From: a virus
Taxonomy: Duplodnaviria > Caudoviricetes
Reading direction: 5' to 3' (one strand)
IMG/VR virus record: IMGVR_UViG_3300049472_000056
Span: 1-34,661 of that record
Length of the DNA: 34,661 nt
In this document: positions 1 to 34,661 of the stretch, one piece after another
How the letters are laid out: every line of letters starts with the position of its first letter
Position numbering within the stretch: the stretch's first letter is position 1
Translations under genes and position numbers: made by a program
The notes under the pieces: generated by a model
Database searches by the model: none
Told to the model about the DNA's origin: nothing
What the model saw: only the letters and a program-made list of their open reading frames with translations

Positions 1-33
1 CCCCAGGGAGTACCTTACTGAGTAAAGACTTAT

Positions 34-83
34 AAAGTTATCCACAATGGATTGCAGACATGCCAGCATATGTGGATAACTTT
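34..83. promoter_or_regulatory. Two perfect DnaA boxes in inverted orientation
   Basis: TTATCCACA at 38-46 and TGTGGATAA at 71-79, within a 13-bp perfect inverted repeat AAAGTTATCCACA/TGTGGATAACTTT. Confidence 0.65.
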
Positions 84-166
84 CATCTAGACTCAAGAAA
101 AATTAGCGGTATCAGTCAGGATGACATCCGCGCTGAGAGCCCGCTGCGGAGTTATTTTTATTTATT

Positions 167-529
167 CTATTTATTTTTAAACACTCGAACGCCAACGCGT
201 GCAAGCTCGCCCTTCATCTTGTCCAACTGCCTAAGCATCTCGAACATCGCCTGCCGTCTACCAGGGCTAGGCTGTCCCTCGGCAAGCTGGTCATACTGGG
301 CCAGCGCCCGCCCATACGCCTGAATAACCGCAATCCGATCAGCCTCGGCCTTGCGTGGATCAGCGATCTGCGGCACCGGAATAGTTGGAAACGTCTTCCG
401 GTAAGCGTTAGCCTCAGCTATTGCCTGTGCCGCCAGCGCTTGATCGCGTGCAGCCCAGGACTCGTATAGCGACATGGCGTCCTGTGCCCAAGCGGCTATT
501 GATAGGACGGATATTAGGATAATTCTCAT
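167..529 (-). CDS. Secreted/periplasmic helical protein with signal peptide
   Basis: N-terminus MRIILISVLSIAAWA-Q is a Sec signal with an AxA cleavage motif; the gene has its own promoter. Confidence 0.75.
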   Translation of the reverse strand: MRIILISVLSIAAWAQDAMSLYESWAARDQALAAQAIAEANAYRKTFPTIPVPQIADPRKAEADRIAVIQAYGRALAQYDQLAEGQPSPGRRQAMFEMLRQLDKMKGELARVGVRVFKNK

Positions 530-541
530 GGTTAGTTTCCG

Positions 542-569
542 ATTATAGCAATAGGTGGTTGGGGCTCAA
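542..569 (-). promoter_or_regulatory. Sigma70-type promoter with extended -10
   Basis: Minus strand reads TTGAGC-16 bp-TATAAT with TGn before the -10; it lies 12 bp upstream of the ATG at 529. Confidence 0.7.
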
Positions 570-592
570 GGGGTCAGTGTGGAGTCATCGCT

Positions 593-1108
593 CTAGTCTT
601 CCTCGTAATCAAGGACGATGTGTAATATCTCAACGCCGCCTATATTGATAGAAGGCTCAATTGTGTATACCCCAGTAGTCTGCCCATCCTTCACCGTAAC
701 CCAAAACTCCACCCGCTTATTTACTGGCTTAATGGTATGTGTGACGCCAGTAACCGGATTGAAATTAAAATCAAGCTCAATTTGCTCTTTAGAAGTTGGG
801 CAAATCCACTTCCCGTCTCTTTTATAAAAATTACCTTCCTTTCTATGGTCACACTTGAAAGGCACCGGCACCGGCTCCCTCCCCGGAACAACCGCGCCAA
901 AGATAAAGCGGGAATGAGGCGGGGTGTCGGGGATTTCTTCGGTGAGGTCTTGGTTGCACGATATAACATCGTAAACGGAGCCTGATTTGGTGTATGTCCT
1001 GCCGTTACATTTAAATGGATATGAATAGCTTTCCCCCACCTCAATTGGCCCGATTATTTCACCGACTCTGTTCTTATACCGCTTCCCGGCCTCGATTTTA
1101 ATGCTCAT
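593..1108 (-). CDS. Hypothetical phage protein
   Basis: 171-aa ORF with ATGA overlap to the upstream gene; N-terminus (KIEAGKRYKNRVG...DLTEE) resembles a common phage hypothetical motif. Confidence 0.75.
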   Translation of the reverse strand: MSIKIEAGKRYKNRVGEIIGPIEVGESYSYPFKCNGRTYTKSGSVYDVISCNQDLTEEIPDTPPHSRFIFGAVVPGREPVPVPFKCDHRKEGNFYKRDGKWICPTSKEQIELDFNFNPVTGVTHTIKPVNKRVEFWVTVKDGQTTGVYTIEPSINIGGVEILHIVLDYEED

Positions 1109-1419
1109 TTGCCAACCTCCTTATCAGTGATTGTGATCTTCGTCTTCAACTTCATAGCAATCTGCCTGTTCTTCATTTCCATAAATTTACTGTAAAGCCT
1201 ATACCTCTCGAAGAACCCCAGGCATTCACCGCTTTTGTAAAATTCAAACGAACTTGCCCCGTTCCCAGTCCATACCTCTATCCCACTTGGTGTATGCTCG
1301 GCTACGCACTCCCTGCATTCCCATTCCTCGGGTCGTTCCAATGCTTCCGATAGCGCCTGTCCTGCAATGCTCACTTGTCTGTCTCCTGGTTGGTGGTTTG
1401 TGTACATCCCGTAATCCAA
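1105..1419 (-). CDS. Hypothetical protein
   Basis: Operonic ORF overlapping both neighbours; exact start uncertain. Confidence 0.6.
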   Translation of the reverse strand: MDYGMYTNHQPGDRQVSIAGQALSEALERPEEWECRECVAEHTPSGIEVWTGNGASSFEFYKSGECLGFFERYRLYSKFMEMKNRQIAMKLKTKITITDKEVGK

Positions 1420-1808
1420 TAAGTCTTCTCAGCGCCATCCCACTTCCGATCCCACCTAATGCGGTCAATGGTCGCGGCGGCGGCAGCAAGCTTGATTGGA
1501 TTTACGCCCATGGCTTTAGCTAGGTCGCGTGACATCGTGCGCCCATGGTTACGTAGATACTCTGCTAAACGGCGCGCAAGTTCAATGCGATCTGCTCTGG
1601 ATTTAGCACGGGTCTCAACATGAAACTTGCTCGGTTTGTTCCGCTTGTGCTTCTCGACAACAACAGCGTAGTAACTCGGCCTATGCTCCCTATGCCAAGC
1701 CGCATCCAGCCTCCGAATCGGCTTAGGCGGCATCGCATCCAGGACCTGTTGGGCGCGGGCTACGTCGGACTTGAGGGGGCCGAATCGTTCATCATCGAGC
1801 ATGGTCAT
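1371..1808 (-). CDS. Putative DNA-binding protein with C-terminal HTH
   Basis: YLRNHGRTMSRDLAKAMGVNPIKL looks like a winged-helix/HTH; basic protein. Confidence 0.6.
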   Translation of the reverse strand: MTMLDDERFGPLKSDVARAQQVLDAMPPKPIRRLDAAWHREHRPSYYAVVVEKHKRNKPSKFHVETRAKSRADRIELARRLAEYLRNHGRTMSRDLAKAMGVNPIKLAAAAATIDRIRWDRKWDGAEKTYWITGCTQTTNQETDK

Positions 1809-1962
1809 CCTCTCTCTTCAATGACTCTTTATATCCGTCTAGGGCTAGCTTTAAACCCTCAGCAACTCCATTGCTCCAGTTCGCGTGTTCTGGACTATTA
1901 CTAGCTGCCTGTCTATTGGCTTCGATGTTTAGCAAAAGAAATTGCATATAGAGATTATCCAT
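1792..1962 (-). CDS. Hypothetical protein (56 aa)
   Basis: ATG at 1962 overlaps the upstream stop region; fits operon packing. Confidence 0.55.
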   Translation of the reverse strand: MDNLYMQFLLLNIEANRQAASNSPEHANWSNGVAEGLKLALDGYKESLKREDDHAR

Positions 1963-2242
1963 GTGCCACACCCGCCTTCCGCACGTCTTCAAGGACTATA
2001 CTCATGCGCTTCATCCTAGCGGAATTACCCAACTCAAGATATGCCTCCATCGCCCGTTGCAGCCTGACATAAGCATCAGACAACTCCGCGGAAATGGTCA
2101 CGGTTTTATCCTGTTGACCAAACTGCTTATGAGCTGCTACAATCATAACCGCAAGGGATTCCATAGTCTCTGGCGACATATCTTTCCCGCTCACATGTAC
2201 GTTGATGGATTTATCATCCGGCTGCGTGGTGGGGTTAGTCAT
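1955..2242 (-). CDS. Hypothetical protein
   Basis: ATG at 2242 with GGAGG RBS and ATGA overlap. Confidence 0.7.
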   Translation of the reverse strand: MTNPTTQPDDKSINVHVSGKDMSPETMESLAVMIVAAHKQFGQQDKTVTISAELSDAYVRLQRAMEAYLELGNSARMKRMSIVLEDVRKAGVAHG

Positions 2243-2469
2243 GTGAATGCCCTCCATCCATCTTGAGGTTCGTAACGCTTTTCATCACCGTCACCGCATC
2301 CTTCCTGAAACCATCCAAGGTCGTGCATCTTCTTCACATCCTCATCGGTAAGTGGCCGATACGTTGCGTAAGCGTAAAAGATATCGTGCCCAGCCCCGAT
2401 GTGGTAGCCGTCTTTGTTGTAATAGGGCTGAAGGATCTTTAGCCCTTCGATGAAGTTACTTAGGATCAT
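2239..2469 (-). CDS. Hypothetical phage protein
   Basis: MILSNFIEGLKILQPYY...GAGHDIFYA...LGWF; overlaps neighbours. Confidence 0.7.
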   Translation of the reverse strand: MILSNFIEGLKILQPYYNKDGYHIGAGHDIFYAYATYRPLTDEDVKKMHDLGWFQEGCGDGDEKRYEPQDGWRAFT

Positions 2470-2761
2470 TTTTGTGGTCCAGTGCGGCTTGTAGGGCCGC
2501 GCACATACGTTCACGAGGTTGATGTTTTTCATCTTCATCCCAGGTTACATAGGATGGCCCGGCAAATACACGACAGGCGCGCTCCACCATTAGATCTGTC
2601 ACCTCCCGCCGCTTCTCCAGCTCGTCGCGTCGATTCCATGCGGTAATAAGATTTGTAAGTCCAATTTCATTCGCCACGTAAGTTAAATCAAGATCGTTCA
2701 AGGCGCACTCATCGTCCCATAGCTCGGGGTCTGTTTCTACATACCAGTGGGTGGAGTTCAT
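2456..2761 (-). CDS. Hypothetical protein
   Basis: ATG at 2761 after AAGGA, with ATGA overlap; this is the 3' part of the track ORF 2456..3106. Confidence 0.65.
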   Translation of the reverse strand: MNSTHWYVETDPELWDDECALNDLDLTYVANEIGLTNLITAWNRRDELEKRREVTDLMVERACRVFAGPSYVTWDEDEKHQPRERMCAALQAALDHKNDPK

Positions 2762-2964
2762 TTTCTTTCCTTGGTCTGGGGTTGGGGTTGGCACGTCGTC
2801 TTCCATCTGGTGTTGATCCGGTGCCGCACGGTGAACCGGTCCATACGACAGGCTCTGGCTAGGTCGGCTATCGTGCAGCCGGTCAGGAAGCGGGCGGCAT
2901 GGAGGGTATGACCGTCTGATGATGGCTTGAGGGCGTAGAGGGATCGGAGGGTAGAGGGGGTCAT
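2758..2964 (-). CDS. Small HTH-like protein
   Basis: GCTIADLARACRMDRFTVRHRI is HTH-like; AAGGAG RBS and ATGA overlap with the initiator gene. Confidence 0.6.
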   Translation of the reverse strand: MTPSTLRSLYALKPSSDGHTLHAARFLTGCTIADLARACRMDRFTVRHRINTRWKTTCQPQPQTKERK

Positions 2965-3713
2965 GCGCTCTCCTTGAGCCTCTTGGATAGCCAGAGACGT
3001 AGCCCATCAGCCGCTTCCCGTGCGTAGCGGATGCCCTTCCCGGCACTTTTCGCCTGCACGAGGACATCAGCGACGGCCCAGAGCTTTTCCTGGGCTGAAA
3101 AGCCATTCCCGTTCAGGATCTCTTCAATCACTAGTAGCCACTCCTCGGTTTCTTTGTCACCCGCAGGGCAGCCCGAGGAGAGAAGAACCTTCCGTAGCTC
3201 GCGTCGATTATGAGCTTTGGAATCCTGGGCGGTGGGGGTTGCCCCGTGGTCACCCACGTCCCCCGCCACCGATGGAGTAGGAGAAGGAGATAGAGATAGA
3301 GAGGCTGCATGGGCACTACCTGGGGACGACCCGGGGACGACCTGGGCACTACCTGGGTACTCCGGCCTCCTCTGTTCTGGCCTTAGTTTGTTGTCTATCT
3401 CTACTTCCCTCCCACTTATCGTCTGATGTGCCTTCCAGTTACGTACAAATCCCCAGGACTTACCGCGAGCCTCGAAGCGCGCGATCATTCCCTTGGACTC
3501 AAGCGCATCCAGCCACTCCTGCACCGTGGCGCTGGTCAATCCCTCGTCGAAAGGGAAGGTAGCGACCCGGAGCGCCTTGGCTGAGTACTCGAATACCCCG
3601 CGAAGGTCGGCTTGGCACCAGATGCTCTGAAATAACAAACGTGCCCCATAAGGTATTTCACCAACCTTTTCGTCAGTGAAGAACTCCGGGCGGACGAAGC
3701 GAGCACGAGCCAT
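2961..3713 (-). CDS. Phage replication initiation protein (replisome-organiser/O-like)
   Basis: MARARFVRPEFFTDEKV...ARLLFQSIWCQAD..G N-terminus is typical of phage initiators; a low-complexity central linker contains iterons. Confidence 0.8.
   Translation of the reverse strand: MARARFVRPEFFTDEKVGEIPYGARLLFQSIWCQADLRGVFEYSAKALRVATFPFDEGLTSATVQEWLDALESKGMIARFEARGKSWGFVRNWKAHQTISGREVEIDNKLRPEQRRPEYPGSAQVVPGSSPGSAHAASLSLSPSPTPSVAGDVGDHGATPTAQDSKAHNRRELRKVLLSSGCPAGDKETEEWLLVIEEILNGNGFSAQEKLWAVADVLVQAKSAGKGIRYAREAADGLRLWLSKRLKESA
3310..3363. repeat. Five tandem ~11-bp iterons; probable phage replication origin
   Basis: TGGGCACTACC TGGGGACGACC CGGGGACGACC TGGGCACTACC TGGGTACTCC inside the initiator gene, next to a purine-rich tract (about 3272-3303). 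Confidence 0.7.
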
Positions 3714-4444
3714 TAGGCACTCACCGCTTCAATGTATTCATCCCAGCTCTGGGCAACAGATTCAGCTTCACGACTACGGGAAAGCCATGCAGGGTCGCGT
3801 TCGCGCAATGACAACAGTGCCCGTACAGCATCGTGCCGCTTCCAGGATGGGCCACGGAGCCGATAGCCGAGCTTTGAAACGATTTTCTTCATCAACGCAT
3901 GCTCGGGGTCTTCGCGTTGAATCTTGAGATTCTGTGCGATCCCGCCCACCTTAGAGAGCGCTACGTCTGGAGTGTATTGATCCCATGCGATAGCGAGCGC
4001 TTCAATGATTTCTTGAACTGAAAACTCGCGCAGGAGCTTCCGCATGTTCTTCTTGCCGATTTCGGTAAGCGTGTGCCCCTTAGAGATAACTTGGAGCGCC
4101 TGGTTTACGGCGTCCAGTTCCGGGTTCATCTGGGCAAGTTCAATCTGCCACTCAGCCATCAGCTTGATCTGTTGGCGCCGCTCTTCTGTTAACTCGGCTT
4201 GAGCGCGAGAACGCTCAACAGCAGAGCTATCAGACAGCAACTTGTCCGACTTGCCTCCATTGCATGCCTGGCAGCTGGTGGTTAAGTTTAATAAATGGTT
4301 GGTGCCGCCATCAGAAACCGGCTTAATATGATCGACGTTCAGGATGACATCGGGGGCCTTCTTTCCGCAGTATTGGCAGGTGAACTGGTCACGCTTGAAT
4401 ATCTCGAAGCGTGTCCTGGTTGATATTTCTTTTCTCTTAGCCAT
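3713..4444 (-). CDS. HNH endonuclease-domain protein with helical C-terminal extension
   Basis: RFEIFKRDQFTCQYCG...VDHIKPVSDGG...NLTTSCQACNGGK. Confidence 0.88.
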   Translation of the reverse strand: MAKRKEISTRTRFEIFKRDQFTCQYCGKKAPDVILNVDHIKPVSDGGTNHLLNLTTSCQACNGGKSDKLLSDSSAVERSRAQAELTEERRQQIKLMAEWQIELAQMNPELDAVNQALQVISKGHTLTEIGKKNMRKLLREFSVQEIIEALAIAWDQYTPDVALSKVGGIAQNLKIQREDPEHALMKKIVSKLGYRLRGPSWKRHDAVRALLSLRERDPAWLSRSREAESVAQSWDEYIEAVSA

Positions 4445-4447
4445 ATC

Positions 4448-5218
4448 TCAGCCGTCTTCCCTAAGTTGGTAATCGTGAGTCATAACTGGACCGCCAAGGA
4501 TTCGCCAAGCTGCGGCGGCACAGAGGGGGACTTGGCCGTTTCCAATTGCCTTACACTGGTCCATTTGATTGGCCAAAGCATCAATTCCTCGCTCACTGTC
4601 GGGTTCAGAAGTCTGCCGAATCGCCTCGCTAGAAACTCTGATAAGTTCCCGTCTCCATGATTCCTCCGAATCAACGATTTGAGTTTGAACCTTAATCTTT
4701 TCCCGTCCGACGCTGTTGGTGTCATAAGCAAGTAACCACCATCTTGCGCGGCGATGCGCCCCCCCCCACACGTCGGAAGCGCCCAGCTCTGTCCATTCCG
4801 CATCGTACCCGCGCAAGGCCAAGTCTGCGAGAACGTATCCAAGCCCCCGTCCAACAATCTCTGGGCTGTTTTCCAAGAAGAGGTATTTAGGTCTAACCTC
4901 GTCAATGGCTCTAATTGCTTCACTGTACAATCCAGAACGTTCTCCTTTGATGCCAGTTGATGGGCCGCAAACTGCAATGTCCGTGCAAGGGAACCCCGCA
5001 TGGATGCAATCCACGCGTCCTTTGTATGGACGGAAATCGACTGATCTGATATCACCCTCAATGACTTCAAGGCCAGGGAGCCATCCATCTGCTGCCCGCT
5101 CCCGCAAGACTCGGCAAGCGTAGTTATCCCATTCGACGGCGACGATTGGGGTATGTCCAAGAATGAGGTCTGCAAGTAATCCACCGCCTGCTCCTGCAAA
5201 TAAATGCATGGTTCGCAT
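4448..5218 (-). CDS. DNA cytosine-5 methyltransferase, alpha-like polypeptide
   Basis: Motifs I (HLFAGAGG), IV (GFPC), VI (ENS), VIII (HRRARW) and X (AIGNGQ) are present; motif IX is not evident in this frame. Confidence 0.9.
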   Translation of the reverse strand: MRTMHLFAGAGGGLLADLILGHTPIVAVEWDNYACRVLRERAADGWLPGLEVIEGDIRSVDFRPYKGRVDCIHAGFPCTDIAVCGPSTGIKGERSGLYSEAIRAIDEVRPKYLFLENSPEIVGRGLGYVLADLALRGYDAEWTELGASDVWGGAHRRARWWLLAYDTNSVGREKIKVQTQIVDSEESWRRELIRVSSEAIRQTSEPDSERGIDALANQMDQCKAIGNGQVPLCAAAAWRILGGPVMTHDYQLREDG

Positions 5219-5223
5219 GTCAC
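4480..5223 (-). CDS. Out-of-frame overlapping ORF, putative methyltransferase beta polypeptide (TRD/motif IX)
   Basis: 247-aa ORF overlapping almost the whole MTase gene; carries TPTASDG and RLLNPTVSEELMLWP..WT; its GTG overlaps the upstream TGA. Confidence 0.7.
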   Translation of the reverse strand: MTCEPCIYLQEQAVDYLQTSFLDIPQSSPSNGITTLAESCGSGQQMDGSLALKSLRVISDQSISVHTKDAWIASMRGSLARTLQFAAHQLASKENVLDCTVKQLEPLTRLDLNTSSWKTAQRLLDGGLDTFSQTWPCAGTMRNGQSWALPTCGGGRIAAQDGGYLLMTPTASDGKRLRFKLKSLIRRNHGDGNLSEFLARRFGRLLNPTVSEELMLWPIKWTSVRQLETAKSPSVPPQLGESLAVQL

Positions 5224-5369
5224 TTCCCACCCCTCAAAATATCCCGTGCAACCTCAACGGCAACCGCAACAGCAGTGACAACCAACCCAATCAGCAGCAC
5301 CCAAGCCCAGAAGCCGGATTGGCCCTGATGCGCGACAGTGGCGGTGGTGGAGGCGAGGAGGTGGGTCAT
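5220..5369 (-). CDS. Small single-pass membrane protein
   Basis: FWAWVLLIGLVVTAVAVAV hydrophobic helix; stop coupled to the next gene. Confidence 0.55.
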   Translation of the reverse strand: MTHLLASTTATVAHQGQSGFWAWVLLIGLVVTAVAVAVEVARDILRGGK

Positions 5370-5386
5370 AAATTTACTTAAAAGGG

Positions 5387-5605
5387 TTAAACTTTTACCG
5401 CACTGGTGAGCATCCAAACACCCGCTTGATCCTGCCGAATCAGTCCAGCCGCACGAAGCTGATGGATTTCCTGCCAGACGATACCCCATACGGCTTGCTC
5501 TTTGCCGGGTTGGACATCGGTCATGGAACATACGGCGTGATGGAGTCCGGCTGGATGTTGCGGGCCGTATTGGAGTCTAGCCAGGATGGCGGCTGATGGG
5601 GTCAC
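5387..5605 (-). CDS. Small winged-helix-like protein
   Basis: AILARLQYGPQH...IHQLRAAGLI pattern; GTGA overlap. Confidence 0.55.
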   Translation of the reverse strand: MTPSAAILARLQYGPQHPAGLHHAVCSMTDVQPGKEQAVWGIVWQEIHQLRAAGLIRQDQAGVWMLTSAVKV

Positions 5606-5955
5606 AATTCTATCACTTTGCCGTTACGTACTTCGCGGAAGGTGTACAAATCGCCATATAGCGATAGGAATAGCTTCAGCTTTATTTCGTAAACCGGTGT
5701 TCGCATGCCCTTCACGTCCTCAATGATCCACTTGCACTTCTCTTTATATTGAAAGTCCGCCACGTAATGAATGGCGCGGATACCCTTGCCGTGGTAGCGG
5801 AACTTCTCTAGTAGAACGAACTTTGGTTGCAGCGTTAACTCGCTGATCTTACCGGCCTTCTCTGAGAGAATCAGGGCCATATACCGCTGTGACTCAGCCT
5901 TACTGTCGAACTTCACACTACCAATGGTGGTTGGCTTGGCATTATACTTATGCAT
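5602..5955 (-). CDS. DUF1064-family PD-(D/E)XK nuclease (putative Holliday junction resolvase)
   Basis: KYNAK...FDSKAE...LQPKF...YVADFQY...IEDVKG.RT.VY.IK.KL. Confidence 0.88.
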   Translation of the reverse strand: MHKYNAKPTTIGSVKFDSKAESQRYMALILSEKAGKISELTLQPKFVLLEKFRYHGKGIRAIHYVADFQYKEKCKWIIEDVKGMRTPVYEIKLKLFLSLYGDLYTFREVRNGKVIEL

Positions 5956-5992
5956 TACAGCCGCCCCAATTCCAGCAACTTCCGCTCAACTC

Positions 5993-6024
5993 TGTGCATC
6001 TCCTCATCAGGGGGGAGATGCACA
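5993..6024. other. 11-bp perfect stem-loop in the leader of the leftward operon
   Basis: TGTGCATCTCC-10 nt-GGAGATGCACA. Confidence 0.55.
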
Positions 6025-6079
6025 CATAGGTGGGGACGGTGTTGTGCATAGAGCGTTTCCCAAGTGGTGCGATAGGCGG

Positions 6080-6107
6080 ACAGTAGTCAAGTGCATGCAG
6101 GTGTCAA
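6080..6107 (-). promoter_or_regulatory. Leftward early promoter
   Basis: Minus strand TTGACA-16 bp-TACTGT. Confidence 0.65.
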
Positions 6108-6114
6108 GTGCCTA

Positions 6115-6142
6115 TTGTCAACTGACCAATCGGCGCTAGGCT
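6115..6142 (+). promoter_or_regulatory. Rightward early promoter (leaderless transcript)
   Basis: TTGTCA-16 bp-TAGGCT, with 6 nt to the ATG at 6149. Confidence 0.6.
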
Positions 6143-6148
6143 ATTGCC

Positions 6149-6316
6149 ATGAATATCAAAAAATCTTTCACTGATTCTGGCCTCTCACTAGCACGGCTAG
6201 CACGTCTATCTGGCCTGTCTAAGTCTACCGTTCAGCGGTGTATTCGCCACAACCGACTGCCGCAAAATGCTGAAAGCCGCTGTCTTTTCCGTGAAGCACT
6301 GGGGGTCAAGGGGTAG
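6149..6316 (+). CDS. Cro/XRE-like HTH regulator (55 aa, below ORF-track cutoff)
   Basis: Manual translation MNIKKSFTDSGLSLARLARLSGLSKSTVQRCIRHNRLPQNAESRCLFREALGVKG shows a classic XRE HTH. Confidence 0.8.
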   Translation: MNIKKSFTDSGLSLARLARLSGLSKSTVQRCIRHNRLPQNAESRCLFREALGVKG

Positions 6317-6386
6317 GGCTGGAGATTGTTGTTGACTATGGTCAGATGACGCTATTGTCTGCCCATCCCCCACCCAAGGCCCGCAA

Positions 6387-6818
6387 ATGACCACCTCCAT
6401 CGACCAACGCACCGAAGCCCTCAACGCCGCCACCGTCCTCTTCACCGAGGACCACAGCCTGGTCGAAGCGCTCAAGGCGTTGCAGTCCGGCAAGTGGACG
6501 TTCATCCCCGACAAGGCCTACGGCTCGCTTGCCCCGGCGCTCGACACCACGGAGCACCTTGCCGACCTGGCAGACGAGGCGTGGAACGTAACGGAGCTGT
6601 GCAACGCCGCCGGACTGACCGCACTGGCCGGTCTGGCAAAGCGTCTGGATCAGTCGATCCGCAAGGTGCTGGTCGATCCCCGGACCGTGCGCGATTCGCT
6701 GGCTGGCTTCTCGATGCTGACCACCGACGCACGCATCACGCTGGACGCTGAGGAGGACAACCAGGAGCTTCTTCAGGCGCTGGTCGATCAGGCGATGCCG
6801 GTTGGAGCGGTGGCATGA
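6387..6818 (+). CDS. Hypothetical protein
   Basis: 143-aa ORF with strong GC3 bias and ATGA overlap with the next gene. Confidence 0.8.
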   Translation: MTTSIDQRTEALNAATVLFTEDHSLVEALKALQSGKWTFIPDKAYGSLAPALDTTEHLADLADEAWNVTELCNAAGLTALAGLAKRLDQSIRKVLVDPRTVRDSLAGFSMLTTDARITLDAEEDNQELLQALVDQAMPVGAVA

Positions 6819-7102
6819 GCCGGCACACACTAGGCCCGTGGAGCATAGCCGGATTCGTGGATGGAAACATCCGCATAGCAGACAGCCGTGACGTTGGCAT
6901 CGCATATGTGCGCGGCGAATACGCGATCCCAGGCATGAGCGCGGCCAATTGCCGCCTCATCGCATCGGCCCCTGAGCTTCTGGAGGCGCTGAAGGAATTA
7001 ATGAGATGGGTTCCAAGTGAAACTTTTTGGCACACCAAAGCGCCGTTAGAGGCAATTAAACGAGCCCGCACCGCCATCACCAAAGCCGAAAGCGCATCAT
7101 GA
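6815..7102 (+). CDS. Conserved phage hypothetical protein
   Basis: HTxGPW...ANxRLIAxAPELLEAL motif is widespread in phage early regions. Confidence 0.85.
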   Translation: MSRHTLGPWSIAGFVDGNIRIADSRDVGIAYVRGEYAIPGMSAANCRLIASAPELLEALKELMRWVPSETFWHTKAPLEAIKRARTAITKAESAS

Positions 7103-7413
7103 GCGACCAAACAACCCCCAAAGCAAAATCAGTTCGCGTCTTAGTAGACGCTAAGATCGTGGCCGACTTAAACACTTGGCGAACCAGCCGATCATCCATG
7201 GAAGACTTTGCAAAGCAGATAGAGGAAGATGCTCGCGAGTTCGTACAGCACTGCCGGGACCATCGCTCCATCGATCATATCGGGCTTGAGGTCGAGCGAA
7301 TCTATGAAACTCAATGCTCCTCCTGCCGCCGTGAATTGGAGACGGTCCAGGATCCGGAACTAAACGAAGGCCGAAAGTCGTGCGCCTACTGCGGCGCGGA
7401 GATGGAATCATGA
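7099..7413 (+). CDS. Hypothetical protein with C-terminal Zn ribbon
   Basis: CSSC...CAYCG; ATGA overlaps. Confidence 0.75.
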   Translation: MSDQTTPKAKSVRVLVDAKIVADLNTWRTSRSSMEDFAKQIEEDAREFVQHCRDHRSIDHIGLEVERIYETQCSSCRRELETVQDPELNEGRKSCAYCGAEMES

Positions 7414-7772
7414 ACATCGACTACTCCGACGAGAGCACCCAGATCATGGCCATAGAAGACGACCACGACCACCTCCGCGACAACTGCGAACGCGTCGCAA
7501 TCGAGCGTGAGGCAAAGCACGACTACGATCCAACGCCGATCCTCACTATGAACGCCACGCCAACCCTGAACTGGGATCTGATCCTCGACTGGTGCCTACT
7601 GCTTATCGTCAGCGGTTCGTTCGTCCTGACCATGATGCTGTGCGGTATCTGTATCCAGGCGTGGCTTGAACTGGAAGGTTCCGGCCTGATCGCATGTGGC
7701 GTCTGTGCGGTCCTAAGTGCTGCGGTCTGTGGTGTTGCTGGGTCGGTTACGGTTAAGCGCGAACTTAAATAA
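7410..7772 (+). CDS. Membrane protein (2 TM)
   Basis: Acidic N-terminus then two hydrophobic helices; ATGA overlap. Confidence 0.7.
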   Translation: MNIDYSDESTQIMAIEDDHDHLRDNCERVAIEREAKHDYDPTPILTMNATPTLNWDLILDWCLLLIVSGSFVLTMMLCGICIQAWLELEGSGLIACGVCAVLSAAVCGVAGSVTVKRELK

Positions 7773-7802
7773 ACAATGCCCGAATGGGCGGAAGGAAGCA
7801 CA

Positions 7803-8112
7803 ATGAGCACTGACATCAAGGCAAATACCCTTACTCTCAATGGCGTTGAATACGTCAGAAAGGATTCTGTCGAAGCTAATAGTAAGCCCATTGGAGAATT
7901 GCGGATCATTATCGCTGATCGCGGCTGGGTGTTTGTTGGAAAATGCGTTACCAACAGTGATGGGACGGTAACTATCCGTAACGCGAAGAACATTCGCAAA
8001 TGGGGCACATCAAAGGGCCTGGGCGAGCTAATCAATGGGCCTCTGAGCGAAACCAAAGCGGATCCTTACGGGACCGTTCGCTGCACGCCTATCGCTGAAA
8101 TCGGGGTGGTAA

Positions 8113-8123
<11 letters not shown>
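7803..8123 (+). CDS. Conserved phage protein (DUF6948-like, Sm-like beta fold)
   Basis: IIIADRGWVFVG...NAKNIRKWGTSKGLGELINGP; family recognised from memory only. Confidence 0.7.
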
Positions 8124-8430
<307 letters not shown>

Positions 8431-8464
8431 CAATTTAAGCCGGGGGCTCAAACCCGGCACATAT

Positions 8465-8515
8465 GGGGGATTGGTGACACGCCATTAGCCGTTGCAAATC
8501 CGGTTACCCCCGCCA
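8465..8515 (+). ncRNA. Degenerate minimal tRNA-like structure
   Basis: GGGGG...CCCCC-G-CCA acceptor-like ends, T-arm-like GCCGT-TGCAAAT-CCGGT and one small hairpin; no full cloverleaf. Confidence 0.35.
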
Positions 8516-8556
8516 AAGCCCCTGACCAGGGCAAAAATCACGGTCACAGGGATACC

Positions 8557-9357
8557 ATGATCATTAAAAACCAGCCAGCAGAAGAATACCACGCGCACCC
8601 AGCGATTGGCAGCACAACGGCAAAGCTCGCATTGAAAAGCATGCAGCTCTTCCGGGATCGCCAGACAGGGGTCTACGCGGTAGAGGATAAGGCCCACTTC
8701 CAAGTTGGACGCTTGGCCCACATGATGCTCCTGGAACCTGCCCGGTTCGCTGAGTGCGTAACCACCAGCGGACCTATCAATGAGCGCACCGGTGCGCCGT
8801 ACGGACGGGACACCAAGGCTTACGCAGAATGGCAGAAGGCCAATCCCGGCCTAACCGTTGTCGATCCATGGCTCCACACCGCATTCCTGCGCATGCCGGA
8901 AGAGGTTCGCACCGTGCTCAAGGGCGGCGAAACGGAAGTTTCAGCCTACCAGGAGATTGACGGGCTCCCGGTCAAGTGCCGGTCCGATCACCTGCGCGGA
9001 ACCGTTATCACTGATCTGAAGACCATTAAGGACGTAGACGACTGGCCACGAGAGATCCGCCGCCGTGCTTACTGGTTTAGCGCGGCATGGTACCGGCGCG
9101 TGATGCTTGCCGAAACCGGAAAGCCGCACTCGTTCCGCCTGATCTTTATGGAAAAGAACGCTCCTTGGCGGTGGCGCATCGTGGATCTTATGGCGGATTA
9201 CTCGCTATATGGTGACGCGAAGGTGGAGCGGGTCATGTCCGACATCCGATATGCGAACAAATACCAGGACTGGAGCGACACTGGGGACGTGATGCAGATT
9301 GCCGAGCTTCCCGAGTTTATGGACGAGAGCGACGACGAAGAAGAGGAGGTAGCTTAA
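8557..9357 (+). CDS. RecE/exonuclease VIII-like PD-(D/E)XK nuclease (DUF3799-like)
   Basis: EEYHAHPAIGST...GRLAHMMLLEP...KCRSD...ITDLKT...Y..SAAWY...F.LIFMEK.AP; acidic tail. Confidence 0.88.
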   Translation: MIIKNQPAEEYHAHPAIGSTTAKLALKSMQLFRDRQTGVYAVEDKAHFQVGRLAHMMLLEPARFAECVTTSGPINERTGAPYGRDTKAYAEWQKANPGLTVVDPWLHTAFLRMPEEVRTVLKGGETEVSAYQEIDGLPVKCRSDHLRGTVITDLKTIKDVDDWPREIRRRAYWFSAAWYRRVMLAETGKPHSFRLIFMEKNAPWRWRIVDLMADYSLYGDAKVERVMSDIRYANKYQDWSDTGDVMQIAELPEFMDESDDEEEEVA

Positions 9358-9359
9358 TC

Positions 9360-9773
9360 ATGCAACACTACAAAGAGCTCCTTGACCCCGGTGTCTTTGT
9401 CGGACCCCAGGACTTTACAACGGACAAGACCATTACCATCAGCCGAGTGGTACGCGAGGACATGCCCAAGCGCGATGGTGAAGACAAGACCAGCTCGCCC
9501 ATGATGTACTTCTCGCATGCTGGCACCGAATTGCCACGCAAGTACAAGGTGCCAAAGTCGGTTCTTTACGGGCTTTCGTTACTTTACGGTACCGACATTG
9601 ATCAGTGGGTTGGTAAGAAAGTGACTCTGTTCGCGGCCAAGTGCATGAGCTTTGGCGAGGTGGAAGAGTGTGTGCGCATCCGCTTTCCTGATGATATTGA
9701 TGCCAAGATATTTAAATGGCTGAAGAAACGGAAGTCCAACCGTTCAGCTTACATTCTCAAGGAAACGGCATGA
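9360..9773 (+). CDS. Putative ssDNA-binding/annealing partner of the exonuclease
   Basis: Directly downstream of the RecE-like gene; TITISRV...LYGTDIDQWVGKKVTLF pattern; function inferred from context. Confidence 0.55.
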   Translation: MQHYKELLDPGVFVGPQDFTTDKTITISRVVREDMPKRDGEDKTSSPMMYFSHAGTELPRKYKVPKSVLYGLSLLYGTDIDQWVGKKVTLFAAKCMSFGEVEECVRIRFPDDIDAKIFKWLKKRKSNRSAYILKETA

Positions 9774-9973
9774 CCTACACCTGCCGCTGCGAATCCTGCC
9801 TAAAACCCGCCAAGCAATGCGGCCCGCTGAAGATCCACACAGGACTAGGCGCGGCGGTGTGCCTGGTGTGTCTGCCGAAACCAAACGCGCAACGTATCCA
9901 GGAAGCGCATGTGGCTGAACGGTCGTTGGGGCATAGTTCTTATCGTCGCCAGCAGCGTCAGGCGGTTGCGTGA
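9770..9973 (+). CDS. Small Zn-finger protein
   Basis: CRCESC...CLVC; AAGGA RBS and ATGA overlap. Confidence 0.65.
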   Translation: MTYTCRCESCLKPAKQCGPLKIHTGLGAAVCLVCLPKPNAQRIQEAHVAERSLGHSSYRRQQRQAVA

Positions 9974-9980
9974 TGATGCT

Positions 9981-10074
9981 GCTCAACGTCACCGATCACC
10001 GGGCCGCCGACAAGGAAACCCCATGAACGACGAAAACCACACGACGGCGGCTCCGGTGCGTCGTCTTGTTGGGC
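9981..10074 (-). other. attC-like site A (94 bp)
   Basis: Minus strand: GCCCAAC-AAGAC-GAC(G)CACCGG(A)GCCGCCG...CGGCGGC-CCGGTGATC-GGTGAC-GTTGAGC, i.e. R''/L''/L'/R' with 5/6-nt spacers and two extrahelical bases. Confidence 0.85.
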
Positions 10075-11030
10075 CAGGGATGGAGCGAGGGCAAATGCTA
10101 TCTATCGAACAGGCGATAGACGCCGCTGGCAAAATGAGCCTGCGATCCTTGGCGCAGATATCCATCGTAACCAGCCTATGCCACCACCTGCGAGAGTCAG
10201 GGAAAACCGTGTCACGCCAGAGGAAGCAGCTAGCAGGCCTACAACGTGACCGCAGTATGACATGCAACAACTGCCGTGGCCAGATGCTGCGCAGCCAGAT
10301 CCATATCAACGTCACGACCTGCGCGAAATGTGGAATGCGGCATGTGTGGCCCAACGCCCAGGGGTCACTGGACGCGCCAGTTGATCAATCCGCAGGCAAT
10401 CAAGGTGATACGCGTTCCAGTGTATCACCTTGTTGGGCCATTGCCTTGCTGTCAGCTCTCCTGGCAGGAGCGCCAGGCAGTGTCTTCGCTGGCACCGGAC
10501 AGCAGGACGCCTTTAGTGCGGTTCGCGCCACGGGCCACGTCGTAGGTGTACCACTGGCTGGACCAGTGGCAGGCGCACGCGGCCTCACGGGCAGCGCGGA
10601 CGCCCGCGAACAGGACCGGCTTGCCGGCGTGCGGGCCGTCTTGGTAGCAGATCACGCCGCCAGTGTTGTCGGCGCAGCCGCTTCCGCAGATCGTGACCGT
10701 CTGGTCACCGATCACTGCCGAGGCGTAGGCGCCCAGGCCGTTACTGCCGAGGACGCGGGCGACGTACAGCCCGGCTGGCCGGCCACCCTTGGCTCCGTTC
10801 GCGGCGCTGGTCTTGGCCTTCTTGGCGGTCTTGATTTTACCCAGGGCGACGGCGGCGGGGTTCTTCTTGGTCTGGCTCACGACAGGCTCCTTGCAGCGTT
10901 GCTGCGTTGGTGTTGTGATGGGAACCCTAACCAAGCGTTAGGTTTGTCAATTGGATTCCTGGGGCACGCGGGTTTGCGGACCAACGCCAAAGATAACCGG
11001 GCGGCACAAGAGATAAATCCCCATGAGTAA
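10023..11030 (+). CDS. Cassette A ORF: Zn-ribbon protein (first ~110 aa), frame stays open through cassette B
   Basis: AAGGA RBS and ATG inside the attC A loop; CNNC...CAKC; the part beyond about 10440 is antisense to another gene and may be non-functional readthrough. Confidence 0.55.
   Translation: MNDENHTTAAPVRRLVGPGMERGQMLSIEQAIDAAGKMSLRSLAQISIVTSLCHHLRESGKTVSRQRKQLAGLQRDRSMTCNNCRGQMLRSQIHINVTTCAKCGMRHVWPNAQGSLDAPVDQSAGNQGDTRSSVSPCWAIALLSALLAGAPGSVFAGTGQQDAFSAVRATGHVVGVPLAGPVAGARGLTGSADAREQDRLAGVRAVLVADHAASVVGAAASADRDRLVTDHCRGVGAQAVTAEDAGDVQPGWPATLGSVRGAGLGLLGGLDFTQGDGGGVLLGLAHDRLLAALLRWCCDGNPNQALGLSIGFLGHAGLRTNAKDNRAAQEINPHE
10349..10438 (-). other. attC-like site B (90 bp)
   Basis: Plus strand: GCCCAAC-GCCCAGG-GGTCACTGGACGCG...CGCGT(T)CCAGTG(T)ATC-ACCTT-GTTGGGC. 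Confidence 0.82.
10452..10880 (-). CDS. Cassette B gene: basic N-terminal KNPAAVALG...NGAKGGRP motif protein (putative DNA-binding)
   Basis: AAGGAG RBS 7 nt before GTG at 10880; the stop lies 13 nt before the R'' box of attC B, which is the canonical cassette layout. Confidence 0.75.
   Translation of the reverse strand: MSQTKKNPAAVALGKIKTAKKAKTSAANGAKGGRPAGLYVARVLGSNGLGAYASAVIGDQTVTICGSGCADNTGGVICYQDGPHAGKPVLFAGVRAAREAACACHWSSQWYTYDVARGANRTKGVLLSGASEDTAWRSCQES
10924..10950 (-). promoter_or_regulatory. Cassette-internal promoter with palindromic operator
   Basis: TTGACA-15 bp-TAGGGT with CCTAAC-N5-GTTAGG overlapping the spacer and -10. Confidence 0.55.
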
Positions 11031-11068
11031 ACTATCGATTGCCGCTCCGGTTAATCACCTTGTTGGGC
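10979..11068 (-). other. attC-like site C (90 bp)
   Basis: Plus strand: GACCAAC-GCCAAA-GATAACCGGGCGGCA...TGCCGC(T)CCGGTT(A)ATC-ACCTT-GTTGGGC. Confidence 0.85.
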
Positions 11069-11099
11069 TGCGTTTAATTTAACCACGAAGGAATGAAAT

Positions 11100-11489
11100 A
11101 TGGAAAATGAGCACGTCAATTTCAGAGCTATGTGGGCGGAAGCTCACAAAGCCGAAAGATCACAGCGGGAGGAATGGAATAAATTAACCGACTGGGTTCG
11201 ATTGATCGATTATGATTTAATCAGAGGAGCTAGGTTTCTTGTCCGTTTACCAGGGCAATTACCACACATGGCCTACAGAGATTTATTCGGATATTGGGGG
11301 ATTGTATCTGGAGACATCTGGCCATTAAGGGTGACTGATGAGCACCAATTACATTTTATTGATCAGCAGCCCAACGCACCAGTTGACTGGACCGGCGCCA
11401 GCGACTCAACCCACAAACCGAAAGACGTTGCCGCCGGTTCCACGTCAAACGCCTTGTTGGGCGGATTTAATGTCGAGGAGAAGCCGTGA
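11100..11489 (+). CDS. Cassette C ORF, hypothetical; reads through attC D
   Basis: AAGGA RBS; visibly AT-richer than flanks; C-terminal ~35 aa encoded by attC D. Confidence 0.7.
   Translation: MENEHVNFRAMWAEAHKAERSQREEWNKLTDWVRLIDYDLIRGARFLVRLPGQLPHMAYRDLFGYWGIVSGDIWPLRVTDEHQLHFIDQQPNAPVDWTGASDSTHKPKDVAAGSTSNALLGGFNVEEKP
11369..11462 (-). other. attC-like site D (94 bp)
   Basis: Plus strand: GCCCAAC-GCACCA-GTTGACTGGACCGGCG...CGCCGGT(T)CCA(C)GTC(A)AAC-GCCTT-GTTGGGC. Confidence 0.85.
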
Positions 11490-11809
11490 TGTCCTTTCTG
11501 GAAATACATGCATCTGATTCCCTGGAAAAGTGGAATGCGCAAATGTCAGAATTGATCGATAGCGGCGTGTTTGGCGAACACAGGCCCAACGACTGCCTAT
11601 TTTGTCGAGCGCAGAGGATTGTGGAGTTAATACAGGATTTGAGAGATAAGATGCATCCGCCCAACAGCTCAATGGGTGGATCCGGTAATATCACGTCGGA
11701 TGTGGATCCGACGCATATCACGCAGCAGACCCCTGGAAACACCGGTGATTCCAGCCATACATCCGGTGGATTGCGACAGGGTACGAATATTGCGCGGGGC
11801 GAATCGTGA
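11486..11809 (+). CDS. Cassette D ORF, hypothetical (CxxC); reads through the attI-like site
   Basis: GAGGAG RBS, overlap with the upstream stop, CLFC motif. Confidence 0.65.
   Translation: MMSFLEIHASDSLEKWNAQMSELIDSGVFGEHRPNDCLFCRAQRIVELIQDLRDKMHPPNSSMGGSGNITSDVDPTHITQQTPGNTGDSSHTSGGLRQGTNIARGES
11659..11722 (-). other. attI-like site
   Basis: Minus strand ACCCATT-GAGCT-GTTGGGC (degenerate L box, 5-nt spacer, R box), preceded by two direct repeats GTGGATCCG-N3/4-ATATCACG. Confidence 0.55.
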
Positions 11810-12075
11810 CCGACGCCTGCCCCTCCTGCGGTGTCCCCTACGTCGATCACCTCGGCCTGATCGGCACCTGCGCCGATCTGCTGGCCGCGCGGCGCGAGCT
11901 GCTGCGGCTGCAGGCTGGCCCGGTGGTCGTGCTTCCGGCTGATCTTGCCGACGCCTACGTGGTGGCGGTGCGGGTCCTCGAATTCCGCTGCGGTGGTGCC
12001 AGCGACGGCGACCAGGTGGCCCGCGAGCGTCAGGCGCTGGCGGCGGTGCAGAAGGCTGCGCATGCGGCGGGCTGA
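11806..12075 (+). CDS. Hypothetical phage protein (CxxC...H...C)
   Basis: CPSCGVPYVDHLGLIGTC; GTGA overlap; high GC3. Confidence 0.7.
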   Translation: MTDACPSCGVPYVDHLGLIGTCADLLAARRELLRLQAGPVVVLPADLADAYVVAVRVLEFRCGGASDGDQVARERQALAAVQKAAHAAG

Positions 12076-12180
12076 CGATGGCGACCTAATCGCCGGACTC
12101 CGTGCGATATGGCCCTGGCGTGTTTTCGATAGGCCTAGGGATATTGTGCGGTTGTTGTTGTGGCGGTTGCGGGCTGGGGA

Positions 12181-14244
12181 TTAGGGGATGGCAATAGTGA
12201 CCCGAGATTCGATCGTTGACCAGACCTGTGCTTGCGGTGCCAGCCAGATTCCCAGATGCGTATTCAGGCTGTCCTCGCCTACTCCTGTATTGGCCGCTGC
12301 CATGCGGTGAATGACGAATTCTGCCTGGTCAATTGCAGCGTCTTCGCGCCACGGGCGCGAGCCGCTGGCCAAGTTGTTTGCTTGGAAATGCGATTTTCGC
12401 GAAACGGGCTTGCCGCTGTCCCAGCCAGGGAGCTGCACCCGCCAGCGGTAACCGGCCACGCTGGCCCACGCGGCGCAATACGCCGGCGTCCCGCTGACGG
12501 TCGACGCTACGCCGGTGACCTGCCAGGGTTCAGTTGATGCGGCCACGTAATCGCACACCCAGGTGCCAGATAGCGTCGGCTGCGAAGAGGCGCGGAACAG
12601 ATAATCCCCCTTCGACCAACCGAAGTGGTCGACCGGGACTGCATCCGCGCTCGATGGCAGCAGATGCTGTTTCGGCGCATCGAACGGGTAGACCCGAGGC
12701 AGGCATGGGGTTGGCAGCAGAAAGTTGAAGGCGCCCCCGATTCCGCGCGAAGAATAGAGAAATTGCCAGGCATCGAATGACGTGGCCGGTGCTACTTTCC
12801 TGCGGCTCAAAAGCTGATAGCGCATGCCAGGAATAGCGGGGATGCTGGTAGGCACAGGGATCGACAGGGACACGCCTGGTCCTGCACCGCCGGGGAGAGA
12901 TCCCGCAACCGGCGTCGTAATCGGGACCAATCCCACGCCAGCGTCGAAATATCCCCAGCACACCTCAAAGTCCGTTGCCTCGTTTGCCGGCGCCCAATAA
13001 ACGTCTTGCGCCACTGCCTGGTCAAGCTCGTAAAAACACGGGATAGGGCGCGGTATCTGTATGTTGAAAGTCGGGTCAGCGTCCCATCGCGAGGTCGCAA
13101 AAAACGCATGTAAAAACCCGGCACAGGCGCCGTCTTCTCGCCACGCCGTTTCATACCTGGACGCGCCGGATAGCCCGGTGATCTGATACCCTGCTGTGGG
13201 AACTCGCCGGGATGCGGCGCGAACGTATCCGGCCGCCGGAGCTGATCCAGCCGCCGTCCGTCGCGTGAGGAGCGGAATGGCGCGGCGGTTGACGAAGAGG
13301 CCTGCATTCGGCGCTGCTGCGGCGCAGGATTCAGACGTATAGACGACCCGTTGATTGCCAATCGGAGCGGGAAAATCGACATCGAACGCGAAGTCCGCAA
13401 AAGGCGCATCAGCCTCTAAAACAGCGGCCAGGACGTACGATATCTTGCTGAGGTCGCGATCTTCCCACGACGCAATTCGTTTCCAGCGATGCGAGGCGCT
13501 GGTCGATCCGCCCACGGCGTATTTGGTGAGCCTGGCATAGGCACTTCCGATCAGCCCCGCGACGGCATCCGTTGGGGTCATCTGTCCGCTACTGGTGCCG
13601 CCAAAGCTGACCTGGAAATCAATCGCGATTCCCGTCGTCGAGTCGACGTTGACGCGCACGACCTTGCCAAACACCGGGTACGACTCGCTTCCGACCAGGT
13701 AATACCAGGGGAGTGCCACCGGTGCGATGGTCGACCTGTCCGCAGAAAAAGCGATCAGCGGCGCAGTCTGCGGCAGCGCCGTCAAAAGATTTGCTTGCGA
13801 ACCGGGCCATGTTGCAAATGGGTAGGTCACTAAATCATCATCAAAACCAGATGCGAGCGAACTCGATACCGGCATCAGCGAAGGCAAATCATGGACCGCT
13901 GGCCCGTAGCGATAGGGCCGATTGATCAGGCCAACCGGAGACCCCGGGGCGGCAGACGTTTTGATTTTTCCGCCGGCATTGCCGATCCACAGGCCCGCTG
14001 CTGAATAGGACGTCACACCGGGAATTGCTGCAGGCGTCTCGTTGATTCTGCGATCCGGCACGAAGAGCGTATTGACCGAGTGATCAAAGCTCCGGCCATT
14101 GTACCCGGGGGCCGGTGCGCGCTCGACGAGATAGCCCGAGTCGAAACGAGAGCCCCCAAACTCCATCCCTGGCGGTGTCCAAAGGATTAAATCCGTCGTC
14201 CAGCCGCCCCAAAAGGTATTGAATGTCGTGGTCTCGAATGCCAT
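12181..14244 (-). CDS. Putative tail tip/receptor-binding protein
   Basis: Last gene of the late operon; 687 aa, beta-rich and rich in Trp/Pro/Gly. Confidence 0.55.
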   Translation of the reverse strand: MAFETTTFNTFWGGWTTDLILWTPPGMEFGGSRFDSGYLVERAPAPGYNGRSFDHSVNTLFVPDRRINETPAAIPGVTSYSAAGLWIGNAGGKIKTSAAPGSPVGLINRPYRYGPAVHDLPSLMPVSSSLASGFDDDLVTYPFATWPGSQANLLTALPQTAPLIAFSADRSTIAPVALPWYYLVGSESYPVFGKVVRVNVDSTTGIAIDFQVSFGGTSSGQMTPTDAVAGLIGSAYARLTKYAVGGSTSASHRWKRIASWEDRDLSKISYVLAAVLEADAPFADFAFDVDFPAPIGNQRVVYTSESCAAAAPNAGLFVNRRAIPLLTRRTAAGSAPAAGYVRAASRRVPTAGYQITGLSGASRYETAWREDGACAGFLHAFFATSRWDADPTFNIQIPRPIPCFYELDQAVAQDVYWAPANEATDFEVCWGYFDAGVGLVPITTPVAGSLPGGAGPGVSLSIPVPTSIPAIPGMRYQLLSRRKVAPATSFDAWQFLYSSRGIGGAFNFLLPTPCLPRVYPFDAPKQHLLPSSADAVPVDHFGWSKGDYLFRASSQPTLSGTWVCDYVAASTEPWQVTGVASTVSGTPAYCAAWASVAGYRWRVQLPGWDSGKPVSRKSHFQANNLASGSRPWREDAAIDQAEFVIHRMAAANTGVGEDSLNTHLGIWLAPQAQVWSTIESRVTIAIP

Positions 14245-16932
14245 TTAGAATCTGCCGTATGCGCGCAGCACGTTATAGCGATAGGTTACGCCACCGCTCA
14301 CCTTGTCGAATACCACCAGCGCCTGCGTCACGACGACGCGATCGCCCTGGATCAGGTCAGACGCTACGTAGCTCGTCGAGTCGCACAGGATCCACGCCGA
14401 TTCGCCGGTGCTGATCAGCGCGGCGACGCAGATGCCGTCTGGCAAGCCGGGCGGAATCGGAGTTGGCGGCACGATCACCGTGTCTCCCGGCGATCCGCCA
14501 GTGCCCGCCGGCAGGTCTGCGGCGGTCAAAGCACTGGTCTTGCGCTTGCCGCCGTCCGCGCCCCAATCGGGCAGCGGCTTGCCGCCAATCACGAGGTACA
14601 GCGCAGGCGGGGCGGCACCCCCACCCCCCATCAAAGGAATCAACGGCCTCGCCGCCACATCAGCCGCAACCTTGCCCTGTGCAATCTGATTACGTTGAAC
14701 CACCTGTGCCACGGATCCGCCAAGCTCTGAGGACACCGGGCCGCCACGGGAAGGCGATGGCGAAACCTGCGTGCGGGAAGGCTGTGGCGGTAACTCGGTC
14801 TGAATCGTAATGCGCTGGTTAGCCCAATCGGTTTCTATGGACGCAATGAGGCCATTCACCTCGCGGCCAACCCCTCGCTCTACCACTTGCCGCAGGGAAT
14901 CCCCCGGCAGATAGACCGACATCGATTCTTCATTGGTGTTCACGATACGGGCCGAGAGCGTCTTACGGAAGGCCCACTCCGACAACTCATCGCAGTAAGC
15001 CTGCGCTGCCGGGTAGTCGTTAACGATGATCGTGTCTTGCACGACGTTTTTAGACCCGGTGTTGTCGGCTGATAGGCCAACCACGGTCCCGGCCAGCATG
15101 CAGTGGAAGCGGAAGGAATCATCTCTGATAATCATCTGCCTGCGTGGCTGCGTGACCGATGCGCCACTATAGGGGCGGGCCCGGCTCACCTCTAGCCGCT
15201 GATCCGAGAAGATGCCAATGGTACAGACCAGCTTCCGCCAGTCGAAGACCGGAGCCTGTCCGCCATCGTCAGTGGCTACGAAGGTTCCGAGTCCCAGCGT
15301 GTGCGGGCGGGAGTACTTGACCGTTATGCCGGGGCGGTTCGGCGGCACGTCCACCTGGGGTGATTCGCTGAACGGGGTCACGGTCGAGGTGCTGACCCTG
15401 GTCAGGAGGTCTTTCCACTTGATGGCCGGGGCCGCTGAGTCGTAATAGTACACCTGGGGGCTGATGTACTTGGGGGTCTTGTCGATCGTGACGTTGGCGG
15501 TTTTGGTGCCATCCCAGCCCAAGCCCTCAAAGAACGGTACGACGGGCGAGAGGCTGAGGGAGGGTAGGTACTGATCCTTGTTGGTCGGCTGGATGGTTGC
15601 GACTGCGCCATCCCAGGTAACCAGCGGGGTAAGCGGAACGGACCCGGTAGCCTGACCGCCAGCCGTTGAGCGGGTGATGCCAGATCCTGGAGTGGCCCGC
15701 TTGAGCACGAAGGACGAGAAGACGGCATCAAACTTGGTCTGGGCCCGCTCAGTGCCGGTGGCCGCGCTGTAGTCGGCCTCCTGGGCTGCATTCCAGGCTT
15801 GGTCTAGGTTGCCGTCCAGGTTGGATACAGAGGCACCGAATAGGAGCGGAGCGCCCTGAACGATTACCTCGTCATAGACTGATTCATCGTCTTCCGTGTA
15901 AGAGACTTCTACCGCCTTCGACTCATCGGCGATATAGGAAAGACAGCGGTTCTTATCCTTGGGCGGTCCAAAGTTGGAAGCGTGAGCAGACCTGGAAACA
16001 ATTGTGATCTTCCAGTAATAGATGCCGCCAGACTCTGCCAGGTCTAATCGCCAGCCGGTGCCGGTGCCAGCGGAGAACAGTAGATCAAGGATGCCCGTGT
16101 AGGTTAGGCCGGTGAGATCCCAGTTGGTGGCCTTAACCGGAGAATCAATCCAGCCAATAAGCCCAGCTCCACCACCTGGGAAAGTGTATGCGTTTGGATC
16201 AGTTACAGTTCCTTCGACTGACATCCAAAACGGAGGTAGCCCATCAGGTCCGCAGAATTGCGCCATGTGGGTAGCGAGTCGCCACGGTGTCCAGTACTTT
16301 GAGCCGTCTGCTATGGGATCTGATCCAAGGTCGGCCAGCTCCCGCGAGAAGAGATAGGCAGGGTGTCCGCTATCATCAGTTCCGAGGATTGCATTGCCAA
16401 CCAGAAGCGCCGCGGAACCACTGCGAAGATTCGCTGGCGGAACACTGTCAAGCTGCGTCGGGTATCCAGTGCCGTCCGTCTGCTGCCAGCCCTGCACCCG
16501 CAGATTGTCTAGGATCGCGCTTCCAACCTCTGATGCAGTGACGGTTCCAATGTAGTCGTAGGTGTCCGCAGTCTCGAAGGACGTTCCAGTGCAGACTCCA
16601 AACCATTCAATGGAGTTAATGTCTGGCAGTTCGATAGGGGCATCAGCGGTGCCGGTCGTGGCGGTACCGGTGGCGATACAAACATAGCAGCCGACGCGGA
16701 ACAAGCTCGATTGATCCGTGAACTCTGTAGCGCCATTCTGTAGCACATTGCGTCGCAACAGGCGGAAAACGGCACCACCAGCTGATCGCATAGCACGGGT
16801 GGACGAAACAGGAACAAGCCTGTTGTCTATATGCCACGCGTTCCAGTCCCACGGGAACTGCGCATTTCCCAGGCTGTCAACCTGCGGATCCATGATCCAG
16901 ACTTGGCATTGCCGCGCCTGCTGTGGCGTCAT
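14245..16932 (-). CDS. Putative tail hub/Tal-like (baseplate) protein
   Basis: 895 aa, second gene after the tape measure; YDEVIVQG and PGD...GLIASIETD motifs resemble hub proteins. Confidence 0.6.
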   Translation of the reverse strand: MTPQQARQCQVWIMDPQVDSLGNAQFPWDWNAWHIDNRLVPVSSTRAMRSAGGAVFRLLRRNVLQNGATEFTDQSSLFRVGCYVCIATGTATTGTADAPIELPDINSIEWFGVCTGTSFETADTYDYIGTVTASEVGSAILDNLRVQGWQQTDGTGYPTQLDSVPPANLRSGSAALLVGNAILGTDDSGHPAYLFSRELADLGSDPIADGSKYWTPWRLATHMAQFCGPDGLPPFWMSVEGTVTDPNAYTFPGGGAGLIGWIDSPVKATNWDLTGLTYTGILDLLFSAGTGTGWRLDLAESGGIYYWKITIVSRSAHASNFGPPKDKNRCLSYIADESKAVEVSYTEDDESVYDEVIVQGAPLLFGASVSNLDGNLDQAWNAAQEADYSAATGTERAQTKFDAVFSSFVLKRATPGSGITRSTAGGQATGSVPLTPLVTWDGAVATIQPTNKDQYLPSLSLSPVVPFFEGLGWDGTKTANVTIDKTPKYISPQVYYYDSAAPAIKWKDLLTRVSTSTVTPFSESPQVDVPPNRPGITVKYSRPHTLGLGTFVATDDGGQAPVFDWRKLVCTIGIFSDQRLEVSRARPYSGASVTQPRRQMIIRDDSFRFHCMLAGTVVGLSADNTGSKNVVQDTIIVNDYPAAQAYCDELSEWAFRKTLSARIVNTNEESMSVYLPGDSLRQVVERGVGREVNGLIASIETDWANQRITIQTELPPQPSRTQVSPSPSRGGPVSSELGGSVAQVVQRNQIAQGKVAADVAARPLIPLMGGGGAAPPALYLVIGGKPLPDWGADGGKRKTSALTAADLPAGTGGSPGDTVIVPPTPIPPGLPDGICVAALISTGESAWILCDSTSYVASDLIQGDRVVVTQALVVFDKVSGGVTYRYNVLRAYGRF

Positions 16933-17339
16933 GGGGTTTGTTCCAGTTTGATAGTTGCTTCGAGGCGGAATGCCGCCGGGGTGGATCCGGTTATGATGCT
17001 CCCGCGAGTTGCCACCAACTTATCGATATTTACATCGGTTATGATGCACTTAACGGCGGAGTATTCTTTGTAAGTGACCGAAACAACTTTGAAGACCAGA
17101 AGTTGCAAAGACTTAATCAGAGCATCGCCTTCTGCCTGCGTGGACAACGCATGCCAGACCGAAAGCGTAGACTCCTTGCAATCGCGCCCAAGCGTCTGGT
17201 ATCCCGCCTGCCCAGCCCCTGGCCTGCGGAACCGTTCGCCAACCGTTGCGACGTAGTGAATCTGACCACTGCAACCATGCAGGCTAACAGAGGATCCGCC
17301 AGACAGTGGGGTCAGGGTTAGGCGTGTGGTTAGTGGCAT
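16929..17339 (-). CDS. Putative distal tail protein
   Basis: 136 aa, immediately after the TMP; call is positional. Confidence 0.5.
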   Translation of the reverse strand: MPLTTRLTLTPLSGGSSVSLHGCSGQIHYVATVGERFRRPGAGQAGYQTLGRDCKESTLSVWHALSTQAEGDALIKSLQLLVFKVVSVTYKEYSAVKCIITDVNIDKLVATRGSIITGSTPAAFRLEATIKLEQTP

Positions 17340-18133
17340 TATGGACCCTGGGCGAAGGCTATGGAGCTGGCTCTATTCTGCGCATTGATCACCCCGGTAT
17401 TTTCAGACACAAATCCAAAGCTTACCAGCCTCATGAACGCCTTTTCGAAGAACCCAAGTCTGTCTCTGATTTCACGCTGTATTTCAATTTCTTCCTGGGC
17501 TGCATTTGAAAGATCCATCAGAGCAGCAGACTCGGGAGAGCGAGCCCTAGCTAGTTGATTAGTTAATACCCCTTCGCCGTTGGCCATGGCACGTTCCAGG
17601 TTCGCCCTGTCGATTTTTGCATTTAACTTATCAACGGAAGAATAAAACTTTACCATTTCCGGTGTAATTGCCGCAGGGTTTCCGCCCATCAGCTTATCGC
17701 GCTGGGACATTGCGGATCCAAGGGCAGATTGGTCTGCCGATGCTACCGCCGCTCTGAGAGATCCCCTAGTTGCGTAACGAGTAGAAACGTCATCTTTAAT
17801 GGCTTGGATGCCCAGCTCGATGGCCTTGCCAAACTGCCTTAAAGCAAAACCGCCAGCCACTGCCGCTACACCCATGGCTGCGAGTGCTGGCGTTGCCGCT
17901 CCAGCTATCTCCGCAAGCTGACCGATTGGGCCAATCCCAGATGCGAGTTGGCCAACCTTGGCGAGTTTTCCGACCCGTGCCCGTGCTTGGCGTTCATCCC
18001 GTGCCGCCGCTTTAGCCGCTGGCGACGCGTTAGCCTGGTCCAGTCCGAGCAATTTCTTTTTAAGATTGTCCACCTGCTGCACGGCTTTGCCCGTGCCATC
18101 AAGGACGAATCTAACAACGGACTGACCGGCCAT
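17339..18133 (-). CDS. Short tape measure protein
   Basis: Follows the frameshifted chaperone; Ala/Gly-rich and helical with a hydrophobic segment; N-terminus VRFVLDGTG..QQVDNL. Confidence 0.7.
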   Translation of the reverse strand: MAGQSVVRFVLDGTGKAVQQVDNLKKKLLGLDQANASPAAKAAARDERQARARVGKLAKVGQLASGIGPIGQLAEIAGAATPALAAMGVAAVAGGFALRQFGKAIELGIQAIKDDVSTRYATRGSLRAAVASADQSALGSAMSQRDKLMGGNPAAITPEMVKFYSSVDKLNAKIDRANLERAMANGEGVLTNQLARARSPESAALMDLSNAAQEEIEIQREIRDRLGFFEKAFMRLVSFGFVSENTGVINAQNRASSIAFAQGP

Positions 18134-18136
18134 AGT

Positions 18137-18286
18137 TCATCCTTTCTTCAATCGTGGAATCTTGCCTGTAAACGCAGCCCAATCAAGCCATGCCTCCGCG
18201 TCTGAGGCGGTCATATCGCACCCGTCAAGTCCCAAGTGCGCTATGCACTGGGAGTGCCATCGCTCGCGGGTGCCCCGGCTTTTGGG
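18137..18286 (-). other. -1 frameshift site CCCAAAA (18286-18280) and 47-aa GT-type extension
   Basis: In-frame C CCA AAA; the -1 frame is open to TGA at 18139-18137, 3 nt before the TMP ATG. Confidence 0.8.
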
Positions 18287-18864
18287 TCGCCGCACCAGAT
18301 AGCCCCAAGCATGGGCTCCACGTCCTCGGTGCTGAATATTCCAAGATCATCTAGCAGCTCTGCGGTGACCCGATAACGCTGACTAAATGCCAGAGCGATC
18401 AGCCGCAATAGCTCTTCGTCATCGTGGAGCAGACCGCCTTCAACTTTGGCACGGTCTAGGAGCATAACGGAAAGCCTGCCATACTCGGTCACGGGATCGC
18501 CCAGACGTTCGCCAGCCGACCGAGATAGGCGCAACTGGCGGAACCGGACGACGGCCACCGGGATTTCAGCGACCACGCCGCATGCCAATTGTACAATGAC
18601 GCCAGTGCCCGGAGTCGGCTTGGCGAGATCGTACAGAGTTGGCATCACCTTGGGCGACAGATACTGCAACCCGACACCCGAGGGTTCAGGCTGTTTGTAA
18701 TCATCCGTCTGGTCTGACATGCCGATCATGGTCACAAACGTACCGCCAAGCGGGTGCCCAGTGTACTGCCAGGGACCAGCGTGTTGAATGGCGGCTAGCG
18801 ACGGGTGTTCCTTGGCGTCTGACGGATGGACATCAGGAAGCCAGTAGGCGGCCCCGGCGATCAT
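18241..18864 (-). CDS. Tail assembly chaperone (G-like)
   Basis: Between the major tail protein and TMP; ATGA overlap; slippery site near the 3' end. Confidence 0.72.
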   Translation of the reverse strand: MIAGAAYWLPDVHPSDAKEHPSLAAIQHAGPWQYTGHPLGGTFVTMIGMSDQTDDYKQPEPSGVGLQYLSPKVMPTLYDLAKPTPGTGVIVQLACGVVAEIPVAVVRFRQLRLSRSAGERLGDPVTEYGRLSVMLLDRAKVEGGLLHDDEELLRLIALAFSQRYRVTAELLDDLGIFSTEDVEPMLGAIWCGDPKAGAPASDGTPSA

Positions 18865-19283
18865 GACCAGACGAAGGGAGTGGTCCCCGCAGCGGTGGCG
18901 CATTCAAACTCGAACTCGGCGGTCCCACGGTCTGCGTGCGGAGCATTGCCGCTGGTCCTGGTAATGACTGCCTCTGCACAAGTCAGGGTCTTATCCTGAC
19001 CAGCGGTGGCACCCTTACCGGCTGCACGCTTCTGCATCACAATGACGAGCGCCCCGGCGCTTCCGATGTCAAAGTTGGCGACATTCAACAGCGAGGTGTT
19101 GCGCGAAGAAACCTTCACGACACCCTTGATATTGTCCATGAACGTGGCGGCGATGACTATCTGCCCGTCCGAGTTGTGCGATACGGTGTCGCCCTCTTGA
19201 CCGAAAGAAACGTCTTCCAGTCCGTCTATGGCGGTGCCCTTAAAGGTCACAGTCTTGATGATATAAGTTGCTGCGGCTGCCAT
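18861..19283 (-). CDS. Major tail tube protein
   Basis: 140-aa beta-rich protein positioned before chaperone and TMP; GAGG RBS. Confidence 0.7.
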   Translation of the reverse strand: MAAAATYIIKTVTFKGTAIDGLEDVSFGQEGDTVSHNSDGQIVIAATFMDNIKGVVKVSSRNTSLLNVANFDIGSAGALVIVMQKRAAGKGATAGQDKTLTCAEAVITRTSGNAPHADRGTAEFEFECATAAGTTPFVWS

Positions 19284-19286
19284 GAT

Positions 19287-20183
19287 TTACCCTCTCTGTG
19301 GTAGTGTTTGTAGACGCCTATTTTTATGAGCGCGGGCTAGCGCGCCTCTTGTCTTAGCTGAATTGATCTTGCGTTCGATATCGCGCTTTTGCTGCTTGGA
19401 TGCGACAAGGCGCTTTCTGGATGAGCCTCTAACGGACGATCCGGCTACGAACGCCTCCATTTGAGAGGTGAAGACTTCCGACACGTGGTCGGCTTCTGTT
19501 GGAGTCGAGCGCCCCAGGACTGCGCCGTCTTTGGCCTGCAGCGGGTGGATACGCGGGATCCTGATAGCCAGTTCAGACGTTCCGCCCTTGGTCTTTGCAT
19601 CGGGTCGAGCATTTGCCTTGGCGTACTTCTCCAGGTCGCCGGTCTCGACGAGCGGGATTGGCTCAACGCCAGGGCCGTCAAGATACTCATCAATGGCGAA
19701 GTTTCGGACACGCTCACGAAGTCTGGAGCGCTCAATGACTTCCTTGCGCATCTTCTGGCGAGCGGTCTTCCAGTCGCCGGAATTGCTGACCTTGATGCGG
19801 CCAGACTTCAGCGCTTCAGATGACCATCTACGCCACACCTCGCCAGATGGCGCGGCTTTTCCGGTTGGATCCCAGCCGCCCCAAGGTGCGCAGCATTGCT
19901 GGACAATGCGGTCGTACTGGCCATTGGTGCGCATCAGTGCGATGGCAAGGCGGATCTGCTCTTCCCGCGTTAGTTTCTTACTGATCTTTTTGGAGGTGTA
20001 GCCTAGATCGGTGATGGCAAACGACGTGAAGCGCTTAGGCAATGCCCCCGCTATCCAGTCGCGCCCGGCATCGATCAGGGCGGCTTTCATGGCACGTTGC
20101 CACTCGCGCTTGCTGAATAGCTTTTGAGCCTCTGGGCTGAAGCTAAGGCCAGACTTGAAAGAGACTGCGGCGCGGGATGCCAT
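19287..20183 (-). CDS. Putative neck/tail-completion protein
   Basis: Basic protein with PLVETGDL motif (PLxDTGxL-like of neck/morphogenesis proteins). Confidence 0.55.
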   Translation of the reverse strand: MASRAAVSFKSGLSFSPEAQKLFSKREWQRAMKAALIDAGRDWIAGALPKRFTSFAITDLGYTSKKISKKLTREEQIRLAIALMRTNGQYDRIVQQCCAPWGGWDPTGKAAPSGEVWRRWSSEALKSGRIKVSNSGDWKTARQKMRKEVIERSRLRERVRNFAIDEYLDGPGVEPIPLVETGDLEKYAKANARPDAKTKGGTSELAIRIPRIHPLQAKDGAVLGRSTPTEADHVSEVFTSQMEAFVAGSSVRGSSRKRLVASKQQKRDIERKINSAKTRGALARAHKNRRLQTLPQRG

Positions 20184-20186
20184 GGC

Positions 20187-20630
20187 TCATCCCTCCCATG
20201 CAATCTGGATTTGCAGGGTGAAGTATGAGCGGGCGGCACCGTCTGCGGATGCCGCTACCTTGGAGCGTCGGACCCGTGAACAGAGCGAGCGGGTAGCGCC
20301 CGCAATGAACAGGCTTTCCCCAGTCAACTCCGAAAGCTGAAGCACTAAATCATGTCCAGCCTCTTCCGCTGTGCCAATCGAGGTTACGGCGGGATCTAGG
20401 TAGAAAGTCGCACTGATGCTACCTCGTGCATATGACTCACCGGGGGCATGGCGCTCGGCGGTGTATTCGGCTTCACTGAGGACACAGAAGGGCATTGTGG
20501 TCGTTTTAAGACCAGCTTCTGGGTAGTGGTAGGCTGGTGTCGAGCCACACCCAAGAGTAACAGCGGCAGCACAAGCAACGATGGCGTCTCGTGCCTCTAC
20601 AACCTTCGTTGGCGGATCAGCCCAGGTCAT
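20187..20630 (-). CDS. Putative tail terminator
   Basis: 147 aa; size, position and the TMPFCVLSE pattern fit. Confidence 0.55.
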   Translation of the reverse strand: MTWADPPTKVVEARDAIVACAAAVTLGCGSTPAYHYPEAGLKTTTMPFCVLSEAEYTAERHAPGESYARGSISATFYLDPAVTSIGTAEEAGHDLVLQLSELTGESLFIAGATRSLCSRVRRSKVAASADGAARSYFTLQIQIAWEG

Positions 20631-20995
20631 TCCCGGCCCCCTCGATTCTTGTCGTAGGCGGCGTCGGAAAGGATTTCACGGCGGATGCGGTAATTGACAC
20701 AGGACAAGGTCCGGTCGATCCCGAGCACTGCCCAGACCTGGTTTTGATGGTCGCGGACCTGATCCCCGATTGAAAGGACAGTGCTTGTCAGGCGACACAG
20801 TAGCGTGCCGGTGTGCATCTGAGTCTCGCCGCCCTCGTCTTCGTCGTAGGAGACGCTCACGGGCGGGTCAGTGTTCAGGATTGCACCGGGTAGCGCCAGG
20901 AAGGTGCCGGATGTTCCGACCCGATAATAGACCGCTGAATCCTGTAGTGCCAGGATTGCTTGATCTACACCGGAACGAATCGCGGACATGCTCAT
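20627..20995 (-). CDS. Putative head-closure protein (gpFII-like)
   Basis: 122-aa beta-rich protein with LSIGDQV...WAV pattern. Confidence 0.6.
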   Translation of the reverse strand: MSMSAIRSGVDQAILALQDSAVYYRVGTSGTFLALPGAILNTDPPVSVSYDEDEGGETQMHTGTLLCRLTSTVLSIGDQVRDHQNQVWAVLGIDRTLSCVNYRIRREILSDAAYDKNRGGRE

Positions 20996-22116
20996 CCGTG
21001 TTCGTCCTTTTGCATTGGATTGATCAAGGAAAGTGCCTTCCAGCGCGAGCGGACCTTGGCGAAACGGCCTTCCAGTCCCGAGCGCTTCAAGGCGCGGCTC
21101 AGTTCAGCCTTGGCCTTCACAGCGTTCATGTCGGCAGCGCCTTCAATGGCATCAATGGTTCGGCTGGCTTCGAATCCAACGCGAAGAGTGCGCTGGTGTG
21201 AAAGGATCCAGGCCACAACACCGACCACGACTACAGCGCCTAGAACCAATGGCAGCCAGGTGATGGTTGCGCCAAATGCGACCACAAGCATGCCTGTCCC
21301 GGCGATCAATCCGCCAATCGGCACTCCCGTACGTGGGCCAGCAAAATAGCCAAGGACGCCACCGAGGAGAGCACCAGCAGCAACGCCAGCTAACCCGATC
21401 CAACGGCAGAGGCGGACCCATGCGCGGAGGTCTTCGCCAGCGGCTTCGGCGGATCGCTCGGCATCTGCCTTTAAACGGGCATCATCTGCCGCTTTCTGAG
21501 CCTTGGCGAGACTTTCGGCCTGTGCAGCTGCAATGGCTCGGGCAATGTCGGCGTTTACCCGAGCCTGCACCGCCTCTTCAATGCGGTGGAGACTCGGGTA
21601 GTTGACCACAGCGGCTTCTAGCGCTTTTGCCTTGGCTTCCTTGGCTGCGGCATCAACGGCGGCAACGTCGCTATCTTTTGCCAGTGATTCAACGCGGGCC
21701 TGGGCACTTACGGAGGCGGCAATGGCGTTGCCGCGCTGTGGGGGGGCGTCGCCTGCGCACGAGGCAAGGAAGAACAGGGCTCCGAGGAGCGCCATGCCCA
21801 TGCTCAGCTTGCCGGTGATGCGCTTAGAGGCCCTGCCCTTCGGCGGATTCTCGGGCGGGTCTTGAACCGTTGGCAGCGGCTCGGTGTGGCGCTTCTTTTT
21901 TGCGCGGTCAAAGTCGCCATCCAGTATCGCGTCGATCTGCTCTTGCTGGGCTAGGCTCAGCTGCTCGCACTTCTTGTGTCTCTCCTCGCACTCATCCAGG
22001 CGGGCTTGTAACTGCGCCCAAGCCAGACCGGCAAGGTACTTCACGATGGCAACGAGGGCCAGGATGCCCATGACCAGCGAAGAGACGACGGTGATGGTGG
22101 TAGCGTCAACGGTCAC
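20992..22116 (-). CDS. Multi-domain membrane protein with internal lipobox; candidate lysis protein
   Basis: N-terminal TM, coiled coil, then KRITGK-MGMALLGALFFLAS-C120, an Ala-rich coiled coil and 2-3 C-terminal TMs. Confidence 0.55.
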   Translation of the reverse strand: MTVDATTITVVSSLVMGILALVAIVKYLAGLAWAQLQARLDECEERHKKCEQLSLAQQEQIDAILDGDFDRAKKKRHTEPLPTVQDPPENPPKGRASKRITGKLSMGMALLGALFFLASCAGDAPPQRGNAIAASVSAQARVESLAKDSDVAAVDAAAKEAKAKALEAAVVNYPSLHRIEEAVQARVNADIARAIAAAQAESLAKAQKAADDARLKADAERSAEAAGEDLRAWVRLCRWIGLAGVAAGALLGGVLGYFAGPRTGVPIGGLIAGTGMLVVAFGATITWLPLVLGAVVVVGVVAWILSHQRTLRVGFEASRTIDAIEGAADMNAVKAKAELSRALKRSGLEGRFAKVRSRWKALSLINPMQKDEHG

Positions 22117-22523
22117 GGTAGTTGTACCTGTGGAAGTTCTTTAAGGAGTGATTCAATTGTTGGCTCAGCGCGGCGACCGTTCAGAACATCATCCAGCACC
22201 TGATACGCCGACGCCCACACCAGCGAGCGCCAAGCACGGAAGGCGCGGCCCTCGGCCTGGAATCGGGCAACCGACGGCTCGTCGGCATAGGTGACAGCGG
22301 TCGAAATGTCATCGTAACCACGGGCCTGGGCGGCACTGTCGAGGAGACGTTGAATGGAAGCCACGAACGCGGCGCGCTTGGCTGGGATTGGGTCAACTGC
22401 TGGAGCCGCAACGATGGTTCCCGACTCCAACGCCTCTTGATAATCGCGATTGGCTGAGTCTTTGGGGATGATTGCGCCGTCAGATTCTCGACGGATGAAC
22501 GTTGTGTAATCGCTGTGCGTCAT
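22113..22523 (-). CDS. Tail-fibre assembly/chaperone-like protein
   Basis: IPKDSANRDYQ and IQRLLDSAAQARGYDDISTAVTYA...FQAEG...AWRSLVW motifs; follows the fibre gene with ATGA overlap. Confidence 0.75.
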   Translation of the reverse strand: MTHSDYTTFIRRESDGAIIPKDSANRDYQEALESGTIVAAPAVDPIPAKRAAFVASIQRLLDSAAQARGYDDISTAVTYADEPSVARFQAEGRAFRAWRSLVWASAYQVLDDVLNGRRAEPTIESLLKELPQVQLP

Positions 22524-23644
22524 AGTTCGGCGCTCGCTGTGTAGTGAACGACGACGAGATTGTTGACGGCGGTCGCCGCGTTGGTCAGGGTATACAAATC
22601 GCCTCCGCTCGTACCGGCGGCGATTGCGGTCCCGGAGCAATCGACGGCACCGGAGGTGTCCCGCGCCTGAGCGTTAGCGGCCGACGGGTTGTAGGTCACT
22701 ATAGAAGGGGTTGCCCGCATGGGCACCGGCCAACGGATTGCGTAATCAGTGAAATTTGCCCCGGCTGAAACACAACGCCAATGGATGGCCCCGGTCGTCC
22801 CTGCGTTTTGCGCTGGCGCTACATCAAAATTGAAAGTCTTGTGATAATACCTTTGACACAACGCCAACTCGACCTGTAACGGCCGAATCTCCATCGGCGT
22901 ATTGACCTGGGCGGATGGAGCTACTTCTTTGACTTCAACATCAGAGATGTCGATCGTGCAAAGTACGTTCAGCGGGATGCTCAAAACGAATTGCAAGGCA
23001 CTGTCACGGTTGGTGCCGATGGTCTTCCCGGAAATTGATGGAATGTCTAACACTTGCGTAAATTGCTGCCAAGATGTCGTGACACTAAACGCAGAGCCGG
23101 TCGTATAGACCGCAGAGCTTGGGGATCCTCCGGACCCAAATATCTGACCGAATTGCGGAGTTACACTTCTTGCTGCATCTGCCTTCATCCAGCAGGAAAC
23201 AATGACCCTTTTGCCAGCAAGAGTTCGTACATTCTCTATCATTTGATAGAGTGTCCTAAATGTGCCACCGGCACCTGCCGTAGTCACGTTGTACCGCAGG
23301 AAGTATTCCGGCTCGGTCGCAATGGCCCCAATCGTATGCGTCTGCTGGCTGATCGTTGCCGCGCCAGATCCGTCGTAGGAAGTTGCCCACCGATCAGCGT
23401 GATATGCGCCAGAGGCGATCGCTGCAAAGCTCGTCCCCCGCTGCCAAATATCAAAACGCGGGTTTATCAGCTTGTTCTGGAACGACGCGCAGGGCTGGAT
23501 TTCGATAAGCGGGATGGTGCCCGCTGCGTCCTGCAAAGTATGGATGCGATCCGCCGTTGCTGCTCCTGAAAAAGTAATAAATCCCGACCCGGTAATCCGA
23601 GACAGAATACGCTGCAAGCCCAGTAACGACGGAACGCGGATCAT
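22520..23644 (-). CDS. Fibre protein with carbohydrate-binding-like domain
   Basis: NKLINPRFDIWQRGTS...ELALCQRYY...MRATP signature of phage fibre proteins. Confidence 0.8.
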   Translation of the reverse strand: MIRVPSLLGLQRILSRITGSGFITFSGAATADRIHTLQDAAGTIPLIEIQPCASFQNKLINPRFDIWQRGTSFAAIASGAYHADRWATSYDGSGAATISQQTHTIGAIATEPEYFLRYNVTTAGAGGTFRTLYQMIENVRTLAGKRVIVSCWMKADAARSVTPQFGQIFGSGGSPSSAVYTTGSAFSVTTSWQQFTQVLDIPSISGKTIGTNRDSALQFVLSIPLNVLCTIDISDVEVKEVAPSAQVNTPMEIRPLQVELALCQRYYHKTFNFDVAPAQNAGTTGAIHWRCVSAGANFTDYAIRWPVPMRATPSIVTYNPSAANAQARDTSGAVDCSGTAIAAGTSGGDLYTLTNAATAVNNLVVVHYTASAEL

Positions 23645-23994
23645 ACCGTGTAGCGGTTTACGTTGCCGTGGATGTTGATCACGTTAGCGGACGCGGCGAA
23701 TGCGCGGATAAGAACACCACCATTCAGCCGGATTCCTGGGAGCACGTTTACCCCGCCGATAGTGGGCGGAATCTGAACGGTGATATGATCGTCAGGGGAA
23801 GTAACGCCACCCAACTCAATGGTAAGCTGAACGGTTGCCGCGCTGGTGTTTTCAGCGTACAGCCAAACCTCATCGAAAGAAGTCGTGCCAGATACGCAGG
23901 TATGAAGCAGGGTGCCAGCCGTGGCCGTTGCAGCCACCTTGATGTTCCGCCCGTTAGTGGATCCAGAAAGCAAAACGGGAGTTATAGTGGCCAT
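23641..23994 (-). CDS. Small virion structural protein
   Basis: LSGSTNG..IKVAATATAGT..H...DEVWLYA...AFAASANVINIHG.VNR; beta-sandwich-like. Confidence 0.7.
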   Translation of the reverse strand: MATITPVLLSGSTNGRNIKVAATATAGTLLHTCVSGTTSFDEVWLYAENTSAATVQLTIELGGVTSPDDHITVQIPPTIGGVNVLPGIRLNGGVLIRAFAASANVINIHGNVNRYTV

Positions 23995-23997
23995 TAT

Positions 23998-24306
23998 TCA
24001 GCCTCCAAAGAATGAAGCAAAAAGGATTGATTGTTCAAAAGTCGGACGGTCAGAGTGAGCCGCGCTAGATGCAGCGTGTGCGGCTACCTCAGCTCTGGCA
24101 TATGCACCAGCTTGGATAGGGCCTACGGCTCCGACGAGAGTCAGTGCGGCATCTGCCGTGGTTGCGGCGAGAATCTGAAGACCGACAGTGCCAGGCACTA
24201 CGCCAAGAACAGTGTCTGCATCCACTGACGTAATCACTGCGGCGGTATCGTCTTCAAAGACAATTTCGACAGCTGGAACAATAACTGATAGGGTTACATT
24301 GCTCAC
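23998..24306 (-). CDS. Hypothetical structural protein
   Basis: Operonic; VAAHAASSAAH fibre-like motif. Confidence 0.6.
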   Translation of the reverse strand: MSNVTLSVIVPAVEIVFEDDTAAVITSVDADTVLGVVPGTVGLQILAATTADAALTLVGAVGPIQAGAYARAEVAAHAASSAAHSDRPTFEQSILFASFFGG

Positions 24307-24704
24307 GGGGTCACCTCACGCGAGATGATCACCTTTCCGCCGAGGATAGTCAGCTGATTGGTTCCGTCCTGCAACTCGACATCATAAACGCCTACATCAA
24401 CCAACTGCTGCGAAACTGCGGTTGATCCAGGGATGGCGGCGGCAAGCGTAGTGGTATTGGCTGCCGACAGAGTGACCCGGCAAACGCCACTTGTAGGGGT
24501 TGGGAATGTGACGGTTCCGGTAACAATATCAGATGCGGAGGCGTAGTCAGAGCGTATAGAGCACGTCCCGGTTACGCCAGTCAGGTCTACGCCCGTTCCG
24601 TTCAATTTAACCGTGAATTGCAGAGCCACATTATCGCCCTCGCGGATAGTCCAGTCACGCGATCCAGGAGCTTGAATATAGATTAGATTATCAAGGGCAG
24701 CCAT
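24303..24704 (-). CDS. BppU-N-like Ig-fold adaptor protein
   Basis: IREGD...VDLTG...G.CRVTLSAANT...GVYDVEL...G.V.I..EVT. Confidence 0.7.
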   Translation of the reverse strand: MAALDNLIYIQAPGSRDWTIREGDNVALQFTVKLNGTGVDLTGVTGTCSIRSDYASASDIVTGTVTFPTPTSGVCRVTLSAANTTTLAAAIPGSTAVSQQLVDVGVYDVELQDGTNQLTILGGKVIISREVTP

Positions 24705-25033
24705 TAGATGCTCCCTTGCTGAACTTCTAGCTCAAACAGCGGCCAAGTAGTCTTTTTTCCTGAGCGGGTTACTTCAATTTCAAGCCAAGCGTCGCCACGC
24801 TGAAGTGATTCAGTAGCGGAAGCCGGGAACTCGCAAACGACTCGACCAGTTGACCATGCGGCACCTGATGCGCTTGAACTTTGCAGAGTTGAAGCAACCA
24901 ATTGCTTACCACGGGAGTCCTGCAACGCAGCGTAAATCGTTGCGCCGGAAACGTTTACAAGCACGCCGTTTTCGTACAGATCCTGCACCAACGCAATGTC
25001 ATCGCCGGGCGTGATGATAGGTGGCTGCGGCAT
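24704..25033 (-). CDS. BppU-N-like adaptor protein (paralog-like)
   Basis: ITPGDD...VNVSGAT...G.VVCEFPASAT..L..G.AWLEIEV. Confidence 0.65.
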   Translation of the reverse strand: MPQPPIITPGDDIALVQDLYENGVLVNVSGATIYAALQDSRGKQLVASTLQSSSASGAAWSTGRVVCEFPASATESLQRGDAWLEIEVTRSGKKTTWPLFELEVQQGSI

Positions 25034-25040
25034 GCGCCGA

Positions 25041-25205
25041 CTATCCGCGTGAAGACCTTACCTCAATGTTACGCGTGGTGCGAGTGCTACTGTTTACCAT
25101 ATATCTGGTGGTAATACTTCGCTGCCAACGCCTGCCAATTGGGCTTGGAGTAGGTGGGGCGGATTCACCTAAGGCCCAATTGCGCAGGAGTAGCAGGAGG
25201 CTCAT
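25041..25205 (-). CDS. Small hypothetical protein (54 aa)
   Basis: Manual translation MSLLLLLRNWALGESAPP...; GGAG RBS; fills the operon gap. Confidence 0.5.
   Translation of the reverse strand: MSLLLLLRNWALGESAPPTPSPIGRRWQRSITTRYMVNSSTRTTRNIEVRSSRG
25073..25090 (-). promoter_or_regulatory. 18-bp late-promoter motif, copy 2
   Basis: GTAGCACTCGCACCACGC, 40 bp upstream of the ATG at 25033. Confidence 0.7.
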
Positions 25206-25208
25206 GGA

Positions 25209-25421
25209 TTACTCAGGAGTAATGTCCGTCCAGGTGTCTTCATCCCAATTGTAATCCATCAGCTTCTGAACACCTTCGGAGGTGTCTGGAATACGAAGCC
25301 AAAGCCGGGTTGGATCCTGCGAGATGTCAGCCGGGCGAGTGATGTCCCAGCTTCCGTTGTTGTTATTAACAACGATTGAGTCAGGGGCGGCGAAGCGTCG
25401 GGTGTATTCGAAGTCAGTCAT
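25209..25421 (-). CDS. Hypothetical protein (70 aa)
   Basis: GAGGA RBS; operonic. Confidence 0.65.
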   Translation of the reverse strand: MTDFEYTRRFAAPDSIVVNNNNGSWDITRPADISQDPTRLWLRIPDTSEGVQKLMDYNWDEDTWTDITPE

Positions 25422-25438
25422 GGTTAATCCTCGTGTGT

Positions 25439-27484
25439 TTACGACAGCGACATTTCGACGGCGTGCTCACTGGCGGCGACTGCCCCAGTGTCTGCCACGG
25501 CTATACCCGTGGTAAGTGCGTAGGCGATACCCGTAGCGAGACGCCGGCCAAAGGGACCGCAGTTCACAACGGTCAGGCTGTTAGGCGCAAGGTAGATGGT
25601 CGCGACAGGAGTGTCAGTGCCAACCGTTGGCGCACTGGCCTTGTTGTACAGCTTAAAGTACCGAGCCGCTGGATTGAGGTTGCTGATGCTCAGTGTGTTA
25701 ATCATCCCAGCGCTAGCTTTGACGCTTGTTGCATTGGTAGATGCTGCGCTGATTGCGTGGTGCGTCGTGCTGGAGCCCTGTGCAGAGCTGGCGACCAAGT
25801 TGACAAGCCATGCGGTAGTGTTCGCGGTATTACCCGGCTGAACCGTCCAAGTTCCGTTTTGGCTGGCTGCTTGGATTGACGGTATCTGTGTGCTCGCGGT
25901 TGGAAAGCCATTCACGACAATCGTTGTCGTGCCAGCGGTAGTCGCGGTGGTGAGTCGGAGACGCAGATAGCGGGCGTGGCGCGGTGTCTTACGAATTGCT
26001 GCTGCGCTGATGGTCCCGGCCGCAGCGCCTGCGGCATCGGTCAGTACCGCATTTGCTACAGTTGGGAAGGTGGGCGAATTAGACCAAGCGGTGGTGATAA
26101 CGCCGGTAGTGCCAACGCTTTGAAAATCAATGCTGATTTCCGCAAACTGCTGGCAGTCAATAATCAGCAAATCAGTGTTGATTGGAATCACACCGGCTTG
26201 CGAATAGGTAAACGTCTTGGACGGAGCAGGGGCGGCGATTATCTTTGCCGAGTCCGAAAACAGGGCGGTTTCCACTGCATCATGGTTCTTGCACGTTACG
26301 TAGTCTACAACGATGTTCGTATTACTAGCCGGAGCGACAGCCCCGTTAACACATTCAACTACGCACGCAAATGTATCGTCCTGCTGCGGGATGACGTTCA
26401 CGTGCTCCGCTACAAGCATGCCGCCGATATAGAACGCTACGCGGTCGGCAAGCACTTCAACGCGCAAATCCTGCGCGGTTACGGTACTTTGCCCGTTGGG
26501 AATAGTTAGAGTGGTTGATTGCGTCTCGCTGGCAGACGGAGCGCCGGTCGGGTTACGGCCGGTTTCAGCGATGACGGTAGTGGCGACCGTGCCGTTAAAC
26601 CGGAACCGAGCAAACCAACGGGGTGTGGCCGCGTCTTCGCGCAATCCAGCCAAGATGTTTTGATTTACGATGCGCTGAGAAAGGCTCAGGCGCGCCCGAA
26701 AAACAATGGGGCAGTAGTCAACCTTACGCAGCAAGCCCGTGGCTTGGTCAGCCGTCGTCCCACAGGCCAGGGTTGCCGCACCACTGGCGACCGTAATCGC
26801 ACTGGCGTTCATCGGGCGCATGTTGACTCGCGAAGCCGCTCCACTGGTTGCCGCTCCGAGGTACGGCCCAACCAGGGTAAACTCAGTTTGGCTGTCGAGG
26901 CTGGCGATCTGCGTCCATGCGCTTTCGCCGTCGGCGTCGAACTTGAAATAGTTGCCCCACTTCACATCCAGCGTGTCTGGGAACGTGCCAGTGACTACAT
27001 CGCCAGAAACGGAGCATGAGCCGATGGCTACTTCAATGGACGAGTTCGCGAAGTTTGCGCGGAATGTCCCCTCGTCAGTTAGAACGAGTGACCGCGACAC
27101 GAGCGCGCCGCCCTGGTCAACCGAGATCTGACCGCCGCCCAAGTCCGCCCGATTGTAGCCGGGTGCCCACGACTGGCCGAGTCCTTCCGGAGCGGTGCGG
27201 ATGATGTCAGCAAGAGCCGCAACCAGGGCATCCAGCTTCGTGTTGCCGGTTGTCTGAAGCGCAGACGTTGCCGCGCCAGTAGGCAGTGGCTGGGCAGATG
27301 ACAGGGCCGTAACTGCGGCAGTAACCGCGTCTACATCCGTCTTGGAAGCGGGAAGTATCGTGGTGCCGGTCGCAGGGTCAGCAGCCAACACGTGCTGCAC
27401 CTTTACTCCGCCAAGTACAGTCGTCGCTACATCCTCGTTCGTGGCTCCTACGGCGGCGGTATTGGTATTGACGAGCGTACCCAT
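25439..27484 (-). CDS. Large Thr/Ala-rich virion protein (head decoration/spike or fibre)
   Basis: Directly after the capsid gene; several beta-sandwich-like segments; C-terminal STNATSVKASAG...KLYNKASAPTVGTDTPV domain. Confidence 0.65.
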   Translation of the reverse strand: MGTLVNTNTAAVGATNEDVATTVLGGVKVQHVLAADPATGTTILPASKTDVDAVTAAVTALSSAQPLPTGAATSALQTTGNTKLDALVAALADIIRTAPEGLGQSWAPGYNRADLGGGQISVDQGGALVSRSLVLTDEGTFRANFANSSIEVAIGSCSVSGDVVTGTFPDTLDVKWGNYFKFDADGESAWTQIASLDSQTEFTLVGPYLGAATSGAASRVNMRPMNASAITVASGAATLACGTTADQATGLLRKVDYCPIVFRARLSLSQRIVNQNILAGLREDAATPRWFARFRFNGTVATTVIAETGRNPTGAPSASETQSTTLTIPNGQSTVTAQDLRVEVLADRVAFYIGGMLVAEHVNVIPQQDDTFACVVECVNGAVAPASNTNIVVDYVTCKNHDAVETALFSDSAKIIAAPAPSKTFTYSQAGVIPINTDLLIIDCQQFAEISIDFQSVGTTGVITTAWSNSPTFPTVANAVLTDAAGAAAGTISAAAIRKTPRHARYLRLRLTTATTAGTTTIVVNGFPTASTQIPSIQAASQNGTWTVQPGNTANTTAWLVNLVASSAQGSSTTHHAISAASTNATSVKASAGMINTLSISNLNPAARYFKLYNKASAPTVGTDTPVATIYLAPNSLTVVNCGPFGRRLATGIAYALTTGIAVADTGAVAASEHAVEMSLS

Positions 27485-27493
27485 GTAATCCCT

Positions 27494-27531
27494 AAATAAA
27501 AAGCGGCGGCGAGGTGATCCCCGCCGCCGCT
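27494..27531 (-). terminator. Rho-independent terminator after the major capsid gene
   Basis: 10-bp stem AGCGGCGGCG/CGCCGCCGCT followed by TTTTATTT on the minus strand. Confidence 0.85.
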
Positions 27532-27556
27532 AAGTGGCGTCTGCGTGCCGCGAAGA

Positions 27557-28732
27557 TCAGCCGAGCAGGGTCGCTGCGTGGCGGCTGGCGATGGCCGAGG
27601 TGCCCCAGGCCAGGGCGACTTCGTAGCGAACCTGGCGGTACTGGCGATACACGGCGAATTCGAAAGGCAGGCCGCTGACCGGATCGAAGATGGTCTGGCG
27701 GTCATCAGCAGCGTCACCGCCCTCAGGTAGTTCGGGCAGGCGGGCGGCCAGCTGGAAGGCACCCTTATGGAACACGGTCGAAGGCGTGTAGTTGTTGCCA
27801 ACGGTGATAGCCGCATTGTCAGCGATTGCGACCCGGATGCCGGGCGCGGCGATCGTGATGGTGCCCGCGGCGGCATTCAGTCCGGTGACCACGATGTACT
27901 TGTTGACGGTATCGCCCGCGAAGGTGATCACATCGCCGGCCTTGAAGCCAGTCGCGCCACCAGTGCCAGTGTCGAATGGCACCGAGGTGGCCCCGACTGC
28001 CAGGCCGGCGCCATTGTTCACCAGCGCGCCGGTCATCGTGCCCTTGACGAAGGTGCCAATGGCTCCCGACTCGCCGGTTGCGAGGCCCATGATGCGACCG
28101 ATGACGCCCTCACGCAGCATGGAATCAGTGCCGGCTTCACTGACTTTGAAAAGGTTGGACTGCTTGCCCATCATCTGAGCGCCAGCAGTGGTGTTGAGCA
28201 CCATTCGAAGATCGGTCTGGGGCGCGCCGTTGTCCTTCAGGATCTTCAGCGTCTGGGTCACGTCCGAAAAATCACCCGAGGTTGCGAATGGGGTGGTGCC
28301 GGCGATGCCGTAGGCACGCGACGCCAACAGCGCAGTGGTGGCCAGGTCGGTCTCGACTTCATTCGCCAGGGTGCGGATGGCCTGAGCGATCATGGCCGCC
28401 TTCGTGGTGGCGTACGGGGCAACGCCCACCGCGGTCGACATGCCGACGACTTCGGTGCCATTGAAGTTGAACGGCACTGCCTTGGCTTTGGTAATCGTGA
28501 CATCAACATTGCCGACCACGATGCCGGCGCTGTTCGGGCTCTGGTTGCTCGGGGTGATATTTTCCGACGCCATTGCAGGAACCACCGGACTGCGCACGAC
28601 TTGACCGACGGCGGCGCGACTAGCCTGGCCGTCCTTATTCACGGCCGGGATGAAGCCGACCAGTTCCCGACTCACGGTGTCAAGAGCTTCGTAGATGGTC
28701 GATACGAGACCGGTGATGGTATTAGCGGACAT
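27557..28732 (-). CDS. Major capsid protein (P22 coat-like, HK97 fold)
   Basis: MSANTITGL...LDTVSRELVGFIPAV...AQAIRTLANEVE.DL...DPVSGL.FE...YRQYRQ..YEVALAWG; follows the protease; GGAG RBS. Confidence 0.9.
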   Translation of the reverse strand: MSANTITGLVSTIYEALDTVSRELVGFIPAVNKDGQASRAAVGQVVRSPVVPAMASENITPSNQSPNSAGIVVGNVDVTITKAKAVPFNFNGTEVVGMSTAVGVAPYATTKAAMIAQAIRTLANEVETDLATTALLASRAYGIAGTTPFATSGDFSDVTQTLKILKDNGAPQTDLRMVLNTTAGAQMMGKQSNLFKVSEAGTDSMLREGVIGRIMGLATGESGAIGTFVKGTMTGALVNNGAGLAVGATSVPFDTGTGGATGFKAGDVITFAGDTVNKYIVVTGLNAAAGTITIAAPGIRVAIADNAAITVGNNYTPSTVFHKGAFQLAARLPELPEGGDAADDRQTIFDPVSGLPFEFAVYRQYRQVRYEVALAWGTSAIASRHAATLLG

Positions 28733-28807
28733 GAATCACTCCAGCCCGCTGTTGTGCGGGAAATCGAGCGGTTTATTGAAAGGGAGAGAAAGAGCGGTTA
28801 GTGACGA

Positions 28808-29236
28808 TCAATCAGCGACAACGACCAGCCCCTTGCGGATGTCAGCGACATAGGCCGCTTGGTTGGAGTTGAACTCATCACGGCTAATTTTCTTGACGGT
28901 CGCTTCTCCAGCGTCCGACTTGATGGTATTACCGGCCTGACCACCCTTAGCGTGCGCCTCAAGCGCATCGGCCTTAGCCTTGGCTTCGATGGCGGCAAGT
29001 TCGGCGGCGGCCTTTGCGGTGTCGGCGGCGATAACCTTAGCGCGCATTTCTTCGATTTCAGCCTTGAGCCGGGCCAGTTCAGCGGCATCAGCGGCAGACT
29101 TGGCTTCGACTTCCTTGGCATTCACGGCTGCAAGGATCTGCTCTTCCGTGTGGTCGCTGGCTGCCATCTCCCAGACCAGGGCAGCCTGCGCGGGGTGGGC
29201 ATCTGCAATGGCCTTGGCCTGTTTGATCAGCGACAT
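28808..29236 (-). CDS. Nested in-frame scaffold protein (Nu3-like)
   Basis: Internal GGAG-N8-ATG (MSLIKQAK...) after a low-complexity linker; Ala/Glu/Lys coiled coil. Confidence 0.6.
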   Translation of the reverse strand: MSLIKQAKAIADAHPAQAALVWEMAASDHTEEQILAAVNAKEVEAKSAADAAELARLKAEIEEMRAKVIAADTAKAAAELAAIEAKAKADALEAHAKGGQAGNTIKSDAGEATVKKISRDEFNSNQAAYVADIRKGLVVVAD

Positions 29237-30193
29237 AACGTCTTCTCCAGTTGGATTGTTTGAAAGTAATGTAGCGGACCCTTCGACAACAGTTGCCGTG
29301 GTGCTAATGCTACCTTTGGGCTTCTTGGTGCGGTCCATTGAAGACACGACCGATTCCCAGGATGCGATGGAATCCACCAATCCGATTCGAATGCCTTCCG
29401 TGGCCGTGAACACCTCGCCGGTTGCAGCCTGGTCCATTTGTGACTGATCCATGCCCCGTCCAGATGCAACGGCGTCGGCGAAGAGCTGGTGGAGATCGGC
29501 AACAACCTTTTGCACACTGGCCAGCTGCTCAGATGAAAGTGCCTCGTTTGCAGTGCCGGGGGCCTTGAGTCCAACCGAGCGAACCACATGGACCTTATAG
29601 CCGGCCTTCTCCTGATTCTTGGAGGCGTCTACCAGTGCCATGATGACGCCGATGGAGCCTACCAAGGAACCGGGGGCAGACGCGATGACCTGATCGGCCT
29701 GCGATGCCAGCCAGTAACCAGCGGATGCGGCCAGACCGTCAACGAATGCGATTACCTGCTTGCCGGATTCAGAGGCAGCACGGATAGCCGCGCCAGTCTC
29801 AGCGGTGCCAGCAACCGACCCGCCCGGCGAGTCAATGCGCAGAATAATGCGGGAAATGTTGGGGTTTCCTGCGGCTTTGGCCAAGTCGGCTTGGATGCTT
29901 TCCGCACTGCGTCCCTGATCCTGGCAAGCGCCGTTGATCTGGTCGGAGTAGCGAGCAAGAACGCCACGAACCGGGATGATTGCAGTATCGCCACGGATTT
30001 GCATCACAGGCTCGCCAGCGGATCCCATGTCCTCCATGCCGAATGCGGCGCGATGGCCTTGAGCCTCGCGGATCTGCTCGGGAGTAGCACGGATACCAGC
30101 ATCGTGATTCTCAACGATGCGAATCAGCGAATCAAACACGCCGGGGATGATTGCCCAGTGTTGTGCAGAGAGGAAACGAAGGGCTGGGCTCAT
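28808..30193 (-). CDS. S49 (SppA-like) prohead protease with C-terminal scaffold, lambda gpC-like
   Basis: IDSPGGSV, AASAGYWLASQA, VGSIGV, GLVD motifs. Confidence 0.93.
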   Translation of the reverse strand: MSPALRFLSAQHWAIIPGVFDSLIRIVENHDAGIRATPEQIREAQGHRAAFGMEDMGSAGEPVMQIRGDTAIIPVRGVLARYSDQINGACQDQGRSAESIQADLAKAAGNPNISRIILRIDSPGGSVAGTAETGAAIRAASESGKQVIAFVDGLAASAGYWLASQADQVIASAPGSLVGSIGVIMALVDASKNQEKAGYKVHVVRSVGLKAPGTANEALSSEQLASVQKVVADLHQLFADAVASGRGMDQSQMDQAATGEVFTATEGIRIGLVDSIASWESVVSSMDRTKKPKGSISTTATVVEGSATLLSNNPTGEDVMSLIKQAKAIADAHPAQAALVWEMAASDHTEEQILAAVNAKEVEAKSAADAAELARLKAEIEEMRAKVIAADTAKAAAELAAIEAKAKADALEAHAKGGQAGNTIKSDAGEATVKKISRDEFNSNQAAYVADIRKGLVVVAD

Positions 30194-31716
30194 GGTGCAT
30201 CCTCTGGCGTACCAGCGTCGGGCTCTGCTGTTGGCTCCGTCGCCGGTTCGTCCTGCGGCTCCTGTGGATTTGTGCTTGTTGGGGATTCGAATACTGCTGC
30301 GGCGGAGTTTTGTGGCGTTTCGATCTGGACATCATGCGACTCAAGCCACCGGTCGTCCTCTTCGCGCTGGGCGATCGAATCACGGAAATCAACGCCAGAT
30401 TCGCCGAATAGGCCGGTAAGATCTCGACCGAGATCCTTCCAGGCCTGCACCGCGTTGGCTTCCTTGAGTGGATCCGGCATGGACCGAGCGGGGCGCACAT
30501 AACGGCCCTTCATCAGCTCACGCAGAGTCATCCCCTGTGGTGCAATGATCCGCCCCGAAAGAAGCGCTTCTTGAATGATGTTTGCATCAAGGATCGATGA
30601 CACTTGCTCAATGTGGTCGTCCTGCCACTTCTCGCACTGGCGGTAAAACTGGAGCCACGCCGACCGGCTCGCGGCCATGTTGGTCTTGCCAAGCTGGGCG
30701 AGTACGACATCGATTGGCAGCCCCCATGCCGCAAACTGATTGCGGTACAAAGTGTCAAGAAACGCCTGCATGTCCTGGCCATTGAAGGCCCAGGACGGGA
30801 AGAACATTTCAGCATCTGGTCCGACGTAGTAGACCTTGCCCGGCTCCAGCGTGGTATTCGGTCCCCACACTGCGCCGTTGCGGTCCTTCTTTGCAGCGCC
30901 TGCCGGGTCTTCACACTTGATAAAGATCGGGTGGCATGCCTGGATGCGCTTGGCAACCACGTAGGCATCAATCATCTTCTTGACCTGAGTGGCCAAGTAG
31001 AGGAGTGGCGAGAACATCGAAAGGCCACGGTACGAACCGGGGACGCGCTTACCGATGCGATGGATCACGCAGGCTACGCCGTTGTCGTCGTACCAGGGGA
31101 CGAATTTCCAGTCGGACTTTTTGTAGGAGTAGACGCCGAGACGCTGTGGCGGACGTACCCAGATGCCGGTTGGTGCACCATTGACATCCAGTGCAAAGCC
31201 CTGGTAAAGCCGGTCGGAATCGTTCATTCCAGGAGGATTGCAGACCCGATCACGACGCAGGAAGCGCCAGCACGTAGCGCCGTATGACCATGCACGACCT
31301 GGGAGGTAGCACTTTACCGCAAACGACTCGCCACGGATTGCGGCCTGCTCGGATAGGCCAATCTCGAACTCACGGCGGGTCATCATCCCAGCTGCGTCAA
31401 GGGAGCGTCCTTCCGATGCTTCGCTAATCTCGGTTTCGATCTGCTGGCGTAGGTCAGTTTCCGCCGTGCTGGTAGCTCCCTTATTCCCGTCCAGCTCCAC
31501 CAAGCTACGAAACTTCAGCCCGCGTGCTCCCTGCTCGCCCATGGTTTTTGCCGCCAAAAGGGCAGCGATAACCACATCATTGCGGACGGCATCGGCTGAA
31601 CGGGTCGCTAGTTCGTTGGCGTCGTAGATCCACAAATCGTCGGCATCGGGATCAGTACCGAGCCAGCCACCCTGGAGACGATTGGCACTCGCGCCCTGAT
31701 GAGCGTTGGTGATCAT
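30190..31716 (-). CDS. Portal protein, lambda family
   Basis: L..RS.DAVRND, RGLSMFSP, NMAASR, DPLKEANA motifs; 508 aa; position fits. Confidence 0.9.
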   Translation of the reverse strand: MITNAHQGASANRLQGGWLGTDPDADDLWIYDANELATRSADAVRNDVVIAALLAAKTMGEQGARGLKFRSLVELDGNKGATSTAETDLRQQIETEISEASEGRSLDAAGMMTRREFEIGLSEQAAIRGESFAVKCYLPGRAWSYGATCWRFLRRDRVCNPPGMNDSDRLYQGFALDVNGAPTGIWVRPPQRLGVYSYKKSDWKFVPWYDDNGVACVIHRIGKRVPGSYRGLSMFSPLLYLATQVKKMIDAYVVAKRIQACHPIFIKCEDPAGAAKKDRNGAVWGPNTTLEPGKVYYVGPDAEMFFPSWAFNGQDMQAFLDTLYRNQFAAWGLPIDVVLAQLGKTNMAASRSAWLQFYRQCEKWQDDHIEQVSSILDANIIQEALLSGRIIAPQGMTLRELMKGRYVRPARSMPDPLKEANAVQAWKDLGRDLTGLFGESGVDFRDSIAQREEDDRWLESHDVQIETPQNSAAAVFESPTSTNPQEPQDEPATEPTAEPDAGTPEDAP

Positions 31717-31979
31717 GAGAACTCTACAAACTGGCCGATGACGCCGCCGCTATCCAGCGACTCGAAACGGATAGCCATATCCACGGCTTCTTTGATAGAG
31801 ATACGGGTGATGCTGACGCCGTTGGCCCCAGTGGTCTGCCAGGGGAGTTCGCATTCGCCGGACCCGTTGATAATCGCGTTATCAATTGCGCGACGGAGCA
31901 ATGCGGCCTTATCGGACCATCCAAGAGCATTTGCCTGGGCGTCGGCAAGTGCCGCCTGAATCTGGGCAGTAGTTGCCAT
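31713..31979 (-). CDS. Head-tail joining protein (gpW-like)
   Basis: Small helix-hairpin-helix ORF between terminase and portal, as in lambda. Confidence 0.6.
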   Translation of the reverse strand: MATTAQIQAALADAQANALGWSDKAALLRRAIDNAIINGSGECELPWQTTGANGVSITRISIKEAVDMAIRFESLDSGGVIGQFVEFS

Positions 31980-32018
31980 GGGGCCAGACTAGCGACTGAG
32001 ATCAACCCGCACCCTTGG

Positions 32019-32036
32019 GCGTGGTGCGAGTGCTAC
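32019..32036 (-). promoter_or_regulatory. 18-bp late-promoter motif, copy 1
   Basis: GTAGCACTCGCACCACGC, 40 bp upstream of the ATG at 31979; -10-like TAGTCT lies 6 nt before the ATG. Confidence 0.7.
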
Positions 32037-32239
32037 CCTATGACAATAGCCTTAGCAATTTTACGCTCCAACATTCGGTAACGCGCCTTGCACTTTCGGC
32101 ACTCGTACCAGTTGATGGTGCCGTTGCTTGCCCTTGTCCCGCGCCACCATTGAAGCCCTACGCTTCCGCAGACTGGGCAACATGCCACCGGCGCTAGCGT
32201 GGAGGTGTCGCCCGGCTTCCAGTTTGGGTCTGTGGCCAT
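32033..32239 (-). CDS. Zn-ribbon protein, Ogr/Delta-like putative late activator
   Basis: CPVCGS...TR...WYECRKCKARY; GGAGG RBS; starts 1 nt after the terL stop. Confidence 0.65.
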   Translation of the reverse strand: MATDPNWKPGDTSTLAPVACCPVCGSVGLQWWRGTRASNGTINWYECRKCKARYRMLERKIAKAIVIG

Positions 32240-32240
32240 A

Positions 32241-34151
32241 TTAGATCCATCCTCCGCCGTTGGGCGAATCTGTGACCGACTCAACCCATGAGGATTGGGG
32301 GTCGGTTGGCTGTGGCTGTGGTTCTTCGAATTGTTCTTTCGGCTGCTTAGATTCCCAGTAATAGACCAGTGCGCGGGCGTAGGCTAGGCAGTCGAGGTAG
32401 TCGTGGCGGAATTGCCATTCAGGGTGGTATTTGCGGTCGGATGGTTTGGTTGACCACTTGCCGGGTTCGTATTCTACCGTGGCGCAAATGTGCAGGATCA
32501 GGGCAGATTCACGGCGAAGCGTGGCTGGCATGGCCAGAGATCCAACCCCGGTCGCTGCTAGCAATTCGCCTTGGACTGCTCGGATTGCGTTTTCAGTGTC
32601 AACGAAGTAGAGCCGCCACATGCCATCTTGGACGCGCCGGTAAATCCACCCGGCACAATCTCCAGTCGTGGCCTTCATCCCGCCCGATCCCTTGACCGCC
32701 AACCAGTCGGTGTGGCTGCGCAACCATTGGCGGATTTCGTCCTGGCGGTCGCCTACGTCCACGCCTTTTCTGACGATGGGGGCATGCGGTGCCCAGTCGC
32801 GCAAGAGTCCGTCTAGTCTATCCAGGGACTGGTGCAGCTCTTGGGTGGATGGCGGTCGGCCCTTGGGCGATGATACAATGGTGCCCCAGCCTACGATTGC
32901 ACCGCGCCCGCCACCTCTGCCGATGGCAGCAAAGTACAGACGGCCTGGCGCTTTGTCGCCGCCGCGCTGAACGTCAACGCCTAATGCGATGTGTTCGCAC
33001 CATTCAGGTACGTGGGCTAGGTGGACTGAATCGCCGTCGTCTTCCTTGCGGTCTACGTCCAGGTTGATTAGTGAGGATGCAGAGAGAGCGGCTAGGCGAT
33101 TACGGGTTGGAATGATAGTCTGGCCCGTCTCGTCCGTAATGATGTCATCACGGTACTGGCGGCAGTGCCGGTCGCGATAGTACTGCCGCATCAGGCTGTG
33201 GTCGCCAATAGCGACGTGCAATTGCGCCTGGTTATATTCTTCCGTTAGTCCATCCAGGATTGGGAAGCGGGAGCCGTTAACGACTATGGGGAAAGGCGAA
33301 TCAAGAGCGCCCCAGAGGATTGAAAAACGCCTAGACTTGGCGAGGTCTACCCGCTTCCATTTCTTCAGTGAGGCAATGCGCTGAGTATCGGTGATGAACG
33401 CGGCGCAATTGGTGCAGACCAGAGCCTTGTGTTCGTAGTCGATCATCTCCATATCGTAGGGCTGATAGACTCCGCAATGCGGGCACTCGTAATGAATGCG
33501 GGTCTTGGTCCCTTCGTCGTAGAGGCGGAGGATGTGCGAGCCGTCCTTCCCTTCGCCGTCGCGCTTGACCGTTGAGACGTATACAATCAGCGGGTCTTGG
33601 CTCTTGGTGATACGTTGATTGATGAGCTTGATGCGCCGATAGTCCGGCCAGTCGTCTACTTCGTCGATCAGGAGACAGTCACCGGTTGCACTTGCCTGTC
33701 CTGACTCGTGACGGCCACCAGCGGCACGGAGGATGCAGCGGCCACCGGAGGGGAGAGATACGACCGAGGCGGCACCGCCACGGGATCCGCCGCCTGATTT
33801 AGGAACGGAACCGCCCTGGGAGTGCAAAATGGGCCAGATCTTGGTCGTCCAGGCATCGCTGGCAGCTTTGAGCGTTGGATAGGCTATAATTCCTGTTTGC
33901 GATAGGGCATGGATCCGGCGAAGAATCAGCACGAAGGATGCGAGCGATCCGCCGTCCTGTACCGGCTTGGCGATCGTGATGGACGAAGCGCCTGAGTCAG
34001 CGGCCAGGAAGACGCAGTGTTGCGCGGGATGAGAAGTCGGGTCGTAGATTCCGCCGCCGCCATCAGGTAGCTGGACCGTTGCAGCAAAGCCTACTACGGT
34101 AGGCGTCGTCGATTGAAGCGCGCATAGACCAGGCCCGATGAGGTCGATCAT
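32241..34151 (-). CDS. terL: Terminase large subunit, lambda GpA family
   Basis: Deviant Walker A KPVQDGGS (cf. gpA KSARVGYS), Walker B LLIDEVD, motif III VST, CPHCG/CTNC Zn site, nuclease GVDVQ and HDYLDCLAYA. Confidence 0.9.
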   Translation of the reverse strand: MIDLIGPGLCALQSTTPTVVGFAATVQLPDGGGGIYDPTSHPAQHCVFLAADSGASSITIAKPVQDGGSLASFVLILRRIHALSQTGIIAYPTLKAASDAWTTKIWPILHSQGGSVPKSGGGSRGGAASVVSLPSGGRCILRAAGGRHESGQASATGDCLLIDEVDDWPDYRRIKLINQRITKSQDPLIVYVSTVKRDGEGKDGSHILRLYDEGTKTRIHYECPHCGVYQPYDMEMIDYEHKALVCTNCAAFITDTQRIASLKKWKRVDLAKSRRFSILWGALDSPFPIVVNGSRFPILDGLTEEYNQAQLHVAIGDHSLMRQYYRDRHCRQYRDDIITDETGQTIIPTRNRLAALSASSLINLDVDRKEDDGDSVHLAHVPEWCEHIALGVDVQRGGDKAPGRLYFAAIGRGGGRGAIVGWGTIVSSPKGRPPSTQELHQSLDRLDGLLRDWAPHAPIVRKGVDVGDRQDEIRQWLRSHTDWLAVKGSGGMKATTGDCAGWIYRRVQDGMWRLYFVDTENAIRAVQGELLAATGVGSLAMPATLRRESALILHICATVEYEPGKWSTKPSDRKYHPEWQFRHDYLDCLAYARALVYYWESKQPKEQFEEPQPQPTDPQSSWVESVTDSPNGGGWI

Positions 34152-34615
34152 GCCGTCGCCATTGCTGACGAGACCGCTACGGCAATCGCTTTCTCACACT
34201 CGGCACGGGTCTCCGGTGATAGATGGCCGGGGAGGTGCTGGGGGATCTTGTCTAGGGCGAGCCGGATCCGTCTACCCATGGCTGCGGATTGGGCGCGTAC
34301 CTCTGCGATCGGGACGAGTTCGCCACGGCGCTTGGCTAGTTCCAGTTCGGTGATCTCGCGGCGACGCTTGACCCAGAGGGCTTGTTCCTCTTCAAGGGCT
34401 AGTGATCGGTCGGAGTCGGAGGAACCTGACCCGACACCGGATGGGGAGATGACATCGGAGCTGGGGTCGTCCGACATCTCGTCGGCCATGATTGCGCTGA
34501 GGTCTGAGCCTACCTCGACTGATGCCCTGGCCTTGCGGTTCTCGCGGCTACGCCTCTGGCGGAGGGCGTTGGGGGTAACCTCGTCTTGTGACAATTTTTG
34601 TCGGCCCATTGTCAC
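34148..34615 (-). CDS. terS: Terminase small subunit (Nu1-like)
   Basis: RREITELELAKRRGELVPIAEV...R.ALDKIP motif; ATGA overlap with terL. Confidence 0.85.
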   Translation of the reverse strand: MTMGRQKLSQDEVTPNALRQRRSRENRKARASVEVGSDLSAIMADEMSDDPSSDVISPSGVGSGSSDSDRSLALEEEQALWVKRRREITELELAKRRGELVPIAEVRAQSAAMGRRIRLALDKIPQHLPGHLSPETRAECEKAIAVAVSSAMATA

Positions 34616-34644
34616 ATATATATGTCACTGAAAAGATTTGTCAC
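34588..34644. repeat. TGTCAC repeats, candidate cosB-like terminase-binding sites
   Basis: TGTCAC at 34610, 34623 and 34639, with an inverted copy at 34588-34593 and AT-rich spacers. Confidence 0.5.
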
Positions 34645-34661
34645 CTATAAAATGTAGGGAC

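What the first reader, a model, noticed from the sequence alone, without database searches (positions are those of the whole stretch)
9971..11809. Antisense attC sites re-used as translational coupling modules
Seen: the attC sites face opposite to the early transcript, yet at all five junctions the crossover AAC is read in frame as Asn (LLN, WPN, RTN, QPN, PPN). Cassette ORFs therefore lack their own stop and finish in the next site. A 17-aa mini-ORF (9973-10026, MMLLNVTDHRAADKETP) is coupled by TGATG to the upstream gene and stops in the attC A loop, overlapping AAGGA...ATG at 10023. The attC C loop likewise holds a stop (11028-11030) and an overlapping ATG (11023; MSKLSIAAPVNHLVGLRLI) in the same frame as A (AAPVRRLVG). 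Inference: a conserved frame grammar lets cassettes be shuffled in any order while ribosomes traverse the hairpins, and it swaps protein C-termini. This inverts the usual integron layout.
Basis: partly seen in the sequence, partly recalled or inferred. Interest (0 to 1): 0.8.

Follow-up and report, generated by a model that had tools for sequence, protein, structure and literature searches.

The report
Backwards integron cassettes in phage operon
A phage carries four integron-type gene cassettes inside an early operon, three with their genes on the strand opposite to the bacterial layout and reading across the predicted DNA swap point in one frame (an asparagine codon), so that reshuffling likely changes only a protein's last residues and likely keeps the operon translatable.

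Summary
Largely real, with corrections. Four attC hairpins (9981-11462) have recombinogenic-strand geometry on the coding strand. The fifth junction (11658-11665) is not an attC but a half-site next to an attI-like element also seen at other phage array ends. The 'RTN' junction is a shadow frame: cassette 2 holds a real gene on the other strand, in normal orientation.

Backwards polarity is general in phage: 165 of 194 viral sites code on the bottom strand, against 35 of 162 in bacterial genomes. The Asn frame is a sub-rule: 42 of 49 read-through genes use it (22 of 23 clusters for CAAC sites; codon-usage null about 0.6), but 116 of the 165 stop in or just before the core box. Tail swapping is supported: a 93% relative of cassette 3 has another tail right after Pro-Asn, and site D's tail occurs on an unrelated protein. 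Start-stop overlap is only modestly enriched (14 of 39 against 14 of 78). No integrase in this record; recombination and translation are untested.

Not found in seven literature searches; this scan has noted the layout in at least 32 other genomes. New variant of a phage CALIN.

The parts
9770..9973 (+). Last backbone gene before the array (67 aa); its TGA overlaps the mini-ORF ATG (TGATG)
   Evidence: no family hit
9973..10026 (+). 17-aa mini-ORF crossing the site A crossover as Asn and stopping in loop A (ATGA overlap); an alternative open frame from ATG 9909 also crosses here
9981..10074 (+). attC A, bottom-strand geometry on +; predicted crossover AA|C 9986/9987; bulged bases C and T; SD-like AAGGA 10012-10016 and ATG 10023 in the loop
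10023..10355 (+). Cassette 1 gene body (111 aa to the Asn); with no stop in site B the frame runs on to 11030 (335 aa)
   Evidence: distant relatives of both halves, one ending Pro-Pro-Asn plus an attC-like tail (P0021)
10349..10438 (+). attC B; first bulge is T; a competing hairpin in the 3' arm lowers the predicted recombinogenic fold (pfold 0.004)
10452..10877 (-). Cassette 2 gene in normal orientation (141-142 aa; KNPAAVALG-type basic N-terminus), stop 14 nt before R'' of site B; AAGGAG SD-like sequence upstream
10924..10950 (-). TTGACA hexamer and a palindrome upstream of the cassette 2 gene; possible promoter and operator (no -10 box passed the scan)
10979..11068 (+). attC C; first bulge is A; holds TAA 11028-11030 and ATG 11023
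11023..11082 (+). 19-aa mini-ORF from loop C, ending 17 nt before the cassette 3 start
11100..11489 (+). Cassette 3 gene (129 aa) reading through all of site D; TGA 11487-11489 overlaps ATG 11489
   Evidence: relative P0010 has another tail after Pro-Asn
11369..11462 (+). attC D (one extra base beside L''); its tail peptide occurs after an Asn on an unrelated protein (P0011)
11489..11809 (+). Cassette 4 gene (106 aa) reading across the end junction as Asn; stop overlaps the next gene's GTG (GTGA)
11659..11725 (+). Array end: R' box of cassette 4, 5-nt spacer, inverted box and two TGGATCC..ATATCACG direct repeats; attI-like site (inferred)
   Evidence: the same element ends arrays in L057, L127, L058 and L104
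11806..12075 (+). First backbone gene after the array (89 aa)

Best explanation
This is a four-cassette integron-type array in a phage early operon, with three cassette genes written on the attC bottom strand and crossing the predicted AA|C swap point as an Asn codon, so that an integron integrase, likely the host's, would exchange cassettes while changing only protein tails and likely leaving the operon translated. Shown: hairpin geometry and polarity; in-frame AAC; overlapping stops and starts at 9973, 10023, 11489 and 11806; cassettes shared between phages that begin and end at AAC; tail swaps in relatives of cassette 3 and site D. Inferred: each unit runs from the C of one AAC to the AA of the next, so the hairpin sits in front of its gene and often carries its start; the element at 11659-11725 is the attI-like entry site, and with all cassettes removed its two halves form one 52-codon ORF overlapping both neighbouring genes; selection against untranslated gaps and hairpin stalls upstream of other early genes keeps two compatible gene endings, a stop at or just before the R' box (the majority) or read-through as Asn (mainly CAAC-type sites, as here). 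Cassette 2 is an exception, a normally oriented cassette whose antisense frame happens to be open or has been kept open.
For: Geometry and zero false positives. Polarity control: intI lies on my 'bottom' strand downstream of the array in 11 of 11 bacterial-genome loci, and 102 of 162 bacterial sites code on the top strand, against 24 of 194 viral sites (165:24 against 35:102, p = 9e-31 without correction for relatedness). Sample chosen by IntI rather than by attC pattern: 22 of 27 classifiable sites code on the bottom strand, 6 read through as Asn and none in another frame; 0 sites in 31 loci of other tyrosine recombinases. Frame: 34 of 40 viral CAAC sites have the Asn frame as the longest open frame (1 other, 5 none), against 16/12/12 of 77 in metagenome contigs; 22 of 23 clusters, p = 1.3e-4 against 0.6. 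Mobility: L121/L047 share 1344 nt from one AAC to the next; L121/L151 and L074/L126 diverge at AA|C. P0010, P0011 and P0021. Loop SD + ATG + ORF of 45 aa or more: 37 of 168 viral, 3 of 167 genome, 0 of 96 metagenome sites. ATGA overlaps 14 of 39 against 14 of 78. Small ORFs across attI1 and attC aid downstream translation, and untranslated stretches lower downstream mRNA (passages of PMC8876359 and PMC11511950).
Against: No tyrosine recombinase in this record, which is estimated 45% complete; IntI over the cut-off in 2 of 50 array-bearing records and in 0 of the 9 that are at least 90% complete. Folding energy does not favour the + strand (A -21.0 against -20.5, D -21.7 against -24.2; pfold 0.19/0.66 and 0.11/0.14). 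Site B folds poorly and supplies no stop. In 3 of 9 shared-cassette pairs the same body sits behind a different hairpin, with the break near G|TT. Stops inside attC are not Asn-frame specific. The looser coupling test is weak (16 of 42 against 21 of 84). At least one Asn count (L542 = L564) is a shadow frame in a canonical integron, so the counts hold false positives. Carvalho 2024 found that attC removal changed downstream expression in a minority of cases.
Confidence: 0.6

Rival explanations
1. The frame rule is a by-product of how cassettes form, not a coupling device: attC sites were captured at gene 3' ends (at TAA-C stops or at in-frame AAC codons) and are merely tolerated; overlaps reflect ordinary phage compaction.
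For: CAAC is in the Asn frame 54-59% of the time in GC-rich viral ORFs anyway; stops inside attC are not frame-specific; 24 of 39 Asn read-throughs have no overlapping start; most phage genes stop at or before the box.
Against: 42 of 49 read-throughs, and 22 of 23 clusters, exceed the codon null; loop SD + ATG is nearly confined to viral sites; own R'/R'' pairs are complementary in cassettes 1, 3 and 4 (7 of 7) and 2 (6 of 7).
Confidence: 0.22
2. The integrase recombines these sites on the other strand, or on both. The layout is then gene-then-attC as usual, with flipped bulges; hairpins travel with the upstream gene and N-terminal leaders, not tails, are swapped.
For: Energies do not favour the bulged strand; L056/L116 (twice) and L143/L144 re-pair hairpins and bodies near G|TT; some attC sites recombine on either strand (Nivina 2016 passages); the first bulge is C, T or A here, not G.
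Against: Four pairs are alike from AAC onward and six diverge at the next AAC; P0010 and P0011 break at the Asn; the array ends in a lone R' box on the bottom-strand side; a C bulge is common in normally oriented bacterial sites (78 C, 73 G).
Confidence: 0.13
3. The hairpins are inert relics or chance inverted repeats, and the frames are coincidental.
For: No integrase in the record; no variant junction among the contigs of the one run that holds this DNA (it may be the source, and contigs drop rare variants).
Against: Zero detector hits in shuffles; four intact sites; same family in bacterial integrons beside intI; relatives of the window's cassette and site in other arrangements.
Confidence: 0.05

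Closest known systems
CALINs (clusters of attC sites lacking an integrase) in phage genomes, Qi et al. 2023, PMC9892861 (read: parts 2-3 of 7, passages, supplement part 1 of 2; figures and the Dryad annotation file not seen)
   Same: attC cluster in a phage without intI; five of six tested phage sites recombined with IntI1.
   Different: TJE1 is in normal polarity. The text I read does not describe genes on the bottom strand or reading frames; 'opposite' and 'antisense' do not occur. Their P12002L attC1 has its bottom strand on the coding strand; they noted only 'divergent directions', and that site was the one not verified.
Integron gene cassettes and attC sites of mobile and sedentary chromosomal integrons (Nivina et al. 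2016, PMC5027507, passages; Cury et al. 2016, PMC4889954, passages)
   Same: R'/L'/L''/R'' boxes, AAC crossover triplet, two bulges near L'', unpaired spacer, variable loop.
   Different: Genes lie on the bottom strand and are driven by the phage operon; the hairpin precedes its gene. [quoted passage not shown]
ORF-11/ORF-17 of attI1 and short ORFs in attC (review PMC8876359, passages; the primary papers were not seen)
   Same: A short ORF spans the crossover, takes its stop from the inserted cassette and couples translation.
   Different: Those read on the top strand at the first position or in a few sites; here full genes cross on the bottom strand at many junctions.
Inverted-integrase integrons (Treponema and others; Cury 2016 passage)
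   Same: Cassette genes run in the same direction as intI.
   Different: There intI is flipped relative to attC; in L334 and the loci intI keeps its usual place relative to attC and the genes are flipped.

Membership tests
Integron attC site | R' RYYYAAC and R'' GTTRRRY complementary boxes | tested here: met
   AAC/GTT with 6-7 of 7 pairs at all four sites; R'' is GTTGGGC
Integron attC site | L boxes, unpaired central spacer and two extrahelical bases on the L'' arm of one strand | tested here: met
   6-7/5-nt spacers, bulges C, T or A plus T on the + strand; first bulge is never the G of aadA7
Integron attC site | Bottom strand folds more stably than top strand (a tendency) | tested here: inconclusive
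   MFE favours + at A, B, C by 0.5-1.9 kcal/mol and - at D by 2.5; pfold favours - at A and D
Integron attC site | Recombined by IntI at AA|C of the bottom strand | not testable with these tools
   Indirect only: breakpoints in relatives
CALIN | Two or more co-oriented attC sites within 4 kb, no intI nearby | tested here: met
   Four sites in 1.5 kb; no PF00589 match in the record, which is a fragment
Canonical cassette array | Gene on the top strand, upstream of its own attC | tested here: not met
   Met only by cassette 2; cassettes 1, 3 and 4 code on the bottom strand
Complete integron | intI gene next to the array | tested here: not met
   related phage arrays do carry IntI (L334 324 bits, L117 266.7 bits, cut-off 265)
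Complete integron | attI site (R box, 5-nt spacer, L box, direct repeats) | tested here: inconclusive
   Matching anatomy at 11659-11725, shared with four other array ends; not seen beside an intI, function untested
Complete integron | Pc promoter driving the top strand | tested here: inconclusive
   0 promoter-like sites in 9300-12300; the scan covers sigma-70 types only
Inverted-integrase integron | intI flipped relative to attC polarity | tested here: not met
   No intI here; 4 of 4 viral loci have intI in the usual place

The most novel reading that the evidence does not exclude
Phages run their own integron subtype: an attI-like site hidden in a translated leader ORF of the early operon, bottom-strand cassettes with a shared reading-frame convention, and in some lineages a phage-borne IntI. 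Crossovers at AA|C swap C-terminal tails and crossovers at G|TT swap N-terminal leaders, so the operon works as a combinatorial protein-end shuffler and as a place where ordinary phage genes become new cassettes, a direct handle on the open question of how cassettes are made.
Probability: 0.25. Interest if true: 0.88.

Novelty: new variant of a known kind. Interest (0 to 1): 0.72.

Why it matters
Integron models assume promoterless genes on the top strand, ending at their own attC. Here the polarity is reversed as a rule in phages, and the recombination site doubles as coding sequence. If right, phages use integron integrases to reshuffle small early genes without breaking an operon, many short phage 'hypothetical' proteins have attC-derived ends, and cassette finders will assign genes to the wrong site. 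It gives simple tests of strand choice by IntI, of translation through attC and of cassette origin.

Tried and rejected
No close relative of the phage backbone in viral contigs, and only short chance-level matches in cultured phages, so an empty or reordered version of this very locus was not found. No PHROG or Pfam family for the cassette proteins; no Atlas hit for the cassette 2 protein; the word search found no relative of cassette 1 but the full search found 11 weak ones. No Rfam match. No RNA holder listed. The one DNA run laid shows no joints; it may be the source and holds contigs only. My first frame count hid genes that stop at the TAA of the box and was redone. One search used an end-site coordinate off by one, corrected. 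A fixed score threshold left about 40% of viral flanks and most window cassettes unclassified, so a relative six-frame score was used. The relaxed hairpin scan of P12002L printed nothing and my detector missed its two published sites: it does not cover Bacteroidetes-type attC. The idea that the Asn is a mutated TAA was rejected, since that predicts the CAA frame (0 of 35 as longest). No structure or complex was predicted; none bears on the question.
Full report
Setting. The window is a whole 34,661-nt virus record, linear and estimated 45% complete. It encodes terminase, portal, capsid, tail fibre, replication and recombination proteins of a tailed phage. The finding lies at the end of a rightward early operon, behind an exonuclease VIII-like gene. 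No tyrosine recombinase was found in the record (0 of 1; 14 of 14 control genomes matched). The host is unknown; the bacterial hits of the site family are mostly Planctomycetota and Acidobacteriota.

The sites. Four hairpins, A 9981-10074, B 10349-10438, C 10979-11068 and D 11369-11462, read on the + strand as R' box, 6-7-nt spacer, L', 3 bp, loop, bulged T, 3 bp, L'' with a central bulge, 5-nt spacer, GTTGGGC. Bulges on the 3' arm near L'' mark the recombinogenic bottom strand (Nivina 2016, PMC5027507, passages; the aadA7 bottom strand in the Qi supplement shows the same pattern). My detector gave no hit in 346,743 and 401,489 shuffled bases. As a check on polarity, intI lay on the strand I call bottom, downstream of the array, in 11 of 11 bacterial-genome loci, 4 of 4 viral loci and 1 of 3 metagenome loci. 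Energies do not pick a strand: the + strand is lower at A, B and C and higher at D, and site B has a competing fold (pfold 0.004).

The fifth junction. At 11659-11665 there is only an R' box, a perfect partner of D's R''. It is followed by a 5-nt spacer, an inverted box and two direct repeats. The same repeat unit follows a terminal R' box in L057, L127, L058 and L104. I read it as the attI-like entry site; this is inferred, and I did not see it next to an intI. Removing all four cassettes in a script leaves one 52-codon ORF whose start overlaps the upstream stop (TGATG) and whose stop overlaps the downstream start (GTGA). No natural empty version was found.

The reading frames here. Cassettes 1, 3 and 4 carry + strand genes that cross the next AAC as Asn. 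Cassette 2 does not: it holds a minus-strand gene with four relatives at 74-86% identity and more distant ones, in normal orientation, so 'RTN' is its shadow frame. That frame is nonetheless open from 10023 to 11030, so cassette 1 would be read as 335 aa. The ATG in loop C starts only 19 codons. At A a second frame from ATG 9909 is also open. The window thus gives three clean cases, and CAAC falls in the Asn frame 54-59% of the time in GC-rich viral genes anyway, so a larger set was needed.

The larger set. With a codon model, 194 viral sites with enough flank split into 165 bottom-coding, 24 top-coding and 5 unclassified; 162 genome sites into 35, 102 and 25; 93 metagenome sites into 20, 56 and 17. 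Of the 165, 67 stop inside the R' box (64 at its TAA), 49 stop within about 27 nt before it, 42 read through as Asn and 7 in another frame. For CAAC-type sites like those here, the longest open frame is the Asn frame in 34 of 40 viral sites (1 other, 5 none) and in 16 of 77 metagenome sites (12 and 12 other, 37 none). By clusters of loci sharing a 40-mer it is 22 of 23 (p = 1.3e-4 against 0.6). One Asn case, L542, proved to be a shadow frame in a canonical integron. These patterns were derived from the window's sites, so I took a second sample by IntI homology: 19 of 49 IntI loci held sites, 22 of 27 classifiable sites were bottom-coding (9 stop in the box, 7 before it, 6 Asn including the L542 copy, none in another frame), and 31 loci of other tyrosine recombinases held none.

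Starts and coupling. An SD-like sequence with ATG in the loop opening 45 codons or more occurs at 37 of 168 viral, 3 of 167 genome and 0 of 96 metagenome sites; its frame at GTT is 19/13/6, so not locked. Stops inside the site are no commoner in the Asn frame than in the next (24, 25, 14 of 39). A strict ATGA or TGATG overlap follows 14 of 39 Asn read-throughs against 14 of 78 control frames (p = 0.04); a looser test gave 16 of 42 against 21 of 84. Coupling is therefore a tendency, not a rule.

Mobility and tail swapping. L121 and L047 share 1344 nt from one AAC to the next; L121/L151 and L074/L126 are identical up to AA and then carry different hairpins. Of nine shared-cassette pairs that I read, four are alike from AAC on, two have hairpins 86-91% alike, and three have the same body behind a different hairpin, with the break near G|TT. 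For this window, P0010 is 93% identical to the cassette 3 protein up to Pro-Asn and then has another tail, and P0011 is an unrelated protein carrying site D's tail after an Asn. P0021 shares cassette 1's C-terminal domain and ends in Pro-Pro-Asn plus an attC-like tail. These are protein records without DNA context.

The enzyme. IntI passed the cut-off in 2 of 50 array-bearing records and in none of the 9 near-complete ones. L334 is a phage with bottom-strand genes, a terminal R' box and an apparently split intI before the terminase; L117 and L063 carry a divergent IntI (266.7 bits, and 255.3 bits cut by the locus edge). For this phage a host IntI acting in trans is the simplest reading; an intI in the missing part cannot be excluded.

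Mechanism. Shown: geometry, polarity, frames, overlaps, breakpoints in relatives. Inferred: IntI cuts at AA|C; each unit is hairpin first, gene second; because the array sits inside an operon, junctions that keep ribosomes moving are favoured. The review PMC8876359 (passages) describes ORF-11 spanning the attI1 crossover and short ORFs in attC that help downstream translation; Carvalho 2024 (PMC11511950, passages) links poor translation and untranslated stretches to lower downstream mRNA but finds attC itself a minor factor. That a non-template, lagging-strand position would also expose the bottom strand is my speculation from recalled work.

Known and new. Phage CALINs are published (Qi 2023). 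TJE1 is in normal polarity; P12002L attC1 is backwards but the text I read notes only divergent directions. Seven searches listed no paper on bottom-strand phage cassettes or a frame rule; I judged most hits by title and abstract start, subscription papers are largely missing, and the Dryad annotation file of Qi 2023 was not seen. This scan has reported the layout in at least 32 other genomes (8 shown); these are unchecked notes and not support.

Verdict. Observation partly confirmed, interpretation partly supported, new variant of a known kind, interest 0.72.

Noticed in passing
L056 and L116; L143 and L144: The same cassette body sits behind different hairpins, with the break near G|TT; in L056/L116 loop-encoded N-terminal leaders stay in frame with either body. 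Suggests top-strand crossover or conversion between arms.
   Followed up: partly
L117:1918-2994, L063:6527-7579, L558-L561: A divergent group of phage-borne integron integrases (65-100% alike, about 35% to other IntI) downstream of backwards arrays.
   Followed up: partly
L334:1-1945: Phage with backwards cassettes, terminal R' box and an intI split over two frames, directly before the terminase; TAA-stop and Asn junctions in one array.
   Followed up: partly
L088, L091/L098, L068, L102/L103, L122, L133, L064: A second conserved array-end element (TAAC, TTTGA spacer, ATTATC, then GTGATATCC in most), likely another attI type.
   Followed up: no
L054, L102, L037, L117: Cassettes that begin with a non-coding, promoter-like stretch pointing along the bottom strand before a gene.
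   Followed up: no
L337:2039 and 4565: The same gene end occurs twice in one phage with two different attC tails.
   Followed up: partly
L557 (P12002L) 30003-30060: The published attC1 has its bottom strand on the coding strand between two methyltransferase genes.
   Followed up: partly
window 10403-10432: A strong extra hairpin in the 3' arm of site B competes with the attC fold and lies just past the cassette 2 stop; it could end that transcript or lock the cassette.
   Followed up: partly
window 8113-8430: Low-complexity Gly-Tyr-Gly-Asp/Asn repeat ORF (105 aa) in the early operon.
   Followed up: no
window 5955-6150: Intergenic switch between leftward and rightward genes, with an inverted repeat (5973-6044) and a repeated GTCAAGTGC motif.
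   Followed up: no

Follow-up and report, generated by a model that had tools for sequence, protein, structure and literature searches.

Published definitions of the integron gene cassette rest on its circular form (PMC2674596, PMC5371416). The classical cassette, as the accessible text of four accounts presents it (PMC2674596, PMC5371416, PMC5027507, PMC3053210), has a 7-bp R box, and classical bacterial cassette genes are read from the Pc promoter at attI. The usual bacterial polarity, with the gene on the top strand and upstream of its attC, is a rule and not an absolute. Cassette sites also occur in phages. Qi et al. (2023) reported 17 phage CALINs, a term used there for at least two attC sites within 3 kb and no integrase, and five of the six phage attC sites tested recombined with IntI1 at G|TT (PMC9892861). 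The accessible text of the same report also describes, in a Shewanella prophage, a CALIN that begins with an attI. In Planctomycetota, two contigs of one MAG (BJHQ01000008.1 and BJHQ01000022.1) hold sedentary chromosomal integrons in which IntI adjoins attI, with dozens of mostly longer cassettes and with genes on the top strand.

The window analysed here is a whole virus record (IMGVR_UViG_3300049472_000056; Caudoviricetes), 34,661 bp of linear DNA, and its early operon contains four attC sites and one attI-like site (Table 1). Like the phage CALINs, it combines at least two attC sites and small ORFs with the lack of intI. Compared with the accessible text on those CALINs (PMC9892861), the inverted genes, the fixed reading frame across the crossover, the start codons within attC loops and the end-pairing test are described only here, and the attC family of this phage is one seen in Planctomycetota. 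The Planctomycetota MAG integrons share this family (attC A is 75% identical over ∼93 bp), a similar attI start (13/16) and the same end pairing out to 11 bp; they differ from the phage array in their adjoining IntI, their cassette number and length, and their gene strand. Relative to the classical cassette, pairing here reaches ∼11 bp rather than the 7 bp of the R box, and three of the four phage genes point towards the attI-like site. The more unusual part is the inverted, frame-locked layout without an integrase found, whereas the end-pairing footprint is ordinary. We found no paper on inverted, frame-locked phage cassettes in the literature searched, which is weak evidence given thin coverage of subscription journals and of cassette papers from the 1990s.

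Genomic setting of the array

The record encodes a lambda-type terminase, a portal, an S49 protease and a major head protein, together with a replication initiator, an HNH nuclease, a C5 methyltransferase and an exonuclease VIII-like protein. CheckV puts its completeness at 45%. The one public run that contains the stretch carries the label freshwater sediment metagenome and may be where it came from. Two contigs of that run have their ends precisely at positions 1 and 34661, and the second of these ends falls 46 bases short of the small terminase gene; this is a weak and non-independent hint that these positions are the physical ends of the phage DNA. The array closes the rightward row of early genes, immediately before the converging tail genes and directly behind the exonuclease VIII-like gene (8557–9357) and its neighbour. 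With four attC sites in 1.5 kb and no integrase, it is a CALIN in the usage of Qi et al.; it is not a complete integron, in which intI lies next to attI. The original prediction, which began at 10068, cut into the array, as attC A already begins at 9981.

Searches with the genes at 9360–9773 and 8557–9357 returned no close relative of the phage (two loci at 29–30% only), and 50,697 phage records contained no useful match. An Rfam scan returned nothing relevant.

attC sites and the recombining strand

A covariance model found exactly four attC sites, scoring 50.6–75.6 bits on the + strand and 8–17 bits on the − strand, with the next unrelated match at 11.8 bits. The model was built from 22 related sites of other genomes, retrieved with patterns derived from this attC family, and is thus not blind; it contains 14 pairs changed on both sides, a number reached in 0/500 shuffles. 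All four sites have AAC and GTT cores and paired L boxes, and their lengths of 90–94 bp fall within the 57–141 bp of attC sites. A grammar detector scored attC A, B and C at 13–13.5, a level that gives one match per 20 simulated genomes, and attC D at only 9. The attC detector gave no site in 9 of the 17 loci of one locus search. A candidate fifth attC at ∼9880–9935 scored 4.5 and was not counted.

The extrahelical bases of attC sites lie on one strand, 6 bp apart, and the last is a T, according to the accessible text of Nivina et al. (PMC5027507). Bases obeying this rule are found on the + strand in A and C (Table 1) and in B (T and T), and D has one more bulge. Because the extra bases sit on + in the register of Nivina et al. 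(PMC5027507), we assign + as the recombining bottom strand, cut at AA|C. The central spacers, which as a rule are unpaired with 5–6 nt per arm, have 6 and 5 nt in A, C and D, and 7 and 5 nt in B. One 7-nt spacer is also present in another locus (L002). A reading with + as the top strand and a G|TT cut on + gave units of 364, 630 and 394 bp and made A and E look degenerate; it was dropped once attC A had been found whole and the extra bases placed on +.

Table 1. Sites, cassettes and genes of the array, in window coordinates
Feature	Position	Strand	Description
attC A	9981–10074	−	75.6 bits; top strand −, recombining bottom strand +; canonical register, extra bases C and T
Cassette A	9987–10354		368 bp; attC A and gene A; farthest from the attI-like site
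Gene A	10023–11030	+	Start ATG (10023) in attC A loop, body to Pro-Asn at 10355; relatives of the body are phage-type small proteins; CxxC C-half
attC B	10349–10438	−	50.6 bits; weakest site; 7-nt spacer in one arm, competing 11-bp hairpin 10401–10432
Cassette B	10355–10984		630 bp; GC 0.65; own-arm pairing (9) exceeds cross pairing (5; 7/8)
Gene B	10452–10880	−	142 aa; bacterial cassette orientation; GC3 0.86; AAGGAG before GTG
attC C	10979–11068	−	66.9 bits; canonical register, extra bases A and T
Cassette C	10985–11374		390 bp; GC 0.45
Gene C	11100–11489	+	129 aa; body to Pro-Asn at 11375, tail translated from attC D; stop overlaps gene D start
attC D	11369–11462	−	68.5 bits; one additional bulged base
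Cassette D	11375–11664		290 bp; adjoins the attI-like site
Gene D	11486–11809	+	106–107 aa; body to Pro-Asn at 11665, tail from the attI-like region; stop overlaps start of ORF 11806–12075
Site E (attI-like)	11659–11725 (right limit approximate)	−	Crossover AA|C at 11664/11665; no partner GTT arm; no attC score

Cassettes with inverted, frame-locked genes

The AA|C points at 9987, 10355, 10985, 11375 and 11665 bound units of exactly the four sizes that had been claimed (368, 630, 390 and 290 bp). The proposed GC contrast, with B high and C low, also holds: genome windows of about the same size range from a minimum of 0.423 to a maximum of 0.665 around a genome value of 0.573, and the inner parts of the two cassettes fall at these extremes (B, 0.663; C, 0.423).

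Only gene B has the usual bacterial polarity; genes A, C and D are encoded on the bottom strand (+), each behind its own attC and pointing at the attI-like site. Each of the three inverted genes crosses the cut in one and the same frame, CCC AAC (Pro-Asn), and takes its tail and stop from the next attC or from the attI-like site. The loop of attC A carries AAGGA (10012–10016) ahead of the gene A ATG, and this start overlaps the stop of a 17-codon ORF that enters attC A in the same frame. With no stop before 11030, the gene A frame spans 335 codons, crossing attC B and continuing antisense to gene B. The two halves of gene A have relatives among small phage-type proteins, some with and some without an attC-type tail.

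The same frame recurs in other phages. Of 19 other phage units, 17 have the Pro-Asn frame open across 60% or more of their length, versus 1 of 39 bacterial units (Fisher P = 1.5 × 10−11); on the top strand, 32 of the 39 bacterial units are open over at least 60%. Both phage units without an open Pro-Asn frame belong to a single locus (L066). The three inverted genes, the attI-like last site and the missing integrase are features on which the original prediction was silent.

Since genes A, C and D are on the strand opposite to that of bacterial cassette genes, their transcription probably starts upstream, at an early promoter of the phage itself. A promoter scan of 5900–12300, limited to the sigma-70 type, gave none above threshold, and hence no Pc of that type reading into the array from site E.

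Cassette B is the exception and departs on all points: gene orientation, end pairing, the attC B spacer and the competing hairpin. Gene B may have a promoter and an operator of its own, in the form of an upstream TTGACA, below the scan threshold, and a 9-bp inverted repeat (10923–10945). It has no match among families or in the Atlas, and none of use among genomes. The open + frame across unit B was considered as a second gene and is read as an antisense shadow of gene B, with 0/143 TTA, CTA or TCA codons.

An attI-like site at the end of the array

Site E contains an imperfect direct repeat with a 26–27 nt period. The 16 bases that follow its AAC match two sites before IntI in a Planctomycetota MAG at 13/16 and 11/16, versus at most 6/16 for 32 attC arms. 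These two reference sites lie at array ends, between the last cassette and an IntI with TIGR02249 matches above the cut-off. None of the 899 other AAC sites in the window reaches 12/16 to the Planctomycetota attI. Position and likeness together make site E a likely attI.

Arrays of other phages end in comparable single-AAC sites, which pair with the last attC over 8–12 bp; these pairings are best-partner picks and were left out of the tallies below. Over the 16 bases, site E matches the terminal sites of four other phages at only 8, 5, 5 and 1 positions. A search with an E-like pattern found one known locus and two identical loci without attC.

Complementarity between the ends of a unit

The array had originally drawn attention through its end pairing: in the excised circle, the R'' of a cassette was expected to pair with the R' at the cassette's own start, better than the attC arms pair with each other in the array. 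The matches quoted in support are all present in the sequence: 11/11 for D-right with E-left, 10/10 for C-right with D-left, 9/9 for A-right with B-left and 7/8 for B-right with C-left, the last containing a perfect run of 5. The expectation is borne out for A, C and D, where cross pairing exceeds pairing of the own arms (9, 10 and 11 bp versus 4, 5 and 7 bp), and breaks down for B (5 bp across versus 9 bp own). B-left pairs 9/9 with A-right and likewise 9/9 with B-right, and so does not discriminate between them. A single base change in the C-left flank would explain why the run of B is broken, though not why the match ends at 8. The proposed comparison of folding energies (+ strand) divides the units in the same way: the circle is more stable than the linear site by 6.2, 5.2 and 5.5 kcal/mol for A, C and D, and less stable by 3.4 kcal/mol for B.

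The complementarity also passed the proposed comparison with chance: with 63 distinct left flanks, taken from the family's other arrays, as the reference, the joint P is 0.0011. For the individual units, A to D, as good a match is given by 1, 49, 0 and 4 of these 63 foreign flanks. Since four of them match as well as E-left does, the D/E 11-mer is partly a common family flank. Among the permutations within the window, 2/120 reach the summed run of 35 and 5/120 the match count at positions 4–12.

The same pairing is found in bacterial chromosomes with this attC family, and it therefore loses the standing of a special footprint of circular intermediates. In bacterial arrays (n = 39 units), cross pairing is longer than own pairing in 27 units, equal in 10 and shorter in 2 (sign test P = 1.6 × 10−6). 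The 39 units come from three records of two genomes, 34 of them from a single genome; two units with N and one exact duplicate had been dropped, and the N filter removed one further repeated cassette. Phage and prophage arrays (19 units, 10 records) gave 12, 5 and 2 (P = 0.013). These comparison arrays were retrieved with patterns from the present sites, so that selection fixes the first 7 bp. Beyond them, bacterial match rates at positions 8–11 are 0.85, 0.77, 0.64 and 0.54, against a random-partner baseline of 0.29–0.39. In both sets, bacterial and phage, position 11 is the last at which pairing exceeds the baseline, and positions 12–14 give about the baseline rate.

Xer-type sites have about 11 bp per recombinase arm. 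By analogy with these arms, pairing of ∼11 bp likely reflects the length of duplex gripped by the recombinase. The principle of end pairing is already known, since the published cassette definition implies it and bacterial arrays display it. Pairing out to 11 bp is not reported in the literature searched, again weak evidence given the thin coverage of subscription journals and of 1990s cassette papers.

What end pairing shows is that a unit's left and right ends go together; it does not demonstrate circle formation in this phage. The contigs of the one public run contained no circle joints, deletion joints or variants, and contigs are uninformative on rare circles.

Three of four protein relatives change partner at the crossover

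Four protein relatives bear on where the units begin and end. P0005 is identical to gene C at 87 of 92 positions before Pro-Asn and at 1 of 28 after it (ungapped), and its tail is similar to those translated from the terminal sites of two other phages (10/18 and 8/18). By this comparison, P0005 appears to be gene C placed directly at an attI-type site, without cassette D. P0006 has the opposite pattern, with 2/47 identities to gene C before Pro-Asn and 27/31 after (ungapped), as expected of attC D behind another gene. P0003 matches gene D at 40/59 before and 5/36 after, and the end of its tail looks by eye like an attC right arm. P0002, with 46/59 before and 14/35 after, keeps an E-type tail and the order seen in this phage. 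Three of the four relatives thus change partner at the Pro-Asn codons, with the boundary placed to one codon and at the protein level only. A partner switch at the left AAC is what the strand assignment predicts.

No DNA relatives of the cassette genes, including P0002, P0003, P0005 and P0006, were found in the viral or metagenome contigs searched. The attC D pattern hit eight metagenome loci, none with attC and none with a BLAST match to the array. Across 401 Planctomycetota genomes the cassettes of this phage were absent; only attC A and short GC-rich pieces matched.

The suggestion that these units had really moved as cassettes gains from their AA|C boundaries and from the partner changes at the cut codon in three of the four relatives; it gains less from the pairing, which is a general property of the family and fails for B. 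Taken at the sequence level, the evidence supports the units as integron cassettes cut at AA|C.

Integrase and host

No PF00589 or TIGR02249 match is found in the record, at its CheckV completeness of 45%. Ten virus records have such sites; eight of them lack a PF00589 match, and among these eight are the only three records with a completeness of 90% or more. One phage record (G009) has an integron integrase (TIGR02249, 317.7 bits) that begins ∼50 bases behind the terminal site; its sequence is split between one ORF of 97 aa and another of 238 aa, and it may be broken. In a MAG labelled Ca. Kuenenia (Planctomycetota), a prophage that encodes terminase and SSB carries four attC sites and a terminal site, with its genes inverted in the same way. 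Genomes labelled Microcystis and Fibrobacterota contain related single sites, and Acidobacteria an array. An IntI borrowed from the host is likely, and Planctomycetota are a plausible host.

Origin of the array

We propose, at a probability of about 0.78, that the four cassettes and their likely attI form an array without an integrase of its own, to which an IntI that cuts at AA|C has probably added the cassettes one by one. The host or a co-infecting phage would supply this IntI in trans. With cutting at AA|C, each cassette would keep its own two ends, be excised as a circle and enter at E, so that D would be the newest cassette and A the oldest. In the circle, the outer arm of attC would have to pair with the cassette's other end, whereas in the array the same arm faces the end of a neighbour. 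On this account, cross pairing would be better than own pairing because the outer arm meets the cassette's own other end in the circle. Reshuffling would swap tails and leave the gene bodies intact.

The alternative that we take most seriously, at clearly lower odds, is that IntI assembled the array in an ancestor or on another replicon, that it entered the phage as one block by homologous recombination and that no recombination occurs now. Such a frozen state would fit the lack of IntI or any other tyrosine recombinase in the record, the aberrant attC B, the mismatch in the C-left flank and the uniform joints in the contigs of one run, and P0002 has retained the order of gene D and E-type tail at 46/59 identity. 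It sits less well with P0005, which at 87/92 identity to gene C has another tail from the cut on and so points to a fairly recent change, and with the high attC scores kept in A, C and D and the canonical register in A and C.

Less probable still is shuffling by the phage's own recombination proteins, the exonuclease VIII-like protein and its neighbour, through microhomology in the cores, with the hairpins serving as translation-coupling linkers and no IntI involved. The array does lie just behind those genes, its sites are protein-coding and bear start and stop signals, and eight of the ten virus records with such sites, including the three most complete, have no PF00589 match. That process would leave unexplained why the extra bases keep to one strand and to the IntI register, why the ends pair over as much as 11 bp and why an attI-like site stands at the predicted end; moreover, P0006 has the whole of attC D from the AAC and not a hybrid. 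Mere chance, with a shared 7-bp consensus and two to four extra matches by luck, we consider very improbable. There are only four units, one of them contrary, some within-window permutations (5/120) do as well at positions 4–12, and four of the 63 foreign flanks match the D/E 11-mer, but the joint test against family flanks (P = 0.0011) and the sign tests in the bacterial and phage arrays (P = 1.6 × 10−6 and 0.013) largely refute this explanation.

Implications

Returning to an array filled by an IntI in trans, we tentatively conjecture, as a possibility we think more doubtful than probable, that in this group of phages small early genes of the phage itself are made into cassettes, which mirror those of the host and are run by a borrowed IntI. 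As part of such a mirror-image arrangement, the fixed Pro-Asn frame and the start and stop signals inside attC would form a plug-in grammar that keeps reshuffled genes translated while their tails are swapped. The accessible text of one paper describes the birth of cassettes as a process that is largely unknown (PMC5371416); the free and cassette forms of the gene A family could be aligned to see how a cassette is born.

The end-pairing footprint, as ordinary cassette behaviour, is useful as a check of strand and boundaries, and pairing of ∼11 bp, bacteria included, is a simple constraint on the circular form. If phages keep an attI and backwards cassettes and borrow IntI, then an adaptation enzyme of the host diversifies its phages too. 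In that case cassettes could pass between host arrays and phages, but after transfer a gene without a promoter of its own would be silent or antisense; cassette B may bring such a promoter.

attC-like elements and open frames in the window

Within ORF 9770–9973 of the window lies a segment with an AAC, an attC-like right arm and a GTT. This segment is possibly an eroded fifth attC; it has a site score of only 4.5 and was not recovered by the attC covariance model run on the window. Inside attC B, the weakest of the four sites, the hairpin is an alternative to the recombinogenic fold, in competition with it, and this site may be locked as a result. Elsewhere in the window, the end of ORF 7776–8123 is overlapped by a Gly-repeat ORF, and the C5 DNA methyltransferase ORF is spanned for nearly all of its length by a second open frame on the same strand.

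Features of the window and of related loci
Feature	Sequence	Position	Strand	Description
C5 DNA methyltransferase ORF	Window	4448–5230	−	260 aa
Second open frame	Window	4480–5223	−	247 aa
Hexamer repeat tract	Window	8113–8430		Gly-Tyr/Gly-Asp/Gly-Asn repeat ORF, 105 aa
Candidate attC	Window	9880–9935
Hairpin	Window	10401–10432		Perfect, 11 bp
Ca. Kuenenia-labelled MAG	CAZZJC010000002.1 (L038)	202861–210946		Prophage
Phage locus	G009 (L006/L047)	960–1945		Integron integrase
Planctomycetota chromosome	BJHQ01000008.1 (L031–L042)	36476–62078		Integron
MIAALFVE gene	L002	3132–3866	−	Compared by eye
MIAALFVE gene	L013	3506–3886	−	Compared by eye
Gene A relative	L013	1237–1800	−	N-half, 26/63 identical

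Ends of the phage record

Both record ends (1 and 34661) coincide exactly with ends of two contigs from a public run labelled freshwater sediment metagenome, possibly the record's own source, and the right end lies 46 bases ahead of the small terminase gene. These termini are possibly cos-type physical ends, and the record may therefore be complete despite a CheckV completeness of 45%.

Comparable layouts and a probable shared cassette

In the prophage of the MAG labelled Ca. Kuenenia, four attC sites are followed by a terminal site of attI type; its genes are inverted, and the terminase gene comes directly after. In phage record G009, an integron integrase split across two ORFs (97 and 238 aa) lies immediately behind the terminal site. 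The Planctomycetota integron holds >30 cassettes, two of them in two copies; its IntI open frames (465–476 aa) are N-terminally longer than the 315-position model.

Cassette genes that begin with MIAALFVE and are related to each other occur in two different virus records. The L013 relative of the N-half of gene A, the gene starting in the attC A loop, continues into a left arm of attC type. This arm carries a ribosome site and an ATG, and it has no right-arm counterpart; the stretch appears to be a half-eroded cassette junction. One of the two MIAALFVE genes has a long internal deletion, and their likeness, judged by eye, points to a cassette common to two phages.
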